Shown here: piece after piece, positions 1-64,000 of the stretch
Numbering within the stretch: position 1 is the stretch's first letter
Layout: each line of letters begins with the position of its first letter
Assembly: GCA_041907025.1 (NCBI GenBank)
Contig: JAYRIB010000004.1
Location: 1,223-65,222 of the forward strand
Reading direction: 5' to 3'
Length of the DNA: 64,000 nucleotides
Source: Candidatus Saccharimonadia bacterium
GTDB lineage: Bacteria; Patescibacteriota; Saccharimonadia; CAILAD01; JADZBC01
Program-made: the position numbers and the translations under genes
The notes under the pieces: generated by a model
What the model saw: the letters and a program-made list of their open reading frames with translations, nothing else
Told to the model about the DNA's origin: nothing
The model's database searches: none

Positions 1-1
1 C

Positions 2-121
2 TCGCCGCAACTCATGCTGGGGGCATTGGCCTTTGTCTCAGTACTTGGCTTCCTGGTGGTGCTTTATCCAGCATACAAGGCTGCGCACACCAACCCAGTT
101 GACTCTATGCGCCGCGACTAG
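2..121 (+). CDS. 3' fragment of an ABC-transporter permease (FtsX/MacB-like); 5' end lies outside the window
   Basis: Frame-2 ORF entering from the window edge ends ...VLYPAYKAAHTNPVDSMRRD*, which resembles the conserved C-terminal tail of FtsX-family permeases. Confidence 0.4.
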   Translation, partial: SPQLMLGALAFVSVLGFLVVLYPAYKAAHTNPVDSMRRD

Positions 122-184
122 TTGCAGTCTTGATCGTTCGTAATATGTTTGGTTTATAAGGTAGTATGGCGTATAATAAGGGCT

Positions 185-1417
185 ATGAACGAAAGCCAAC
201 TACCACGCCCGCCCCAAGACTATGCAGTGATGTATGTCGACATGAATGCATTCTTTGCTTCGGTGGAGCAACAAGAGCACGTTGAGCTGCGCGGTAGGCC
301 AGTTGCGGTCGCTCCTTGCACGGCTGATAGCTGCTGTATCGTAGCGGCTTCGTACGAAGCGCGAGCTTATGGGATTGGTGTCGGTACGAGAATAGGTCAG
401 GCGCGTCAGCGCTGCCCGGGACTTGTGGTAGTGGGCGATAGCCCGGCCCTTTATCGGCACTATCACGAAGTGATTATGGCAATTTTACAGTCTACTTACT
501 GCCGGGTGGGGGTTAAGAGTATTGATGAGGCGTATTTGATAGTGCCCTCGTATGCTCGTGCTGAGGCGGATATATTGGCTTTAATAGAGGTAATAACGTC
601 ACGCATTCGTACGGACCTTGGTGAGTATATAAAGTGTTCGATTGGCGTTGGGCCGAACATTTGGTGTGCTAAGATGGCGGCCGGGCGCAACAAGCCAAAT
701 GGCCGAACCTTTGTCCATCTTGATGCTCTCTCGAGCTTCTATAAGGGCTTACCGCTTGTGCAATGTACAGGGATTGGTAGGCGATTAGCACGGCGTTTGT
801 ACGACGTTGGAGTGAGCGACACGGCAGATTTGGCCTCGCGCTCGCTGGCTACGATGCGTTCGTACTTAGGGGTGGTGGGCGAGAAGTGGTACCTGCGTTT
901 GCGCGGTTATGAGGTAGACATAGACGCCCCTCGCTGCCGCAAGAGTATTAGCCACCAGGTGACAGTGGTGGGCAAACGTAGTTTAAGCGCGACTGAGCGC
1001 CGTCGCTACACAGCGGCGCTTGCGCATCGGCTGAGCGCCCGTCTGCGCGGTTACGGTCTGTATGCTGGCGGTATTGGTTTGTTTGTGGCGCTCACGGGCT
1101 TTAAGGGCGTGCATACTCATATGATTTCGCGTTCGTTGACTGGGGACGGGGAGGTAACACAGGCCGCCCTTGGTTTGCTCGAGCGCTTAGATTTAGACGG
1201 TAGACAGATTCGGTTGTTTGCGCTGTATCTGGACGGACTAGCGTCGGTTTGCCAGTTGAGCTTGCCCTTATGCGCCTCAGCGGAGGCGGCACGCGATCAA
1301 TCCTTGAGCTTGGCAATTGATACTATTCATCGGCAATTTGGCCCCAGATCCGTGTTATGGGCCTCTGGACTCAAGGCTGAGCTTGTACCTGACCGTATTG
1401 GGTTCGGTAATCTTTAG
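185..1417 (+). CDS. dinB: Y-family DNA polymerase IV (DinB/UmuC-like)
   Basis: N-terminal motif AVMYVDMNAFFASVEQ is the classic DinB VDMDCFFAAVE box, followed by the SIDEAYL motif. Start taken at MNESQ (185); the ORF extends back to 149. Confidence 0.8.
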   Translation: MNESQLPRPPQDYAVMYVDMNAFFASVEQQEHVELRGRPVAVAPCTADSCCIVAASYEARAYGIGVGTRIGQARQRCPGLVVVGDSPALYRHYHEVIMAILQSTYCRVGVKSIDEAYLIVPSYARAEADILALIEVITSRIRTDLGEYIKCSIGVGPNIWCAKMAAGRNKPNGRTFVHLDALSSFYKGLPLVQCTGIGRRLARRLYDVGVSDTADLASRSLATMRSYLGVVGEKWYLRLRGYEVDIDAPRCRKSISHQVTVVGKRSLSATERRRYTAALAHRLSARLRGYGLYAGGIGLFVALTGFKGVHTHMISRSLTGDGEVTQAALGLLERLDLDGRQIRLFALYLDGLASVCQLSLPLCASAEAARDQSLSLAIDTIHRQFGPRSVLWASGLKAELVPDRIGFGNL

Positions 1418-1494
1418 GCTGTGTGGGTGTCCAAAAAGCCCATGCTTGTAGTAAGGTTTTTTACTCTGCTAATCTAGGTTCAATAGGAGCAAGC

Positions 1495-3057
1495 ATGACA
1501 ACACGGCTCGAAGTTAACAAAACCCACAACCCGGTAAGCTCGGGGCCTGTGTTGTCACCAAAAATTCTTGAAAGTTTTGCTAGTAAGTTTAAGCGCACTG
1601 CACACTATGCAGAGCAGGACCTTGATATGGCCTTGGGGCTGTATATGCAGGGAGTCGTGCCGTTACGCACCTTGGCTCGAGAGGCAGTCAATCGACTGGA
1701 ATACCCCGTGACTATAGTGGCCGCTCGCGTGCAAGCTGGCGGTAATATAGCGAGAGAATGCATAGTTCAGCTTGCGGCACTCAGCCGTGGCCAGTATCGA
1801 GCCATAGACATGGGTGACGCACGTTTGTGTCTCGTACTAGAGGGTGACGCCGATCAAGATGAAGCCTGTACAATGTTGAAAAAGGCCGCTCGCAGCCTGG
1901 GCGGAACACTCAATATTGGTTTGCGCGAAGCCGTCGGTTCTGCCGAGCAGCTGCCGACAGCTTACGTCGAAGCAGAGTGTATAGCGAAACTCGGTATGCA
2001 ATTGTGGAGTAAGCCATACATTTATCGCCAGTCGGATATGGGTTTAACCCTTGGGTTATTGGGTAGTGAATCGGCCCGAAACCACGTAGGGCAAGAAAGC
2101 CAGCGCATTCTCGATGCCTTAGCTCGCCCGAAGGTGCTATTGCCGACCCTCAAGCTATTCTTCGCGAGTAATATGAGCCCAACAGAGGTTGCTCGACTTG
2201 GTAAAGTGCATCGCAATACAGTAGTCTATCGACTCGATAAAATTCGCCAGCTTACTGGCCTTGACCCACTGGATTTTAACGATGCCACCCAGCTGTATCT
2301 AGCCTCAGTTGTGCACGACATCGCTAGGGCTGGGGTAGTCACAACGGCTGGCTCGGAGCTCGGTGAGAGTGATGACTTGGCAGAGAAGGCGATTATCTCG
2401 CTCCTCAACGGTTCTGGTATGAGCGAGACTCGCGTGCGGGTGCTTCTGGAATCATCTGGCTTAGTACTACCACAAGACTTTAGTTTGTATCTTGTTGCCA
2501 GTGAGGATGACATGACGAATGTTGGGGTTAATACAACATTATCTGCGCAAGTTAAGCTTCGCCAGGGTTTATGGCTGCTTGTTGGGCTGAATTCAGCAAG
2601 GCAATCCGCCAAGGTAGCGGCTGGGCTAGCAGATCGGGGCAGCGTAGTTTACGCTACCAGCTCTCAGTTGGGTTCTCAGCTGGGCAGCGCGATCCCAGTT
2701 CTTATAAATGGTCAGGCAATCGTTGCTCAGTGCTGGCCAAACTTGCAGGTAGCACCTTTAGACAGCTACGCGGGACTCTTGGCCTTAATGGAGAGTTCTC
2801 GAGTACGAAAGTATGCTCAAGTTCGCGCTCAGGCGATTGTAGATAGACTGCGGCTCGTTAAGCAGCTCGAAACAACAGCTAGTGTATTGCTCGACACATC
2901 ACTTAATCTCACCTTGGCTGCACGACGGCTTAAGGTGCATCGCAATACACTCATTTACCGCGTTGGCCGGATTCGTCACTTGACCGGTTATGACCTCACC
3001 CGGTTTGAAGACGCGGTACAAATACGCTTAGCATTCTTGCTCGCTGAGTTGACTTGA
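1495..3057 (+). CDS. CdaR/PucR-family transcriptional regulator with two PucR-type C-terminal HTH modules
   Basis: Two copies of the PucR HTH signature: LGKVHRNTVVYRLDKIRQLTGLD and LKVHRNTLIYRVGRIRHLTGYD. Start chosen at ATG 1495, preceded by AGGAG; the ORF extends to GTG 1423. Confidence 0.55.
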   Translation: MTTRLEVNKTHNPVSSGPVLSPKILESFASKFKRTAHYAEQDLDMALGLYMQGVVPLRTLAREAVNRLEYPVTIVAARVQAGGNIARECIVQLAALSRGQYRAIDMGDARLCLVLEGDADQDEACTMLKKAARSLGGTLNIGLREAVGSAEQLPTAYVEAECIAKLGMQLWSKPYIYRQSDMGLTLGLLGSESARNHVGQESQRILDALARPKVLLPTLKLFFASNMSPTEVARLGKVHRNTVVYRLDKIRQLTGLDPLDFNDATQLYLASVVHDIARAGVVTTAGSELGESDDLAEKAIISLLNGSGMSETRVRVLLESSGLVLPQDFSLYLVASEDDMTNVGVNTTLSAQVKLRQGLWLLVGLNSARQSAKVAAGLADRGSVVYATSSQLGSQLGSAIPVLINGQAIVAQCWPNLQVAPLDSYAGLLALMESSRVRKYAQVRAQAIVDRLRLVKQLETTASVLLDTSLNLTLAARRLKVHRNTLIYRVGRIRHLTGYDLTRFEDAVQIRLAFLLAELT

Positions 3058-3211
3058 GGCTAGAGATTATCTAGAGTTAAGTGTGCTAAGCAAGTTATGG
3101 GCCCTTAGCAAAGTTGGCATAGGCCATAGGCCGGTAAAGTAAAAAGTGCACCAAAGCGCTCCAAGACATCACCTAGTGTAGTACCATCACAATACCCCGA
3201 TAAACATATGT

Positions 3212-3288
3212 GGGCCCTTAGCTCAGTTGGCTAGAGCGCTTCCTTGACGTGGAAGAGGTCAGTGGTTCGAATCCTCTAGGGCCCACCA
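3212..3288 (+). tRNA. tRNA-Val (anticodon GAC), CCA encoded
   Basis: Cloverleaf: acceptor GGGCCCU/AGGGCCC, anticodon stem CUUCC/GGAAG with loop UUGACGU, T-arm GGUUCGAAUCC, 3' CCA. Confidence 0.85.
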
Positions 3289-3484
3289 TCTCTGCCTTTT
3301 TGCGCAGCAAGAAGTTAGAGATGGTGATTCAAGAATATGAGAACCAGGTTCGGTGTAGTACGGCGCGCAGCGTGATGATCAAGCTTGCTTGAGCAATCAC
3401 CAAGCACCGTGCGGAGGTGGCGTCAGCCACCATCCTCTAGGGCCCACCAGAACATGTAATTATTTGGAGCTGAATTTGTCACAA

Positions 3485-4090
3485 ATGTCTAAGCGAGAGG
3501 CCCGTGATTACCTCAAAAAGCACAATGTGTTGAGGGAGAATGGGCATTATGTGTATACCTCGGGCAAGCACGGCGATACGTACTTAAACAAAGACGCCTT
3601 GCTGCCGCACGTGGAGTTGGTGAGTGAGATATGCGAGCAGATTGCGACTGAGTTCGTTGGTCGGGACATTGAAGTAGTTTTGGGTCCGGTGGCCGGCGGA
3701 GTGGTGCTTAGTCAATGGGTGGCGCATCATCTGGGCAAGATTGAAGGCCGCGAGGTATTGTCTGTTTATGCTGACAAACGGAAGACGGAAGGTGAATTCA
3801 TCATTCGCCGTGGTTACGACGAGATGATCCGCGGCAAGCGCATATTGCTTGTTGATGACATTATTAACCAGGGCTCTTCGCTTCGAGGGCTGCAGCGCGA
3901 GGTTGCCCTGATAGAGTGCGAAGTAGATGGGGTGGGGTGCCTGTGTAATAGGTATGAATCAACTGCCGAGGACTTTGGCGTGCCAAAGCTATACAGTTAC
4001 ATTGCATTCAAGCTCAACATCTACGATCCAGACGATTGTCCGCTATGTAGGGCAGACGTACCCTTGAGTAAAGGCTTGGGTCACGCTTGA
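3485..4090 (+). CDS. type I phosphoribosyltransferase (orotate-PRTase-like)
   Basis: PRPP-binding motif RILLVDDIINQGSS, and YTSGKHGDTYLNKD resembling the OPRTase N-terminus. ORF upstream of ATG 3485 overlaps a tRNA-derived repeat and is not taken as coding. Confidence 0.55.
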   Translation: MSKREARDYLKKHNVLRENGHYVYTSGKHGDTYLNKDALLPHVELVSEICEQIATEFVGRDIEVVLGPVAGGVVLSQWVAHHLGKIEGREVLSVYADKRKTEGEFIIRRGYDEMIRGKRILLVDDIINQGSSLRGLQREVALIECEVDGVGCLCNRYESTAEDFGVPKLYSYIAFKLNIYDPDDCPLCRADVPLSKGLGHA

Positions 4091-4094
4091 GAAA

Positions 4095-4300
4095 CCACGG
4101 GTTTTGGAGTATGCTAGGGCTAGATTAAGAGAGCGTTTGAGCTAGGTCTAACCACCCAAGCGAGCTCCGCGGCTGACGACGCGTTACAAGTCAGAAAGAG
4201 TGATCCACCAAGGATAAGCCCGGTGGAACCCCCCGAAAATTCGGGGCCGGGCAATCATCATTTTGGTGGTTTTTGTGTAATAATCCAAGTAGAGGAGTCA
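4095..4300 (+). promoter_or_regulatory. possible T-box-like leader with intrinsic terminator upstream of thrS
   Basis: Long terminator helix CCACCAA...GCCCGG...CCCCG aaaatt CGGGG CCGGGC...TTGGTGG followed by TTTTT (4205-4274). GGTGGAACC at 4222-4230 resembles the T-box GGUGGNACC core, and an ACC (Thr) codon followed by A sits in a putative specifier context at 4152-4155. Confidence 0.3.
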
Positions 4301-4304
4301 TAAA

Positions 4305-6128
4305 ATGGCAGATCAGCTAAAAAATAAGGTAGACATCGAGGCTATGCGGCACTCGGTCGCTCATATGTTGGCCGCCGCAGTACAGAAGTTGCACCCTGAT
4401 GCGCAGTTTGGCGTCGGCCCAGTGGTGGAGAATGGCTTTTATTATGACATTAAGCCTAGTAAGGCATTGAGTAGTGATGATTTGGGCGCCATCGAAGCTG
4501 AGATGGCAAAGATCGCATTAGCCGATGAGGATTTTGTACGTGAGGAATGGCTGATTGACGAAGCCATAACGTATTTCAAAGAGCATAATCAGCCATTTAA
4601 GGTCGAGTTGCTCAAAGACCTCAAAACCAAAGGGACGACATCGCTGAAAGACACTGGCGATGAAAACTTAGTTGGTAATAATGTTGCTGGAGTTACAACG
4701 GTTACCATATACAGAACAGGTGACTTTGTTGACTTATGCCGCGGCCCACACATAGGAAGCACTTCTCAGGCCGGTGCCTACAAGCTTACCAAGCTGGCCG
4801 GAGCCTACTGGCGCGGGGACGAGAAGAATCCGCAGATGCAACGCGTGTATGGCGTGGCGTTTGCGACTAGTGAGGAGCTTGGTCACTATTTGGCCATGAT
4901 CGAAGAGGCCGAGAAGCGTGATCACCGTAAGCTAGGCAGAGAGCTCGACCTGTTTGTGTTCTCAGATCTTGTAGGTTCAGGCCTGCCGATGTACACGCCA
5001 CGGGGCACAATTCTTCGTAACCAGCTCGACAATTTCGTACAAGAGATGCGTAATGAGTACGATTACGAAGAAGTGTCTGTGCCGCACATAACTAAAAAGG
5101 ATGCCTACATTGCCAGCGGACACTGGCAGAAGTTCTCAGATGAACTCTTTAAGGTGAATACAAGGGAAGGGCATGAGTTTGCCATGAAGCCGATGAATTG
5201 TCCGCATCATGCTCAGATCTACGCAAGTCGCGCTCGATCGTATCGGGATTTGCCCATTCGTTACCGCGAGACGACGACGTGTTATCGTGACGAGCAGACG
5301 GGTGAGCTCTCGGGCCTTAACAGGACACGGGCCTTTGCTCAAGATGATGCGCATGTGTTCTGCCGACCAGAGCAAGTGCAAGAAGAAGTCACAAAAATAT
5401 GGAGCATTATTGAGAAGTTTTATGCCACACTGGGCTTTGATGACTTAACTGTTCGGTTCTCACGGCATGATAGCGAGAATATGGCGTCATATTCTGGCGG
5501 TGAAGCTGCTTGGAGGGATGCCGAAGCTCAGCTTCTTGCGATTATCAAAGACAAGGTAGGTGATGGTTACGTGGACGGTGTAGGTGAGGCTGCATTCTAT
5601 GGCCCTAAGATAGACTTTATGGGCCGAGATGCGTTGGGTCGAGAGTCACAAGTGGCAACCATTCAGCTCGACTTTAACCAGCCTGCTGGCTTTGGGCTTG
5701 AGTTTATCGATGAACAGGGCCAAAAACAGCAACCAGTGATGATTCACGCTGCAATCATGGGCTCGATTGAGCGTTTTCTGTCGGTCTACATAGAGCATGT
5801 AGGCGGTGCCTTCCCGACTTGGTTAGCCCCCGAGCAAGTCCGAGTCTTGCCGGTGTCGGATAAGTTTGCCGAGTATGGCGCTCAAGTAGCTGCCGAGCTT
5901 AAGGCCGCCGGGGTGCGTGTGAAGCTCGATGATGACAATGAGTCACTTGGTAAGCGCATACGTGCTGCTGAAGCCATGAAGGTTCCCTACACGCTCATAG
6001 TGGGTGAGAGGGAACAGGAAGCCGGCGAGGTGGCTGTGCGCAAGCGAGGCGAGGGCGACAAAGGCAGTAAGAGTTCCAGGGAGTTTGTGAAAGACATTCT
6101 TGCCGAAATAAGTTCACGAAAGGCTTAG
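4305..6128 (+). CDS. thrS: threonyl-tRNA synthetase
   Basis: Class II aaRS motifs HRKLGRELDLF, FAMKPMNCPHH and RDEQTGELSGLNRTRAFAQDDAHVFC, plus the N-terminal SAD-like RHSVAHML. Confidence 0.9.
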   Translation: MADQLKNKVDIEAMRHSVAHMLAAAVQKLHPDAQFGVGPVVENGFYYDIKPSKALSSDDLGAIEAEMAKIALADEDFVREEWLIDEAITYFKEHNQPFKVELLKDLKTKGTTSLKDTGDENLVGNNVAGVTTVTIYRTGDFVDLCRGPHIGSTSQAGAYKLTKLAGAYWRGDEKNPQMQRVYGVAFATSEELGHYLAMIEEAEKRDHRKLGRELDLFVFSDLVGSGLPMYTPRGTILRNQLDNFVQEMRNEYDYEEVSVPHITKKDAYIASGHWQKFSDELFKVNTREGHEFAMKPMNCPHHAQIYASRARSYRDLPIRYRETTTCYRDEQTGELSGLNRTRAFAQDDAHVFCRPEQVQEEVTKIWSIIEKFYATLGFDDLTVRFSRHDSENMASYSGGEAAWRDAEAQLLAIIKDKVGDGYVDGVGEAAFYGPKIDFMGRDALGRESQVATIQLDFNQPAGFGLEFIDEQGQKQQPVMIHAAIMGSIERFLSVYIEHVGGAFPTWLAPEQVRVLPVSDKFAEYGAQVAAELKAAGVRVKLDDDNESLGKRIRAAEAMKVPYTLIVGEREQEAGEVAVRKRGEGDKGSKSSREFVKDILAEISSRKA

Positions 6129-6133
6129 ATAGT

Positions 6134-6628
6134 ATGACGAACTTAGTCCAAGGGAGCAAAGAATACCCCTACCATATCTCTGTAGGTGCTGTGCTCGTTA
6201 ATAGTGAGCGTAAGGTCTGCGCACATTACTTTGACGAACTCCAGATTGGCTCCAGGAAGGCGAAGGACTTTTATATCCTAATGCGGGAAACGCCTGAGCC
6301 AGGGGAGTCGCTAGAGGCTACTTTGGAGCGTGGGTTGCGCGAAGAGTTTGGAGCTACGGCTACCACAAGGCATTTTATCGGAAGTGTGTTGGCGAATATC
6401 GGCGGAGTAGAATCTCTTAAAGAAAAGACAACTCTGTACTTCCTGTGTGACGTTATAGCTCATGAAGCATCCCTGCGTGAGAATATTGATGCAGAGAGTA
6501 GCAGTAAGGTAGGTTGGTATGACCCTGACTTTTTAATCGCCAGAATGAAACAGCAGAGTAGAGAGACTGGCTATGAAGATATCGATGAATCAATGATACT
6601 CGAAAGGGCACAGCAATATCTAAGCTAA
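6134..6628 (+). CDS. NUDIX hydrolase
   Basis: Nudix box GESLEATLERGLREEFG. Confidence 0.7.
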   Translation: MTNLVQGSKEYPYHISVGAVLVNSERKVCAHYFDELQIGSRKAKDFYILMRETPEPGESLEATLERGLREEFGATATTRHFIGSVLANIGGVESLKEKTTLYFLCDVIAHEASLRENIDAESSSKVGWYDPDFLIARMKQQSRETGYEDIDESMILERAQQYLS

Positions 6629-7479
6629 TTACCATTGTTGGCCCAACGGCGAGCGGGAAGTCAGCGCTCGCTATGGAGCTCGCCCAAAAGTATGATGGCG
6701 AGATCATCTGCGCTGACTCACGCACCATTTATAAAGGTTTTGACATTGGTACGGCCAAGCCTTGCCGCGAAGACCGGGCGCTCGTGCCTCATCATTTGCT
6801 CGACATCTGTGAACCAGGTGAGGAGTTCAGTGCCGCCCAGTTTAAAGTGTTGGCTGAGGCTACGATTCATGACATCTGGAGGCGGGGTAACGTGCCATTT
6901 TTGGTAGGGGGCAGCGGCATGTATGTGGATAGTGTGCTGTTTGGCTATCAGTTTCGTGAGAGCGGCGAGGAATCAAAGGACTACTCGGCTGCCACGCTAG
7001 AAGAGCTGCAGCGGCTAGTAGCCGAGCAATATCCCGCCGAATTCGAGACTATAGATAGGCAAAACAGACGGCGATTAGAGCAGATTTTGGCGCGAGGGGT
7101 GGCCGATAGCAAAGATCGCAAGGAGCTTGCATACGATACACTTATCCTAGGCCTGGCGCCCGATAGGCTTTTACTAAAGCAAAAAATAGCTGATCGCATA
7201 GAGGCCATGTTGAACAATGGATTTGTTCAAGAGGTTGAAGACCTCATGGAACGCTACGGCAGTGACTGTCCGCAGCTAGGGATTATAGGTTACAAGCATG
7301 CACAGGATTACCTTGAGGGCAATGTATCACTTCCGGAGCTCAAAGAGCGCTTTGCTCGAGACGATGGAGCTCTCGCCAAGCGGCAGATGACGTGGTTTAA
7401 GCGTAACGAGGCTATTCATTGGCTAACTGCAGCTGGCGAAGCCGAGGAGTTGGTTAGTGACTATTTGTCGCACCCGTAA
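6616..7479 (+). CDS. miaA: tRNA dimethylallyltransferase (IPP transferase); likely non-AUG start
   Basis: Strong MiaA similarity: ADSRTIYKGFDIGTAKP and LVGGSGMY. The P-loop GPTASGKS is encoded in frame at 6640-6663, upstream of the first ATG at 6673. The in-frame AUA at 6616 gives (M)SKLITIVGPTASGKSALA, and AAGGG lies 7 nt upstream. Confidence 0.6.
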   Translation: MSKLITIVGPTASGKSALAMELAQKYDGEIICADSRTIYKGFDIGTAKPCREDRALVPHHLLDICEPGEEFSAAQFKVLAEATIHDIWRRGNVPFLVGGSGMYVDSVLFGYQFRESGEESKDYSAATLEELQRLVAEQYPAEFETIDRQNRRRLEQILARGVADSKDRKELAYDTLILGLAPDRLLLKQKIADRIEAMLNNGFVQEVEDLMERYGSDCPQLGIIGYKHAQDYLEGNVSLPELKERFARDDGALAKRQMTWFKRNEAIHWLTAAGEAEELVSDYLSHP

Positions 7480-7502
7480 GCAAAATATCTTGCATAAAAG
7501 CA

Positions 7503-7532
7503 TTGGCATTTATGAGCGCAAAGGCCTATAAT
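7503..7532 (+). promoter_or_regulatory. putative sigma70-type promoter upstream of the wHTH-NTase gene
   Basis: TTGGCA at 7503-7508, an 18-nt spacer, then TATAAT at 7527-7532. Confidence 0.3.
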
Positions 7533-7595
7533 ACGACCTATACACAGCAATAAACGCGCATTATTGCACACATTTTGAGGTAGGAGACAACAGAT

Positions 7596-8300
7596 ATGCG
7601 CTTCGAACAATTGTTTGGATCAAAGACCAGAGTGAAGCTTCTGAGCTTGTTTTATAACAACCCAGAGCGGCCTTTTTACGTGCGCGAGATTACGCGCAAG
7701 GTTGATGAACAGATTAACTCGGTGCGCCGCGAGCTACAGAACCTACTCAACATCGGCATCGTCAAATCAGTGAACCAGTCGAACCGCTTGTATTACGAAG
7801 TTGACCCTAAGTACAAATTCCACGCTCAGTTGCAATCAATCTTCCAGCAGATCCCAGCAAAGTCTAAGGCCATTAAGGAGACTAAAGAAGAAGACCAAAT
7901 TCTCAAGAAGATATCGAAGGCGGGGAATGTAAAAATGATCTTCTTATCTGGTGCTTTTGTGCGTGGTAGTAACCAGAACGTCGACATTTGCATAGTGGGC
8001 GACATGAACAAGGCGCAACTGGCCAAAATAGTCGGTGACATGGAGCAAGAAATGAGCCGCGAGCTAAACTACTGGGTGATGCGTGTAGAGGACTTTGACT
8101 ATCGCCGTAACCTAAACGATCGCTCGCTGATGGATATCTTAGACGCCAAGAAGATCGTGCTACTCGATACGCTGGAGATATTTGGGAAAGCGCCTGTGGA
8201 GTCGACTGCTTCAGCTGGCTTTTCTGAAGCCGACTTGTCTGGACCCAATCCAAACATTTCTACCGACGACGCCATCAAAGTAACGGTGAACGAAGGCTAA
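7596..8300 (+). CDS. winged-helix DNA-binding protein fused to a minimal nucleotidyltransferase (MNT-like) domain
   Basis: N-terminal wHTH-like segment, then the NTase-fold signature LSGAFVRGSNQNVDICIVGD (GS...D.D). Confidence 0.45.
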   Translation: MRFEQLFGSKTRVKLLSLFYNNPERPFYVREITRKVDEQINSVRRELQNLLNIGIVKSVNQSNRLYYEVDPKYKFHAQLQSIFQQIPAKSKAIKETKEEDQILKKISKAGNVKMIFLSGAFVRGSNQNVDICIVGDMNKAQLAKIVGDMEQEMSRELNYWVMRVEDFDYRRNLNDRSLMDILDAKKIVLLDTLEIFGKAPVESTASAGFSEADLSGPNPNISTDDAIKVTVNEG

Positions 8301-8301
8301 C

Positions 8302-9327
8302 ATGGCGCAGCAGCAGCGTGTAACTGTCGATATCTCACTACGAACCTTCTGGTATGTATTGGGCGCGTTTGCCATTGTCGCTTTGCTATGGATGATTGCT
8401 GACGTTTTGATCTTGCTGTTTGCCAGTATAATATTTGCCGCAGCCCTGGATCCGTCGGTCAAGGCGCTGCAGCGTCTTAAGTTGCCGCGTGTGGTGGCCG
8501 TAGCTCTGATATATCTTATATTCATAGCTGTTGTGATAGGTACGGTCTTGTTGATTGTCCCAACTGTTTCGGCTCAAATTGAAACGATTTCGAACAACAT
8601 TCCTGCCTATCAAGAGAAGTTGCGCCAGTTGGTCGACCAGAGCCCTCAGTTGGAGCAAATGTACCTAAAGCTTACACAGCAAACATCTTCGATATCCGAA
8701 AACCTTGTAAGTAATGTTGCGCCAGTTGCCGCAGGCTTGTTTAGCGGTGTGGTTGGGTTACTAACCTTTTTGGTCTTAACGTTTTACATGCTCTCAGGCG
8801 GAAAGCGCTTGGCGACAACCGCTTTTGACTTTATACCCGAGAAACACACCAAGAAGCGTCTTATTGCCTTGAGCCTGGCTATTTCGACTAAGCTTGGCTA
8901 TTGGTTGCGCGGACAGGCTATTCTAGGAATTATCATTTTCATTGCCAGCTTCATTGGACTGAGCTTCATTGGTGTTGAGTACGCGCTTACCCTGGCGGTC
9001 ATTGCCGGAATCTTTGAGTTAGTACCATTGATCGGTGCATATTTGGGCGCCATTCCAGCTATTCTTGTGGCGGTAACAACGTCGCCTGGCAAGGGCTTGG
9101 CTGTGGCGATTATGTTCCTCGTCATTCAGCAGCTGGAAGGTCAGGTGATCGTACCACAAGTCATGAAGCGTGCGCTTGGCCTGCCGCCTATCATTATTCT
9201 GCCTGCCGTCCTGATCGGCGGTAAGCTGCTTGGCTTTATCGGTATATTGTTGGCAGCACCGGTTGCCGCTGCCGTCTTGGTAGTGGTAGAGGATGTCTTG
9301 CGTCAGCCCGACTTAAGCAAAGAATAG
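8302..9327 (+). CDS. AI-2E family transporter (PerM/YdiK-like, UPF0118)
   Basis: Eight predicted TM segments and the conserved C-terminal region ...AGIFELVPLIGAYLGAIPAILVA... Confidence 0.65.
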   Translation: MAQQQRVTVDISLRTFWYVLGAFAIVALLWMIADVLILLFASIIFAAALDPSVKALQRLKLPRVVAVALIYLIFIAVVIGTVLLIVPTVSAQIETISNNIPAYQEKLRQLVDQSPQLEQMYLKLTQQTSSISENLVSNVAPVAAGLFSGVVGLLTFLVLTFYMLSGGKRLATTAFDFIPEKHTKKRLIALSLAISTKLGYWLRGQAILGIIIFIASFIGLSFIGVEYALTLAVIAGIFELVPLIGAYLGAIPAILVAVTTSPGKGLAVAIMFLVIQQLEGQVIVPQVMKRALGLPPIIILPAVLIGGKLLGFIGILLAAPVAAAVLVVVEDVLRQPDLSKE

Positions 9328-9383
9328 CCATAAGAAACTACACCACCTGGATGGCGTGGTAAATCTTTGCTAGAATACAATAC

Positions 9384-9914
9384 ATGGACATAACTTACTC
9401 ACAAAAAACTGGCATCAAACTAACTGGTAAGGGGCTGAGCGTAGCGCTTGATCCAGCCGCAGAAACAAAGTCAGACGTAGTGCTATTGTCACGCCCAGCC
9501 GAGTCAGAGCGCACACTGACGACGTTTGATGGTCCGGGCGAGTATGAAGTCAAAGGCTGTATGATCGACGCTCTAGCGCTGCCCGATGGCCTTACAGCGT
9601 ATCGCGTAGAGCTCGAGGACATGCGGCTCGGTTACTTGCCAGTGTTCCCTGAAGAGGGTGACAAAGGCAGCGATCCGTTGCGAGGCTGCGATGTACTGTT
9701 TGTGCCGCTTGGCGGAGTTAAGGTTGAGGTGGTAGCTAAGCTGGTTGCATCGTTTGAGCCCAAAGTAGTTATTCCAATCAACTACAGCGAGCAAGAGCTG
9801 ACAGCGTTCTTGTCTGAGATGGGCGCAAAAGACGTTGAGCCTATTGAGCGACTCAAACTCCAGCGCAAGGACATTGATGAGGATCGACAACAAGTCGTTG
9901 TTTTACAGTCGTAG
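9384..9914 (+). CDS. MBL-fold (Lactamase_B_3-like) protein, possibly non-catalytic
   Basis: Pattern ...KLTGKGLSVALDP...DVLFVPLGG...VVIPINY resembles PF13483-type beta-lactamase-fold proteins. No HxHxDH motif seen. Confidence 0.3.
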   Translation: MDITYSQKTGIKLTGKGLSVALDPAAETKSDVVLLSRPAESERTLTTFDGPGEYEVKGCMIDALALPDGLTAYRVELEDMRLGYLPVFPEEGDKGSDPLRGCDVLFVPLGGVKVEVVAKLVASFEPKVVIPINYSEQELTAFLSEMGAKDVEPIERLKLQRKDIDEDRQQVVVLQS

Positions 9915-9953
9915 TATGTAGCCGGGGCTTCGCGGAGCCAGCAGTAGAGTGTA

Positions 9954-9987
9954 AAGAAAAAACCTCCTTGATCTAGGAGGTTTTTTG
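9954..9987. terminator. bidirectional intrinsic terminator between the MBL-fold gene and rpmB
   Basis: A-tract, perfect hairpin AACCTCCTTGATCTAGGAGGTT, then T-tract. It overlaps the last codons of rpmB on the minus strand. Confidence 0.7.
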
Positions 9988-10203
9988 CGCTTGTGCCTCG
10001 GTGGCGAGGGCAGCTTGTTTTTGGTACTTGTTGAGTGTACGGATGGTTGAAGCCGCTAGCTTGAGCCGTACCTTTTGGCCGTCTATGATGAGGGTTTTGG
10101 TTTGCAGGTTGGGCTTCCAGTCGCGCTTGGTATGACGCATGGAGTGACTCACGTTGTTGCCGAACTGCTTACCTTTTCCTGTGATGTCGCATTTGTATGA
10201 CAT
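9973..10203 (-). CDS. rpmB: 50S ribosomal protein L28
   Basis: MSYKCDITGKGKQFGNNVSHSMRHTKRDWKPNLQ matches the L28 N-terminus (CxxTGK...GNNVSHA..KTKR). Confidence 0.85.
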   Translation of the reverse strand: MSYKCDITGKGKQFGNNVSHSMRHTKRDWKPNLQTKTLIIDGQKVRLKLAASTIRTLNKYQKQAALATEAQAQKTS

Positions 10204-10359
10204 TGTTTGCTTCCTTAGCTTTTAGATCTGTCTCACGTCTTCGGCCTCTCAGAGCTGAAGTAACCTGAATATGATAGCATTTTTGCCGCGGGCTTGCAAT
10301 ACTTTGGCGCAAGGTTGCTGCGGGCGCACTAGCCCGGCCAGCAACAATCGATTATCATA

Positions 10360-11001
10360 GTGAATATGAGCCTAAACCCAATATCTCTTATTGTCTACAT
10401 CGCCACCTTGGTAGTCGCCATTACAGTCCACGAGTTTAGCCACGCCTGGGCAGGGCATCGCCTGGGTGATGTCACCGCTCAGCGCGAGGGGAGACTCACC
10501 CTTAATCCGATTAAGCACATTGATCCGTTTTTTACCTTGCTGCTGCCACTCATGCTGATCTTTATTGGCTCACCAGTGGTGTTCGGGGCGGCCAAGCCGG
10601 TGCCGTTTAATCCCTACGCCGTCCGGTACGGTAAGTGGGGGGCTGCTTTGGTGGCAATTGCTGGTCCGATGAGTAACTTCGCAATGGCTGCCTTTGTGGC
10701 GCTCTACCTGCGACTCTTTGAGCTCCCTGCTGGTGCCACCAACCTGTTGGTCAGCTTCGTGATGATCAATATCGGGTTCTTTGTGTTTAATATGATTCCA
10801 GTCCCACCTCTTGATGGTTCGCGCGTGCTCTATGCCGCTGCGCCACCCGCTCTAGCTGACATTATGGATCGGATTGAGCGCTTTGGCTTGGCTGGCGTCA
10901 TGCTGTTCCTGTTCGTGTTTTATCAGTTCTTGTCGCCGTACATCGTGCTGATTATTACCTCGCTCGGACGCGCCCTGCTTGGTCCAGCCGCGAGTTTTTA
11001 A
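10360..11001 (+). CDS. site-2 protease-like zinc metallopeptidase (M50 family)
   Basis: HEFSHAW zinc-binding motif in the first TM, multiple TM helices, and a conserved LDGS motif (PLDGSRV). Confidence 0.65.
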   Translation: MNMSLNPISLIVYIATLVVAITVHEFSHAWAGHRLGDVTAQREGRLTLNPIKHIDPFFTLLLPLMLIFIGSPVVFGAAKPVPFNPYAVRYGKWGAALVAIAGPMSNFAMAAFVALYLRLFELPAGATNLLVSFVMINIGFFVFNMIPVPPLDGSRVLYAAAPPALADIMDRIERFGLAGVMLFLFVFYQFLSPYIVLIITSLGRALLGPAASF

Positions 11002-11021
11002 GCCAAGCTAGGCATCATGGG

Positions 11022-11030
11022 CGTGATATA
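11022..11030 (+). promoter_or_regulatory. extended -10 promoter element (TGATATAAT) heading an ORF-free transcript
   Basis: TGnTATAAT at 11022-11030. A roughly 215-nt interval without a credible ORF follows, ending at the terminator at 11218-11251. Confidence 0.3.
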
Positions 11031-11217
11031 ATATAGGAGTTCTGCCGCTCTCGCCCATAAGACAAGGGTATGTAACTTTTTCCTATTAAGATAGTTGCTT
11101 TGGGAGCTCTAGATTGCCTCGGTCTAACGACCCTGTGCTGCGAGCACCCACCTGGATATTGCCGGGAAGAGTTAATTGCCCTCGACGGAGCGCGCGGATC
11201 TCCATTATTCTAAAACA

Positions 11218-11251
11218 AGGCCACCTATTGAAGCGGGTGGTCGCTTTTTTT
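11218..11251. terminator. intrinsic terminator (hairpin GGCCACC...GGTGGTC plus T7); it may serve both the minus-strand gene and a plus-strand sRNA
   Basis: Stem AGGCCACC/GGTGGTCGC followed by TTTTTTT. The stop codon of the 11250..11780 gene abuts it. Confidence 0.55.
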
Positions 11252-11780
11252 ACTTCAGTCCAAAGGCTTGTTTAAGGGAGGCTTCGCCGTCGAGCGCGCT
11301 GGCGGTTATGAGTTTGATTTCCTTTTGCAAACCAAGTAGTTTCTTGAGGCCACGCACGTAGTCGATGGGGTCGTAAGGGTAGACCCACAGGCCCTTGGTG
11401 TAGTTCACAAAACCCTGGAGCTTAAGCTGCGCTACCAGGTAGTTACGGGTTACCTTTTGCGCGTCGGGGATCTCAAACGTCACAATGTAGAAGCTGCCTT
11501 GCCATTCACGCGGTTTGGCGATGCCTTTTTTGCCTAATAAGTAGAGGTCGAGGTGGCGCAAACCCTTTTCTGTGACCTTGTAGAGTTTTTCGTGCTCGAT
11601 GGTGCCAATCGAAATAAAGCCTTGCTTAGTTAGCAGGGCGGCAGTGTCGATGATTCGTCGGCGCGCATTGGCGCCAAATAAGCTCAAAAGGGAACGGGCA
11701 GTGGTTAGCTCGTCTTCGACGATCACCCGCTTGCCCGCTATTACTTTCAGCACCTCAGCTGATTTGTTGATCCTTGGCAC
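11250..11780 (-). CDS. PaaX-like/wHTH regulator-like protein
   Basis: C-terminal WQGSFYIVTFEIPDAQKVTRNYLVAQLKLQGFVNYTKGLWVYP resembles the PaaX C-terminal domain (W.G.W.lv.f.iP...R.....L...GFG.l..G.Wv.P). Confidence 0.3.
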   Translation of the reverse strand: MPRINKSAEVLKVIAGKRVIVEDELTTARSLLSLFGANARRRIIDTAALLTKQGFISIGTIEHEKLYKVTEKGLRHLDLYLLGKKGIAKPREWQGSFYIVTFEIPDAQKVTRNYLVAQLKLQGFVNYTKGLWVYPYDPIDYVRGLKKLLGLQKEIKLITASALDGEASLKQAFGLK

Positions 11781-11924
11781 ACATTTACTCGTTACCTAAG
11801 TATTATGTCAAAGCATGAGAGTTATGTAAAGTACTTTTGCTAAGAAAGTTCACATTCGCTGCCCTCAACAGGAGAGAAGTTATTGTAATTCTGCGCGGGG
11901 AGCGCGTAAAATAGGGGAGGTTAG

Positions 11925-12000
11925 CAGGGTGTGGCGCAGTTGGTAGCGCGTACGGCTGGGGGCCGTGAGGTCGCAGGTTCAAGTCCTGTCACCCTGACCA
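11925..12000 (+). tRNA. tRNA-Pro (anticodon GGG), CCA encoded
   Basis: Acceptor CAGGGUG/CACCCUG, D-arm GCGC-AGUUGGUA-GCGC, anticodon stem ACGG/CCGU with loop CUGGGGG, T-arm GCAGG-UUCAAGU-CCUGU, ACCA. Confidence 0.8.
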
Positions 12001-12136
12001 GAAATTATTCTTTGCACAATAATGTTGCTCTATCGCGCGTTTCTCGGTACAATGAGCGTAAGCATTATGTAAGTAGTTACCATAAGGAATAAGGGCGGCT
12101 TTTCCTTCTAAAGAAAAACCACTCAAAACAAAACAA

Positions 12137-15100
12137 ATGGCTCCCAACGCCACACCACCTAAGCCTACGCTTCGATCCAAACTTCACTTGCGACCCTCAA
12201 CTTCTCTGAAAGTGAGTAAGGCGTCTGTATTTACCCTCCTGGCACTTATATCCATCCAAACCGTCAGTAGTGCCTTGCTTTGGTACGCCGGTAAGATCAA
12301 GGCTGACAGCAGTAGCCGAGTAGTAACTACGAGCCCGGCAAGTAGCGTTACTACTACCGGCGCTACGCTCAGTGGCACATACGATTACCCCACAGATGTT
12401 ACTCAGCGTGGCTTCCAGTATGGCTTGACTACTGGCTATGGCAGCCAAGTGGTGGATGACAGTGTGATGACATACGTGGATACGGGTATACTGGGCGGCG
12501 TAGATACGTCAAGCGGTAGTAGTGGCTACGCTACGGATTCCACGGGGAACCTATACTTGACTCACTTTGATGACCACACAAGTGCAAGTGTGCAAAAGTA
12601 CAGTGCAAGTGGCACTCTTGTATCTGAGTTCGGTTCACAGGGCGCAGGAGACGGGCAGTTTGACACTCCGCAGGATGTTGCTTTAGACACGAGCGGGAAC
12701 ATCTATGTCGCTGACACTAATAATAATAGGGTGCAGAAGTTGGATAGCACTGGTAATTACGTGAGCCAGTTTGACCCACTTGAGCAGGGTAGTGGTAAAT
12801 ACATCGTAGTGACTAGGGTTTCCTTAGATAGTCTAGGTAATATATACGTTTTTGGACACTGGGATAGTGATCCGGGTATATCGAATAATTGGCAGCCAGT
12901 AGTTCAGAGGTATAACGCCAGTGGCGTGTTTCAAACCCAGTTAATCAACAGTTCTGGTACGGCAACTAATCAGCTATACTCATATGCGCAAAATACCGAC
13001 CTGACAACTGATACAAGTAATAATCTATACATTACTGATGCTTATAATCACCGGGTGCTCAAATACGACAGTAGTGGCAATTTCTTGGCTCAGTGGGGAA
13101 CAACTGGCGTTGCTAGCAACGCCCCAGGCCAGTTTAATCTTCCAACTGGCATCGCGCGTGGGCCTGGCGGGCAATTGTATATTTCAGATGGCGGGAATGA
13201 CAGGGTTCAAATCATCAGCCCAGCAGGGGATTACGTACAGAGTTGGTCAGACAATCAAATTGGGTTTCCACTTAATTTAACAGTGAGCCTGAACGGTAAG
13301 ATATACGCCCAATCATGGGGGGGTGCTGGAGGCTTGGTTGTTGGTACACCATCAATCAATGCGAATATCACAAGCCTCCAGTGCGACACTACCTACCATT
13401 ACCGTGCCTTTACTACTGATGCAGACAGTACTGAATACGGTTCAGACGCTACATTTACAACAGATGCTTGTACGGGGTTGCGTAACATAACTAATTTGCC
13501 CACGACCAGCATAAGTCAAACGGGGGCTACACTCCACGGCGCTACAGATTACCCACAGGGCATTACTGGGCGCGGCTTCCAATACGGGTTAACGACTGGT
13601 TATGGTAGCACGGTAGTGGACAGTTCGGCTGTAAACGCAAGTTTTGGCAGTAAGGGGGTAACTAGTTTAAGCGGGACTACAGCGATTGACCTATCTGTCG
13701 ATGCTAACGGCTATAAGTACGTTGCATATTATGGTGATCATGTTGTTAAGAAATATGATGCCTCCAATAATCTCGTGCTTCAGTGGGGCTCAGAAGGGCT
13801 TGGGGCCGGTCAGTTCGGTGGTATTTCTGGGATTACCGCTGCGCCGGATGGCTTTGTTTATACTACGGAGTATTATCTCCAGAATGGTGGAGATATTCTT
13901 TCAAACCCCCGGGTTCAGAAGTTTGACTCCAATGGAAATTTCATTACCCAGTGGGGTTCGTTAGGGTCAGGCGATGGGCAGTTTTCAGCTCCTAAAGATG
14001 TCGCTGTAGACAAGAGTAATAACGTGTATGTTGTAGACTACAACCGCGTTCAGAAGTTTGACTCCAATGGAAATTTCATTACCCAGTGGGGTTCGTTAGG
14101 GTCAGGCGATGGGCAGTTTTCAAACCTAAGTGGTATCGCAATTGCCCCAGATGGCTCTGTGTATGTATCAGACAGGAGTAATGCCCGTATACAGAAGTTT
14201 AGTTCCAGTGGAACATTTATTCTGAAATGGGGTCAGCCGGGGGGTATGGGTGATGGTGAGTTCATCGCCCCTGAGCGAGTCGGAGTAGACGGGTCGGGCA
14301 ATGTATACGTATTGGATTATGCTGGTGGCACATTAAGGATGCAGAAGTTTGATTCAAACGGCAGTTTCCTGGCTCGTTTCGGCGGTTATTTCTATTTTGG
14401 TACCGGACTTTCTGTTACGCCATCCGGTCAGGTATATACCATAGATGCAGCTTCCACTACAGACTACTACACATATGGTATTGATGCCCCTATCACTACT
14501 CTTACCTGTGGCACAGAGTACCACTATCGTCCATACGTAACAGATCGTGGCGGCACGCAGTATGGAAACGATGCAACATTTACAACATCTGCCTGCCCGC
14601 CACTTAACATCACCACAACTAGTTTGGATGATGGCGTGGTTGGCGTGAGTTACTCTGATCTCATTACGGTCGATAATCTCCAGGGTGGCGAGACGTATAC
14701 GGTTAGTTCCGGAAGCGTGCCCCCAGGGTTGACACTTGGGTCGACAACTGGGTATTTGGAAGGGATTCCCTCACAGGAAGGACATTATTTCTTCGATGTA
14801 ACAGTTGAGAATTCTGGATCAAGCGACACCGCGCAAATAGATGTTCATATTTATAACACAAACCCACAATTAAGTATCACGACTGTGGCTATTCCGGACA
14901 CCCAAGTCGGCGCTTCGTATCAGGAATACATCTACACCAGTGACGGTGTGGGTGATGTGAGCTTCAGTATAACTTCAGGTGCGCTACCAGATGGTATGTC
15001 TATTACCTCGTACGGCACGAGCGGGGTATTGTACGGTACTCCAACTACTCCAGGGACCTATACCTTCACCGTGCAAGCTCAGGATAGCCGTGGGGCTGGT

Positions 15101-17272
15101 GTCGGCACTGATACACAGGAGTACTCCATAACGGTCTCGGCGGCTAGTATTAATATCACTACTACCAGCTTGCCGTCAGGTCTAGTGGGCTTGCCATACA
15201 ATAAAAGTATCGATTATGAGTCTGCTAACGCTCAGCCGGTCTTTTCACTTGTTTCTGGAACTTTACCTCCAGGTGTTTCTCTAACCCTTCAGGGCTATCT
15301 GCAAGGCACCCCAACGCAACAAGGTACTTACGATTTTACGGTGCAAGCCGATGATGGTTTTAGTACGGATACCCAGGCACTTAGCTTGCTCATAGGGGCA
15401 CCGGCGGCAGTTACTCCTAATACGCCTTTCGTAAAAATCACTTCGCCAGCGAATGGGGGCTCTATTGGGGCTACAAAGCTTGACGTAGCAGGTATTGGTC
15501 CTGCAGGCAATAAGGTCATACAGCTAACGATAGATAATGTTGTGCAAGGTACAACGAATACGGATAATGAAGGCAAATGGGCATATCAAGCAAGTGGTCT
15601 AAACCCAGGTTCTCATACACTGAGTGCCACTTGGGTTCCGGGCGACGATGTGGCTTTTGTGCCGTTCTTTAACCCCGAAACTTTCTCGAGCGGGATTTCG
15701 GTGATAGATAATGCTAGCTTGCAAACGGTGAAGACAATATACCTCCCAGAATATTCCTTGGCATATGGAGTAACACTCAACCATGCTCGTACTAAGTTGT
15801 ACGCATATGGGGGGCAGCTAAACTTGGGAGAGGGTGAACTTACGAGCTCTGCACAGCTATGGGAGGTTGATCTGGCAACTATGGCTATCCGCACGGTAGG
15901 TTATCCAAGTATGCCTGCCCAAATTGGCTTTGTTACTGCAGTTAACATCTCGCCAGACGACACAGGAGTCGTCCTGCTGAAGATGGAGGGCGGAGAACAG
16001 GCACAACAGGTACTAATCTCACGAGTAGATTTACCAAGCTTCACACCTACAGGGACAGACATTCAGGCTGAAGCTTTAAATACGCCAGCTGTAGTTGATA
16101 GGTTCTTTGAGCTTGCTTTAGCAAGAGCTTACACGTACAGTACCGATTCACAGCAGCGCTACATGTACTTCTTGCTAAGCGCCCTCGATGACGCACCAAG
16201 CAGTAATGAAGTGGTTGTTATTGATACACTAGATGGTAGCTCGAGTACGATCGAGCTTGGTGAGGGGGCTGAATATATACCTAAGGTAATTCAGACTGTA
16301 GGAGATAGGCTCTATGTACTCACCAGCTCGCATCTCCTCACTATTGATGTCGTTACGGGAGGTATTCTGAGCGACATTACTCCAGGTTTCAGTATCGATG
16401 GCTCCGCTTTTGGGTCCGTTGTGTTTGATGTCCCCCCAGATGGTTTGACCGCACTGCTTAGCACATCGGGATTTGGTAACTCCACTACTGTTGTTAGTAT
16501 TGACCTTGCTTCGGGCCAGTCGACTATTCTTCCGAATAGTATCGAAACCAGTAGGCGGCTGGCTAGGGCACTTGGTAAACAAGGCCCTATAGGCATAGGT
16601 ACAACTAGTGATGGTTCTAGGCTATATATTTCATCTCAGGGCCTGTATATATTTGATATGGCCAACGGGGTACCAATTGACCTGGCTGGGTTGCTCCCGC
16701 CAGGTGCAGAGGCCTCGGGACTTACAAGTCATGACTACATTGCCCCTATTCGCCCTCGAGATACCATCGCTTTTACCGTTGCTTCTGGTCCCGTATCGTG
16801 TACCACTACCAACACCTGTCCACCACCGCCGCCTTGTGCTGTGACCAACACCTGTCCACCGCCACCACCGCCCCCGACTGAACCAGCCACAGTCGGCACT
16901 ACCAATCCTAAGACTCCCAAGATTGTGGTTACACCCTTCCCACCAGCGGCATCTGCAGCCTCACGCCTGGGGTGGTTTGACCGCGGTGTTCTGGCGGTGG
17001 CTCGCTTTGTACCTGGGCAAGCAGCCATTGGTTTTCCGTTCCTCTTGTTCCTGCTCTTGCTCCTGTTTGCCCTCTCCCTGTACTATCAGTCTGCCAATGA
17101 GGTCCGTAAGGACAAGCTTAACCGTCAGTTCCTCGCCAAGCGTAAGTCCATCCGAGCGCAACAAGACAACTTTATAGCCCTGGCCTCACACTATCTCAAC
17201 ACCCCAATTACGATTATTCAGAATGGTATAGAGGTGATGGAGGAGTCGAGTAGGGGGCCAAAGAGTAAGTAA
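12137..17272 (+). CDS. giant cell-surface protein (1711 aa): NHL repeats, fibronectin/Ig-like (He_PIG-type) modules, poly-Pro linker, C-terminal TM and HisKA-like tail
   Basis: N-terminal signal anchor; at least 8 NHL-like repeats (NNRVQKFDSNGNFITQWGSLGSGDGQF); repeated modules TGATLSGTYDYPTDVTQRGFQYGLTTGYGS and CDTTYHYRAFTTDADSTEYGSDATFTTDAC; four He_PIG-like Ig modules (TLPPG..L...G.L.GTPT..GTY.FTV); TTNTCPPPPP x2; TM FPFLLFLLLLLFALSL; C-terminal FIALASHYLNTPITIIQNGIEVMEE. Confidence 0.8.
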   Translation: MAPNATPPKPTLRSKLHLRPSTSLKVSKASVFTLLALISIQTVSSALLWYAGKIKADSSSRVVTTSPASSVTTTGATLSGTYDYPTDVTQRGFQYGLTTGYGSQVVDDSVMTYVDTGILGGVDTSSGSSGYATDSTGNLYLTHFDDHTSASVQKYSASGTLVSEFGSQGAGDGQFDTPQDVALDTSGNIYVADTNNNRVQKLDSTGNYVSQFDPLEQGSGKYIVVTRVSLDSLGNIYVFGHWDSDPGISNNWQPVVQRYNASGVFQTQLINSSGTATNQLYSYAQNTDLTTDTSNNLYITDAYNHRVLKYDSSGNFLAQWGTTGVASNAPGQFNLPTGIARGPGGQLYISDGGNDRVQIISPAGDYVQSWSDNQIGFPLNLTVSLNGKIYAQSWGGAGGLVVGTPSINANITSLQCDTTYHYRAFTTDADSTEYGSDATFTTDACTGLRNITNLPTTSISQTGATLHGATDYPQGITGRGFQYGLTTGYGSTVVDSSAVNASFGSKGVTSLSGTTAIDLSVDANGYKYVAYYGDHVVKKYDASNNLVLQWGSEGLGAGQFGGISGITAAPDGFVYTTEYYLQNGGDILSNPRVQKFDSNGNFITQWGSLGSGDGQFSAPKDVAVDKSNNVYVVDYNRVQKFDSNGNFITQWGSLGSGDGQFSNLSGIAIAPDGSVYVSDRSNARIQKFSSSGTFILKWGQPGGMGDGEFIAPERVGVDGSGNVYVLDYAGGTLRMQKFDSNGSFLARFGGYFYFGTGLSVTPSGQVYTIDAASTTDYYTYGIDAPITTLTCGTEYHYRPYVTDRGGTQYGNDATFTTSACPPLNITTTSLDDGVVGVSYSDLITVDNLQGGETYTVSSGSVPPGLTLGSTTGYLEGIPSQEGHYFFDVTVENSGSSDTAQIDVHIYNTNPQLSITTVAIPDTQVGASYQEYIYTSDGVGDVSFSITSGALPDGMSITSYGTSGVLYGTPTTPGTYTFTVQAQDSRGAGVGTDTQEYSITVSAASINITTTSLPSGLVGLPYNKSIDYESANAQPVFSLVSGTLPPGVSLTLQGYLQGTPTQQGTYDFTVQADDGFSTDTQALSLLIGAPAAVTPNTPFVKITSPANGGSIGATKLDVAGIGPAGNKVIQLTIDNVVQGTTNTDNEGKWAYQASGLNPGSHTLSATWVPGDDVAFVPFFNPETFSSGISVIDNASLQTVKTIYLPEYSLAYGVTLNHARTKLYAYGGQLNLGEGELTSSAQLWEVDLATMAIRTVGYPSMPAQIGFVTAVNISPDDTGVVLLKMEGGEQAQQVLISRVDLPSFTPTGTDIQAEALNTPAVVDRFFELALARAYTYSTDSQQRYMYFLLSALDDAPSSNEVVVIDTLDGSSSTIELGEGAEYIPKVIQTVGDRLYVLTSSHLLTIDVVTGGILSDITPGFSIDGSAFGSVVFDVPPDGLTALLSTSGFGNSTTVVSIDLASGQSTILPNSIETSRRLARALGKQGPIGIGTTSDGSRLYISSQGLYIFDMANGVPIDLAGLLPPGAEASGLTSHDYIAPIRPRDTIAFTVASGPVSCTTTNTCPPPPPCAVTNTCPPPPPPPTEPATVGTTNPKTPKIVVTPFPPAASAASRLGWFDRGVLAVARFVPGQAAIGFPFLLFLLLLLFALSLYYQSANEVRKDKLNRQFLAKRKSIRAQQDNFIALASHYLNTPITIIQNGIEVMEESSRGPKSK

Positions 17273-17542
17273 CTTATGCTCGCATGGTGGTGCCCAGAAA
17301 GGTATAATAAGTGGCGAAAGAATCCATATGCGAGCAAAAACACTTTTTCTCATTATGATCATCACAACCTACGGGTATTACCTGCACACTATGTCGGGCG
17401 CCGTGCAGCGCCAAGCAGACGGCCTTATGCGCCAATATAACGCGGCGTTAATAACTGCCAGCGAAACAGCCGATTATTCCGCGCCGAACAATCTAGTAGT
17501 TCAAAAACCAACAGCTAACTAACAGGTAGGGCAAACAATAGT

Positions 17543-17962
17543 ATGGAGAGCAGCATATTCAGTAGAATTATCAACGGCGAGGAGCCAGCGGAGGTGCTCT
17601 ATGATGATGAGCGCGTCATTATTGTGTTGTCGCGGGCGCCGATGGGCCCTGGCCATAGTCTCGTAATCCCAAAGCGGCCAGCGGAGTACTTCTACCACAT
17701 GGCAGCGGGAGAATATGAGTACCTTATGCAGACTGCTCGCAAGTTCGCGGTCGTGCTCGACAGCGTCTTTGAGCAAAAGGTGGTGGCCATGCAACTAATG
17801 GGGCTTGGGGTGCCGCATGTGCATGTCCACCTGGTACCGATCAACGATGAAGGCGACATGGACCATGACCATGCAGTGTTTGGGCCGCTCGAGCCTTTGA
17901 AGCCGGTGGCCGAGCGAATCCGTGCCCACCTTGCCGAGCACCCCCTAAGCAGCATACAATAG
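17543..17962 (+). CDS. HIT-family (histidine triad) nucleotide hydrolase
   Basis: SIFSRIINGEEPAEVLYDDERVIIV and the histidine triad HVHVHLVP. Confidence 0.8.
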   Translation: MESSIFSRIINGEEPAEVLYDDERVIIVLSRAPMGPGHSLVIPKRPAEYFYHMAAGEYEYLMQTARKFAVVLDSVFEQKVVAMQLMGLGVPHVHVHLVPINDEGDMDHDHAVFGPLEPLKPVAERIRAHLAEHPLSSIQ

Positions 17963-17967
17963 TATTT

Positions 17968-18747
17968 ATGCTCATCGTTTTACTCCTTTCTGCTATACAA
18001 GGCATCAGTGAATTCTTGCCGATATCTTCGTCGGCCCACCTGCTGATTACCACCTGGGCACTCAACGTTAGCGACCTTGGGCTGAGCTTTGACGCCGCTA
18101 TCCACATTGGTACCTCGCTAGCTCTGCTCATCTTCTTTTATAAAGACTTCTGGCGGCTTTGGAAGGAGCGCAGCCCCTTGCTGTACTACATAGCACTAGC
18201 CACCATCCCAGCTGCACTAATTGGCTTCGTGGGGGACAAATGGATAGAGTCAACGCTGCATCGAAGCTCCGTGGCGCCGCTGATCGTCGGCATCGGTATG
18301 ATCTTATTTAGCTTTTTACTACTTTACGTTGACAACATCGCTAAGCTCAACCGTGACAGCAAGGACATTGGGCTCAAAGACACGCTGATTGTTGGTTTTG
18401 CCCAGGCCTTAGCACTCATACCCGGTACGTCGCGTTCGGGAATTACTATGACAGCCGGGCTGTGGCGCGGGCTTAAGCGCGAAGACGCAGCCCGGTTTAG
18501 CTTTTTGTTGGCCGCCCCAATTAGCCTGGGGGCAGGGCTGTATAAGGCTTTTGGTTTAATTTCTAATCCCGAGCCAACCGTCTCCATGCTGCAAGTAGGG
18601 GTCGGAATTGTCGCCTCTGGCTTGGTTGGCTTGGCAGTTATTAAATGGCTGCTTAGATACCTAGGTAGCCACAACTTGCGGCTGTTTGTGGTGTATCGGA
18701 TCGCCTTTGGTGTACTAGTAATTGCTCTGTGGGTATGGCGGCAATAA
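17968..18747 (+). CDS. uppP: undecaprenyl-diphosphate phosphatase
   Basis: AIQGISEFLPISSSAHLLI and PGTSRSGITMTAGL, the BacA/UppP signature motifs. Confidence 0.85.
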   Translation: MLIVLLLSAIQGISEFLPISSSAHLLITTWALNVSDLGLSFDAAIHIGTSLALLIFFYKDFWRLWKERSPLLYYIALATIPAALIGFVGDKWIESTLHRSSVAPLIVGIGMILFSFLLLYVDNIAKLNRDSKDIGLKDTLIVGFAQALALIPGTSRSGITMTAGLWRGLKREDAARFSFLLAAPISLGAGLYKAFGLISNPEPTVSMLQVGVGIVASGLVGLAVIKWLLRYLGSHNLRLFVVYRIAFGVLVIALWVWRQ

Positions 18748-19178
18748 TGGGTGAATTTCCAGCACACGTTAAGGTATTTTGTGATGGTGGTTCGCGCGGC
18801 AACCCTGGTCCAGCAGCTTCTGGCGTAGTAATAACTACAACGAATGATGAGGTTATTGGTGAGTATCACGAATACCTTGGACTACGAACGAATAATTACG
18901 CCGAATACAGCGCTGTCATCTTGGGATTGAGCGAGCTTAAAGCTCACCAGGGAGTAGCTCGTGCTGACTTCTACCTGGATAGTGAGCTCGTTACCAAGCA
19001 GCTGAATGGGCAATACCGCGTCAAGCACGTTGATATGAAGCCACTCTATACTAGAGTACAAGAATTGTTGGCAGCAACTGGAATTGAGGTCAGTTTTTCT
19101 CATGTTCGTCGCGAGTATAATAAGCTGGCTGATGCCCAAGTGAACGTTTGCTTGGATGCTCAGATTGGCTCGACATAA
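18747..19178 (+). CDS. rnhA: ribonuclease HI
   Basis: VKVFCDGGSRGNPGPAASGVVI ... NNYAEYSAVILGLSEL ... DSELVTKQLNGQYRV. TAATG stop/start overlap with uppP. Confidence 0.75.
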   Translation: MGEFPAHVKVFCDGGSRGNPGPAASGVVITTTNDEVIGEYHEYLGLRTNNYAEYSAVILGLSELKAHQGVARADFYLDSELVTKQLNGQYRVKHVDMKPLYTRVQELLAATGIEVSFSHVRREYNKLADAQVNVCLDAQIGST

Positions 19179-19206
19179 AACTCTAAATATCGTATAATAA
19201 TGGCCT

Positions 19207-19610
19207 AGTTAGTCAGTGAGTGATCGCTCCACGGCGCAAGCCAAGGAGAGGAAAGTCCGAACAGCGTAGAGTAGGGTGGTTGCTAACGGCAACCGAGGGA
19301 GACCTTAGGGAAAGTGCCACAGAGACAATACCGCCCCTCACATTTATGGCAACATAAAAGGTGCGGGGTAAGGGTGAAAAGAGTGCGGTAAAAGCGCACA
19401 GCGGACCTTAGGTGACTAGGTCTGGAGGTAAACCCCACCTGCTGCAAGACTATGGGCCCCGTCGCAAGACAGAGTTACTCGCTCTTAGTTGGGTTTGTCG
19501 CATGATGTAGCCTTCGGGCTGCACGCCAACTGTAGCAATGCAGGAGGAAGATAGATGATCACAGCTAGCCTTCGGGTTAGACACAGAATTCGGCTTATAG
19601 CTGACTAACT
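19207..19610 (+). ncRNA. rnpB: RNase P RNA (bacterial type A)
   Basis: P1 pairing AGTTAGTCAG/CTGACTAACT; conserved P4 and other blocks GGAAAGTCCGAACAGC, AGGGAAAGTGCCACAGAGACAA, GGTAAACCCCACCTG, ACAGAATTCGGCTTATAG. Confidence 0.85.
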
Positions 19611-19695
19611 AGGCACTTATTTTGTTATATTTACTTCTCAGCAGGCACAAGGGAAAGTTTCATACGCTATTATGCTAGAATAAGAGATAACGACC

Positions 19696-21105
19696 ATGAA
19701 GAAACGCAGCGAACTTATCTTTAGCTTGATCCTGGTACCGATTGATTACTTCATGATGATACTTGGCTTTGTAGCTGCGTATTTTTATCGCTTAGGGAGT
19801 GACAAGCCCTTGGCTTACGACATCGGCGGCACGGCTTACCTGCGCTATCTCATTATTCTCTTGCCGCTCTGGGTGCTGATTTTTGCTATGCTGGGGCTCT
19901 ACTCACTTGGCAGTACTCGCCGTCGTATCGACGAGATCGTTAAGGTGTTCATTGCGAGTGCTTGTGGGGTTATGGCGTTGATTGTGTTGGACTTCTTTAA
20001 TCCGCAGCCCCTCTTTCCCTCCAAAAGCATTGTGATATACGGCTTTATTGCGACCTTTGTGCTGGTAGCCCTCGCACGGCTCATTTTGAGCGTTGTGCAG
20101 CGGGTTTTATTTCATTATGGCGTTGGAGTTCATCAGACACTGATTTTGGCTCCAAACAAGCTTGTTACAAGTCTGGAGCGCGACTTAGGGCCGGGCTACC
20201 ATGTGCTCAATGGCTTGCTGAAGGATTTTAAGCCGCGCAGTGCTACGCCAGAGGATATCGAGCGCATTCATGCGCAGCGTCACATTGACGAAATCATCCA
20301 TATGCACGCAAACAGCGTTGATGACGCTCGCTGGCTAGGCTTTTGTCAGCAGAACAACATCGCATATCGGTATATCCCGAGCATTATGGGGCTGTATGGT
20401 ACAAACGTGCAGACATCATTGCATGGCGGTGTGCCGGTGCTCGAATTACGGGCTACGCCCCTCGAAGGCTGGGGGAGGATTGTGAAGCGCATTGTAGACT
20501 TTATTACATCATTATTTGGAATCATTTTCTTGAGTCCACTATTCGTGGTAATTGCTGCTGCGATTAAGCTTACTGACCCAGGTAGTGTCTTTTATGCTCA
20601 CGAAAGACTGTCCAAATCAGGTAAGAAAATAAGGGTGTTGAAGTTTCGCTCAATGAAGATGGAGTATTCCACGGGCGGAAAGTATGCTAGTAAAACTGCC
20701 GAGGAGGCATTAGCAAAATTTGACGACCCAGGGTTGCTAGAGGAGTTTAAGAAATTCCAGAAGGTAAAAAATGATCCTCGCATCAGTAAAGTAGGGGCGT
20801 TCTTACGTAAAACAAGTCTCGATGAACTGCCTCAGCTCTTTAACATCTTCAAGGGAGATTTGAGTCTTGTAGGTCCACGGCCAATTGTAGAGTCTGAACT
20901 AGAGCGGTACGGCGCACTCGGGGGCAAATTCTTGGCTATTAAACCTGGACTAACTGGCTTGTGGCAGGTTTCAGGGCGAAATGACATTGGCTATGATGAG
21001 CGGGTTGAGTTAGACATTTATTATGTTGAAAATTGGAGCTTATGGATGGATCTGACGATTCTGGTCCGTACGCTGGGAGTGGTGGTGAGGGGCCGTGGTT
21101 ACTAG
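19696..21105 (+). CDS. polyprenyl-phosphate hexose-1-phosphate transferase (WbaP/bacterial sugar transferase family)
   Basis: N-terminal TM bundle plus the C-terminal PF02397 block GLSPLFVVIAAAIKLTDPGSVFYAHERLSKSGKKIRVLKFRSM...DPRISKVGAFLRKTSLDELPQLFNIFKGDLSLVGPRP. Confidence 0.8.
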   Translation: MKKRSELIFSLILVPIDYFMMILGFVAAYFYRLGSDKPLAYDIGGTAYLRYLIILLPLWVLIFAMLGLYSLGSTRRRIDEIVKVFIASACGVMALIVLDFFNPQPLFPSKSIVIYGFIATFVLVALARLILSVVQRVLFHYGVGVHQTLILAPNKLVTSLERDLGPGYHVLNGLLKDFKPRSATPEDIERIHAQRHIDEIIHMHANSVDDARWLGFCQQNNIAYRYIPSIMGLYGTNVQTSLHGGVPVLELRATPLEGWGRIVKRIVDFITSLFGIIFLSPLFVVIAAAIKLTDPGSVFYAHERLSKSGKKIRVLKFRSMKMEYSTGGKYASKTAEEALAKFDDPGLLEEFKKFQKVKNDPRISKVGAFLRKTSLDELPQLFNIFKGDLSLVGPRPIVESELERYGALGGKFLAIKPGLTGLWQVSGRNDIGYDERVELDIYYVENWSLWMDLTILVRTLGVVVRGRGY

Positions 21106-22213
21106 TACGTCTCGTAACGAGCTAAAAGTCGCTATCGTCCATGACTGGCTGACTAATATAGGTGGCGCAGAGCGCGTGGTGGAGTCACTTTTGAAGGCGT
21201 ACCCCCAGGCGGATTTGTACTCGAGTGTGTACGATGCGGCTAAGCTGCCTCAGTTTAAGGGCCGCGTAACCACTTCGTTTTTACAGCACTGGCCATTGTC
21301 ACGACGTAAACACCAGCTCTACCCCGTGTTGCGAACGCTGGCTTTCGAGAGCTTTGACCTCTCATCCTATGACTTGGTGTTATCTAGTAGTAGTGCTGAG
21401 GCCAAGGGGGTCATTACGCCGACCGAGACGCTGCACATATCTTACATCCATACTCCGGTGCGTTACTATTGGAGCAACTATGACCAATACCTGGCCGACC
21501 CAGGCTTTGGGTTCCTTAATCCACTGGTGCGCTTGGTTGCGCCATTCTTTGTACGCAGAATGCGCCGTTGGGACTTCGCGGCTGCACAGCGACCAGATGC
21601 TCTGATTGCTAACTCAGAAACAGTGGCCAAGCGTATTAAAAAGTACTACAAGCGCGAGGCTAAAGTAATTCATCCGCCAGTAGATTTGGCTCGCTTTCAG
21701 TTGGGCAACGCTACAAGCGGCGATTATTACCTGATCGTTTCACGCCTGGTGCCCTATAAGCGCTACGATATCGCGGTAGAGGCGTGCAATAAGCTCGGTA
21801 AGCGGTTGATGATTGCTGGCAGTGGTTCGGAGCTCACCCATCTTAAAAAGCTTGCTGGCCCGACCATTGAGTTTAAGGGGTCGTTGTCTGAAGATGAGAT
21901 CACGCGCCTCTATGAAGGCTGCAAAGGGTTTTTGTTCCCCGCTGAGGAAGACTTTGGCATTACGCCGCTCGAAGCTATGGCCTGTGGTAAGCCAGTGTTG
22001 GCTTATGGCAAGGGCGGAGCGACAGAGACGGTAGTGGATGGTAAGACAGGCTTACTATTTGGCCATCAAACAGCAGATAGCCTGGCGGACGCCATAGAAC
22101 GATCTGAGACTATGGAGTGGGACAGTGCGCGTATTGCTCGCCACGCAGCCACGTTTAGTGAAGAGCGATTTATTAAACAGATTCATGAAGCGGTCTCGGC
22201 GCACCAAGCGTAG
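21095..22213 (+). CDS. GT4-family glycosyltransferase
   Basis: C-terminal GT4 signature EDFGITPLEAMACGKPVLAYGKGGATETVVDGKTGLLF. Confidence 0.75.
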   Translation: MVTSTSRNELKVAIVHDWLTNIGGAERVVESLLKAYPQADLYSSVYDAAKLPQFKGRVTTSFLQHWPLSRRKHQLYPVLRTLAFESFDLSSYDLVLSSSSAEAKGVITPTETLHISYIHTPVRYYWSNYDQYLADPGFGFLNPLVRLVAPFFVRRMRRWDFAAAQRPDALIANSETVAKRIKKYYKREAKVIHPPVDLARFQLGNATSGDYYLIVSRLVPYKRYDIAVEACNKLGKRLMIAGSGSELTHLKKLAGPTIEFKGSLSEDEITRLYEGCKGFLFPAEEDFGITPLEAMACGKPVLAYGKGGATETVVDGKTGLLFGHQTADSLADAIERSETMEWDSARIARHAATFSEERFIKQIHEAVSAHQA

Positions 22214-23591
22214 CTATGCAACTCGAATAGGCGGGAAGCTGCTGATTGCTGTTATTGCCGTGGGTTTTGTAGGTGTTTTTGGAGGAATCTATAATACTGT
22301 TGTAGTAAAAGCTACAGAGATTCAGAAGTACCAGACTCTCATAGGCGGGTTAAGCGGCAAGAGTGGCACCAACCGCACCCTAATCCTCTTTAGTAATAAC
22401 GCCGAGATGCGCTATGGCGGAGGCTTTATTGGCTCGGTTGGCTACATAGAGGCTCAACAAGGCAAAAAGCTCCATATTGACCCAATTCATAGTGTTTATT
22501 ACTACGATCACAGGGTTGAGGGTAAAGAAGATTCGCTTGAATCTGCTACGCCAGAGTTGTTACCCTTGGTACCACGCATTACCTTGCGTGATAGCGGGGT
22601 TGATTTGGACTGGCAACGCAATGCCGAGCGCGCAGCGCGGCTCTTTGAGCTTGAATCTGGCAAGCAGGTTGATACGGTAGCCATGATGACCCCCAGTGTT
22701 ATAAAGGGGTTACTGAGCGTAACTGGACCAGTAGAGCTGAAGGACTATGGTTTTGCAGTCACAAGTAAAAACTTTTTAGAAAAGGTGCAGCTGGAGGTTG
22801 AGGCTGGCGATGACAAGCAGGCCGGCAAAGACCCGAAGACGATACTTGGCGTGCTTGCTAACACCCTACTTAAGCAGCTTTTTGAGCAGGGTAGCCTGCA
22901 GGACGTTGCCAAGTACTCCGAGTTACTATCCAAGATGGCCGAGCAGAAGCAGCTCGCGCTCTACAGTCGTGACGCCAAGGTTCAAGAACTACTGACATCA
23001 ACTGGAATTGATGGCGGGCTCATGCCAGCAGATGGTGATTACTTGATGGTTGCCGAAGCTAACATCGGGGCAAACAAGAGTAGCCCATATATGGAGCAAA
23101 ATATCAGTCGGAAACTGATGATTGATAGCTCGGGCAGGGCAACGGTGGAGGTGGTACTAGAGCGCAAGCATACTGGGCGGTATTTGCACCAGTATGTTGA
23201 TCCGCATGATGGTCGTACGAAGTGGCTGGTTGGTGCGAATGCGAGTTATATGAAGCTTGCTCTGCCCGTAGGTAGTAGGATTCTGACTAAGGACTTTGAT
23301 CTGTCGCGGGAAGTATACACGGAGTCGGGGCGAGACGTGGTAACTTTCTTTTCTGGCCTTGAGCCAGGATCAGCCGCCACATACAGGCTGACCTATGAGC
23401 TACCGTTTCGTTATGATATGGGTTCAGAAGTGGTGATTCGCAGTGTTATGGAAAAGCCAATTGGTGGCTTTGCTCAAACGGTAACCCAAACGGTAGAGTT
23501 GCCAACTGGCTACCGGCTGGCTGAAGGGAGTTTACCTAAGAACATGCAATTAGAGACGGACCTTGACTCGCGGCTCGTGTATCGCCGCTAG
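22185..23591 (+). CDS. membrane-anchored protein of the glycan locus (DUF4012-like?)
   Basis: Basic N-terminus MKRSRRTKR followed by one TM helix and a large extracytoplasmic domain. Co-oriented with and overlapping the WbaP-GT4 genes. Start taken at MKRS (22185); the ORF extends to 22125. Confidence 0.4.
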   Translation: MKRSRRTKRSYATRIGGKLLIAVIAVGFVGVFGGIYNTVVVKATEIQKYQTLIGGLSGKSGTNRTLILFSNNAEMRYGGGFIGSVGYIEAQQGKKLHIDPIHSVYYYDHRVEGKEDSLESATPELLPLVPRITLRDSGVDLDWQRNAERAARLFELESGKQVDTVAMMTPSVIKGLLSVTGPVELKDYGFAVTSKNFLEKVQLEVEAGDDKQAGKDPKTILGVLANTLLKQLFEQGSLQDVAKYSELLSKMAEQKQLALYSRDAKVQELLTSTGIDGGLMPADGDYLMVAEANIGANKSSPYMEQNISRKLMIDSSGRATVEVVLERKHTGRYLHQYVDPHDGRTKWLVGANASYMKLALPVGSRILTKDFDLSREVYTESGRDVVTFFSGLEPGSAATYRLTYELPFRYDMGSEVVIRSVMEKPIGGFAQTVTQTVELPTGYRLAEGSLPKNMQLETDLDSRLVYRR

Positions 23592-23676
23592 TGCCCACTC
23601 CTGCCACTGGACTTACCCTAATCAAAAGACCCTCATATGCGAGGGTCTTTTATAAGTAGAACTTGGTAGGGACGGG

Positions 23677-24018
23677 CTACTGAGCTTCTTTTACGATGGC
23701 TTCAAACGCCTTAGGCTGGTTAACCGCTAACTCAGCGAGCATTTTGCGGTTAAGCTTGATGCCAGTCTTATTGAGACCTGCAATGAGCTTAGAGTAGGTA
23801 GTATCATTCTGAACGGCACCAGCACCGATGCGGGTGATCCAGAGTGAGCGCATGTCGCGTTTTAGGTTGCGACGGTCGCGGTACTGGTATGAAAGGGCCT
23901 TAAGCACGGCTTCGTGAGCCTTACGGTACGAAGATGTTCGAGCATGACTCATCCCTTTGGCGGCTTTGAGTACCTTCTTGTGTCGTTTTCTGGCTGTTAC
24001 GCCTCGTTTTACTCTCAT
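23677..24018 (-). CDS. rplT: 50S ribosomal protein L20
   Basis: [22 protein letters not shown]...[17 protein letters not shown] is the canonical L20 sequence. Confidence 0.9.
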
Positions 24019-24021
24019 GGC

Positions 24022-24216
24022 TTATAGTCCTAACATTTTCTTGATATTCTTGCTGTCACCCAGTGCTACGCCGTGCTCCAGAGTAAAGGCACGTTTGCGC
24101 GTAGCTGACTTAATCGTCAGTTTGTGGGCGCGAGTAGCTTTACGGCGCATAATCTTACCGCTGCCGGTAATCTTTACGCGCTTGCTCATCGTCTTATTCG
24201 TCTTTAGCTTTGGCAT
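24022..24216 (-). CDS. rpmI: 50S ribosomal protein L35
   Basis: MPKLKTNKTMSKRVKITGSGKIMRRKATRAHKL. Confidence 0.85.
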   Translation of the reverse strand: MPKLKTNKTMSKRVKITGSGKIMRRKATRAHKLTIKSATRKRAFTLEHGVALGDSKNIKKMLGL

Positions 24217-24724
24217 CTTTTCTCCTTGCTACTACCATGGACAGTTCTCGGCCCGATAGATTGGGCTCCTGCTCTTTAGTGGCGATATCTGAAAGCTTCA
24301 CGTAGAAGTTGTCCAGAATGGCACGACCAAGCTCAGGGTGAGTTATCTCGCGACCCTTGAAGCGTAGATTCACTTTTACTTTATTACCTTGCTCAAGGAA
24401 TTTGATAGCTGCTTTGAGCTTAACCTCAATGTCGTGCGAACCAGTTTTGAGGCCGAGTCGGACTTGCTTAACCTCGACGTTCTTCTGGTTTCGGCGACTT
24501 TTCTGCAGCTGCTTCTCTTGTTCGTACCGATACTTGCCCCAGTCAACAAGTTTGACGACGGGAGGATCGGCAGTCGGTGAAACTTCGGCTAGATCAAAGC
24601 CCTGCTCTTCTGCAATATTCAGGGCTTCTCGAATTGAGATAACACCGTGTTGCTCAGAGTCAGATCCAAGTAACCGTACCATTGGTGCAGTTATCTCATG
24701 ATTCAACCTAATTCTACCTTTTAT
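24194..24724 (-). CDS. infC: translation initiation factor IF-3, probable AUA start
   Basis: (M)KGRIRLNHEITAPMVRLLGSDSEQHGVISIREALNIAEEQGFDLAEVSPTADPPVVKLVDWGKYRYEQEK aligns with E. coli IF3 MKGGKRVQ...EVRL...G. AAGGAG lies 9 nt upstream of AUA; the ORF extends to GTG 24763. Confidence 0.8.
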   Translation of the reverse strand: MKGRIRLNHEITAPMVRLLGSDSEQHGVISIREALNIAEEQGFDLAEVSPTADPPVVKLVDWGKYRYEQEKQLQKSRRNQKNVEVKQVRLGLKTGSHDIEVKLKAAIKFLEQGNKVKVNLRFKGREITHPELGRAILDNFYVKLSDIATKEQEPNLSGRELSMVVARRKDAKAKDE

Positions 24725-24788
24725 AAAAGAGATCTCCTTAAAGCTCAAAGAGAATGATAGCACTAAGAACCAAGGAAATCAAGGTGTT

Positions 24789-25601
24789 CTAAGCGAGACT
24801 GTCTCGCTTCCTGCTGACGATGACTGATTGCTGCTGAGCTAGCTGTGACACCTGGATGACAAGGCGAAGCTGCAAAAGGCCATGGAGCAAGAGGGGGCTT
24901 GAGGTTTCTATGGTGATATCACTAGCTTTAAGTCGTAACATCTTGGCAGGAGATGAAGGCAGGTTCTGTTTTGTTGGCAGAGCAATGAGTGGCTGCTTGT
25001 TCTGCAGTAGTTGGTCGCTGCCCTGACTGGCTGTTGCCTCAATAAGTATCGGCTGAACGTGCTCGGTGGCGGGATCTTTAGATGTGTTGGTCAGCGTGAG
25101 TTCACTTATTGGCAATTCAACAGTGAGCTTATGGTCGATGCTAAGGGTTATAGTTTGTTTCGTACCTAGCTGCGTTTGTTTGGGGCTAAGGGTGCAATAG
25201 GAGAGTATTGTGTAATCTTCAACGGCAAGCAGGTGAAAGTCCTCTCGTTTGCCTTTTAAGAGGGCAACGGTGGCCTGCTTCCAGTCTGTTACGCCTAAAT
25301 GCTGCGCGCTTTGCGAGTTGGGGCGAAGCGGAATGTAGCCCAGAGGGATTTTACCCGTTTGGTCTGCCTGCGAGAGTGAGGATATTGCTAGGTCGAGACT
25401 AAGGTCGTCGCCGAGCATTACGATGGTGGCGGTCGAGGAGCTGGTGGCTATCTTTTTGACTTGCTCCATGATGTGCTGCGGGCTCTTAAGGCTCAGTTGC
25501 TCACCAGCGATTCGACTTGTCTTAATCCAGCTTTGGATGCGGTTGAGTTGTCCCGTGGGGGTAGTCTTGGCTACTCGTTCGTCGATAAGGTAGTGATGCA
25601 T
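24789..25601 (-). CDS. diacylglycerol-kinase-catalytic-domain-like protein (degenerate GGDGT motif)
   Basis: IVMLGDDLSLDLAISSL...GKIPLGYIPLRPNS resembles the DAGK_cat/YegS signature GGDGT...PLGIIPLGTGN but carries substitutions. Confidence 0.3.
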   Translation of the reverse strand: MHHYLIDERVAKTTPTGQLNRIQSWIKTSRIAGEQLSLKSPQHIMEQVKKIATSSSTATIVMLGDDLSLDLAISSLSQADQTGKIPLGYIPLRPNSQSAQHLGVTDWKQATVALLKGKREDFHLLAVEDYTILSYCTLSPKQTQLGTKQTITLSIDHKLTVELPISELTLTNTSKDPATEHVQPILIEATASQGSDQLLQNKQPLIALPTKQNLPSSPAKMLRLKASDITIETSSPLLLHGLLQLRLVIQVSQLAQQQSVIVSRKRDSLA

Positions 25602-25602
25602 G

Positions 25603-25977
25603 CTAGCTTGTTGTAATTGTTACATCGATAAGCTGACTGCCAGGTTGGACGTCGAGACTGTCACACTGTAGTTTGGCGTGCTGTAGCCTAGAGCCGCCCT
25701 GAATAACCAGCCGTGCCTCGGCTGAAAGCGACCCTTGTAGGTTACCCTGATGGTACACGCTGCGCGCCGAAGCTGCTCCCTGCACAACCGCGTTTGGCCC
25801 TATTGTGAGATGGCTGGTGGAAGTAATGTCGCCTTTTAGCGCAGCATCGAGTAGGAAGTCATCATATACCTTGATGCTGCCGCGCGCTTTAGCCGGTTCG
25901 TGAAGGAAAAGCTCACTCGAGAGGGCGTTGGGTGACTTTCGCTGCCAGATTTTGGGCTGAAGTGACCTTAGCTTCAT
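25603..25977 (-). CDS. bactofilin-like protein
   Basis: Repetitive beta-helix pattern TIGPNAVVQGAASARSVYHQGNLQGSLSAEARLVIQGGSRLQHAKLQCDSLDVQPGSQLIDVTI, typical of the bactofilin (DUF583) domain. Confidence 0.45.
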   Translation of the reverse strand: MKLRSLQPKIWQRKSPNALSSELFLHEPAKARGSIKVYDDFLLDAALKGDITSTSHLTIGPNAVVQGAASARSVYHQGNLQGSLSAEARLVIQGGSRLQHAKLQCDSLDVQPGSQLIDVTITTS

Positions 25978-26441
25978 GCATCATCTCGATTCGTCATGGC
26001 TTTTTGGATGGCACGCATTTCTTCGTCCGAAAGGTGGTGCTTGCTCTTACCTTGTTCGATTTCTTTGGCGTATAATCGCGCGCCAGTTCGGGAGTGGATA
26101 GCGGACATAACGAAGCCATCCAGGTGACGGTTGAGTGCAGCGAGGCAGAAACTCTGATCACCCCCTTTGTCATTAAACGGATTAAAACGCACCAAGCCGA
26201 CTCGCGTCAGTCCTTTGGAACTGAGTTTATGTAAGTTGGCGCTGAAAACAGCTAACTCGTCTAGTTTGCGAGCGTTATCTTTAACTTCAAGGTTATACTG
26301 CTTGAGGATTCGCTCAATTGACTTCGGATCTTGGCGGTCAAAAAACACTCCGTATGCGGCTTTGATGGACATGACTTGCCACACCGAGTAGACAGCTACT
26401 GACAGGCTGATAGTTGATATGATAATCATAAATAACTCCAC
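25974..26441 (-). CDS. membrane-anchored hypothetical protein
   Basis: N-terminal TM helix; conserved-looking core GLVRFNPFNDKGGDQSFCLAALN. 4-nt overlap with the bactofilin gene, so likely one operon with infC-rpmI-rplT. Confidence 0.4.
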   Translation of the reverse strand: MELFMIIISTISLSVAVYSVWQVMSIKAAYGVFFDRQDPKSIERILKQYNLEVKDNARKLDELAVFSANLHKLSSKGLTRVGLVRFNPFNDKGGDQSFCLAALNRHLDGFVMSAIHSRTGARLYAKEIEQGKSKHHLSDEEMRAIQKAMTNRDDA

Positions 26442-26541
26442 TCACTCTTCTCACATTTAGCTATGTCATTATAGCTGTTTGTAGCCGTTCTTGGCAACGC
26501 TGGGTAAAGCAGTTAGAATATGACAAAGGGGAGTAATACAC

Positions 26542-26883
26542 ATGGCTAAAAAGAAGAAACACAACAAGAAGAAGTCGCAGTATAAGGCCAGCAAAAGATC
26601 AGAAGGTGTTACTGCGGCTGTGCAGCGGCAAGATATGACTGCAAGCTCGTCTAGCCTAGCCCAACCCGCGCAGGGAGGGAGTGAAGCTAAGAATAAGCCA
26701 GATCACAAGCGCTCAGTACCGACACCAGATAGCGGAGATCAGGTTGTCGCTCGGCGTGCACGACGCGAGGTGAAGCATGCTTTGGTCTTGGCTGGCGCGA
26801 TCATGCTTGGACTTATTGCCTTGTGGTGTTTATTTGCCTTTACATCGGTTGGGTCAGAAGTCTACAAGTTCATTCGTATTTAG
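26542..26883 (+). CDS. small lysine-rich protein with C-terminal TM anchor
   Basis: MAKKKKHNKKKSQYK... basic N-terminus, then the TM helix LVLAGAIMLGLIALWCLFAF. Confidence 0.35.
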   Translation: MAKKKKHNKKKSQYKASKRSEGVTAAVQRQDMTASSSSLAQPAQGGSEAKNKPDHKRSVPTPDSGDQVVARRARREVKHALVLAGAIMLGLIALWCLFAFTSVGSEVYKFIRI

Positions 26884-26893
26884 GTTTTTATTG

Positions 26894-28393
26894 CTACATA
26901 CGGTATTGTAGTGCTTCACTGAAGTGAGGGAGTTGAATGTGTTTACTATCGTCAAGGTCGGCGATCGTGCGGCTTACCTTAAGCACACGCATGTAAGAGC
27001 GGGCGGAGAGTCGTAGCTGGTTAATGGCCTGATCGGCTAGGCTCTGGGTTTTGTCGTCAAGCGCACAGACGCTTTTAATGTCCTGATTACTAAGCTGACT
27101 GTTCTCTACGGCTTTACCATTGGACTTAGATCGATCAAGCTGGGTGGCTCTGGCGCAGGCAACTCGCTTAGCTATCGCCCTAGTCGACTCGCCAGGGTTC
27201 TGCTGTAATAATTCGCTCGATGGCATACGGCCAACATGGACCTTGATATCTATTCGATCCAGAAGCGGGCCAGATACTTTGTGCTGGTAGCGGTTGATCT
27301 GAACAGGTGTGCATTGGCACGAGGTGAGTGGGTCGCCAGCGTAACCACATGGACAAGGGTTCTGGGTGGCGACAAGCATGAAACTGGCAGGGAATCGATA
27401 GGTGGCGGTGGCCCGTGCAATGCTGACAGCCTTGTCCTCGAGAGGTTGGCGCAATACTTCGAGTGCACTACGGGGAAACTCGGGTAACTCATCAAGAAAG
27501 AGGATGCCGCGATGAGCTAGGCTGATTTCGCCCGGCTTTGGCCATTGCCCGCCGCCAGTTAGGGCAATGTTGCTCGAGGTATGGTGAGGGGAACGAAACG
27601 GACGACTGGTCACCAGCGTGTCACCTGTTTCGGCGCAGAGGCCGTGGATGCGCGTTACCTCGATCATTTCCTCATAGCTGAGGCCGGGTAAAATGCCGGC
27701 GATCGCCTTGGCAAGCAGTGTCTTGCCTGATCCAGGCGGGCCACTAAAGAGAATATTGTGTCCACCTGCTGCAGCTATCTCGGCAGCCCGCTTGGCTTGC
27801 TCTTGACCGTAAACCTCGGCAAAATCAACTGTTGGTGCGGGCGGAGCTGCTTTGGCGGGCTGCTTGGTGAGGGGAGCAATGGTCAATTCGCCAATAAGGT
27901 GCTTGTAGAGCTGCAAAAGGCTCTCGACTGGGTAAATGCTTACATTGGGGACTAGCGTGGCCTGAGCGGCGTTGTGAGCAGGCACATAGAGGTTCGTTAT
28001 GCCCTGTTCGGCAGCGGCTTGGGCTACTGCCAGACAGCCCGGAACTGGCCGTGTACTGCCGTTAAGGGCAAGTTCGCCGTAGAACATGCTTTGGGAGGTG
28101 AGTGGTTCAATCTGGCCCGAGGAAACCAAGATGCCAATTGCGATGCCGAGGTCGAAGGCGCTACCATTCTTGGGTAGATCGGCTGGCGCGAGGTTTACGG
28201 TGATACGCTTTGGCGGGAAGGTGAGTCCGGAGTTCTTGATAGCACTGCGTACACGCTCTTTCGATTCTTCGATCGCTTTGTTGGCGAGCCCAACAACGAC
28301 GAAGCCAGGGAGACCGTTACTCATGTCGGTTTCGATATCAATGAGTTGCGGTGTAAGGCCTAAGTGGGTGACGCTTTGGGTGTTGGCTAACAT
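26894..28393 (-). CDS. comM: YifB/ComM-family Mg-chelatase-like AAA+ ATPase
   Basis: Lon-like N-domain (VVGLANKAIEESKERVRSAI), Walker A GPPGSGKT, and sensor/arginine-finger regions typical of ComM. Start at MLANTQS after GGAGGA; the ORF extends to 28444. Confidence 0.8.
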   Translation of the reverse strand: MLANTQSVTHLGLTPQLIDIETDMSNGLPGFVVVGLANKAIEESKERVRSAIKNSGLTFPPKRITVNLAPADLPKNGSAFDLGIAIGILVSSGQIEPLTSQSMFYGELALNGSTRPVPGCLAVAQAAAEQGITNLYVPAHNAAQATLVPNVSIYPVESLLQLYKHLIGELTIAPLTKQPAKAAPPAPTVDFAEVYGQEQAKRAAEIAAAGGHNILFSGPPGSGKTLLAKAIAGILPGLSYEEMIEVTRIHGLCAETGDTLVTSRPFRSPHHTSSNIALTGGGQWPKPGEISLAHRGILFLDELPEFPRSALEVLRQPLEDKAVSIARATATYRFPASFMLVATQNPCPCGYAGDPLTSCQCTPVQINRYQHKVSGPLLDRIDIKVHVGRMPSSELLQQNPGESTRAIAKRVACARATQLDRSKSNGKAVENSQLSNQDIKSVCALDDKTQSLADQAINQLRLSARSYMRVLKVSRTIADLDDSKHIQLPHFSEALQYRM

Positions 28394-28453
28394 AAACTGT
28401 CCTCCTGTTTCTTGGAGGATAACGAATACAAACCGAACTGTCAACCATGGGCG

Positions 28454-29566
28454 TTATGGGGTGGCGTACCAACGTGCGGCGGACTCTGGCGGAATGGTGT
28501 TGATCATGATGCCTGTTGCAACTTCGAGTCCGCCGAGGGGGCTGACAACGTCGCGACCGTAGACGCGTAAGACCCAGCTTTGGTTCTTGCTGACGCCTTC
28601 TTCGATGAAGAAGTTGTAGTTTATAGCTGAGGAGTTCAGCTTTCGTAGTAATATTAGCAACGATTTAGCAATCTCGGCAATTTCCTTAGGCGTAGCTTCG
28701 GAAAAACTTTGCATATGGCGCTTTGGTATTAACCAAGCCTCGAGCGGCCAGCCCGATGCGTAGGGTGCAAATGCTAGGACCGATGCGTTGTCGGCAATGA
28801 TGCGCTGCTGCTGTTTAGTCTCGTAGGCGATAATGTCTTGGTATGGGTTGGATTTCTTGCGGGTAACATAGTCATCAACCACCTTGGCTCTAGCTGCAAA
28901 GCGGGGCGGGATAATCGGCAAGGCAAATATTTGTGTATGCGCGTGGGCGAGCGAAGCACCCGCATGGTGGCCATCGTTCTTAAAGACCTGTACGTATTTG
29001 ATGTGTTCTAGCCCGCTCAGAGCGTGCAAACGCTGTTGATAGACTCTGAGGACGTCTTGCATTGATTCGGGGCTCAGACGGCCTGGAGGCGTGTTGCTGA
29101 GCGGTGTGTCCACTACGAGTTCTTGGCTACCGTATGATTTGGGTGTGGTCAGCGAAATGGCCGGGAACTTGTTGGCTACCACGCGGACAGGCCAGCCGCC
29201 AAGGGGAGATTGGAGGCTGTCGATGAGCTCTTGGTCGTCCAGGTGTGGGCTGGAGGCAGTTTCGATTAGCGGATGGTCATTACCGCGGAAGTCAAACGGC
29301 CGGTTATGTCGCTTTGGTGCAATAATGGCGTATTCATCGTAGATGTAGTCTCGACGGATTTCTGCTTCGGCCGAAGAATCACCGAAGTTCAGGGTGGAGG
29401 CTGATGGTTTCTCTACTGGTTGGCCTGGGGAGGTGCTGACGTGATTGCCTGCGAGCTCGGCATGGGGCTGCGTGGCTGCATCTATCTCACCCACGGTTGC
29501 TGGGTTAGCAAGATTGGTTTTATGAAATGAATGCGCTTGTTTGCTCTGCACTGTTCCGCCCGACAT
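28454..29566 (-). CDS. GalT-like hexose-1-phosphate uridylyltransferase (HIT superfamily branch III) with a low-complexity N-terminal extension
   Basis: VANKFPA motif and HAHTQIFALP (HxHxQ active-site motif), with the two-half GalT architecture. Confidence 0.5.
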   Translation of the reverse strand: MSGGTVQSKQAHSFHKTNLANPATVGEIDAATQPHAELAGNHVSTSPGQPVEKPSASTLNFGDSSAEAEIRRDYIYDEYAIIAPKRHNRPFDFRGNDHPLIETASSPHLDDQELIDSLQSPLGGWPVRVVANKFPAISLTTPKSYGSQELVVDTPLSNTPPGRLSPESMQDVLRVYQQRLHALSGLEHIKYVQVFKNDGHHAGASLAHAHTQIFALPIIPPRFAARAKVVDDYVTRKKSNPYQDIIAYETKQQQRIIADNASVLAFAPYASGWPLEAWLIPKRHMQSFSEATPKEIAEIAKSLLILLRKLNSSAINYNFFIEEGVSKNQSWVLRVYGRDVVSPLGGLEVATGIMINTIPPESAARWYATP

Positions 29567-29615
29567 AGTTATTAATCCCTATAATAGCAGTATTACGCTT
29601 ATGGCAAAAGTAGGA

Positions 29616-30872
29616 CTAGCTATGGCGACGGTGCTTGGCAGCTTGATGGTAGAGTTCAATGAGGTGCTTGGCTTGGTTCTCGGCTGAGTAACTGTGGGCG
29701 AGCTTGTGGCTTTCGGCCCCGAACTTCTTTTGTAAGTCTGGGCGCTCGATCAATCGAATACACTTGGCAGCAAAGTCCTTAGGGTTATTCTTGGCATGAA
29801 AGCCGTTTTTGTTGTTCTTGGTGAGCTCGGAGATTTTGTCATCAACAAAGATAACTGGTTTGCTTTGAGCGCAAGCCTCGTTGATGACCAGGCCCTGTGT
29901 GTCGGTAATAGAAGGGAATACAAAGCTGGTACAGCTTTGTAATGCACCCATAACCTCGGCGCGATTCAGAGTGCCAGCAAATAACACTGCCTGGTCAACA
30001 TTGAGCGACTCGGCGATGTCGGTGAGGCGCTCAGTTTCTTCCTCGCCCGGGCCTGCTAAGACGAGCTTGGTCGCAGGCTCTTTGCTAAGAATATGAGGCA
30101 GGGCGCGCACAAGCAGCTCAAGGTTCTTTTCTTCACCGATTCGCCCCAGATAGAGTAGGATCGGGCTGGCAGGGTCAAGTCCAAACCGATCGTGGATGTT
30201 GTAGGTGGTGGTTAGCTCGGTTTCGCTCCAATCAATGCCCGTTGGCAAAATGGCGAGTGGGGCTGGTGTGTGGTATCGCTTGAGGAGGCGTTCGATTTTG
30301 CGCGATGGGGTGATGACGAGGTCGAAGTTTTGGTGAAAGGCATTGAGCGTCTCGCGGATCAGCTTGCTGCTCCAGCTGGCGTCGCTGGTATCATTGCGCA
30401 TGCCAGCTATACGGTCCCGCAAGCCGACGGGAGCATTAAGGATAAGAGGGCCGAATACGGCACCAATTACGAAGCCGCCCAATATACGCTTGTACACTTT
30501 GGCGTATTGTTCGATGTCGGTGTGGTAGGTAGTTACGAGTGGGATGTTGTCGGCAATGCCTATGCGCGCGCCCATGAAGCCGATGGGGGTGGGGGTGTGA
30601 ACGTGAATAATATCGAGGTTGAGTGAGCGTATGAGTCGAGCATTGGCAGGCGTCCAGGGCATGGTGTCGCGGTGCGAGGGGTGGAAGATGCTGCGGACTG
30701 AGCGAAAGCGAATGATGTTGGCTGGTTCGTGAGCAATCTTCTTAGCTGGAGCAGGGCAAAAGATGAATACTTCGTGGCCAAGCTTCTCAAGTTCGCGGGC
30801 AAAGATGTCGACCGAAACCCCCACCCCGTCCACAAGCGGGTAGTAGCGGTCAGTAAAGAAGCCAATTCTCAT
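29616..30872 (-). CDS. GT4-family glycosyltransferase
   Basis: EEKNLELLVRAL...LVLAGPGEE...FVFPSITDTQGLVINEACAQSKPVI. Confidence 0.75.
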   Translation of the reverse strand: MRIGFFTDRYYPLVDGVGVSVDIFARELEKLGHEVFIFCPAPAKKIAHEPANIIRFRSVRSIFHPSHRDTMPWTPANARLIRSLNLDIIHVHTPTPIGFMGARIGIADNIPLVTTYHTDIEQYAKVYKRILGGFVIGAVFGPLILNAPVGLRDRIAGMRNDTSDASWSSKLIRETLNAFHQNFDLVITPSRKIERLLKRYHTPAPLAILPTGIDWSETELTTTYNIHDRFGLDPASPILLYLGRIGEEKNLELLVRALPHILSKEPATKLVLAGPGEEETERLTDIAESLNVDQAVLFAGTLNRAEVMGALQSCTSFVFPSITDTQGLVINEACAQSKPVIFVDDKISELTKNNKNGFHAKNNPKDFAAKCIRLIERPDLQKKFGAESHKLAHSYSAENQAKHLIELYHQAAKHRRHS

Positions 30873-32044
30873 CTCTGTACCTGTTGGTAGATGGCTTCAT
30901 AGTTATCAAACATGACGTCGGTAGAGTGGTGGGCTTTGACAATTTCAAGGCTTTGCTTGCCGAATGCTGTTCTTTTTACATCATCACGCAACAGATCAAC
31001 CACGCGCTTGGCGAGCTCTTGGTAGCTGTTCTCGCGGAAAAGATAGCCATTTTCGCCATCGTGCACCAACTCTTTGAGAGCAGCAACATCGACCGAGACC
31101 ACTGGCTTGGCCGTAGCCATGGCTTCTAGGGTAACAATGCTTTGCAGCTCGGCCGGTGAGCTGATGACGAACATGTCGCAGAGGTTATAGAACAGCGGCT
31201 TGTCGGCCTCATCGATATAGCCGGTGAACGTTACATTGGCGCTGACGTGGAGGCTGCTGGCTAATTGTTTGAGGTTGTCCATTTCCTTGCCAAAACCGAC
31301 AATGAGCAAGTGGCACTTAATGTTGCGCAGGATCTCCGGCATGGCACGCAAGATAATGTCGAGGCGCTTTTCGCCGTCGACGCGGCCCAGATAGAGCAAG
31401 ATGGGTAGGTCTGGTAGTTTGTACTTGTGCTTGAGCTCCTTGGCGTCGAGCCCGGCCTTGAAGACAGCCATGTCGATGCCGTTACTGATAGGCTTGAGTG
31501 GCTTTGTCACGCCGAACTTCTTGAGGAAGTCAGTAGCAGTTGGGGTGGGTGAGGTCACGAAGTCGCAGCGGTTATGGAACCAGACCAAGTAGCGCCAGAC
31601 CAGCTTATAGAGCACGTTGTATAAGAATTTAGTCCACTTCAGGTTTAGCAGGATGTTTTCAGGCATGAGGTGGTTGGTGGCCACAATTGGGATACCATGT
31701 TTGCGAGCGTAACGTTGGGCGGTGAGGCCAAGCAGACTGGGGTTGTGAATGTGAATGACATCTGGCTTGGTGGCCTGGAAGATCTTTTTAGTGTGCAGGC
31801 TTGGCCAAAAGCTGACCTTGTATTTGCGGTTAAACAGCAAAGTGATCGCTCGCTCGCGGTAGATGGTAGTATCGCCATCGACCTCTTGGTAGTTACTAAA
31901 GTCCTTAGCTGGCGCCCAGATCGACACCTTGTGACCCTTGGCGGCCATACCCAGGGCCAGGCGTCGCTCAAACAATGCACCGCCATCAGCGTTGGGCCAA
32001 TACGATTCAGTTACGAGCAGGATGTTCATAGAATTCATTATCAT
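30869..32044 (-). CDS. GT4-family glycosyltransferase
   Basis: GEKRLDIILRAMPEIL...LLIVGFGKE...FVISSPAELQSIVTLEAMATAKPVVSVDVAALKELVHDGENGYLF. Confidence 0.75.
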   Translation of the reverse strand: MIMNSMNILLVTESYWPNADGGALFERRLALGMAAKGHKVSIWAPAKDFSNYQEVDGDTTIYRERAITLLFNRKYKVSFWPSLHTKKIFQATKPDVIHIHNPSLLGLTAQRYARKHGIPIVATNHLMPENILLNLKWTKFLYNVLYKLVWRYLVWFHNRCDFVTSPTPTATDFLKKFGVTKPLKPISNGIDMAVFKAGLDAKELKHKYKLPDLPILLYLGRVDGEKRLDIILRAMPEILRNIKCHLLIVGFGKEMDNLKQLASSLHVSANVTFTGYIDEADKPLFYNLCDMFVISSPAELQSIVTLEAMATAKPVVSVDVAALKELVHDGENGYLFRENSYQELAKRVVDLLRDDVKRTAFGKQSLEIVKAHHSTDVMFDNYEAIYQQVQR

Positions 32045-32146
32045 TGTTTTTTTGCCCTTTGCCTAGTCCTAGAAGTCTCTTTTTGCCGGAAATACAGTCA
32101 ACTAGGCTGGTAAAAAGCGTAAGAATAGTGTATAGTAGGTGGTCTT

Positions 32147-32524
32147 GGGGCTGACCAGCTTCGACGTTGGATTCTTGACATATAACTGCAAGCCGCCTGA
32201 TCGACGTTACAGATCAATCACAATAAGTGCAAACACTTTTGTTAGCAAAGTAAAAGCTGCTTTTAGCATGCCAAGCTTTGCGCCAGCTTACGCCTAAAAA
32301 CGTTCGCCGCCTATTGCGCCTGACATCAGATGAAGCGCAGGGCGTCACAGTATCTGGTTGCTTAGCTATCGTTCTATCCGGTAGCTCCTAAGACGCAGAA
32401 TAGAGGAGTGATGAGTATGTTTGGCTCGCTTTAAGTGCCTGTACCTCCCAAAACAACCACCAAGCAAGCTAAGCTTGTAGTACGTTATAGAGACAGACTA
32501 GCGGACCAGGGTGCGATTCCCTGC
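32147..32524 (+). ncRNA. ssrA: tmRNA (SsrA)
   Basis: 5' GGGGCUGACCAGCUUCGACG matches the tmRNA 5' consensus GGGGCUGAUUCUGGAUUCGACG. The 3' end GGACCAGGGUGCGAUUCCCUGCAGCUCCACCA is the tRNA-like T-arm/acceptor/CCA. Candidate tag ORF GCA AAC ... GCC TAA at 32229-32297 (ANTFVSKVKAAFSMPSFAPAYA*); its frame is uncertain. TATAGT -10 at 32131-32136. Confidence 0.8.
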
Positions 32525-32542
32525 AGCTCCACCAAAGCTCTT

Positions 32543-32567
32543 ATGCTTAGAAGACCAGGTTAAATGC
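32543..32567 (+). terminator. intrinsic terminator after ssrA
   Basis: ACCAGG ttaaatg CCTGGT followed by TTTTTTG. Confidence 0.6.
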
Positions 32568-32867
32568 CTGGTTTTTTGTATTATAAACAGAGAGAGGGTA
32601 GATGCACTTGCTGCTATTCTCGCCATACTATAAGGACAACGACAGGAAGCACCTTGCCAGAAGGGGGCATGATGGTTACAGGAGGAAAACTCTATTCATT
32701 TGGTATGACGTCATGCTACAATCGTGCCATCAGTTAAGTATTGTACTGCTGAAGATCCTTATACCCTTTGAGAGCGGCGTCTTGTGTTTATTTCGCCCAT
32801 AAGACGCCGCTCTCAACAAAAGTTGAGCTACCTCATCGGTAGTTTCTACGGCAAAGGAGCTATTTCC

Positions 32868-33407
32868 ATGCAAGGTGATTCGCAAACCGAGGTCGTAGCA
32901 ATCGACCTCAGCAAGCCGTGGCAGGTCGTCGAGATGACGGCCGAAGAGTTCCTGCTTCGTATGGCAGCGATCGGTCCGTACAAGGACATCAACCTGGTCG
33001 GCTCGTTTGCCGATCCTGATGACCAGGCAGCCCGCACCGCTCACCGCGACAAGGACCTGCCCTGGCATCGCGACGGCATCGAGAGCCAGGCCATCAAGGA
33101 CATGCAGGGCGGCAGGTACATCACGGCGCCGAACGTGGACGTGGTTGGGATGTACTGCCTCCGCGACAACCGAGAGCCCGGGTCGGACGTCCGCACACCG
33201 TGCTACACGGTGCTCGCGGAAGCCGCGCCCGATGCTGACCCGTACGACGACTCCCAGTTCGCGATCGTGGCCGAGGTTGATCTGCGACCGGGTCAGGCAC
33301 TCATCTGGGACAACCGTCTCTGGCATCGACGCCATGGGCCGGTCGGCAGTCGGGTGAACATCCGCTTCTGGTCGACCTGCCCTGCGCTGTACGAGGTCCG
33401 GCCATGA
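32868..33407 (+). CDS. Fe(II)/2-oxoglutarate dioxygenase-like protein (TauD/TfdA-like motifs), high-GC gene
   Basis: LPWHRDG (HxD) and C-terminal ALIWDNRLWHRRHGPVGSRVNIRF, which resembles TauD WDNR..H.A......R.M.R. Third-position GC is very high and AAAGGAG lies 7 nt upstream. The ORF extends to 32784 through low-GC non-coding-looking sequence. Confidence 0.4.
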   Translation: MQGDSQTEVVAIDLSKPWQVVEMTAEEFLLRMAAIGPYKDINLVGSFADPDDQAARTAHRDKDLPWHRDGIESQAIKDMQGGRYITAPNVDVVGMYCLRDNREPGSDVRTPCYTVLAEAAPDADPYDDSQFAIVAEVDLRPGQALIWDNRLWHRRHGPVGSRVNIRFWSTCPALYEVRP

Positions 33408-33934
33408 TCTTGCCGGAAGGAGCGGCGGTCGTAGGATGTCGACGCTGTGGTGTCGACATCTTCCAGGAGGAAGGTGGGAAGTGGGCAACAGTTGCCTACC
33501 CCATTGCCGACCCTTATGACTGTGAGGGGGGCGCACATGCTCCTGCGGGCAGCCTCTTCGAGCTCGGCCCGTTCGCTCTTCCTGATGGGCGTGTGACGGG
33601 CTTCAAGATCGAGTGCGATCTCGTGGAGCTGGAATCGTGGGCGGCTCTCGCCCGGGTTGCGGCTGAGCTCCTGGATCCGTTCGGTGCCGTCGAGGGCGTA
33701 CCCCGAGGCGGGGTGGCGTTCGCGGAGGCGCTTGAGCCGTACATCGATCCTTCGAGCAAGACGCTCCTGATCGCCGATGACGTGTGGGTCAGCGGCACTT
33801 CGATGGAGCGCCACCGAGCTGGCCGAGACGCCTTTGGCGTTGTGGCCTTCGCTCGGAACCCCGTGGCGCAGTGGGTCAAGTCGATCCTCTCCCTCAACCC
33901 CGAGGCTGAGGCAGCCACATACCGGCTTCAATAG
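33404..33934 (+). CDS. Zn-ribbon plus phosphoribosyltransferase-domain protein (ComF/PRTase-like), high-GC gene
   Basis: N-terminal CRRCG...DCEGG; PRTase motifs VEGVPRGGVAFAEALE and KTLLIADDVWVSGTSM. ATGA overlap with the upstream gene. Confidence 0.4.
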   Translation: MILPEGAAVVGCRRCGVDIFQEEGGKWATVAYPIADPYDCEGGAHAPAGSLFELGPFALPDGRVTGFKIECDLVELESWAALARVAAELLDPFGAVEGVPRGGVAFAEALEPYIDPSSKTLLIADDVWVSGTSMERHRAGRDAFGVVAFARNPVAQWVKSILSLNPEAEAATYRLQ

Positions 33935-34289
33935 CTCAACAACGTTAACCATCGTCGGCATATGTTGTATGGGTTACCGCGATACACAGTCTGGGTTCGT
34001 GCGACCACAATCGCACTGACCTGCCAGTCCGCATGGACCGTCTACTGGAGCGTCATTCCAGGGCTCGATTGAAGGATCGAGCCACTACCCAAGTGCATAA
34101 TCCAGTGATTATGAGTTTAGGTGGTATAGTGCTAATCCCTCACGTTACTCAACCCAGCTGTGTACCTAGAGTAGGGGGTAGCTAGAATCTCCCTCCATCG
34201 ACCTGATTCAGCCATTAGTTCGTGCCACAAAAAACGTACCCGCTCCACCAAAAGGGATTTTCGTGACTCACAAAGATCTTTGTTTGCTG

Positions 34290-34847
34290 TTAGCCCGAGG
34301 GAGTAGTGATTCTGGCCTGTATTGTCTTGTCTACGAAGTGCAAAGTCTTGGCCTTGTTATGTTCAAGAGTGGCCGCCCACTTGATTGCTTCAAGCTTGTT
34401 AATCTCCGAGCGTTCGGCATCTGACAGGCAGTTATGTGCTACGGCAAAGCCAATGTGGTAATTATCTCCATATACCTCACGGAATAAGTATTCAGCTCTT
34501 TGGGCGTGAAACTGGCTTGTGACTACAACAATGCTTTCCCAGCAGTTGGCTTCAACAATCTTTTTGGTGTAGATTGCGTTCTCGTAGGTACTTTTAGATT
34601 TATTCTCAATCAGGATCTTTGCGGGAGGAAAGCCCTGTAATACTGCGTAATCTGCCATCGCTTGGGCCTCTGACTTTTTAGGAGTGTATGAGTGGATGTG
34701 TGCAACATTACCAGACATTACTAGTTGTTTAGCCCCCACCTCCTTATAAAGCTGAATTCCTGTGCGAACTCGACTAGCCCCTTCTTCTGGAAGAGTACCG
34801 TCTGGTCTGACATCAAAGCCAAGAATGATCACTGCGTCATACGTCAT
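34290..34847 (-). CDS. DUF218 (YdcF/SanA/ElyC-like) protein
   Basis: AVIILGFDVRPDG...LVMSGNVAHI...SEAQAMADYAVLQGFPPAKILIENKSKSTYENAIYTKKIV...IVVVTSQFHAQRA follows the DUF218 pattern. GC is native-like. Confidence 0.55.
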   Translation of the reverse strand: MTYDAVIILGFDVRPDGTLPEEGASRVRTGIQLYKEVGAKQLVMSGNVAHIHSYTPKKSEAQAMADYAVLQGFPPAKILIENKSKSTYENAIYTKKIVEANCWESIVVVTSQFHAQRAEYLFREVYGDNYHIGFAVAHNCLSDAERSEINKLEAIKWAATLEHNKAKTLHFVDKTIQARITTPSG

Positions 34848-34999
34848 ATGATTAGTATAACTTATGCAGACATAATAATAGTCATGCTTGGGTGGAATCT
34901 TGAGATATACCTACAATCTGTTATTATAGGCTCTGAACCTTTACTCAACCAATTCCAACCTGCTGGCTCCCGCCGGCCCAATCGCCCAGGGGGCAAGAT

Positions 35000-36052
35000 A
35001 TGGCAGTTTCAACTCGTCAGCACAAGTCTGGCGCAGAGCAACGCAAGTACGTGCTGCAAAAGCCGTACACCATCAAGGGTCGCGATGAGAGGCCAGATAG
35101 GGTGGTCGGCTCCGTTGTGACGGACTCTGACTTCAGCAAGGGCGACATCGTGCCCTGGCTGCTCACGGCAGAGGAAGACAGGAAGCGTGTGCACGGACTA
35201 CGTCGGTCCACCGGACAGGCGAGCTGGTGGGAATACCCCATCTTCCGCGGACTCATCACCCTGATCGGTCGCGTGTTGATCAAGCGCGTCTTCGTCGATC
35301 AGCACAAGATCCCCGGCGGCTTGGGCTTCTATCCGAAGTTCTACCGTCGTGGCCGGCTTTCATCCAAGGCTGGTCGCTGCGAGTTCACCTTCATTGCGGC
35401 GCCTACTCACGCCGATGAGCGGGACATCCTGATCACAGGGTCGTTGGCTCGGCCCTTGGTCTGGACCTGCAAGCCATGGTTTTGCTCTGGCCCCATGTGG
35501 TTGGCTTTGCTCAACCACTACAACGGTGCCTTGCCTATCTTTCGGCCTCAGATCGACGGTATTTACCATCCCAAGAAGAACACACTGGCAATGATCCATC
35601 ATCACCAGATGCGCTCGCATAGGGGTTCGGAAGCTCTCGACATCGTCACGGCACGTCTCTTGGAGGGTAACTCCGCTGAGTTCTTCATCGAAGGGACCAG
35701 GCTTGGGGCTAGTGAGGTCTCATCTGGCTTCTTTGGTGCAATCAGGGTCTCTCGAAGGACAGGTGTTCCGATTCTTCCAATCGCCATCGTCGGCGTGTCG
35801 GAAGGTGATCCGGTGGTTCGCCCGGGATTGTTGCCCTGGCGCCGGGTGGTCCTTGCGGTTGTTTGCAAGCCAATCTACCCGGTTGGATTCGTGGGTACTG
35901 ACGAGGAATGCGAGCAAGCCATGATGGCTGCTTGGACCGGCGCCGTCAACGAAGGGCGTGCCAGGGGTCGAGAGTTGGTTTTGCAGCACGGCCGCCATAG
36001 GGGCGTTGTGCCGCCCAAGCGGACCAAGCCCGCTGAATCGGCTGAGGGGTAG
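35000..36052 (+). CDS. PlsC/LPLAT-family acyltransferase, high-GC gene
   Basis: HxxxxD motif APTHADERD and motif III FFIEGTRLG. Very high third-position GC in a low-GC flank. Confidence 0.45.
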   Translation: MAVSTRQHKSGAEQRKYVLQKPYTIKGRDERPDRVVGSVVTDSDFSKGDIVPWLLTAEEDRKRVHGLRRSTGQASWWEYPIFRGLITLIGRVLIKRVFVDQHKIPGGLGFYPKFYRRGRLSSKAGRCEFTFIAAPTHADERDILITGSLARPLVWTCKPWFCSGPMWLALLNHYNGALPIFRPQIDGIYHPKKNTLAMIHHHQMRSHRGSEALDIVTARLLEGNSAEFFIEGTRLGASEVSSGFFGAIRVSRRTGVPILPIAIVGVSEGDPVVRPGLLPWRRVVLAVVCKPIYPVGFVGTDEECEQAMMAAWTGAVNEGRARGRELVLQHGRHRGVVPPKRTKPAESAEG

Positions 36053-36099
36053 TAGTAAAGAGGTGGTGTGATGGGTGGATTGGGCCCATCACACCACAT

Positions 36100-36126
36100 G
36101 GCCTAGCACTATGCTAGGCCTCTTTT
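36100..36126 (+). terminator. intrinsic terminator after the acyltransferase gene
   Basis: Perfect hairpin GGCCTAGCA cta TGCTAGGCC plus TCTTTT. It is preceded by a second perfect 11-bp inverted repeat, GGTGTGATGGG...CCCATCACACC, at 36063-36093. Confidence 0.65.
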
Positions 36127-36292
36127 ATTAGTGTTATTTCCCGACGCCGTTCGCACGGGTTAAGCATCTAGAGTAGAGGCGTAGTTGATCGTATAGAGGT
36201 TGAGTACACCCCTACTAAAGACTCGGATTGCCTTCGGCCTCCTTGAAGTAGTATCATATACGTAAGAGGAATGAAACAATGGGCGGTACAGT

Positions 36293-37480
36293 ATGTTGCC
36301 AGTAACTAGGGGCACAATTGATAACTTGCAGCAATCAGTCGATCAAACGTCTGAAGCGCTGGATAGTTATGCCCAAAAGCAGCCTAAGCAGGCCGAGGAG
36401 CTCAGAGAGCACATAACTGCTATGGCCAAGATAGTAGGTGGGTTGTCGGCCAAGATTAATGCTGTTGATAGGCTGGGTGAGAAGAATTACTTTATACCAG
36501 ATCCTAAGAACCCACTGCTGAGCGCGGCTTTCTTGGCGCCTGTACTTATCTTGATGGTAGTAGTTACCGTCTCAATCTGGTTATTTAACTTGGCAGGCTT
36601 ATTGGGCTCAGACATCATCTATATTGTTACTCTAGGGGTGGGCTTGCTTCTGGTTATGCAGGTGTTGGTGAGCAACATTCGCAACCTACAGCTCCGTCGG
36701 CGGATCGCCAAGCAGTCAGGCACTGCGATTAACGAGGAGCTGCAGCTTGAGCACGCTCGGGCGGAGTTCTTCAAGGCTGCCACCGATGAGTTGCAGGGGC
36801 ATTTGTTTGCGATAACTTCGGCGATCCCACGGGGGAGCGACCCTGCAATCGATGACGCGGCTCAACGGCTTATTACACTCCTTGATCGTATGGCTCTGAT
36901 TTCAACGCTAACAAACCGCGGCGCCGACTACGTGCTCAATACCGAGCCTGTTGATATGCCTGTGTTACTTTCGCAGATCATAGCTAATAGTCATACTCAG
37001 GCTCAGGCGGCGGGGGTACAGGTGAAGCTTGATGCTCCTAAGCAGCTCACCTACGAACTCGACCCACTTTTGCTCACCCAGGCTATCTCCCCAGTGCTGG
37101 ACAACGCTATCAAGTTTTCAAAGGACGCTCAGGCTGGCGGTCGAGTTCTGGTGGCATTAAAGCCAATACATCGTGGTTTTGAGCTCAAAATTGCTGATAA
37201 TGGTCCAGGCATTAGTCTTGAGCGTAGATCCCAGCTGTTTAAGCCATTCTCGCGAGGCGAAGACGCGCTACGCTTTAATTACGAAGGCGCCGGGCTTGGG
37301 CTTTACCTTACGAGCCTCGCAACAGGCCTCCTGGGGGCGTACGTGGAAATTGGTAATCCCAAGGCAGGGACTGAAATTATCTGGAGGTTTGATTCTCTGG
37401 TGCCAACCTCGCCTGAACAGTCTAGGGCTAAGCCTGGGCACAAACCAGCTCACAATACGCTTTCTCCTGCAGCGCACTAA
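36293..37480 (+). CDS. sensor histidine kinase (two TM helices, HisKA plus HATPase_c)
   Basis: Two TM helices, H-box region ...ELQGHLFAITSAI..., and ATP-binding motifs DNGPGISLERRSQLFKPFSRG and GAGLGLYLTS. Confidence 0.7.
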   Translation: MLPVTRGTIDNLQQSVDQTSEALDSYAQKQPKQAEELREHITAMAKIVGGLSAKINAVDRLGEKNYFIPDPKNPLLSAAFLAPVLILMVVVTVSIWLFNLAGLLGSDIIYIVTLGVGLLLVMQVLVSNIRNLQLRRRIAKQSGTAINEELQLEHARAEFFKAATDELQGHLFAITSAIPRGSDPAIDDAAQRLITLLDRMALISTLTNRGADYVLNTEPVDMPVLLSQIIANSHTQAQAAGVQVKLDAPKQLTYELDPLLLTQAISPVLDNAIKFSKDAQAGGRVLVALKPIHRGFELKIADNGPGISLERRSQLFKPFSRGEDALRFNYEGAGLGLYLTSLATGLLGAYVEIGNPKAGTEIIWRFDSLVPTSPEQSRAKPGHKPAHNTLSPAAH

Positions 37481-37601
37481 CTTACTGCGGATATGTCTTT
37501 TAGCTCCAAGGTCAACTCAAGTTTACTAGCCGAGGAGAAATTCTGTCGATACACTACTGATTGACGCGTCGATGTAGTGTAAATAAGATGGGAGTATAGT
37601 T

Positions 37602-38315
37602 ATGAGTCTAGAAATTAAAATTCATGCGGCCCAAGTGAGCATATTGCGTGAGCTGCTGTTCCACCCGAGTGCGGGGTTTGCTCAGCTACAACGGCCTACT
37701 GGCCTGACGAGCGATCACTTTACCTTCCACATTGGTAGGTTAGTTGAGCTTGGCTTGGTCGAGAGGGCCGCACGGCGCCAATACAGGCTTACGCAGCTGG
37801 GTAAGGAATACGCCAATAGGTTAGACACCGACAATAATACAGTTGAGCGTCAACCCAAAACGGCAGTGATTCTGGCCATTGAGCGCACAACGAGCAGTGG
37901 CACCGTGCAATATGTCTTCCAGGAGCGACTTAAGAACCCGTATTACGGCTTTTGGGGCTTACCGACGGGTAAAGTGCGCTGGGGTGAAACAATCCTTCAG
38001 ACGGCCGAGCGTGAGCTCCTAGAGGAGACGGGGTTAATGGCGGACTTTAGAATTGCGGGCGTGTACCATGAGCAGGTGTTGTCTGAAGAAAGTGGGGATA
38101 TGCTTGAAGACAAGATCTTCTTTGTGGCCCACGGCACAAACCCGCGGGGTGATCTGCTTGAGGAGTTTGAGGGTGGGGCGAATCAATGGTTGAGTTTTGA
38201 CGATGCACATAAAAAGGCCAAGAAGTTTGATAGCTTTGAGATGGAGCTTGATATTCTTTCATCCAAAGAGTGGCTGATTGAACGCAAGACACGCTATAGT
38301 GCCGATCTTTTCTAG
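37602..38315 (+). CDS. wHTH DNA-binding domain fused to a C-terminal NUDIX hydrolase domain
   Basis: N-terminal MarR/ArsR-like wHTH (...FHIGRLVELGLVER...) and Nudix box GLPTGKVRWGETILQTAERELLEETGL. Confidence 0.55.
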   Translation: MSLEIKIHAAQVSILRELLFHPSAGFAQLQRPTGLTSDHFTFHIGRLVELGLVERAARRQYRLTQLGKEYANRLDTDNNTVERQPKTAVILAIERTTSSGTVQYVFQERLKNPYYGFWGLPTGKVRWGETILQTAERELLEETGLMADFRIAGVYHEQVLSEESGDMLEDKIFFVAHGTNPRGDLLEEFEGGANQWLSFDDAHKKAKKFDSFEMELDILSSKEWLIERKTRYSADLF

Positions 38316-38335
38316 CGGGTAGCAGGGGTCGATTA

Positions 38336-38380
38336 GGCAATAACAAAAGGCAGCGATGTGCTGCCTTTTGTTATAACCAG
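38336..38380. terminator. bidirectional intrinsic terminator (15-bp perfect stem); a second hairpin follows at 38399-38450
   Basis: ATAACAAAAGGCAGC gatgt GCTGCCTTTTGTTAT, then AAAGCTCCGC...GCGGAGCTT plus TTTTTTG. Confidence 0.65.
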
Positions 38381-38560
38381 TGATACGCGCGGATGGGCAA
38401 AACAAAAGCTCCGCTTGGGTTTTAACCTGTTGCGGAGCTTCTTTTTTGCTTTGTTTTTGTTTTTGAGTAATTTATGTGTGCAGCACTGAATCTATAATAA
38501 AACTTATGCATAGTGACTGTCAACAACTTTTTAGCAAAAAAGTTGTGGATAAACCAAAGT

Positions 38561-39616
38561 TTATGATTTCGGAGTAAATATCTCCATGGATGCTCGGTAC
38601 TCGCCAGCCCGCGCTGCGCTGTTGCATGCTAGCCGGTGGTAGAAGATTTTTTGTGCTTCGGCCACATTCTTGGCTTTGCCAAGCCAGGCCTTCATGGCAG
38701 GATCCTGCACAGCACGGGAGAAGGAGAAGGTTATTGGCCACGCTTGCTTGCCAGCCAGACTAAGGGCATTGAGGTTGGCGCTTGCTTGGGTCGGGCTCTG
38801 TCCACCTGAGAGGAAGACCACGGCGCCAACTTCTGGCGGTACGGCAGCTTTGAGGCTGCGCAACGTAGCGGCACCAACCTCATCGGCCGTGGACTGGTGG
38901 GGGTTGGCTTTTCCTGCCAGCACAAAGCTGGTCTTGATGATGACGCCGCGCAAGTCGACGCGGTAGGCACGGACAATCTCGATAGTGGTTGCCAGTACTC
39001 GCGTAGTGGTATGCTCGGCCTGCTCCAAGCTATGTGGGCCGTCGTAGATCACCTCAGGTTCAATGATTGGTACGATGCCGTGCGACTGGCAAATGCTAGC
39101 GTAGCGACCAAATACATTGCCGTTAGCATGAATAGCGGCCTCTGTGGGGGTGGTAGGACCAATAGTGAATGCAGCGCGCCACTTCGCAAAACGTGCGCCC
39201 AGGCGAGCATACTCAGCCAAGCGCTTGTCCAGGCCATCAAGCCCTTCGGTTATCTTCTCGCCGGGGAAGTTTGTGAGATCGACCAGGCCCATGTCTACCT
39301 TAATTCCGGGTATGATTCCTTTGGACATGAGGTATTTCGGAAAGCCCACCCCGTCGTCGGTACTCTGATGGATGGTCTCGTCGTACAATATAACGCCACT
39401 AATGAAGTCATTGAGGTTTGGTGTGGTAAAGAGTAGGTGACGCCAATTACGACGTGTTTCTTCGTTGACGGGCAAGTGCAGCGCCTCCAGGCGTGCGTTC
39501 GCGCTCTTCGTACTCTCGTCTGCTGCCAAAATGCCTTTACCGGGGTGCAAGAGGTGATCGATGGTGGCATAGAGCCGAGTGTGATGTTCTTGTGCACTGA
39601 TCTGGTCTGGACGCAT
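38561..39616 (-). CDS. fba: class I fructose-bisphosphate aldolase
   Basis: GKGILAADESTKSANARLEAL... and Schiff-base-lysine-region similarity to class I (eukaryote-type) FBA. Confidence 0.75.
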   Translation of the reverse strand: MRPDQISAQEHHTRLYATIDHLLHPGKGILAADESTKSANARLEALHLPVNEETRRNWRHLLFTTPNLNDFISGVILYDETIHQSTDDGVGFPKYLMSKGIIPGIKVDMGLVDLTNFPGEKITEGLDGLDKRLAEYARLGARFAKWRAAFTIGPTTPTEAAIHANGNVFGRYASICQSHGIVPIIEPEVIYDGPHSLEQAEHTTTRVLATTIEIVRAYRVDLRGVIIKTSFVLAGKANPHQSTADEVGAATLRSLKAAVPPEVGAVVFLSGGQSPTQASANLNALSLAGKQAWPITFSFSRAVQDPAMKAWLGKAKNVAEAQKIFYHRLACNSAARAGEYRASMEIFTPKS

Positions 39617-39715
39617 CCACGCCTCCTATAGTTCTTATGTAACTAGCATAGCACACCAGTCGGGGTAGGCAAACTATCTACTTATAAATAGTACTTTAGC
39701 ATTATAGTTAAGTAG

Positions 39716-40177
39716 CTAGTTTGCCTGGGCTTTACGGGGTTTGATTTCTCGATCGGCGTCCCTGAGCATGTCGCGACGCTTGGTAGCTTCGCGCTTGTCG
39801 AAATGTTTTTTACCCCGCCCAATACCAAGCTCAACCTTCACGAGGCCACGCTCAATGCCGACAGATAGAGGGACGACGCTGAGCCCTTGAGTTTTAACAG
39901 CGCCGATCAGCTCATCGATCTGTTTGCGGTGTAGCAGAAGCTTGCGGCTCCGTACAGGGTCGTAGGAGGCGAGATTGGCCGCACTTTGGTAGCGAGTAAT
40001 ATGTGCGTTCGTAAGCCAAGCTTCGCTTGCGTGCACACTAATGAAACTACCTTTGAGGCTGATATGGCCCGATTTAACGCTCTTTACCTCATGGCCAGCC
40101 AATACAATGCCGGCTACGAGGGTATCTTTGATCTCATAGTCGAACCGAGCACGCTTGTTTTTGGCAACTATCTTCAT
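39716..40177 (-). CDS. smpB: SsrA-binding protein
   Basis: KIVAKNKRARFDYEI...AGIVLAGHEVKS...LLLHRKQIDEL is the canonical SmpB. Confidence 0.9.
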   Translation of the reverse strand: MKIVAKNKRARFDYEIKDTLVAGIVLAGHEVKSVKSGHISLKGSFISVHASEAWLTNAHITRYQSAANLASYDPVRSRKLLLHRKQIDELIGAVKTQGLSVVPLSVGIERGLVKVELGIGRGKKHFDKREATKRRDMLRDADREIKPRKAQAN

Positions 40178-40272
40178 GGGGTGTCCTTATGCAAGCATTA
40201 TATCACCCTAGTCTCAGGTAGGGCAGAGCCGACTTGGTTTAGGGGTAGGCGTAATTAGGTTATAATGGGTTT

Positions 40273-41997
40273 ATGAGTAAGGTTACTACTGAAATTATTG
40301 GACTTATTGAGCAGTCCTGCCGCGTGGCGTATCCAGACTATGGCAAAGAGGGTGACGTGGCAGATAGCATAAGTCTGCCAGATCAGGCGTTTGGCGACTT
40401 AGCCTCGAGCATAGCCATGCGTATAGCAGCCCAGCTCGACGTAGCTCCACGCATAGTGGCTGAGAAGATCGTCGGGTCTTTACCGGAGAGTTCACTTGTG
40501 CAGCAGGTGACCATAGCCGGTGCTGGCTTTATTAACATTCGCTTGTCGGACAGTGCGTTGAGCACAATGTCTGCTGAGATGGCTAGTTTGCATCCCGAGG
40601 CTATGGTGGATGCCATAGGCGGTGGTAAAACGGTTGCAATCGACTATTCGCACCCGAATATCGGCAAGCCCATGGGTGTACACCACTTGCTTTCGACCGT
40701 CATTGGCGATGCAATTAAGCGGACGATGCGCGAGGCGGGTTACAAGGTGATTGCTGACAACTTCATCGGCGACTTAGGCACGCAGTTTGGTAAGCTAATC
40801 TGGGCCGTCAAGCAGTGGGGCGACAGTGCTACGATCGAACTAGATCCAATCACTGAGCTGCAGAAGTTGTACGTGAAGTTTCACATTGAGTCGGATGGCG
40901 ATGTCGAACTGGACGCTGCGGCTCGGGCAGAGTACTTAAAGCTAGAGCAGGGTGATGCCGAGAACCGTGAGCTTTGGCGAAAGATTGTAGACTGGAGCAA
41001 GGCTGAGATACAGCCGATTTATGATGCTTTGGGGGTGGAGTTTGATTATATGCACGGCGAGAGCTTCTATGAGGATAAAATGGAGTCTATTCTGCAGCGA
41101 GGCATAGATGAGGGCGTGTTTATCGAGAGTCAAGGCGCTCTTGTTTGCCTGTCGACGAACGAGGATGAGCCACCTGCCATCCTGCGCAAGAGTGATGGCG
41201 CTACGCTGTACCTTACCCGTGACTTGGCTCGCATTGCCTACTGGGAGGAAGCCTGGCAGCCGGATATTATGCTCGTGGTCGTAGATGAGGCACAGAGCTT
41301 TGCCCAAAGGCAGCTGTATAGTGTTGCCCAGAAACTACAGCTTACAGACGCACAGCTCACACAGGTTAACTTTGGTCGCATGCGTTTTACTGATGGTAGT
41401 ATGAGTACGCGCAAAGGTAATATTCTCTTGCTAAAAGACTTGCTTGCAGAGGCTGAGGCTCGGGCGCGCAAGCTAGTTGATGACAAATCTCACGGGCTTG
41501 ATCCCCAAGAGCGAGCCCAAGCAGCCCATATATTGGCAATATGTAGTATAAAATACAACATACTTTCACAAAATAGGCTTTCAGACATTGTCTTTGACTG
41601 GTCGAGTATGCTGAACTTTGAAGGTAATAGCGCCCCTTACCTAACGTATACCCTTGTCCGCTTGCGCTCACTGCTGGCGAAAGCCGCCCATGACCAGGAG
41701 GGTAAGGCAGGTAGTGAACACCGCGCTTGGTCTGAAGCTGTTGAGCGCGAGCTAGTACTACAGCTAACGCAGTACAACGATACGTTTAGACGCGCTATGA
41801 ACGAGCAAAAACCCAGTCATCTTGCTAACTACGCTTACTCACTCGCTCAAAAGTACAACAGGCTCTATAATAGCCTCCCTGTACTGCAGGCCGATGGCGA
41901 CACCAGGGCTGTGCGACTACAGCTTAGTACTACCGCAGAGCGGACTTTGGCACACGCGTTTCGTTGTCTCGGTCTCGTTGCGCCAATAAAAATGTAG
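40273..41997 (+). CDS. argS: arginyl-tRNA synthetase
   Basis: Class I aaRS; HIGH-region variant SHPNIGKPMGVHHL, the C-terminal DALR anticodon-binding domain, ending ...APIKM. Confidence 0.85.
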   Translation: MSKVTTEIIGLIEQSCRVAYPDYGKEGDVADSISLPDQAFGDLASSIAMRIAAQLDVAPRIVAEKIVGSLPESSLVQQVTIAGAGFINIRLSDSALSTMSAEMASLHPEAMVDAIGGGKTVAIDYSHPNIGKPMGVHHLLSTVIGDAIKRTMREAGYKVIADNFIGDLGTQFGKLIWAVKQWGDSATIELDPITELQKLYVKFHIESDGDVELDAAARAEYLKLEQGDAENRELWRKIVDWSKAEIQPIYDALGVEFDYMHGESFYEDKMESILQRGIDEGVFIESQGALVCLSTNEDEPPAILRKSDGATLYLTRDLARIAYWEEAWQPDIMLVVVDEAQSFAQRQLYSVAQKLQLTDAQLTQVNFGRMRFTDGSMSTRKGNILLLKDLLAEAEARARKLVDDKSHGLDPQERAQAAHILAICSIKYNILSQNRLSDIVFDWSSMLNFEGNSAPYLTYTLVRLRSLLAKAAHDQEGKAGSEHRAWSEAVERELVLQLTQYNDTFRRAMNEQKPSHLANYAYSLAQKYNRLYNSLPVLQADGDTRAVRLQLSTTAERTLAHAFRCLGLVAPIKM

Positions 41998-42012
41998 GCG
42001 ATCGTGATGTCC

Positions 42013-44070
42013 TTACAGCTTTGTAGAGATGACCTTGTTGCCGCTGAGCGCGTACAGGGTGCCGTCAGCGGTTACACTAAAGTCCTTTAGCTTTACTCCA
42101 GCTGGAGTGAGGTATTGCTGCTTGTACGCAAAGCCATTACCATCGAGGTTTATGCCGACAATTTGTTGCTGGTTTGTTCCAAGAGCAATGATTGACTGCT
42201 CGTTTTGAAGTATAAGCTTAGTTAGGCCTTTGACCGAAGTTGCCAGGTCGGTAATTGAAGCGGGTTCGCCAATACCGTTGGTGAACGTTGTAATTTTAGT
42301 ACTGCCATCGACCATTAAGATAGAACCGTTGATGGCGAGAGCAGTGCCTTTGGCTACACTTGCAGCGTTTGCCCGTTTAATATAGCTTGAGCTCGCGCTA
42401 AAACCAATCGAGGTGCGACTGTGTCGGTAGATTTGATCATTCTGAGGTGAGAGGATATAGAGGTTGCCAACATAACTCGCAATGGCGTTGCCAGCGATCC
42501 AATTGCCGCCACTTAGTTTGACCGTAGTAAGTGGTTTTCCAGGTATAAACTGCAGCACATCTGGTGCAGAGGTTAGGATGAAGATGCTATCTCCAAGCGA
42601 AGACGGTGTTGCGGCGACGGCAAGCTTTAGGCTACTGTTTTGAGCTACGATGCTTGATGATTTGCGGGCAATGTCTATCTGGTACAGGGCGCCTGCATTC
42701 GTATCAACCGTATACAGCCGGTCGTCGAGTTGCACAATGAAATTCGCAGTAAACTTCTTTACTGATGTAAAATCTACAATATTATTAACTTTAAGTCGGG
42801 TGATGTTGCTTAGCTTGTCGTTGACGGTAGAGAGGCGCGCCGCTAACTCCTGAGGGCTAATGCTCTTTTGGCTGCGCAAATCACTGTCCATTTCAAAGGC
42901 GCGGCTGATTTGTTGAGCATTATAGGCATTGGTAATTGCCTCTAGCTTGGTGGTGGCTGATTTTGTGGAGGCGGCACTACCATCAACTTGCCCTAAACTC
43001 TGTTTGGCCTCGGCGCTTTCGGTCAAGGCAACCACTTCTTTGTAGTCTGTCACTAAGTCTCGATAGTTCGTGGTATTGGCGGAATACAGGTACGAACCGA
43101 TTCCAATGCACAGGACCAGCCCCAGAGCGATCACGAGCGCTTTGCGCGGGTTTGGGTTAATATACTTAGTCCACAGGTTGTTCCAAATGGATTTGCTATG
43201 ATGTTTGGCATTCGGCCAGGCTTTGGTTTTCCACCAGGAGTGAGACTTGCTAGCAGCTGCTTTGACAGCTCCAGAGGCCTTGAGCGCGAGCGGTGCGCCA
43301 GCAGCCTTTACCTCGTCGAGCTTGGTTTGCGATTTACCTACCATGACGGTGTCGGGTTGGCCTTCGAGGGGTTCGTTTGAGGCCTGTTCCAGGTCGCTGA
43401 GCTCAACTACAAGGGCGGCACAGCGTGCACTGCTTGCCTCACCCTCGAGTTGGCTACTCATTTTATGTACGCAGCTGGCAGGAGAGTTGTCGATTACCAG
43501 CTGGTTGAGGGAACTGGCTTCGAATTCAAAGAGGACTGCGGGTGTGGCAAAGAGCAGTTTATCTTTTTGCTTGAGTGTGCCCTCGGCAATGCCGTGGAAG
43601 GTTTTGCGCGGGCTGCTGCCTGCATTCAGGCCCTCAGCTAAGTCGGTAAGCTTGGAGCCTCGGTACAGGCGTGCATGCGCCTTGCCACACTGGGATAAAT
43701 AGAGCTGATCTTGATTCAGTATGGCTACAACTGCACTGAGACTACTAATGTGCTTGGCATGATGTGATTCATTGAGTCTGGCGAGTTGGCTGTTCAGGGC
43801 AGCGATGGACTTTTCGAACCGAGTGCTCGGCTCGTCATCAAACTTCTTGTTAAAGTATTCTTCACCCATAGTCTTAATAACCAAATCGACTATTTGACTT
43901 GCTAGGGACTCCTTGGCCATGACTTCGATGACAACAAATAGGCTACCAAGTTGGAGTTTTTGCTCAATCGGTGGCTCGAAATGGTAGGCAAATGCCAAAG
44001 CCGGCACACTGGAGTGCTTCGTGGGGTATGGTACAAGTTTGGCTACGCGCTGAAGGAGGGGTGTGTTCAT
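42013..44070 (-). CDS. membrane protein: cytoplasmic PP2C-like (possibly inactive) N-domain, one TM helix, extracytoplasmic beta-rich C-domain
   Basis: GSLFVVIEV and LYLSQCGKAHARLYRGSKLTDL loosely match PP2C motifs (fgVfDGHGG; lanvGDSRa.l.r.g) but lack the metal-binding Asp residues. TM helix ALVIALGLVLCIGIGSYLY. Start at MNTPLL (44070); the ORF extends to 44427, overlapping the divergent helicase gene. Confidence 0.35.
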   Translation of the reverse strand: MNTPLLQRVAKLVPYPTKHSSVPALAFAYHFEPPIEQKLQLGSLFVVIEVMAKESLASQIVDLVIKTMGEEYFNKKFDDEPSTRFEKSIAALNSQLARLNESHHAKHISSLSAVVAILNQDQLYLSQCGKAHARLYRGSKLTDLAEGLNAGSSPRKTFHGIAEGTLKQKDKLLFATPAVLFEFEASSLNQLVIDNSPASCVHKMSSQLEGEASSARCAALVVELSDLEQASNEPLEGQPDTVMVGKSQTKLDEVKAAGAPLALKASGAVKAAASKSHSWWKTKAWPNAKHHSKSIWNNLWTKYINPNPRKALVIALGLVLCIGIGSYLYSANTTNYRDLVTDYKEVVALTESAEAKQSLGQVDGSAASTKSATTKLEAITNAYNAQQISRAFEMDSDLRSQKSISPQELAARLSTVNDKLSNITRLKVNNIVDFTSVKKFTANFIVQLDDRLYTVDTNAGALYQIDIARKSSSIVAQNSSLKLAVAATPSSLGDSIFILTSAPDVLQFIPGKPLTTVKLSGGNWIAGNAIASYVGNLYILSPQNDQIYRHSRTSIGFSASSSYIKRANAASVAKGTALAINGSILMVDGSTKITTFTNGIGEPASITDLATSVKGLTKLILQNEQSIIALGTNQQQIVGINLDGNGFAYKQQYLTPAGVKLKDFSVTADGTLYALSGNKVISTKL

Positions 44071-44199
44071 GGAAGTGCTATGGATTTGCAGTTTTTGCAG
44101 ACTTACAAGGTGTTTAAGCAGAATGTTTTCCTTAGCATAACATTTTTGGCACTTGGCGGCCAGGGAGTATGTAGGGAGGTGAGCTGCTATACTAAGGTC

Positions 44200-47055
44200 A
44201 TGGAAAAAACCGATCACATTGCAGGGCTCAACAAGGCACAGGCCAGGGCAGTAACGCATGGTAGCGGCCCAGCTCTTGTGGTGGCGGGCGCAGGGACAGG
44301 TAAGACCACGGTTATTACCCGACGGATAGCTTGGTTGATAGCTACGGGTAAGGCGCGGCCAGATGAGATTCTCGCACTTACCTTTACCGACAAGGCCGCC
44401 CGTGAAATGGAGGAGCGGGTTGATCACTTATTGCCATATGGGGTGGTGAGCACCAATATCATGACATTCCACGCCTTGGGTGATCAGATTCTGCGTGATC
44501 AGGCGTTGGAGATTGGCATTTCAACCGACTTCCAGGTAATGAGTGGTTTTCAGCAGATAATCTTCATGCAACAGATTCTGCCAGAGCTCGAGTTGGATCA
44601 TTACGCACCGCTCGGTAATCCATACCAGTTTCTGGAGGCACTTGCTACGCATTTTTCACGACTCAAAGATGAATGTATTACGCCGGCGCTGTATCGAGAG
44701 TTTGCTGCCCAGCAGATAGTTAAGGCAGCAACAGAGGAGGCTAAGTCTGAGGCTGAGCGCGTTCGTGAATTGGCGTTTGCCTACAGTGTGTATACCGAGC
44801 AGGCTCGAGCTCAGGCTAAGCTGGACTTTGGGGATCAAATCTCGCTGACCATTGAACTATTCAAGGCACGGCCAAAGGTCCTGCTTGGCTACCAGCAACG
44901 GTTCAAATACATCATGGTAGACGAGTATCAGGATACAAATTACGCTCAAAACGAGTTCGTAAAGATGTTGACAAAAAAGCATCAAAACATTATGGTTGTA
45001 GGTGATGATGACCAGTCAATCTACCGCTTCAGAGGTGCTTCAATCGCGAATATCTTGCAGTTTAAAAAACAGTACCCCAAAACCAAGCAAATCGTGATGA
45101 CCGAAAACTATCGGTCGACTCAGGAAATTCTAGATATTAGCCATACGCTTGTTGCTAACAACAATCCAGACCGACTTGAAGTTCAAAACAAGATCGATAA
45201 GCGTTTAGTCGGTTTCAGTCATGGTCCAGCACCTGTACTCATGCAGGCCCCCACCTTACCAGAGGAGATGCAGCTGGTAGCGCGCCAAGTAGCAAGACTC
45301 ATTGCCGATGGCGTTGAGCCGCGTGACATTGCGATTTTAATGCGCAAAAACAGTCAGTCGAGCGCCATAATGTTGGCCTTAGAGGCTGAGGGGGTGATGG
45401 CTGAAACCTCCCAAAGGGAAAGTCTGTTTATGCGTCCAGAGGTAAAAGCTCTCCTTAACTTTGTGGCGGTCATGAATGACCCCCAGGACTCAACGGCTAT
45501 GTATGGACTGCTCGCGGGTGATATATACCAGATGCAGCTTGGTTCGCTGGTCAGTATGACATCTCAGGCAAAGCGTGAGCACAGCAGTCTTGAGCAGTAT
45601 TTGAGGGGTATTGAAGGGGCGGAGGCAGGTATGGAGAGGGTGATTGAGCATATCGATGAGTACCGCAAGCACGCCCGTGAGCTGAGTGCTGGACAGCTGT
45701 TGTATAAATTCATACATGAGCAGGGTTATCTGGGAAAGCTGCTCGAAGCAGCCGAAAATAGTAATGAAGCGGCCCTAAAGATTCAAAACATTGCCCAGTT
45801 TTTTGGGCTGATCAGGGAGTTTGAAAACATGAGTCTTGATCCAACGATTTATCATTTCTGGGCCTATGTTTCCGAGATGCGCAGCTCAGAAGCCGACATA
45901 TTGTCGACCGAATCGCCACTTGATCAAAATGCGGTGCGGATTATGACGATACACAAGGCAAAGGGGCTAGAGTTCGAGGCGGTGTTTGTGCCTAATATGG
46001 TTGCAGAGGTCTTTCCCTCGCGTCGTCAGGCCGAAAAGATTCAGATTCCAGATGGCCTGATAAATGTCGATACCAGTCGGGAATGGCATGTTGCTGAGGA
46101 GCGACGTCTTTGTTACGTGGCGCTCACGCGTGCCAAGAAATACCTCTACTTGTCATGCTCATACGATCATGGCGGAGCTCGCTTGCGTAAGATGTCGCCG
46201 TTTGTAGCCGAAGCACTTGGTGCCCAAGCTCCCATACAACTGGAGGCTAAGACGGGTGCTCTTGAGCTGATTGACCAATTTGCAGTACCGCAAAAACCAG
46301 AACACGATCTGACTGCGCACTTGTACGAGGATGGCTGGCTGAATCTCACCCCACACCAGATTGACGACTATTTGCGCGATCCAGAAAAGTTTTGGTTATT
46401 CCATGTCCTGAAGCTGCCACAGGGGCCGTTTCATGCCCTTGTGTATGGATCGGCTATTCATCATGCGATAGAGTTTTATTACCGCGGGCGGCTCAACGGT
46501 CGCACGGTTCCACTCAAAGATGTGCAGCAGGCTTTTGAGGACGCTTGGTCGAGTGAGGGCTTTGTGTCCAGGCGCCACGAGCAGCAACGGCTGTCGCGTG
46601 GGAGAGAGGTCATTAAACGGTTCTATGAACGCGAGAAGCAAGCTGAGTTGCCACAATGCGTTGAGTTACCGTTTAGTCTCATTATCCCTGAGCTCAAAGT
46701 CCGTATTAGCGGTCGATATGACGCAGTTTTTGCGCACAAGCTGGTTGGTAGCAAGAATGGGGCGATCGAAATTCGCGACTTCAAGACTTCCCAAGTAAAG
46801 GACCAGGCGGCTGCAGAACGGAAGCTCAAAGACAACGTGCAGCTGGCCATTTATGCACTCGCTTGGGAGCGCACCACGCAGCAGCCAGTTGCAAGTGTGT
46901 CGTTGGACTTTGTTGAGCCTGGGCTTATCGCTGCGACAACGAAGGTTGATCATGTCAAGACGCTCGAGAAGATTAAGAAAGTGGCTGACGGGATAGCTCG
47001 CCGCGACTTCAAAGGTGGTGCCCAGTCGCTCTACAAGGTAACGCAACCATGGTAA
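44200..47055 (+). CDS. UvrD/PcrA-family helicase with a C-terminal PD-(D/E)xK (RecB-type) nuclease domain (AddA-like)
   Basis: Start MEKTDHIAGLNKAQARAVTHGSGPALVVAGAGTGKTTV (UvrD motif I); motif II VDEYQDTN; C-terminal ISGRYDAV...IEIRDFKTS nuclease motif. The ORF extends upstream to 43951. Confidence 0.75.
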   Translation: MEKTDHIAGLNKAQARAVTHGSGPALVVAGAGTGKTTVITRRIAWLIATGKARPDEILALTFTDKAAREMEERVDHLLPYGVVSTNIMTFHALGDQILRDQALEIGISTDFQVMSGFQQIIFMQQILPELELDHYAPLGNPYQFLEALATHFSRLKDECITPALYREFAAQQIVKAATEEAKSEAERVRELAFAYSVYTEQARAQAKLDFGDQISLTIELFKARPKVLLGYQQRFKYIMVDEYQDTNYAQNEFVKMLTKKHQNIMVVGDDDQSIYRFRGASIANILQFKKQYPKTKQIVMTENYRSTQEILDISHTLVANNNPDRLEVQNKIDKRLVGFSHGPAPVLMQAPTLPEEMQLVARQVARLIADGVEPRDIAILMRKNSQSSAIMLALEAEGVMAETSQRESLFMRPEVKALLNFVAVMNDPQDSTAMYGLLAGDIYQMQLGSLVSMTSQAKREHSSLEQYLRGIEGAEAGMERVIEHIDEYRKHARELSAGQLLYKFIHEQGYLGKLLEAAENSNEAALKIQNIAQFFGLIREFENMSLDPTIYHFWAYVSEMRSSEADILSTESPLDQNAVRIMTIHKAKGLEFEAVFVPNMVAEVFPSRRQAEKIQIPDGLINVDTSREWHVAEERRLCYVALTRAKKYLYLSCSYDHGGARLRKMSPFVAEALGAQAPIQLEAKTGALELIDQFAVPQKPEHDLTAHLYEDGWLNLTPHQIDDYLRDPEKFWLFHVLKLPQGPFHALVYGSAIHHAIEFYYRGRLNGRTVPLKDVQQAFEDAWSSEGFVSRRHEQQRLSRGREVIKRFYEREKQAELPQCVELPFSLIIPELKVRISGRYDAVFAHKLVGSKNGAIEIRDFKTSQVKDQAAAERKLKDNVQLAIYALAWERTTQQPVASVSLDFVEPGLIAATTKVDHVKTLEKIKKVADGIARRDFKGGAQSLYKVTQPW

Positions 47056-47083
47056 TTCTTGACCTAGTTGCTATACTTTAGGC

Positions 47084-47593
47084 ATGAGCGCCAAACACTA
47101 TTTGAGCTATCGCGATCAAGACTGGCTCGAGAATTCGCTAGCTGATATTTGGTATCGGCATTTTGAGGATGTGGTTCAGGGCAATGTTGTGCGGATTGTA
47201 TATGGTCGCAAGGCAAAGAACCAGCTAGGCTCGATTAGGCGAGACAAACATGACCCGACGGCAAGCATTATAACAGTTAATCCGCTATTCCAAGATCTTG
47301 ATGTGCCAGAGTATGTTGTTAAAGCCACCATTGTGCACGAGATGACGCACTATGCACATGGCTTTAACTCGCCACTCGAGCAAAAGCACAAACACCCGCA
47401 TAGTGGTGGCGTGATTCGGCGGGAGTTTGCCGAAAGAGGTTTAGAGCAGTTGTATCTGGACCAAAAGGCCTGGTTGAAGGAGTACTGGCCACTCATCTTG
47501 GCTCGGCACTTCCCAAATAACCGCTACAAGATAGTAAAAACTACAACGAGTAGGCAGGTACCCTTGCCGTGGTGGATGCGAGGCATGCGCTAG
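47084..47593 (+). CDS. YgjP/DUF45-like metal-dependent hydrolase
   Basis: HEMTHYAHGFNSP (HExxH...N.S), characteristic of the DUF45/WLM-like family. Confidence 0.45.
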   Translation: MSAKHYLSYRDQDWLENSLADIWYRHFEDVVQGNVVRIVYGRKAKNQLGSIRRDKHDPTASIITVNPLFQDLDVPEYVVKATIVHEMTHYAHGFNSPLEQKHKHPHSGGVIRREFAERGLEQLYLDQKAWLKEYWPLILARHFPNNRYKIVKTTTSRQVPLPWWMRGMR

Positions 47594-47669
47594 TATTGAC
47601 ATACTTATTGGTAGGTACTATTATAGTAGTCCGAACTTTGTTATCAGGACTTCGATCTTGGGAGCGAGC

Positions 47670-48017
47670 ATGTCAACAATTGCAGTAATTTGTCCGCAGT
47701 GTGGAGACGTAGAAGTTACTCAGAAGGAAGTAGTTGTCAGGGTGTGCAGAGATACCTCTGTCGCGAGCTACTGGCTGACGTGCCCATGGTGCACAGAGAT
47801 AATTACCCGGAGGGCGGAACCGCGGGTTGTTGAGTTGCTGGTGGCTGCAGGCTGTCGGCTCCAAACGTGGAGCCTTCCAGAGGAGTTGAGTGACGCGCAG
47901 CGGTGTGGCAGTGGTTTGCCTATCGATATTGATGAAGTCCTCGATTTCCCTGAGAAAGTTCAGGACGAAGCTGCCTTCGATGAGGCATTCGATAAACTCT
48001 GTCGTGAAGTGAAGTGA
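47670..48017 (+). CDS. small Zn-ribbon protein (CxxC...CxxC) with an acidic C-terminus
   Basis: CPQCG ... CPWC. GGGAG lies 5 nt before ATG 47670. Confidence 0.4.
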   Translation: MSTIAVICPQCGDVEVTQKEVVVRVCRDTSVASYWLTCPWCTEIITRRAEPRVVELLVAAGCRLQTWSLPEELSDAQRCGSGLPIDIDEVLDFPEKVQDEAAFDEAFDKLCREVK

Positions 48018-48133
48018 TGGAAAAAGAGGGGTGGCTAGGCATAGGGCTTAGCCACCAATCGGCCGGACAAATATGTCCGGTTTTCTTTTGCCCACATAGT
48101 TCGTTTTGTGTTCGTTGATGGGTCGTGTATAAT

Positions 48134-49216
48134 ATGCTTATGACAGCACTTCTCATTGTCCTCATCGTAATTATGCTCTTGGGCTTCGGCGCGATTATAT
48201 TTGTGCTGAGTCGGCAAACGCCTGCTCCAAAGGCCGATGAGGGCGCTCTGGGCATGCTCAAGCAGGACCTGCAAGGAATCACTCAGTTACTCTCGCAAAC
48301 CCAGTCGCAAATGGGTGAGCGGCTGGATAAAAACAATGATGCTATGCGCGACTCGGTGCACAGACAGATGAGCGAGTCAGCCAAGCTCATTACTGAGGTC
48401 ACACAGCGGCTCACGACGCTCGACGAAACCAACCGTCGGGTAGTTGATGTAGCGGATGAGCTAAAAACGCTTCAAAATGTCTTACAGAACCCCAAACAAC
48501 GCGGTGTATTGGGGGAATACTACCTTGATACAGTGCTTAAGAACGTGTTGCCGCCCGATCGCTATAAATTGCAGTATAAATTTGAAGATGGCGAGATTGT
48601 TGATGCGGCTATTTTCCTAGAAGAGGGTAAGGTTTTGCCGATCGACTCTAAGTTCAGCTTAGAAAACTACAATCGGTTGATTGAAGAGAATGACAAGGAC
48701 AAGCGTGAGGTAATTATCAAGACCTTTAAGCAAGACTTAAAGAACCGCATTGACGAGACTGCTAAGTATATTCGCCCTAATGAAGGCACAATGGACTTCG
48801 CCTTCATGTTTATTCCCTCCGAGGCCATTTACTATGACTTGCTGGTTAATAAAGTCGGTATGGTGCAGACATCCTCGCGCGACCTCATAGAGTATGCTTT
48901 TCGGGATAAGAAGGTCATTATTGTGTCGCCAACCTCATTTATGGCCTACTTGCAGACAGTTTTGCAGGGCTTGCGCTCGTTGCAGATCGAAGAGCAGGCC
49001 AAGGAGATCCAGATCCGCGTGGGCCAGCTTGGGCAGCATCTGCGCGCGTACGACACGTTTATGGGCAAGCTGGGTAATTCGCTCGGTACAACCGTTAATC
49101 ACTATAATAACGCCCACAAAGAGCTGAAAAAGATTGATAAAGACGTGGTGAAGATCTCGGGCAGTAGTCCGGCCGTTGAAGCGTTGTTAGTTGATAAGCC
49201 TAGCCTAGACGAGTAA
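48134..49216 (+). CDS. rmuC: DNA recombination protein RmuC
   Basis: N-terminal TM, coiled-coil region, and C-terminal RmuC block DFAFMFIPSEAIYYDLL...VIIVSPTSFMAYLQTV. Start uncertain among 48125, 48134 and 48140. Confidence 0.8.
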   Translation: MLMTALLIVLIVIMLLGFGAIIFVLSRQTPAPKADEGALGMLKQDLQGITQLLSQTQSQMGERLDKNNDAMRDSVHRQMSESAKLITEVTQRLTTLDETNRRVVDVADELKTLQNVLQNPKQRGVLGEYYLDTVLKNVLPPDRYKLQYKFEDGEIVDAAIFLEEGKVLPIDSKFSLENYNRLIEENDKDKREVIIKTFKQDLKNRIDETAKYIRPNEGTMDFAFMFIPSEAIYYDLLVNKVGMVQTSSRDLIEYAFRDKKVIIVSPTSFMAYLQTVLQGLRSLQIEEQAKEIQIRVGQLGQHLRAYDTFMGKLGNSLGTTVNHYNNAHKELKKIDKDVVKISGSSPAVEALLVDKPSLDE

Positions 49217-49243
49217 AGTAGAACAAAAGGGAACACAACTACT

Positions 49244-50224
49244 ATGCGCATACTTTCGGGCATTCAGGCTACTGGAAAACTACACATCGGCAATTATTTG
49301 GGGATGGTTAAGCCATTTGTAGACATGCAGGATAAGGGTGAGGCCTTTTACTTTATTCCAAACCTACACTCACTCAATGTTCGCCCCGACCCAGAAGTGC
49401 TGCGGCAAGACACACTGGCGAATGTTGCGTGGTTTTTGGCAGCTGGCGTAGACCCTAAAAAGTCAGTTGTGTTCACTCAATCGCATGTGTCGGCGCACTC
49501 AGAGCTATGCTGGATACTCAATAACTTCGTTACTATGGGTGAGCTGAGCCGTATGACGTCGTATAAGGACAAGAGTGCTTCAAGGGGCGCCGAGGGGCAG
49601 CTCGTAGCGCTTTATACCTACCCGGTACTCATGGCTGCCGACATTATTCTCTACGATGCTGAGCTGGTGCCTGTCGGGGAGGATCAAAAGCAGCACGTGG
49701 AGCTGACTCGGGATATCGTAGGGCGTTTTAACAAGCTCTATGGCGACACATTCGTGGCCCCAAAGGCAGTTCTGCCCTCCGTTGGGGCACGCATCATGAG
49801 TCTGCAAGACCCATCGAGCAAGATGAGCAAGAGCGATCCGAACCAAAGCGGCAACATAATGCTCCTTGATGACGAGCTGACGATTAGAAATAAGGTTAAA
49901 CGAGCCGTAACAGATGCTAAGGGCGAGGTGAAAGTGTCTGAACACGGTGGCGCCGTTACTAATCTCATGCACATTTATAGCGGTTTTTCCGGTAAGAGCA
50001 TGCATGAAATTGAGCAATTATACGTAGGTAAGGGGTATGGGGACTTCAAGTCCGATCTAGCAGACATTCTAGTGGAGGAAGTCAGTGTTTTACAGCGTAC
50101 ATTCCACGCGTTAATGGCTGACGAAGACTACCTACTTAAGGTTCTCGAGGACGGTGCTATGCAGGCCAACCAAATAGCCACCCAAAAACTTAATGAAGTG
50201 AAGCAAAAGCTCGGCATACTATAG
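49244..50224 (+). CDS. trpS: tryptophanyl-tRNA synthetase
   Basis: SGIQATGKLHIGNYLG (HIGH) and KMSKS. Confidence 0.9.
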   Translation: MRILSGIQATGKLHIGNYLGMVKPFVDMQDKGEAFYFIPNLHSLNVRPDPEVLRQDTLANVAWFLAAGVDPKKSVVFTQSHVSAHSELCWILNNFVTMGELSRMTSYKDKSASRGAEGQLVALYTYPVLMAADIILYDAELVPVGEDQKQHVELTRDIVGRFNKLYGDTFVAPKAVLPSVGARIMSLQDPSSKMSKSDPNQSGNIMLLDDELTIRNKVKRAVTDAKGEVKVSEHGGAVTNLMHIYSGFSGKSMHEIEQLYVGKGYGDFKSDLADILVEEVSVLQRTFHALMADEDYLLKVLEDGAMQANQIATQKLNEVKQKLGIL

Positions 50225-50286
50225 TAGAATGTAGTATTTACAACACACTTTTACAGGTTAGGGCAGACGAAATAGCATAAAAAGTA

Positions 50287-50315
50287 TTGACGGAAGCATA
50301 AGCATTTGCTATACT
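50287..50315 (+). promoter_or_regulatory. near-consensus sigma70 promoter (TTGACG, 17 nt, TATACT) at the head of an ORF-free region
   Basis: TTGACG at 50287-50292, a 17-nt spacer, then TATACT at 50310-50315. Confidence 0.5.
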
Positions 50316-50321
50316 TGTATC

Positions 50322-50826
50322 AACATAAGTTAGTCCTTTAAAACAAAAATAAAACTCAAAAAGTTTCTCCAGGAAAAGGTAGCCCGGACTCTACGAGCGG
50401 GCGAGTAACGGTAGGGCAAGCCCGGCATAGAAACAACCCCCTTGTTTCTAGTCGGACTCTCCCTACTGTTCTATGGGTAACAAGCCGCTAATGTTCGTAC
50501 GTTCTAGGCTTAAGTTATACACTACCCGTTGGCTATAGCCAGTAAACTGCATCGGATCGCAACCAGCGATAGGTATAGCTTACTGGCTAAACCGGACGGA
50601 TGGTGGGGAAGCGAGACTTTGACAAAAGCAGTGATGCTTGTGTCACACAACAGTCTCACCTGTAAGCTTGGCCTCATTGGCTAAGGTTACTTACCGGGCC
50701 TCCGCGTGCCAATTTGTTTCTTAACATTAGGGCAGATGCGATTAGAGGCCCGTAACCATGCAATCATAGTCGTTCAGACTACTTCGCACAATAATGTCGA
50801 CTCGGCACAACGTGCGGAGTTTTTTA
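50322..50826 (+). ncRNA. candidate ncRNA of about 500 nt, unidentified; bounded by promoter and terminator
   Basis: No ORF of 60 aa or more on either strand between 50225 and 50836. Internal perfect hairpins TAGAAACAA ccccc TTGTTTCTA, GGCTATAGCC and CCAGTAA...TTACTGG. Terminator CTCGGCAC aac GTGCGGAG plus TTTTTTATTT at 50801-50830. Confidence 0.35.
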
Positions 50827-51051
50827 TTTGGCTTAGTTAGGGCTTGAGACGTGGTGCTAAGAGTGACGCGAAGTAAAGCAATCTTCGCAATTCGAATAGA
50901 ACAAAAAAGTAGCTCATTACGCTTTGGAATATGTCACTAATAAATATAGTGTTCATATAAACGTGTGGTAGTGTTCGATTCTTTGGGTAAGTTGTTGCTA
51001 CGGGCGTGCCTGCTTGAGCTGAAGGTCCATATCTGGGATAATAGGTGCTAT

Positions 51052-51453
51052 ATGGCAAAAACAGACAAGCTACAGAAGGGGATATTTGGGGTAGGGCTTG
51101 TTACTTCGTGCCTACTTTCCTTTACAGTGCTCCTTAGTTTAATGGTTATGGCGAGTCCATCCGAGCTTGGACCTGCCGGTGTTACCCTATGGTTTATTCT
51201 GGCCCTAATAGCCCTTACGACGCTGTTTATGTTACTGTACTGGTCGTACAGTCGAAAAAAGAACAGCTTTGTGAACGGTCGTAGGCAGTCAGTCGGTGCA
51301 TTTAGGGTGGCAGTAGTGCCAGCTGGCGCCATTGTAGTTCTGCTAGGCATGAGTAGCCTCGGTACGCTGACATTGCACGATACACTGCTCGTGCTGGGTG
51401 CCACATTTATTATTGAGACTTACTTGTACACAACCGAGAGGAGGGGGCTATGA
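51052..51453 (+). CDS. small integral membrane protein (four predicted TM helices)
   Basis: Hydrophobic profile. Start at MAKTDK after AGGTG; the ORF extends to 50965. Its end overlaps the pheS start. Confidence 0.4.
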   Translation: MAKTDKLQKGIFGVGLVTSCLLSFTVLLSLMVMASPSELGPAGVTLWFILALIALTTLFMLLYWSYSRKKNSFVNGRRQSVGAFRVAVVPAGAIVVLLGMSSLGTLTLHDTLLVLGATFIIETYLYTTERRGL

Positions 51454-52424
51454 GCTCAATCATTGAATCCGCGCGGAGCGCTGCCGCAGCCGCCCAAACT
51501 GAGAATGATTTACAGCTTGTTAAAGCGCAGTTTCTAGGTAAGAAGAGCGAGCTCCAGGCCGGTTTGCGCGCGCTTTCAAGCCTGGGCCAAGAAGAGCGCA
51601 AGCAAAAGGGAGCCGAGCTTAACCGTCTAAAGCTGGAGCTCGAAGAAGTATTTTCTTTGCGCCATGCTTCGCTCCTCAACGAGCTTGATGCCCTACCGCC
51701 ACTTGATCTTACGGCACCTGGTATTGGCCAGGGGTTTGGCCATGCCCATCCAGTAACGCTCGTTATGAGTGAGCTATATAGCTCGTTTACTCGCTTGGGC
51801 TTTGCGATAGTTGATAGCAACGAAATAGAGGATGACTGGCACAACTTTGAGGCACTGAATATGCCGCCGCACCACCCGGCCCGCGATATGCAGGACACGT
51901 TTTATATTAAGGACAGCGAAGACTCTCATCGTATTCTGCCTCGTACTCACACCTCTGGCATGCAGGTACGGTTTATGAAGGATAACAAGCCACCGTTTAA
52001 GATCATCGTGCCGGGCAAGGTTTTCCGGAATGAAGATGAAGACAGAACACACTTGTGGTCATTTACCCAGGTGGAAGGTTTGGTTGTGGGTGAAGGGGTG
52101 TCGTTAGTACATCTTAAAGGCGTGTTACTTGCAGCTATGAAAGACTTGTTAGGTGAAGACACAGAGATTCGATTGCGACCGAGTTATTTTCCTTACACTG
52201 AACCATCGATTGAGATCGACGTGACTTACAAGGGAGAGTGGTTGGAGCTTCTGGGTGGCGGCATGGTACACCCAAGTGTACTACAGAACGCTGGTATTGA
52301 CCCTGAGCGCTATAGCGGTTTTGCCTTTGGTATCGGGCCGGAGCGGGTTGCTATGGTGAAGTATCGCATCTCGGATTTACGCAACTTTTGGCGACCAAAG
52401 CTTGACTATCTGGAGCAGTTTTAA
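51450..52424 (+). CDS. pheS: phenylalanyl-tRNA synthetase alpha subunit
   Basis: Class II motifs HPARDMQDTFY, FRNEDEDRTHLWSFTQVEG and GFAFGIGPERVAM. Confidence 0.9.
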   Translation: MSSIIESARSAAAAAQTENDLQLVKAQFLGKKSELQAGLRALSSLGQEERKQKGAELNRLKLELEEVFSLRHASLLNELDALPPLDLTAPGIGQGFGHAHPVTLVMSELYSSFTRLGFAIVDSNEIEDDWHNFEALNMPPHHPARDMQDTFYIKDSEDSHRILPRTHTSGMQVRFMKDNKPPFKIIVPGKVFRNEDEDRTHLWSFTQVEGLVVGEGVSLVHLKGVLLAAMKDLLGEDTEIRLRPSYFPYTEPSIEIDVTYKGEWLELLGGGMVHPSVLQNAGIDPERYSGFAFGIGPERVAMVKYRISDLRNFWRPKLDYLEQF

Positions 52425-55237
52425 TGAAGCTTTCCGTTAAAACACTCAATACTTACCTTAAGAAACCACTTACTACAGAGCGAGTAGTTGAGCTTCTGGG
52501 CCGCACTGAAGTTGAGATTGAAGAGGTTGTTTCAGCTAACACCTGGGACGAGAAGATCATTGCTGCCAAGGTCCAAGAGGTACGGCAGCATCCAGACGCT
52601 GATCGTTTACGCATAGCCACCGTTGATACTGGGTTGGAAACTGTAGAGATTGTCTGCGGTGCACCGAACTTGGCTCAGCACCAAGTTGTTGTCTTGGCGC
52701 AAGTTGGCGCCACATTGCCTGATGGTTTGCGGATCGAATCGGCTAAGCTTCGTGGAGTAACTTCGAATGGTATGCTGTGCTCGGCCAAAGAGCTTGGTAT
52801 TTCAGACGATCATGCTGGGATTATGGTGCTACCAGATGAAACACCACTTGGCGCAACATTGTGCGACATATGGCAAAAGGGCGACACCCTTGATATAAAG
52901 ACACCTGCAAACAGGTGGGATTATCTTAGTTTTGTTGGGCTGGCCAGGGAAGTGGCTGCTCAGGATGAGGGGAACGAGCTGGTAGAGCCACCAGTCGAGG
53001 AAATTACATATTGCGACACTGAACTTGTAAAAGTCAAGGAAAAGGGGGAATGTAGGCGATTCGTGAGCGTTAAGATGTCTGTGAATAACGCTGTGAAGTC
53101 CCCGCAGTGGCTTGTGGATAACTTAGAAGAGAATGGCCTGCGCAGCATTAGTCCTGTTGTAGACATTACCAACTTTGTCATGCTTGAGACTGGCCAGCCT
53201 TCGCACGCTTACGACGCCAAAAAGCTACACGGTGCGTTGCAGGTACGCTTTGGCTCCCCCACCGATAAACTTACAACATTAGATGGCGTGGTGCGCAACT
53301 TGGGTGTTGAGGATCTGGTGATAGCAGACGATAGTGGTGTAATAGCCTTGGCGGGCGTGATGGGCGGCGTGAGTACTGAAGTTGACGCCCAGACGACCGA
53401 GATCCTCTTGGAGGTTGCCAACTTTGACCGCACAAGGGTGCGTAAGGCGGCATTAAGACACGGTTTGCGCAGTGAAGCGTCGGCCCGGTTCGAGCGCTCA
53501 CTCCCTCTCCCCTTGCCTACTTTGGCAGCTAGTCGACTTATATCCTTACTTAAAGAAGTTGCTGAGGCAAAGGTGATTGACTCCCCTTGTGACCAGCTCT
53601 ATGGTTGGCCTTGGGTTCAGCAAATTGGCTTACGTTTACGCAAGGCGGAAAAGCTCTTAGGCACGCCGCTTGATGAAAAGCAGGTGATGAGTGGGCTCAA
53701 GCAGCTCGGATTTGAAGTTGAGCATTTTAGTATTACCAAGGAATCGCGCAAGCACCTAGGTAAGCCGTATATCTGGGGTGCAAATTTCCGAGAGCACGGC
53801 GAATCTGGCTTTGATTGTTCATACCTCATTGATCGCATCTATTCACGCATTGGTGTGCATGTTGGCCACGTGGCGCTTGGTCAATTCCACTTTGGGCGGC
53901 CAGTCGAGGTTGGTGACTTACGCCCAGGCGACGTGGTATTTTACGAAGGCTTAATTAAGAATTCACCAACCGATCACTACTATGTGGCCGACGGCCGCGG
54001 CGGTCACACTAAGATCGAACTTGACAAGCCTATGAAGGTGGGGCATAACGGCATATACATTGGCGACAACCGAGTAATAACTGCTATTCAGTATGAACGC
54101 AAAGGAGAAGACTGGGTTCCTCGGGCCGAGCAAGGCGTGATCGAGGTGCCATTAAGTGACTTCACCAACGACCCAACTTATCTGGGTGCTCGACGCTATG
54201 TTGAGAACTTTAATCATATTCTGGCTATCACAGCACCTTGGTGGAGGACGGATGTGCGCTTAGAAGAAGACATGATTGAGGAAATCGTGAAGATTATCGG
54301 CTATGATGCGATTCCAGCTGAACTACCTCCCCTGCCTCCAACCAACACGCGACCGCATCAACTACTTCCACGGATACTGGAGTTTAAAAAGGCATTGAGC
54401 GCTAGTGGTCTGCAAGAGATTGTGTCATATTCATTTATTAGCGAACGCTCGATTAAGCGCCTGCATCAGAATCCCCATGACTTTCTTGAGATCGCAAACC
54501 CGCTCAGCCGCGAACAGCAATTCTTGCGTCGATCAATGCTACCGAGTCACCTCGATATGGTCAGAAATAACCAGACGTATGCGAAGGAGTTTTTGTGCTT
54601 TGAGGTTGCTCGCACCTATCGGCCCACACAAGACGGCGCTTTGCCAAGCGAGATTTGGCAGCTGGGTATTACGGTGGTGGGTCCGCAGAGTACCCTGAGA
54701 CTTAAAAAAGTGTTCGATAATGTAGCTCAGTATTGTGGCGCCAACCTCGAGTACCAGCCAGTTGATGAGATGCCGTTTGTACCTGGCCGAAGGGCAATAG
54801 TTAAGCAGGAAGAAACTCACCTTGGTAGCTTTGGCCAGTTGAGTAAGCAAGTGCTTGCAGCGAGCGAGATTAGCGCAGAAGTTAGCTATGGCGAGCTGGA
54901 GCTGGGTGAGTTGCTCGGTAGTGAAACGCAACTACATGTTGCTGATCTGCCTGACTATCAGCTTGTAAGGCGTGATATTACGTTTAGCTGCCAATCAGGA
55001 GTGGCTTGGACAGATGTGTGCCGCCTTGTAGCTCAGTCTCAGGGTGTTATGAAGGTTGAGTATCTCGATCAGTATCAGGATGCAGCAATGCAGAAGGATC
55101 GTATTAAGCGTTTAAGTTTGCGTTTGTGGTTCGATCTTGGCGCCAACCCAACTGCTGAGGAGATCAAGAAGCGCCAGGATGCAGTTGAACGAACGCTGAC
55201 ATCGAGCGAAACACTGGGCAAAGTCACAATTAACTAG
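52424..55237 (+). CDS. pheT: phenylalanyl-tRNA synthetase beta subunit carrying an inserted NlpC/P60 domain
   Basis: N-terminal tRNA-binding domain, B3/B4, B5 (...LGTPLDEKQVMSGLKQLGFEVE / ITAPWWRTDVRLEEDMIEEIVKIIGYDAIP), core and C-terminal FDX domains. 937 aa against a typical length of about 800, owing to an insert of about 160 aa. Confidence 0.85.
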   Translation: MKLSVKTLNTYLKKPLTTERVVELLGRTEVEIEEVVSANTWDEKIIAAKVQEVRQHPDADRLRIATVDTGLETVEIVCGAPNLAQHQVVVLAQVGATLPDGLRIESAKLRGVTSNGMLCSAKELGISDDHAGIMVLPDETPLGATLCDIWQKGDTLDIKTPANRWDYLSFVGLAREVAAQDEGNELVEPPVEEITYCDTELVKVKEKGECRRFVSVKMSVNNAVKSPQWLVDNLEENGLRSISPVVDITNFVMLETGQPSHAYDAKKLHGALQVRFGSPTDKLTTLDGVVRNLGVEDLVIADDSGVIALAGVMGGVSTEVDAQTTEILLEVANFDRTRVRKAALRHGLRSEASARFERSLPLPLPTLAASRLISLLKEVAEAKVIDSPCDQLYGWPWVQQIGLRLRKAEKLLGTPLDEKQVMSGLKQLGFEVEHFSITKESRKHLGKPYIWGANFREHGESGFDCSYLIDRIYSRIGVHVGHVALGQFHFGRPVEVGDLRPGDVVFYEGLIKNSPTDHYYVADGRGGHTKIELDKPMKVGHNGIYIGDNRVITAIQYERKGEDWVPRAEQGVIEVPLSDFTNDPTYLGARRYVENFNHILAITAPWWRTDVRLEEDMIEEIVKIIGYDAIPAELPPLPPTNTRPHQLLPRILEFKKALSASGLQEIVSYSFISERSIKRLHQNPHDFLEIANPLSREQQFLRRSMLPSHLDMVRNNQTYAKEFLCFEVARTYRPTQDGALPSEIWQLGITVVGPQSTLRLKKVFDNVAQYCGANLEYQPVDEMPFVPGRRAIVKQEETHLGSFGQLSKQVLAASEISAEVSYGELELGELLGSETQLHVADLPDYQLVRRDITFSCQSGVAWTDVCRLVAQSQGVMKVEYLDQYQDAAMQKDRIKRLSLRLWFDLGANPTAEEIKKRQDAVERTLTSSETLGKVTIN

Positions 55238-55284
55238 CGATTCATTGGATAGGCCTCTATAATGAGTAACAAGACACAAGCATT

Positions 55285-56766
55285 ATGAGGCAAACCATTC
55301 ATCAGCCAGTAAAGACAACTAAGCTAAGTAGCCAGGCACAAGCCTGGGTAGTTGGCTACCTTCGTACGCTTGGGCTTATGGCGATTGGCGGAGTTGTGGC
55401 CTTTGCGGCTATTAATACCCTATTGTCAGCGTCACTTACTGGCGTGGTCTACCCAGGAGTGAAGGTGGCTGGTCAGAATGTGGCTTTCAAGACACGCGCG
55501 CAGGTGGTGTCTGAACTCAAAAAGCGTAAAGACCAACATACCTTGACGATTTACTTAGCCGACAAGACGTATGTGATGAAGAGCAGTGAGCTTGGCGCGA
55601 CACGAGACATTTCCGCTACGGTCGATGCGGCTTACGGCGTCGGGCGTGCTACTCCTTGGCCAATGATCGGTTTGCTCAGCTCAATACGCAGTGGACAGAC
55701 TGGATATGCCTATAACCTTAACTCGGCCCAGCTTAATAACTTTGTATCGAAAGTGCTTGGTGACATTGGTCGAGCACCCGTTAATGCCAAGGTGGAAGTG
55801 GTAGAAGGCAAGATGATTGCAGTAGCAGATCAAGATGGTGTGTCGCTTGATCAAAAGCAGCTCGCTCAGACGCTGCAAGAGGCCTTGGCTGAGGGTAGAG
55901 ATAGATCGGTCGAACTCCAGCCAGCCACAGTAAAGGCCGATATTCGGCTCTCGGACACTGAGCCCGTCATTAATCAAGCGAATCAGCTTGCTCAGTCTGA
56001 GCTGATACTGAACTACGAAGGCAAGGTGTATCGGCCATCACCAAGCGCAGTGGTTACTTGGCTGGTGTTCCCTACCAAAACGGGTCCTTCAGGTGCCACT
56101 TCTCTGGCTGTTGATATTGATGAGGCCAAGGTTCGTGGCTATGTCCAGTCAGTCGCTAACGAAATTAACATTACCCCAACTAATAAGAAGGTGACAATCA
56201 AAAACGGGGTCAGCACTGTTGACCAAGAAGGCAGAGATGGTTTGGCAATCAATCAGGAGCAGGCTACCGCAGGGCTGGTGGCGGCCTTGCGTAAGCAGGC
56301 AGGCGCCAACCTTACTATCGCAGCCTCGCCCGTGGCCTATAAGACAGAGTATAATCGGGTAACGACGCTCGACGTTGGTCGTTATATTGAGATCAACTTG
56401 AGCACGCAGCAGCTGTGGGTGTACCAGGATAGCCAGGTCATTTATTCCTCACCGATCACGAGTGGCGCTACAGGCATGGGCTTCCCTACGGTAACAGGAC
56501 TTTTTAGCATTTATTCGAAATCTACAAACATCTGGTTGGATGGCCGTGCTTATGGTGAGAATTATAACTACCGAGTCCTGGTGGATTATTGGATGCCCTT
56601 CCACGGCGGGTTTGGCCTACATGACGCCTGGCGCTGGCGAACATCATTTGGCGGTGCGGACTATTACTACAATGGTAGTCATGGCTGTGTCAACCTACCT
56701 CTTGCGACTGCTGCATTTATCTATAATTGGGCCGATATTGGTACGCCTGTCTGGGTCCACACCTAG
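55285..56766 (+). CDS. L,D-transpeptidase (YkuD domain) with N-terminal membrane anchor
   Basis: C-terminal YkuD catalytic motif FHGGFGLHDAWRWRTSFGGADYYYNGSHGCVNLP (H...GSHGC), with an N-terminal TM. Confidence 0.7.
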   Translation: MRQTIHQPVKTTKLSSQAQAWVVGYLRTLGLMAIGGVVAFAAINTLLSASLTGVVYPGVKVAGQNVAFKTRAQVVSELKKRKDQHTLTIYLADKTYVMKSSELGATRDISATVDAAYGVGRATPWPMIGLLSSIRSGQTGYAYNLNSAQLNNFVSKVLGDIGRAPVNAKVEVVEGKMIAVADQDGVSLDQKQLAQTLQEALAEGRDRSVELQPATVKADIRLSDTEPVINQANQLAQSELILNYEGKVYRPSPSAVVTWLVFPTKTGPSGATSLAVDIDEAKVRGYVQSVANEINITPTNKKVTIKNGVSTVDQEGRDGLAINQEQATAGLVAALRKQAGANLTIAASPVAYKTEYNRVTTLDVGRYIEINLSTQQLWVYQDSQVIYSSPITSGATGMGFPTVTGLFSIYSKSTNIWLDGRAYGENYNYRVLVDYWMPFHGGFGLHDAWRWRTSFGGADYYYNGSHGCVNLPLATAAFIYNWADIGTPVWVHT

Positions 56767-56836
56767 GATCCTGCTTATGGTTCTGGTTTGCGCACCGTAT
56801 TCTTGATATAATTCAATGAAAAGGTAAACGAACGTT

Positions 56837-57268
56837 ATGCAAGCCCAGGCCAACCCTAATCTTAATCCTGATACCCAGCCCCGTATGGCTACGGGCGAGC
56901 AAAGGAACACACCTGAGCGGCAGCTGGATCGTCCTCCTTCCCAGCAGCCTGAGCGGCAGGCAACGAGCCCAGCCGAAAAGGGTAGTCATCAGCCTTCGGG
57001 GTTGCCAACTCAGGCTGTCACTGCTCCTCAAGTGGCTAGCGTGGCTCAGCCAGTAGTTAGTGCGGCATCAGCGACAGTCGCTCCTTCCAGCCTGTCGGCC
57101 ACCGACGGTGGAAAACTTGAGAAGCCTTGGGTTGACCGCGCCGATGAGATTATTGAGAAGACTGCCCAAGACCCGTACGCGGAGGAAGAAGCACATGAGG
57201 AGCTCAGCGCACTTTATCTTAAACAGCGTTTCAACCTTGATATTAAAAGGAACAACCCGCAGCGCTAG
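56837..57268 (+). CDS. hypothetical protein with disordered Pro/Gln/Ser-rich N-terminus and helical C-terminus
   Basis: ORF immediately upstream of, and co-oriented with, the T4CP-like ATPase. No recognised motif. Confidence 0.35.
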   Translation: MQAQANPNLNPDTQPRMATGEQRNTPERQLDRPPSQQPERQATSPAEKGSHQPSGLPTQAVTAPQVASVAQPVVSAASATVAPSSLSATDGGKLEKPWVDRADEIIEKTAQDPYAEEEAHEELSALYLKQRFNLDIKRNNPQR

Positions 57269-57291
57269 CGGGTAAAACGGGCGGATACATA

Positions 57292-59808
57292 GTGGAAACA
57301 CAGAACCAGACATTCATTATTCTTGCCACACTACTAACTTTAGCATTTCTTGCTACGCTTGGGTTGGTAGCTTTCGTGATTTACCGGAAAATGGTTCGAC
57401 GCAATAAGGACATCGAGCGGAGCCTAAAAATGGTGCCGTTGCAGATCAAGCTCCCACCGGCCGAGGCGAGTGAATCGAGTAACCGAGATACCCGGGAGCT
57501 GTTTAAAGAAAACATCTCAAAAGCCGAGGGGGTCTTTAACTTGCTTTCGGGCATCACGGCAGATAAATCTCATCTTTACGGTAACCGTTATGTCAGCTTC
57601 GAGATTATTGCTGACGGCGCCATGATCTACTTCTACACCGCAGTGCCAGTCACGCTTTTGTCGACAGTCCAAAAGGCCCTGGTGTCGGGCTACCCGACCA
57701 TCCAGATTGAGCAGATCGATGATCCCAATATCTTTTCACAGACTAGTAAGCTGGCTGGGGTATCTGGTGGCGAGTTGGTACTGGCCAACGATTCCTACTT
57801 CCCTATAGCTACCTATAAGAGTCGTGATTCTGATCCGTTGGCTGGCATACTGAGTAGTCTTTCACGCTTGCAGCCGGGCGAGGGGGCTGGAATTCAAATT
57901 ATGATTCGCCCAGCTAAGCCTGTTTGGGCAAAGAATGCCAAGAAGAAAGCCAAGGACTTGCTAGACCCTGAGAAGATTGCCAAAGAGAAGTATACGACCA
58001 AGAAGTTGGTGCGGGATATTGCCATGGCGCCAATCAAGCAGCCTAAGTACTCCAAGAAGATGGAAGAAGGGACCTATAAACAGGACAACCAGCCAGACGC
58101 CATCAACCAGAAGATGAGTCAGTTGGTAGAGGAGAAGTACGCCGCGCCGGCTTTTGAAACGATGATCCGTATCCTGGTAAGCTCGGGCGATCAGCATCGT
58201 TCCAAGGCGATCGTTCAGGATATGCTCACTGGTTTTGCGCAACTTGCGCTGCCAAACTCCAACCAGTTTAAGTTTAAGCCTGCACCATCGGCCGAGAAGC
58301 TAGCGACCGACTTCATCTTCCGCTTTTTTCCGGCAAGTAAGTCGTCGACGGTGCTAAATTCCACTGAACTTGCAGGAATCTTCCACTTCCCTGGTGAGGA
58401 TATGCAGGTGTCCACACCTGTTATTCGCAAAGGAATGCGCGAGGTACCAGCCCCAGCCGACATGCCAGCCGACGGACTTATACTGGGTAGCAATGTCTAC
58501 CGTGGTCAAGAAACAGTAGTGCGTTTGCTGGACGATGATCGACGGCGTCACGTTTATATTATCGGTCAAACTGGTACCGGTAAGTCAGTTTTCTTAGAAA
58601 ACTGTATCGTGCAGGACATGCATATGGGCAAGGGACTATGCTTCTTGGATCCCCATGGCGACACAGCCGAGAAGCTCATGGCCAAAGTGCCGCCCCATCG
58701 GCTCAAGGACGTTATCTACTTTAACCCGGGTGACATTGATTACCCGCTTGGTTTTAATATCCTCGAGTTTGACCCCGCGCATCCGGAGCAGAAGGACTTC
58801 CTTATTCAGGAGGCGATTAGTATGTTCTATAAGCTCTATGACCCAAAAGGTCAGGGCATTGTCGGGCCAATGTTTGTTGATTGGTTCCGCAATGCTGCTC
58901 TTACCGTTATGTCCGACCCAGCTGGCGGTACGATGATTGAGGTGCCTAAGTTGTTTACGAATGATGACTTTTTAAAGCAGAAGTTTAGGCACGTGGCCGA
59001 TCCGGTGGTGCAAGAGTTCTGGACCGGACAGATGGCGCAGACCAGCGAGCACACTAAGAGTGAAATGCTTGGTTACTTTACGTCTAAGTTTGGCGACTTT
59101 GCCAATAATGAGATAATGCGTAACATTATTGGTCAGAAGAAGTCGTCCTTTAGCTTGCGTGACATCATGGACGGTAAGAAGATCCTATTTGTGAACCTGT
59201 CCAAAGGTTTGCTTGGCGACATGAACTCTAAGTTGCTCGGCATTATTTTCATTATTAAATTCCAGATGGCCGCTATGAGCCGAGCCGATACGCCCGAAGA
59301 TCAGCGTCAAGACTTTAGTCTCTACATTGATGAGTTTCAAAACTATGCCACTGATTCAATTGCCACGATTCTGTCTGAAGCTCGCAAATATCGCTTGAAC
59401 ATGATTATGGCAAACCAGTTTATCTCCCAGCTTGAGGAGCCGATTCGTGATGCGGTCTTTGGTAACGTTGGTAACATGATTGGCTTTCGGGTTGGCCCAG
59501 AGGACGCTGAGTTTATGGCCAAGCAGTTCGCGCCTGCTTTTGATAAAGATGACATTATTAATACGCCCAACTTGTACGCGGCGGCTCGTCTGATTAGCCG
59601 TGGTGCCGTTACGCCGCCTTTTTCGCTCAAAGAAATATTCCCACCGATTGGGGTGGCCAACCCGCAGCTCTATGATCAAATGGTACAGCTCTCGCGTCAG
59701 CAATTCGCCCGCCCGAAGGCCGATGTGGCCGCCGAGATAGCTCATAGTTTGGCAGTTGTGCCCTCGACACCGCAGGCAAAGCCAGGCACCTCCGTAGTAA
59801 ACCGCTAG
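57292..59808 (+). CDS. VirD4/TraG/TraD-like type IV coupling-protein-family ATPase with N-terminal TM and a long N-terminal extension
   Basis: Walker A YIIGQTGTGKS; FLDPHGD; C-terminal LYIDEFQNYATDSIATILSEARKYRLNMIMANQFISQL matches the TraG-D_C (DEF...RKYG....QS.SQL) signature. Confidence 0.5.
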   Translation: METQNQTFIILATLLTLAFLATLGLVAFVIYRKMVRRNKDIERSLKMVPLQIKLPPAEASESSNRDTRELFKENISKAEGVFNLLSGITADKSHLYGNRYVSFEIIADGAMIYFYTAVPVTLLSTVQKALVSGYPTIQIEQIDDPNIFSQTSKLAGVSGGELVLANDSYFPIATYKSRDSDPLAGILSSLSRLQPGEGAGIQIMIRPAKPVWAKNAKKKAKDLLDPEKIAKEKYTTKKLVRDIAMAPIKQPKYSKKMEEGTYKQDNQPDAINQKMSQLVEEKYAAPAFETMIRILVSSGDQHRSKAIVQDMLTGFAQLALPNSNQFKFKPAPSAEKLATDFIFRFFPASKSSTVLNSTELAGIFHFPGEDMQVSTPVIRKGMREVPAPADMPADGLILGSNVYRGQETVVRLLDDDRRRHVYIIGQTGTGKSVFLENCIVQDMHMGKGLCFLDPHGDTAEKLMAKVPPHRLKDVIYFNPGDIDYPLGFNILEFDPAHPEQKDFLIQEAISMFYKLYDPKGQGIVGPMFVDWFRNAALTVMSDPAGGTMIEVPKLFTNDDFLKQKFRHVADPVVQEFWTGQMAQTSEHTKSEMLGYFTSKFGDFANNEIMRNIIGQKKSSFSLRDIMDGKKILFVNLSKGLLGDMNSKLLGIIFIIKFQMAAMSRADTPEDQRQDFSLYIDEFQNYATDSIATILSEARKYRLNMIMANQFISQLEEPIRDAVFGNVGNMIGFRVGPEDAEFMAKQFAPAFDKDDIINTPNLYAAARLISRGAVTPPFSLKEIFPPIGVANPQLYDQMVQLSRQQFARPKADVAAEIAHSLAVVPSTPQAKPGTSVVNR

Positions 59809-59908
59809 CGCTTATGGTCTAGAGGACTTGCCCGTCCTTGAACAGGTGGGGTATACTAGGGAGTATCTGTTGTCAGCTTGGCTGGCACGTAATAAAAGTG
59901 AGGGTTAA

Positions 59909-62005
<2,097 letters not shown>

Positions 62006-62012
62006 GAGCATC

Positions 62013-64000
62013 ATGGCAGATACAACCGACAAGCAAGCTAAAGAACCCCAGATGACGCCCGAAGAGCAAACAAACCAGGCGATGATTGAGAGTGGTATTG
62101 GCCAGGTAGAATTCCGCACCATTGAAACGGAAATGGAGAAGAGCTACCTCGACTATTCCATGAGTGTCATCGTTTCACGCGCGTTGCCTGATGTGCGTGA
62201 CGGGCTCAAGCCAGTGCACCGACGTATACTTTTCGTAATGAACAACCTTGGTCTGCGCCACGGTTCTAAGTTCCGCAAGAGCGCCACCGTGGTTGGTGAT
62301 GTGATGGGTAGCTATCACCCTCACGGCGATAGCGCAATCTACGACGCCATGGCTCGTATGGCGCAAGACTTTTCGATGCGCTACATGCTGGTTGATGGTC
62401 AAGGTAACTTTGGTTCGATTGACGGTGACTCGCCAGCCGCCATGCGTTATACCGAAGCTCGCATGCAGAAGCTCACCGAGGAGTTGTTGGTCGACATCGA
62501 CAAAGACACCGTGGACTTTAGACCCAACTACGATGGTAATAAGCGTGAGCCATCAGTCCTGCCAGCTAAATTACCAAACTTACTCTTAAACGGTGTACAG
62601 GGTATTGCCGTTGGTATGGCAACTAATATCCCGCCTCACAATCTAACCGAAATCGTCGATGCCGTAATCCATATTATCGACAACCCCGAAGCTACCGTCG
62701 CCGATCTCATTGGTATCGTGACGGGTCCAGACTTCCCGGGTGGGGGGATTATCTTTGACGACGGCGGCATAGCTCAGGCCTACGGCACGGGCAAGGGTAG
62801 TATTGTGATGCGGGCTGATGCTGAGATTGAAGAAGATAAAAAAGGCCGCCAGCGTATTGTAGTTACCTCAATCCCATTCCAGGTGAACAAGTCTACCCTA
62901 GTGACCAAGATTGCCGACCTGTATCACGAGAAGAAGCTGATTGGTATCTCTGACGTACGCGATGAATCATCAGACCGTGTCGGCGTGCGCATTATCATTG
63001 AGCTCAAGAAAGACGCTTACGCTCAGAAGCTCCTAAACCAACTCTTTCGCTTAACGCCCCTGCAAACTACCTTCCACGTTAATATGCTCGCCTTGGTGAA
63101 TGGTATTCAGCCGCGCGTGCTCAACCTTGAGATGGTCTTGCGTCATTACCTTGACCACCGCAAGATCGTGGTGCGTCGTCGCACTGAGTTTGAGCTGCGC
63201 AAAGCGCAGGCCAGAGCGCACATTCTAGAGGGCTTACGTATTGCCCTTGATCAGATCGATAAGGTTATTTCGACCATCCGGGCGAGCTCGACCAAAGAAG
63301 AAGCCCTTGCCAACTTAATTAAGAACTTTAAGTTGACCGAGATTCAAGCTAAAGCTATTCTCGACATGCAACTGCGGACCCTGGCTGGCTTGGAACGCAA
63401 AAGGATTGAAGATGAGTACAACGCACTCATGTTGTTAATCAAAGAGCTCGAGACCATCCTGAGCGACGAGGCCAACATCCTTAAAGTTATTCGTGAAGAG
63501 CTGGTTGAGCTTAAAGAAAAGCATGGCGACAAACGCCGAACTAAGGTTGTGAAATCAGCTATTGGTAAGTTCTCGGATGAAGATTTGATCCCGAACGAAG
63601 AAGTGATTATTACCTTGACGACTGGTAACTACATTAAGCGCATGCCATCAAATACCTATACGGCGCAAGCGCGTGGCGGTAAAGGTAAAATCGGTATGGC
63701 CACCAAGGAAGAGGACGTGGTAGAGCACATGGTGCAGACGAATAACCACGATACCATCCTGTTCTTTACCTCGCTCGGGCGGGCCTTTAAGCTGAAAGCG
63801 CACGAGGTGCCAGCTTCATCCCGTACTGCTAAAGGCCAGGCGATCGTTAATTTACTGAATCTGAGTCCAGACGAGCGTGTCACTTCCTTGCTGACGATTG
63901 AGAAGGACAATGCCTCCAAGTTCCTGTTTATGACCACCAAGAACGGGGTAATCAAGAAGACAGCGATTACTGAGTATCAGAATGTCCGAGCCAGTGGACT
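62013..64000 (+). CDS. gyrA: DNA gyrase subunit A (3'-truncated by the window end)
   Basis: MADTTD...[27 protein letters not shown]... with the active-site region [15 protein letters not shown] lies 4 nt upstream; no stop codon before the window end. Confidence 0.9.

Follow-up and report, generated by a model that had tools for sequence, protein, structure and literature searches.

Two kinds of described systems come closest to the locus analysed here. One comprises the genomic islands that occupy tRNA and tmRNA genes, including tandem arrays of such islands (Islander/TIGER, PMC4383910), each of which must contain an integrase under the Islander definition (PMC4383910); the other comprises the gene-cassette arrays of integrons. 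The window, that is, the 64,000-nucleotide stretch that we analysed of a contig from a tiny patescibacterium of the symbiotic type (Candidatus Saccharimonadia), contains an array that partly resembles both. As in the tRNA/tmRNA islands, an intact ssrA gene stands at one end, the unit boundaries are marked by direct copies of the 3' end of ssrA, each unit appears to supply a replacement ssrA terminator, and near strains differ by the exact presence or absence of units. As in integrons, small cassettes of one or two genes lie in tandem at a single chromosomal site, a conserved sequence resembling a recombination site terminates each of them, and strains vary in their content. Unlike the Islander islands, however, the units here are only 0.7-1.7 kb long and carry one or two genes but no integrase gene; the displaced ssrA fragment amounts to just 9 bp, and the units have in common a conserved end of ~125 bp, of which one unit, the acyltransferase module considered below, lacks an intact copy. 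Unlike in integrons, no adjacent intI or attI was found, the units insert at the 3' end of ssrA, the acyltransferase gene is accompanied by a promoter and a terminator of its own, and no attC-like hairpin is seen in the conserved end: when eight right ends were folded as a candidate structured RNA, the consensus reached only -3.3 kcal/mol, with no covariation. We found no description in the literature of ssrA cassette arrays in Patescibacteria or of this acyltransferase family.

The array is anchored on the tmRNA gene ssrA (32147..32534, plus strand; Rfam RF00023, 87.8 bits, and ARAGORN), which the first-pass annotation had missed, and is flanked by GT4 and histidine-kinase genes. Homology of the backbone with the related contigs L024, L025 and L002 ends at 32535/32536, exactly at the 3' end of ssrA; in the comparison with L024, the closest relative, it stops at 32535 and resumes at 36220, in the promoter region of the histidine-kinase gene (36220..36292, plus strand; ORF 36293-37480, promoter-like site 36228-36257). 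What lies in between (32536-36219, ~3.7 kb) is hypervariable and built of small cassettes without an integrase gene. Cassette B (32535..34250, plus strand), earlier described as the first of two high-GC insertions, consists of the ssrA-terminator hairpin, two ORFs (32868-33407 and 33404-33934) and a conserved right end; its GC content is 62-64%, and it is 96.8% identical to positions 690-2448 of L005, where further cassettes flank it. The right end (~125 bp; 34124..34250, plus strand) is matched with E = 3e-38 by an nhmmer profile made from 7 copies, and full copies are present in L005 (three), L025 (two), L024 and, more distantly (E = 2e-10), L007, which together with that of the window makes eight in five genomes. 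It closes with a direct copy (34242-34250) of the last 9 nt of ssrA, GCTCCACCA (32526-32534, plus strand), and the same core recurs, as a displaced 3' fragment in direct orientation, at the far end of the cassettes of L005, L024, L025 and L007. Immediately beyond cassette B, a hairpin with a T-run (34251..34289, plus strand) matches the sequence directly 3' of ssrA in L002 and can be read as the displaced ssrA terminator. L005, a strain 99% identical to that of the window, holds two additional cassettes, A and C, as exact presence/absence differences at the core, so the notion that this locus gains genes repeatedly stands; the two supposedly independent patches of foreign DNA, on the other hand, turn out to be parts of one and the same array.

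Does the acyltransferase module belong to the same system? It contains no ssrA core between 36132 and 36219 and no intact right end on its distal side. A half-length nhmmer match (E = 0.01) at 36128..36178 (plus strand) points to a possible decayed first half of the right end, and the equivalent segment of L005, lying where a right end would be expected directly after the terminator, gives a similarly weak E = 0.0025. No integrase was detected among the cassette ORFs, among the window ORFs scanned (most of them) or in the 10 kb around each array, and comparison of the cassette cargo with Pfam, PHROGs and PADLOC yielded nothing significant, with neither defence genes nor phage genes nor integrase fragments, the sole match being phrog_8937 for a 142-aa ORF of L020. 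A classical att repeat of the ssrA T-arm was sought with a 25-nt query at up to 3 mismatches and matched only ssrA itself; the real repeat, as found by k-mer search, is just 9-11 nt. The cassette-end patterns gave only chance matches in IMG/VR, in Gly-rich coding regions and 32%-GC phages, and no match in JGI metagenomes, and a core-like GCTCCACC at 11405 of L002, probably fortuitous, falls within a coding region.

The array bears the hallmarks of site-specific insertion at ssrA by a recombinase that presumably acts in trans, and the acyltransferase module itself might move by the same ssrA-core mechanism. Tentatively, and with considerable doubt, we suggest a broader possibility, namely that this clade of Patescibacteria harbours an undescribed integron-like system in which tiny cassettes devoid of integrase, often with promoters of their own, would be inserted serially behind ssrA, at its 3' end, by a trans-acting recombinase that recognizes the ~125-bp end and the 9-bp core. 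The array would then serve these ultra-small bacteria as a common, partly high-GC gene pool for trading envelope and lipid-remodelling genes such as the acyltransferase.

Among described enzymes, the 1-acyl-sn-glycerol-3-phosphate acyltransferase PlsC of T. maritima (PDB 5KYM; PF01553) is the closest counterpart of the product of the ORF at 35000..36052 (plus strand, 350 aa), being its top match by both profile and fold. The two proteins have in common the HX4D, GAxPxxR, EGTR and VP(I/L)xP blocks and the alpha/beta core, and in both the catalytic domain is preceded by two helices. By contrast, the protein here is only ~15% identical to PlsC and ~100 residues longer, with a lineage-specific N-terminus, its family is nearly unsampled, and its gene is accessory and apparently mobile whereas plsC is a housekeeping gene. 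The initial assignment of this ORF to the PlsC/LPLAT superfamily is well founded. Its score against Pfam PF01553 (Acyltransferase) is 27.3 bits (cut-off 23, E = 3.5e-6), above the curated threshold; THADERD occupies residues 136-142, with HX4D formed by H137 and D142 (codons 35408-35425, plus strand), and FIEGTR occupies residues 229-234 (EGTR codons 35690-35701, plus strand). All four blocks of the GPAT/LPLAT superfamily are recognizable: block I (H137-A-D-E-R-D142) with an intact catalytic dyad, block II (NGALPIFR, of the form GxxxxxR), block III (IEGTR) and block IV (VPILPIA); in the family alignment, H137, D142, K158, G176, R182, R234, G246 and P260 are invariant in all 19 members. The family profile matches the T. 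maritima enzyme with E = 7e-16, and an AF2 model (pLDDT 86.9, pTM 0.84) retrieves PlsC as the best Foldseek match (E = 3e-9), followed by GPAT, PatA and LpxM; the best 17 matches are all PlsC, GPAT, PatA or LpxM, with probabilities of at least 0.98, at modest TM scores of 0.40/0.55. With the NCBIfam model of canonical PlsC (TIGR00530, AGP_acyltrn, LPA acyltransferase) at only 20.8 bits, far below its cut-off of 102.95, the protein can be assigned, as judged from these profile comparisons, at the level of the GPAT/LPLAT superfamily only. Thus, 35000-36052 is a real, intact gene for a PlsC-like (GPAT/LPLAT) monotopic membrane acyltransferase.

By analogy with the superfamily, the acceptor, a lysolipid, would be activated at its hydroxyl by His137 and Asp142, its phosphate and the acyl donor would be bound by the IEGTR and VPILP blocks, and two N-terminal helices would anchor the protein to the membrane; the enzyme may then re-acylate lysophospholipids or a related lipid. 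A variant of this proposal keeps the gene and its mobility and changes the substrate, which in that case would be a glycolipid or envelope precursor produced by the nearby GT4 and GalT genes and acylated in the manner of PatA, the mycobacterial PIM acyltransferase, or LpxM. These enzymes have the superfamily fold in common with the protein here and are significant structural matches, ssrA is closely preceded by two GT4 genes and GalT on its upstream side, the low score of the canonical PlsC model points the same way, and genes for PGM and FemAB are found near the copies of L018 and L022. However, PlsC ranks first by profile and by fold; PatA and LpxM are weaker in Foldseek (E = 5e-5 to 2e-4), and no match to either was obtained at the sequence level in the family profile search. 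Moreover, ssrA and variable cassettes separate the acyltransferase gene from the GT4 genes, which are retained in L024 and L025 where the acyltransferase is missing. We regard this change of substrate as rather unlikely and favour a lysophospholipid or related lipid.

The gene is embedded in a self-contained module that consists of a promoter, a leader, the ORF and a double terminator, and would presumably be expressed from these signals. A sigma-70-type promoter, TTGAGA-16-TATTAT with an extended -10 TG (34900..34927, plus strand; 10 of 12 positions match), has both boxes conserved in position in the alignment with L002, L003, L004 and L007. The 5' leader (34928..34999, plus strand) includes a Shine-Dalgarno sequence, AGGGGG (34988-34993), and a small hairpin (34962-34977), which the alignment weakly suggests is kept in orthologues with differing sequences. 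The first-pass annotation held that the gene ends in two perfect hairpins, the second of which, followed by T residues, forms its own terminator, and this is essentially what we find, save that the 14-bp stem of hairpin 1 (36063..36097, plus strand) includes one G-U pair. Hairpin 1 is conserved in orthologues with one compensatory pair; hairpin 2, with a 9-bp stem and a 3-nt loop (36100-36120, GGCCTAGCA-CTA-TGCTAGGCC; 36100..36129 with the T-tract, plus strand), is followed by TCTTTTATT and has the attributes of an intrinsic (Rho-independent) terminator. Folded together, the two reach -45 kcal/mol (z = -6.6), a stability equalled by none of 200 shuffled sequences, and the double-hairpin arrangement is conserved in orthologues.

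Blastn breakpoints and junction sequences delimit this module as an insertion/deletion unit at 34875..36219 (plus strand), and it is absent from L024 and from L025, where the DUF218 gene directly abuts the histidine-kinase gene. Could the unit have been created by the assembly, through the joining of high-GC reads of another organism into a patescibacterial contig? Steps in composition coincide with the ORF edges, and the L002 contig stops 375 bp past the acyltransferase gene, as might be expected of a chimera or a contaminated bin. Yet L001 (SRR26835457) matches 32258-38477 of the window at 99.95% identity over 6,220 bp without gaps, spanning both junctions; a second independent assembly, L005 (DRR359555), has the same junctions; five further assemblies, drawn from NCBI, JGI and ENA, have orthologues at this site; and the low-GC promoter and leader move together with the gene. 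A misjoin, against which the initial description had already argued, is on this evidence scarcely credible.

Where, then, did the gene come from? The case for horizontal exchange rests on the comparison with L002. The two sequences have in common a block of low divergence that reaches from the promoter through the terminator (34896..36132, plus strand) and is 87.5% identical, compared with 65-81% (median ~73%) for the flanking backbone blocks, and even the 102 non-coding nucleotides at the 5' end of the module are 91% identical. For the acyltransferase gene dS is 0.36, with a difference at 4-fold sites of 0.257 against 0.72 expected at saturation, whereas backbone dS is 3.66 for GT4b, 2.65 for GT4a, 2.39 for L20 and 1.23 for IF3, and GalT, Mg-chelatase, DUF4446 and bactofilin have reached synonymous saturation. 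Because the module is this little diverged in a saturated backbone, we conclude that it has been exchanged horizontally. Its distribution agrees: by ArgRS, L024 and L025, which lack the gene, are nearer to the window than L003 and L007, which carry it (for L024, ArgRS is 88% identical, with backbone dS of 0.9-1.2, and 2.8 for the histidine kinase). Furthermore, the L020 copy belongs to a 30%-identical subfamily although the housekeeping genes of L020 group with those of L003 and L007. The pair L003-L007 is ambiguous as additional evidence of exchange, with ArgRS equally divergent and synonymous sites saturated.

The DUF218 gene upstream of the module (34290..34847, minus strand; Pfam PF02698, E = 1e-28) is indeed low in GC (45.9%) and on the strand opposite to the acyltransferase, as originally described, but it is no native separator of two insertions. 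It lies inside the variable region, is absent from L024 and L002, and sits in a block (34088-34874) that is 84.5% identical to L025; between the window and L025 its dS is 0.48 and its 4-fold difference 0.245, compared with saturated backbone differences of 0.72-0.79 at 4-fold sites. By these values it belongs to the exchanged region and not to the backbone.

The main competing account is that the acyltransferase is a native gene, inherited vertically and always located downstream of ssrA, with a GC content that stems from a protein rich in Arg, Gly, Pro and Trp together with codon selection. Several observations speak in its favour. Members of the family are found at most ~2.5 kb downstream of ssrA in the window, L002, L003, L007, L008 and L020, so that the linkage persists from the window to L008 and L020 at 30-37% identity, and the member in L009 lies beside repeats of the ssrA core. 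This recurrent linkage equally favours the reading of the gene as an exchanged module at ssrA, against which it counts that the members of L018 and L022 occupy a different locus without tmRNA. The L003-L007 and window-L003 identities fall inside the range of backbone genes. The argument that acyltransferase identity tracks that of the flanking genes, hence vertical descent, is not borne out by the dS tests or by the matrix of identities. As for composition, the ORF is GC-rich with elevated third positions, as first noted, although its GC content is 59.2% (62% in the highest 200-bp windows) and not ~65%; the window as a whole has 50.7%. GC3 is 0.70, compared with 0.54 for pooled native genes and up to 0.64-0.69 in neighbouring ones; about half of the GC excess is due to amino-acid composition and half to third codon positions, the synonymous excess (z = 2.6) being barely above the native maximum. 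In each of the family members examined, some as distant as 25% identity, GC exceeds that of the surrounding DNA by 6-13 points. It is thus the family as a whole that is GC-rich, and the high value is no mark of recent arrival in this genome; wherever a member resides its GC is locally high, so that GC can neither date the acquisition nor name a donor. This persistent high GC is not accounted for by exchange, and counts against it as the best explanation. Nevertheless, the low synonymous divergence from L002, the conserved non-coding flank, the absence of the gene from L024 and L025, and the discordant copy of L020 are all at odds with purely vertical inheritance, which we consider unlikely. 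A compromise, an ancestral resident gene occasionally replaced by homologous recombination, also fits the deep linkage with ssrA. On balance, we assign a probability of roughly 0.7 to the reading in which the module is accessory and is swapped between distantly related lineages with synonymously saturated backbones, within the variable stretch downstream of ssrA.

Of the actinobacterial or mycobacterial-type relatives with which the initial description proposed to test for a grouping, none was found. A profile search of 1.84 billion representative proteins returned only 42 matches up to E = 1e-3, of which 13 have E <= 1e-10; all relatives with a readable context come from contigs of Patescibacteria type with a GC content of ~46-54%, and three of five such relatives retain the FBA-SmpB-ArgRS or tmRNA neighbourhood of the window. 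Among GTDB species representatives the gene was found only in L002 and L007, JGI metagenomes yielded only the L003 contig again, no match was obtained in IMG/VR, PLSDB plasmids or INPHARED phages, and a further search of proteins by word index, in which the family alignment was compared with at most 8000 candidates, added little. The family thus appears, on the basis of these searches, to be very small, divergent and confined to Patescibacteria-type genomes. That a gene of the PlsC or PatA type was recently captured from an actinobacterial host with high GC would be compatible with the raised GC and GC3, with Mycobacterium PatA among the structural matches and with the equivalent slot of L024, which holds a gene resembling mycobacterial-type RNase AS. 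The small number of relatives, the Patescibacteria-type contexts of all those with readable surroundings, the empty plasmid, phage and viral searches, and the precedence of PlsC over PatA both by sequence and by structure make such a capture highly improbable, and exchange between patescibacterial lineages remains the preferred reading.

Patescibacteria have minimal genomes and are generally unable to make their own lipids. The locus bears on two open questions, namely how the membranes of these bacteria are supplied and tailored, and how reduced genomes gain functions. It provides a concrete example of a lipid acyltransferase that is an accessory module, in all likelihood horizontally exchanged, at a hot spot formed by the 3' end of ssrA, and the precise boundaries, together with the differences in cassette content between close strains, make it testable. 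Given that the cassettes have only a shared 125-bp end and a 9-bp ssrA core, and no integrase gene, they would escape island finders that depend on the presence of an integrase, and ssrA cassette arrays may be a more widespread path of gene flow among Patescibacteria that has been overlooked.

The acyltransferase gene (window 35000-36052, forward strand, 350 aa) belongs to the mobile fraction of the genome, on the basis of its presence and absence among relatives, its synonymous divergence, and its discordance with housekeeping genes. In L024, the closest relative found (ArgRS 88% identical), another gene fills the equivalent slot, and in L025 (ArgRS 67% identical), the DUF218 gene directly adjoins the histidine-kinase gene, so that window 34875-36219 is absent there. 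The acyltransferase gene is present in L002, L003 and L007, all of them more distant than L024 and L025. Between the window and L002, the backbone dS values are 3.66 (GT4b), 2.65 (GT4a), 2.39 (L20) and 1.23 (IF3), the genes for GalT, Mg-chelatase, DUF4446 and bactofilin are saturated at synonymous sites, and the differences at 4-fold sites are 0.59-0.69, with the exception of IF3 (0.37); the acyltransferase gene shows a dS of 0.36 and a 4-fold difference of 0.257, versus 0.72 expected under saturation. The shared block extends from 34896, just 5' of the -35 box, to the end of the terminator at 36132, with 87.5% nucleotide identity versus 65-81% in backbone blocks, and the non-coding leader is 91% identical. 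The housekeeping genes of L020 cluster with those of L003 and L007 (ArgRS 62-66%), whereas its acyltransferase shares just 30-32% identity with their copies and is nearer to that of L008. The DUF218 gene (34290-34847, reverse strand) was considered native in the first-pass annotation, but its dS relative to L025 is 0.48, with a 4-fold difference of 0.245 compared to 0.72-0.79 in the backbone, and it is missing in L024 and L002; the low dS and patchy presence imply that it belongs to the exchanged region and is not a native spacer.

This region is anchored at the tmRNA gene (ssrA, 32147-32534). The backbone homology between the window and L024 stops at 32535, at the final base of ssrA, and restarts at 36220, shortly before the histidine-kinase promoter; the variable 3.7 kb in between holds the first high-GC cassette (cassette B), the DUF218 gene and the acyltransferase gene. 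An assembly from the same species, L005 (acyltransferase 99% identical), contains two additional units, A and C, inserted precisely at the 9-nt GCTCCACCA, the 3' end of ssrA. The first-pass annotation overlooked this anchor, and its separate patches are one array tied to ssrA; its claims that the DNA was acquired and that the locus gains genes repeatedly hold, given the dS contrast, the patchy presence and the extra cassettes of L005. It was also right that no single misjoin is involved: an independent Logan assembly (L001, SRR26835457) matches window 32258-38477, with both junctions inside, at 99.95% identity and gap-free, and L005 (DRR359555) carries the gene in an identical flank arrangement. 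The units of L005 (1-3783), both bounded by the ssrA core and missing from the window, encode a 130-aa ORF (A) and 112-aa and 178-aa ORFs (C), with no matches in Pfam, PHROGs or PADLOC.

Each cassette with a recognisable end is closed by a ~125-bp right end, with the consensus GTGCTAATCCCT ... CTAGAGTAGGG ... TCTCCCTCCA-CGACCTGATTCAGC ... TCGTGCCAC-(A/T)6-CGTAC-CGCTCCACCA. With a profile of this element, complete copies are detected at window 34124-34250, in L005 (three copies), L024, L025 (two copies) and, at E = 2e-10, the distant L007; L009 has related copies. An attC-like nature of this element was considered and rejected because it lacks a conserved hairpin. Most units begin, 3' of the core, with a hairpin and a T-run that would serve as the ssrA terminator. 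Shortly 5' of the first ORF of cassette B lies a near-perfect hairpin (32768-32816; 19-nt arms, 95% complementary, 11-nt loop). In L020 (3810-3986), a 19-nt direct copy of the ssrA 3' end is found 168 bp past ssrA; this displaced fragment, longer than the 9-nt core of the other arrays, suggests a different crossover point. The tmRNA gene of L008 (629-1027) was detected with Rfam (77.7 bits) and missed by ARAGORN.

The acyltransferase module itself has neither an intact right end nor a core, and 3' of its terminator there is only a half-length right-end match (E = 0.01). It could represent an ancient cassette that has decayed, or else a module that has long resided near ssrA and is replaced through homologous recombination. 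In 6 genomes, the family member is found no more than ~2.5 kb downstream of ssrA, and in a seventh it adjoins ssrA-core repeats; those of L018 and L022 are located away from ssrA. The slot gene of L024 (5154-5795) is similar to RNase AS, a 3' exoribonuclease of mycobacterial type (NF033638, E = 5e-21, under the cut-off), and is followed by a decayed right-end remnant (E = 9e-4). The histidine-kinase gene that borders the array (36293-37480) has a dS of 2.8 and 86% amino acid identity relative to L024; its neighbours are less divergent (dS 0.9-1.2, 88-97%).

Does the high GC content point to a foreign source? The ORF has 59.2% GC (GC1/2/3 0.60/0.48/0.70) compared to 50.7% for the window (pooled native genes, 0.58/0.40/0.54); the previously claimed value of about 65% is too high, as even the best 200-bp windows peak at 62%, but in other respects the first-pass observation is largely correct. 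When the protein is re-encoded with the synonymous codon usage of native genes, its GC content is 55.0%. Amino acid composition (Arg 10.0% vs 5.4%, Gly 10.0% vs 7.3%, with Pro and Trp also raised) thus accounts for about 4 points of the 8.4-point excess, and a GC3 excess of 0.15 (z = 2.6), slightly over the native maximum of 0.139, for about 5 points. No actinobacterial, plasmid or phage relatives were found among 1.84 billion representatives and in plasmid and phage searches, which leaves the proposed actinobacterial origin unsupported. The five distant relatives examined in context all come from contigs of ~46-54% GC whose gene content is Patescibacteria-type, and the FBA-SmpB-ArgRS or tmRNA neighbourhood is retained in three; among the ArgRS relatives of the window that bear a name are entries for "Patescibacteria group" and "Candidatus Saccharibacteria". 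All 10 family members examined, including those with 25-37% identity, exceed their neighbourhoods by 6-13 GC points; the excess is thus a lasting trait of the family and does not mark a recent arrival in this genome. It might stem from a high-GC reservoir not yet sampled, from selection, or from biased gene conversion at a recombination hot spot.

The protein is a superfamily member most similar to PlsC, as indicated by a Pfam match above threshold (PF01553), the match of the family profile to Thermotoga maritima PlsC (5KYM, E = 7e-16), the catalytic and substrate-binding blocks with H137, D142, K158, G176, R182, R234, G246 and P260 invariant in 19 family members, and the AlphaFold model (pLDDT 86.9, pTM 0.84), for which the top structural match is PlsC, followed by plastid GPAT, mycobacterial PatA and LpxM. 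The THADERD (HX4D) and FIEGTR motifs reported previously are both there. The score with the canonical NCBIfam PlsC model is far under the cut-off; the assignment is at the superfamily level, and the substrate is putative. Only 4 close homologues were found among 5.8 billion protein clusters, and in a profile search, 42 of 1.84 billion representatives matched at E <= 1e-3, 13 of these at E <= 1e-10. Upstream of the gene, positions 34900-34927 resemble a promoter (TTGAGA-16-TATTAT, extended -10 TG); the two 3' hairpins were confirmed (jointly -45 kcal/mol, z = -6.6), the second being called as a terminator. A small leader hairpin (34962-34977) is retained in orthologues although the sequences differ (arms GCTGGC/GCCGGC in the window, GCTGG/CCAGC in L003, GCCGA/TCGGC in L007), and might act in stability or regulation.

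Elsewhere in the window, a ~100-nt non-coding block between the NUDIX and aldolase genes (38452-38562) is ~80% identical in the distant L003, L007 and L020, where the coding flanks are saturated; it includes a perfect DnaA-box complement (TGTGGATAA) and TGTCAACA, has no matches to Rfam families, and shows no GC-skew switch. The adjacent aldolase slot (window 38561-39616; L003 12000-12866; L020 7137-8003) holds, in the same syntenic position, a class I enzyme (PF00274) in the window, L024, L025 and L008, and a class II enzyme (PF01116) in L003 and L020. The window also encodes class A RNase P RNA (19208-19613, 212 bits) and a 1,711-aa ORF (12137-17272).

The combination of the ssrA core and the right end is probably the footprint of site-specific insertion at a tDNA, in the sense defined for genomic islands (PMC4383910), here at the 3' end of ssrA. 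Unlike those islands, the ssrA units are just 0.7-1.7 kb in size and lack an integrase; none turned up in the scanned ORFs of the window or at less than 10 kb from an array. The acyltransferase gene adds a new, divergent member to a known enzyme superfamily; its ssrA cassette setting, an atypical form of tDNA-targeted islands, merits a broader survey.

Follow-up and report, generated by a model that had tools for sequence, protein, structure and literature searches.

Among the large bacterial RNAs, those with solved roles are ribozymes, cores of ribonucleoprotein (RNP) particles or self-assembling RNA architectures, and to our knowledge only about a dozen classes of large (>300 nt), intricately folded RNAs are known from bacteria. 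The OLE RNA (~610 nt) is encoded directly upstream of oapA, the gene for its partner protein with four transmembrane helices (4-TM). 6S RNA forms a rod of ~180-200 nt that has a bubble at its centre and its 5' and 3' ends paired, and domain IV of the SRP RNA carries a GNRA tetraloop together with a GGAAGCAGCC-type loop motif. CPR bacteria have a minimal and poorly understood cell biology. We describe here an RNA locus from a Saccharimonadia bacterium, found in a stretch of DNA of 64,000 nucleotides (64 kb) that is termed the window throughout. In the reading that we consider probable, positions 50287-50829 (+ strand) are the gene of a previously undescribed structured non-coding RNA (ncRNA) of ~505 nt, probably abundant and trans-acting, that constitutes a new family.

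The locus has the gene order RmuC-trpS-[RNA]-small 4-TM protein-pheS-pheT. The stop codon of trpS lies at 50224 and the next real start codon is the ATG at 51052, leaving a gap of 827 nt that is followed by the gene of a 133-aa protein with four predicted transmembrane helices (51052-51453) and then by pheS and pheT. The first-pass annotation had described this interval as devoid of ORFs of at least 60 aa within an otherwise tightly packed window. For 50225-50836 this is correct, the longest ORF on either strand being 51 aa, but near the right end it does not hold: 50837-51058 is a 73-aa ORF on the minus strand, and the next gene has a GTG-extended frame that begins at 50965. A crude ORF tiling agrees with the tight packing of the window. 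Other gaps of at least 500 nt in this tiling include those with the RNase P RNA and tmRNA as well as three more; an apparent 1.2-kb gap (41998-43246) turned out to be filled by an ORF of 804 aa on the minus strand. RNase P RNA and tmRNA had already been recognized elsewhere in the window, and an Rfam 15 search detects both in canonical form; at gathering thresholds, the whole window yields only these two RNAs and two tRNAs.

The near-consensus promoter that had been noted in front of the element is present (TTGACG-17-TATACT, 50287-50315), and so is the terminator CTCGGCAC-AAC-GTGCGGAG-TTTTTT at its other end (50801-50825). Between and including these signals, the following parts can be distinguished:

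50287..50315, + strand: sigma-70-type promoter TTGACG-N17-TATACT with a TG extended -10 (10/12 matches)
50322..50365, + strand: 5' tail, predicted to be single-stranded, AAGUUAGUYC..UUAAAAC and then an A-rich, G-poor tract
50382..50402, + strand: P2 hairpin, GCCCG/CGGGC with a UGRnCUC-type loop (clade A: 5 bp, 2 compensatory)
50409..50468, + strand: P3 domain, a long interrupted hairpin GUAGGG...CCCUAC (covariance model R1, alignment A6)
50469..50480, + strand: conserved joiner UUCUAUGGGUAA, family consensus UGUYCnAGGG (conserved columns of alignments A3/A4)
50481..50519, + strand: P4 variable region with lineage-specific hairpin(s) and length, varying between clades
50520..50605, + strand: P5, a long arm (50531-50593) on a base helix CACUACCCG/CGGAUGGUG (50520-50528 with 50597-50605)
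50602..50611, + strand: purine-rich element GGUGGGGAAG, consensus GGUnGGGAAG, overlapping the base of P5
50613..50657, + strand: P6 hairpin GAGACU...AGUCUC with the inner stem GACAAAAGCA/UGCUUGUGUC (MFE fold, clade alignments)
50662..50690, + strand: P7 hairpin GUAAGCUUGGCC / GGCUAAGGUUAC (clade alignments)
50695..50752, + strand: P8 3' domain, helices CGGGCCUC/GAGGCCCG, CGC/GCG and UGCC/GGCA with an AU-rich loop (model R2, alignment A12)
50753..50759, + strand: single-stranded UAACCAU after P8, invariant (CCCGUAACCA) in all full-length members
50782..50829, + strand: intrinsic terminator, CUUCGCAC (50782-50789) or the inner CUCGGCAC (50801-50808) with GUGCGGAG (50812-50819), then UUUUUUAUUU

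Promoter and terminator are both oriented on the + strand, on which the R1 covariance model also scores about twice as high as on the - strand. Transcription would start near 50322. A TTGAC(A)-N16-18-TAnnnT arrangement lies 5' of the RNA in 30/30 loci examined, and the promoter spacer AAGCATAAGCATTTG is conserved across clades and kept in more than 20 of these 30. This degree of conservation, with a tandem AAGCAT, is unusually high for a spacer, and a conserved AAGCAT-type spacer was not seen at the RNase P or tmRNA promoters of the window. The terminator hairpin (50801-50819) contains one G.G mismatch in its stem and was missed by a consensus terminator scan. The conserved CUUCGCAC (50782-50789) is perfectly complementary to the same 3' arm, GUGCGGAG, and it is this pairing that is the counterpart of the terminator stem in the relatives. 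The element of every relative ends with a GC-rich hairpin and a U-tract, the sequence of which differs between clades; in clade C the terminator comprises 9 bp, 6 of them compensatory (clade-wise RNAalifold). Efficient termination and a stable RNA would be expected from these signals. An extended -10 box (TGnNAnAAT) follows the terminator and precedes the next gene; in the window it occupies 51034-51042, and L003, L090, L001, L104 and L113 have one likewise (loci are numbered with the prefix L). Promoter, terminator and downstream -10 boxes thus favour a stand-alone RNA gene over a regulated attenuator.

TrpRS relatives in public assemblies share 100, 90, 87, 86, 83-81 and ~62% identity with the protein of the window. 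The contigs of six of these relatives and of two from the ~62% group have the same gene order throughout, with 530-1120 nt without a called gene between trpS and the small-protein gene. Close relatives came from a protein search and contig look-ups; scanning species genomes with trpS as anchor gave mostly hits in unrelated phyla (~50% identity) and was useful only for L001, L003, L035 and L045. A nhmmer profile located the element after trpS in the Saccharibacteria species genomes L035 and L045 and in the 62% group, and when metagenome contigs were scanned for exact occurrences of a 24-base signature taken from the 3' domain, 18 more loci of the same synteny were added. Covariance models of the core domains, with E-values that are rough owing to a shortened model calibration, recovered short variants of ~350-450 nt from other Patescibacteria (L001, L090, L003, L112, L114) and a further full-length member (L113). 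The family ranges from 350 to 540 nt in length, and its genomic position is kept in over 30 genomic and metagenomic loci, including relatives with a TrpRS that is only ~50% identical. Each locus has one forward R1 and one R2 match on the same strand, with R2 always 3' of R1, and the RNA is single-copy per locus; the rest of the 64-kb window holds no further R1 or R2 match, and for the relatives the copy number covers ±4 kb around the locus. As far as seen, the family is confined to Saccharimonadia-type Patescibacteria (CPR), and the 3' signature of the RNA was not found in viral contigs. In relatives, sequence conservation sets in at the promoter and ceases after the terminator (blastn, MAFFT). 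Among the closest relatives, nucleotide identity is 89% in the RNA, 77% in trpS and 65% in the membrane-protein gene, and the spacer 3' of the terminator drops to 54-59%. This pattern indicates purifying selection from promoter to terminator and not outside these bounds.

A multi-helix fold is supported by covariation across related genomes, a check that had been suggested together with the original claim. On the + strand the MFE is -194.7 kcal/mol (z = -8.2), compared with z = -5.4 on the - strand. The MFE folds of all members contain equivalent hairpins in the same order, formed by unrelated sequences. MAFFT aligns the variable arms within clades and not across clades, and since cross-clade MAFFT alignments were too poor for RNAalifold, clade-wise and covariance-model alignments were used. 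With 24 distinct full-length sequences, RNAalifold recovered two universally alignable domains. These two core domains, P3 with its invariant CCCCC loop and P8, are common to all variants. P3 comprises 24 pairs, 11 of them compensatory, and 91.7% of the cells are paired in a model-guided alignment of 21 distinct sequences; values this high occur in none of 500 shuffles (0/500), and with slid partners 36-52% of cells are paired. P8 consists of three stacked helices with 16 pairs, of which 6 are compensatory, and 92.2% of its cells are paired, compared with 28-42% in the slid controls. Alignments guided by a covariance model are biased towards the modelled structure, but the slid-partner controls and the MAFFT-only alignment of clade B are independent of this bias. 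The full-length alignment of clade B (10 sequences) contains 98 pairs in seven helices, with 93.2% paired and 38 compensatory pairs, compared with 38-46% paired in its slid-partner controls. The clade of the window itself (7 sequences) contributes 14 compensatory pairs, among others in P2, P5, P6, P7 and P8. Compensatory substitutions maintain at least seven helices: P2, P3, P5, P6, P7, P8 and the terminator.

From 5' to 3', conserved and variable parts alternate. The 5' tail hardly varies among close relatives, is rich in A in all full-length members and stays unpaired in consensus folds. A hairpin equivalent to P2, with other sequence, occurs in every MFE fold. P3 is the most conserved core of the family and is capped by the CCCCC loop at 50437-50441; the hairpin TAGAAACAA-CCCCC-TTGTTTCTA listed in the first-pass annotation is found exactly at 50428-50450, and GGCTATAGCC and the arms CCAGTAAACTG/TAGCTTACTGG are present as well. 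Every candidate contact partner of the CCCCC loop is invariant. The joiner may form pairs with the ACCCG of the P5 base or else touch the C-rich loop; in clade B its alternative helix (helix 2) has 7 bp with 2 compensatory pairs. ACCCG has two possible partners, the joiner UGUYCnAGGG or GGAUGGU. The hairpin in P4 is predicted from single sequences only. P5 is formed by 24 bp in clade A (6 compensatory) and by 23 bp in clade B (helix 3, 18 compensatory), and its base helix changes from ACUA/UGGU to AUCG/CGGU, so that the UGGU of GGAUGGU is not free and shows covariation with the 5' strand of P5. A long-range AUGGU/ACCAU pairing is ruled out by the same covariation. GGU.GGGAA is invariant in 24/24 full-length members, and in some lineages GGUGGGGAAG could pair with a CCUCC-like, pyrimidine-rich 5' element. 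This P1 pairing between the CCUCC-like element and GGGAAG is good in the window, L088, L107, L090 and L003, and no better than shuffles in clade B. The inner stem of P6 has 9 bp in clade A (2 compensatory), and P6 has 11 bp in clade B (helix 4, 5 compensatory); for P7 the corresponding values are 12 bp with 1 compensatory pair and 5 half changes in clade A and 7 bp with 4 compensatory pairs in clade B (helix 5). The GAU bulge of P8 (50735-50737) is found in all full-length members and in two of three short variants (L090, L003-type), being absent only in the most divergent one. UAACCAU is not preserved in the short variants, which have GUAACUC, GAACUU or GCUAUC instead. A tRNA-like 3' end with ...ACCA was considered and ruled out, because ACCA is not kept in these variants. 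Between CCCGUAACCA, the last block that is conserved, and the terminator lie 20-45 nt of unconserved linker. A motif that had been placed at both ends of the transcript, TTAGGGCAGA, does occur twice (50258 and 50727), but the copy at 50258 precedes the promoter and is unconserved in relatives, and we therefore regard it as a chance occurrence and the placement as wrong.

A different reading would make the transcript an mRNA for one or several small peptides, or a dual-function RNA, an option that the first-pass annotation had left standing. The window copy does contain ORFs of 20-51 aa, and a short frame of the form AUGCCACAC... reappears downstream of the A-rich tract in clade B. However, position, frame and length of the ORFs differ between relatives, a Shine-Dalgarno search at these ORFs was negative except for one 12-aa frame in L101, indels in the element are not multiples of three and substitutions in the stems are compensatory. 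The RNA is non-protein-coding, and we give the peptide reading hardly any weight. The locus instead displays what is generally found at stand-alone ncRNA genes, that is promoter, terminator, conservation limited to the interval, covariation and no conserved ORF.

We show here that this RNA is assigned to no known family. Rfam 15 at gathering thresholds returned nothing in the intervals of eight related loci, a permissive Rfam search (E<10) of window positions 50150-51100 gave no relevant family and only chance-level matches over the element, and the same search with seven divergent members gave no match over the RNA. The literature on ncRNA, Rfam entries and structured RNA in Saccharibacteria, Patescibacteria, CPR and TM7 yielded no description of the element. 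A survey of 224 motifs includes only the lysM-TM7 motif, which is unrelated, and according to the one paper found on the TM7x transcriptome, a preprint (10.1101/2022.03.25.485537), no small RNA has been validated. With conservation and covariation between promoter and terminator, and no Rfam family, the initial proposal of an undescribed structured ncRNA of ~500 nt is supported. One might ask whether a housekeeping RNA (6S, SRP, a second RNase P- or tmRNA-like RNA) has diverged or expanded in CPR so far that Rfam misses it. Small symbiont genomes rarely retain 500 nt of non-essential DNA, the promoter looks strong and constitutive as for stable RNAs, and 6S and SRP RNA were not found in the 64-kb window, although this is expected by chance in a genome of ~1 Mb. 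Like 6S and other abundant housekeeping RNAs, the element has a gene of its own, present in one copy, conserved throughout a lineage and flanked by a strong sigma-70-type promoter and a terminator. However, neither the window nor the seven divergent members match any Rfam family at E<10, 6S-type RNAs and bacterial SRP RNA included, and RNase P RNA and tmRNA are present in their canonical form. The RNA is multi-branched and 350-540 nt long; unlike 6S RNA, it does not form a rod around a central bubble, and a closing stem between its 5' and 3' ends is not conserved. The GGAAGCAGCC-type motif of the SRP domain IV loop is absent, as is any GGUGGNACCGCG-like T-box motif, in agreement with the earlier statement that neither signature occurs. 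A hidden housekeeping RNA of a known type is therefore, in our view, very unlikely.

The main rival to an independent RNA is a cis-acting 5' leader or attenuator of the membrane-protein-pheS-pheT operon that senses a protein, a tRNA or a metabolite. The element shares with T-box and other leaders of aaRS operons that it is structured, ends in an intrinsic terminator and lies upstream of and co-directional with pheST, and this orientation towards the operon is found in every locus. It also stays with the membrane-protein gene and pheST where a minus-strand gene separates trpS (L003, L112). Leaders are common in aaRS operons, and the permissive Rfam search revealed a sub-threshold T-box-like element elsewhere in L001 (2566-2761), hence within this lineage. 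The details of the element argue in the other direction. The T-box model RF00230 gives no match at E<10, either in window positions 50150-51100 or in the seven divergent members. The RNA is two to three times longer than a T-box, and 350-540 nt is far above known leader sizes. The 20-45 nt before the terminator are unconserved, the terminator sequences are clade-specific, and there is no conserved anti-terminator and no GGUGGNACCGCG-like block. A reading of UGUUCnAGG as T-loop or Phe specifier was rejected: UUC, the only candidate specifier, is UCC in clade B (the L092 clade), where pheS still follows. Furthermore, the downstream genes each have their own extended -10 box after the terminator, and in some genomes other genes follow, orf125/purD in L104 and guaA in L113, instead of pheST. 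A cis-acting leader thus appears unlikely to us, and a stand-alone RNA gene remains the preferred reading.

Among large RNAs, the element resembles GOLLD, ROOL, raiA and HEARO (omega RNA) in size, complexity and the lack of a protein product, and in that it was found as conserved, ORF-free DNA with covariation. It has no Rfam match to any of them, and differs in its housekeeping context: it occurs in none of the viral contigs, has no adjoining tRNAs, prophage or transposase/IscB genes, and is strictly single-copy per locus, vertically inherited and fixed in its chromosomal position. In organization the element also resembles OLE RNA, which is similarly large (about 500-600 nt), lineage-restricted, built from many helices with conserved blocks split by variable arms, and located directly upstream of a gene for a four-helix membrane protein. 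This arrangement suggests by analogy that the RNA could bind the adjacent 4-TM protein and work at the membrane. A homologous four-helix protein of 123-133 aa is encoded 3' of the RNA in all loci, including the distant short variants (alignment A7), with the motifs P..LGP.G.T.WF, SSLR.L..D..L and E.Y.R.R and with two nearly invariant arginines outside the helices (R85 and R126). This membrane-protein family has 207 matches, all in Patescibacteria/Saccharibacteria-type records, and Pfam assigns no family among them except for one precomputed match. However, the protein has no Pfam or NCBIfam match, and its predicted fold finds generic helical-bundle matches only. The RNA itself shows no sequence or structure similarity to OLE RNA, including no match to its covariance model (RF01071) at E<10. 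It comes from CPR bacteria and not from extremophilic or anaerobic Firmicutes, and it has its own promoter and terminator, whereas OLE is embedded in a long operon.

Four independent rearrangements of the block bear on this question. In L003 and L112 a minus-strand gene splits trpS from the RNA, which remains directly upstream of the membrane-protein-pheST operon. In L104 (orf125 and purD) and L113 (guaA), plus-strand genes spanning 1.5-2 kb are inserted between the terminator and the membrane-protein gene, and here the RNA remains adjacent to trpS. Since rearrangements occurred in both directions, the RNA is strictly tied to neither neighbour. Adjacency to the membrane-protein gene is thus broken in two lineages, and since synteny extends over the entire block in these small genomes, the location of the RNA reveals little about its partners and is weak evidence for a common function. 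A membrane RNP in the manner of OLE and OapA, with the co-located, lineage-specific 4-TM protein as candidate partner of the RNA, is an attractive idea that we consider unlikely.

Returning to the independent ncRNA gene, its signals and conservation suggest that the RNA is made as a discrete, abundant and stable molecule that acts in trans. By analogy with other large bacterial RNAs, it would most likely be a component or scaffold of a ribonucleoprotein. As invariant and unpaired parts, the CCCCC loop, the GAU bulge, GGUnGGGAAG, GUAACCA and the A-rich 5' tail would serve as surfaces for tertiary contacts or for binding of partners. A more far-reaching and tentative possibility is a new class of large RNA, a lineage-wide essential housekeeping RNA of Saccharibacteria/CPR that acts as a ribozyme or RNP core, is possibly anchored to the membrane via the co-inherited 4-TM protein and lacks any equivalent in other bacteria. 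The RNA offers a concrete, alignable target for an Rfam family, for read mapping of metatranscriptomes, for cryo-EM and for genetics in cultivable Saccharibacteria, and the annotation of thousands of Patescibacteria MAGs would improve. It accounts for ~0.05% of a symbiont genome of roughly 1 Mb and is more conserved than the neighbouring trpS. This share of the genome, together with the conservation, suggests that CPR bacteria have an RNA-based function which is entirely overlooked in current annotation.

The spacer of the promoter that drives the structured RNA, AAGCATAAGCAtTTG (a tandem AAGCAT, window 50293-50308), has kept equivalents in more than 20 loci and across clades whose TrpRS proteins share merely 50-60% identity. 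Within the window it was not found at the promoters of RNase P or tmRNA, and the conserved spacer may be a regulator-binding site. The A-rich 5' tail of the RNA also holds a small hairpin, AUAUGCCACAC(AC)AUAU, that is conserved in one clade and missing in the window's own:

L092 about 5115-5135, and other members of the full-length clade B: the hairpin
L113 1625-1645, a full-length locus: the hairpin

Right behind the terminator of the RNA, two independent insertions were observed in related loci, each with purine-nucleotide genes:

L104 1653-3331: purD insertion
L113 2131-3663: guaA insertion

The presence of such genes in both may be a coincidence, or insertions may favour the post-terminator site. 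Extended -10 boxes lie 5-10 nt ahead of the starts of downstream genes:

Window 51034-51054: TGGGATAAT...ATG
L113 2113-2133: TGGTAGAAT-AAATT-ATG

Because the starts follow these boxes so closely, the sequence suggests that the mRNAs of the downstream genes are leaderless or near-leaderless.

Two of the proteins encoded downstream of the RNA are:

Window 51052-51453: membrane protein confined to this lineage, 133 aa, four transmembrane helices predicted
Window 52424-55237: pheT, PheRS beta subunit, 937 aa

The membrane protein has no match to a known family; its gene is always located immediately 5' of pheS and overlaps the pheS start, and residues P36, G40, P41, W47, F48, D110 and E122 are invariant. 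An NlpC/P60 peptidase-like domain (PF00877) with a visible DCSYL...H motif is inserted into the PheRS beta subunit, in the window and in every relative examined; among tRNA synthetases such a fusion is unusual.

Crude tiling revealed further window stretches without an ORF of at least 80 aa (9915-10359, 21606-22124 and 62006-63655), none of them overlapped by an Rfam match. In L001, a Patescibacteria chromosome locus that carries a short variant of the RNA, a sub-threshold T-box leader match (RF00230; L001 2566-2761, + strand; 41.3 bits, E 1e-5) lies 5' of a 240-aa ORF and trpS, and this match suggests that T-box regulation is present in this lineage.
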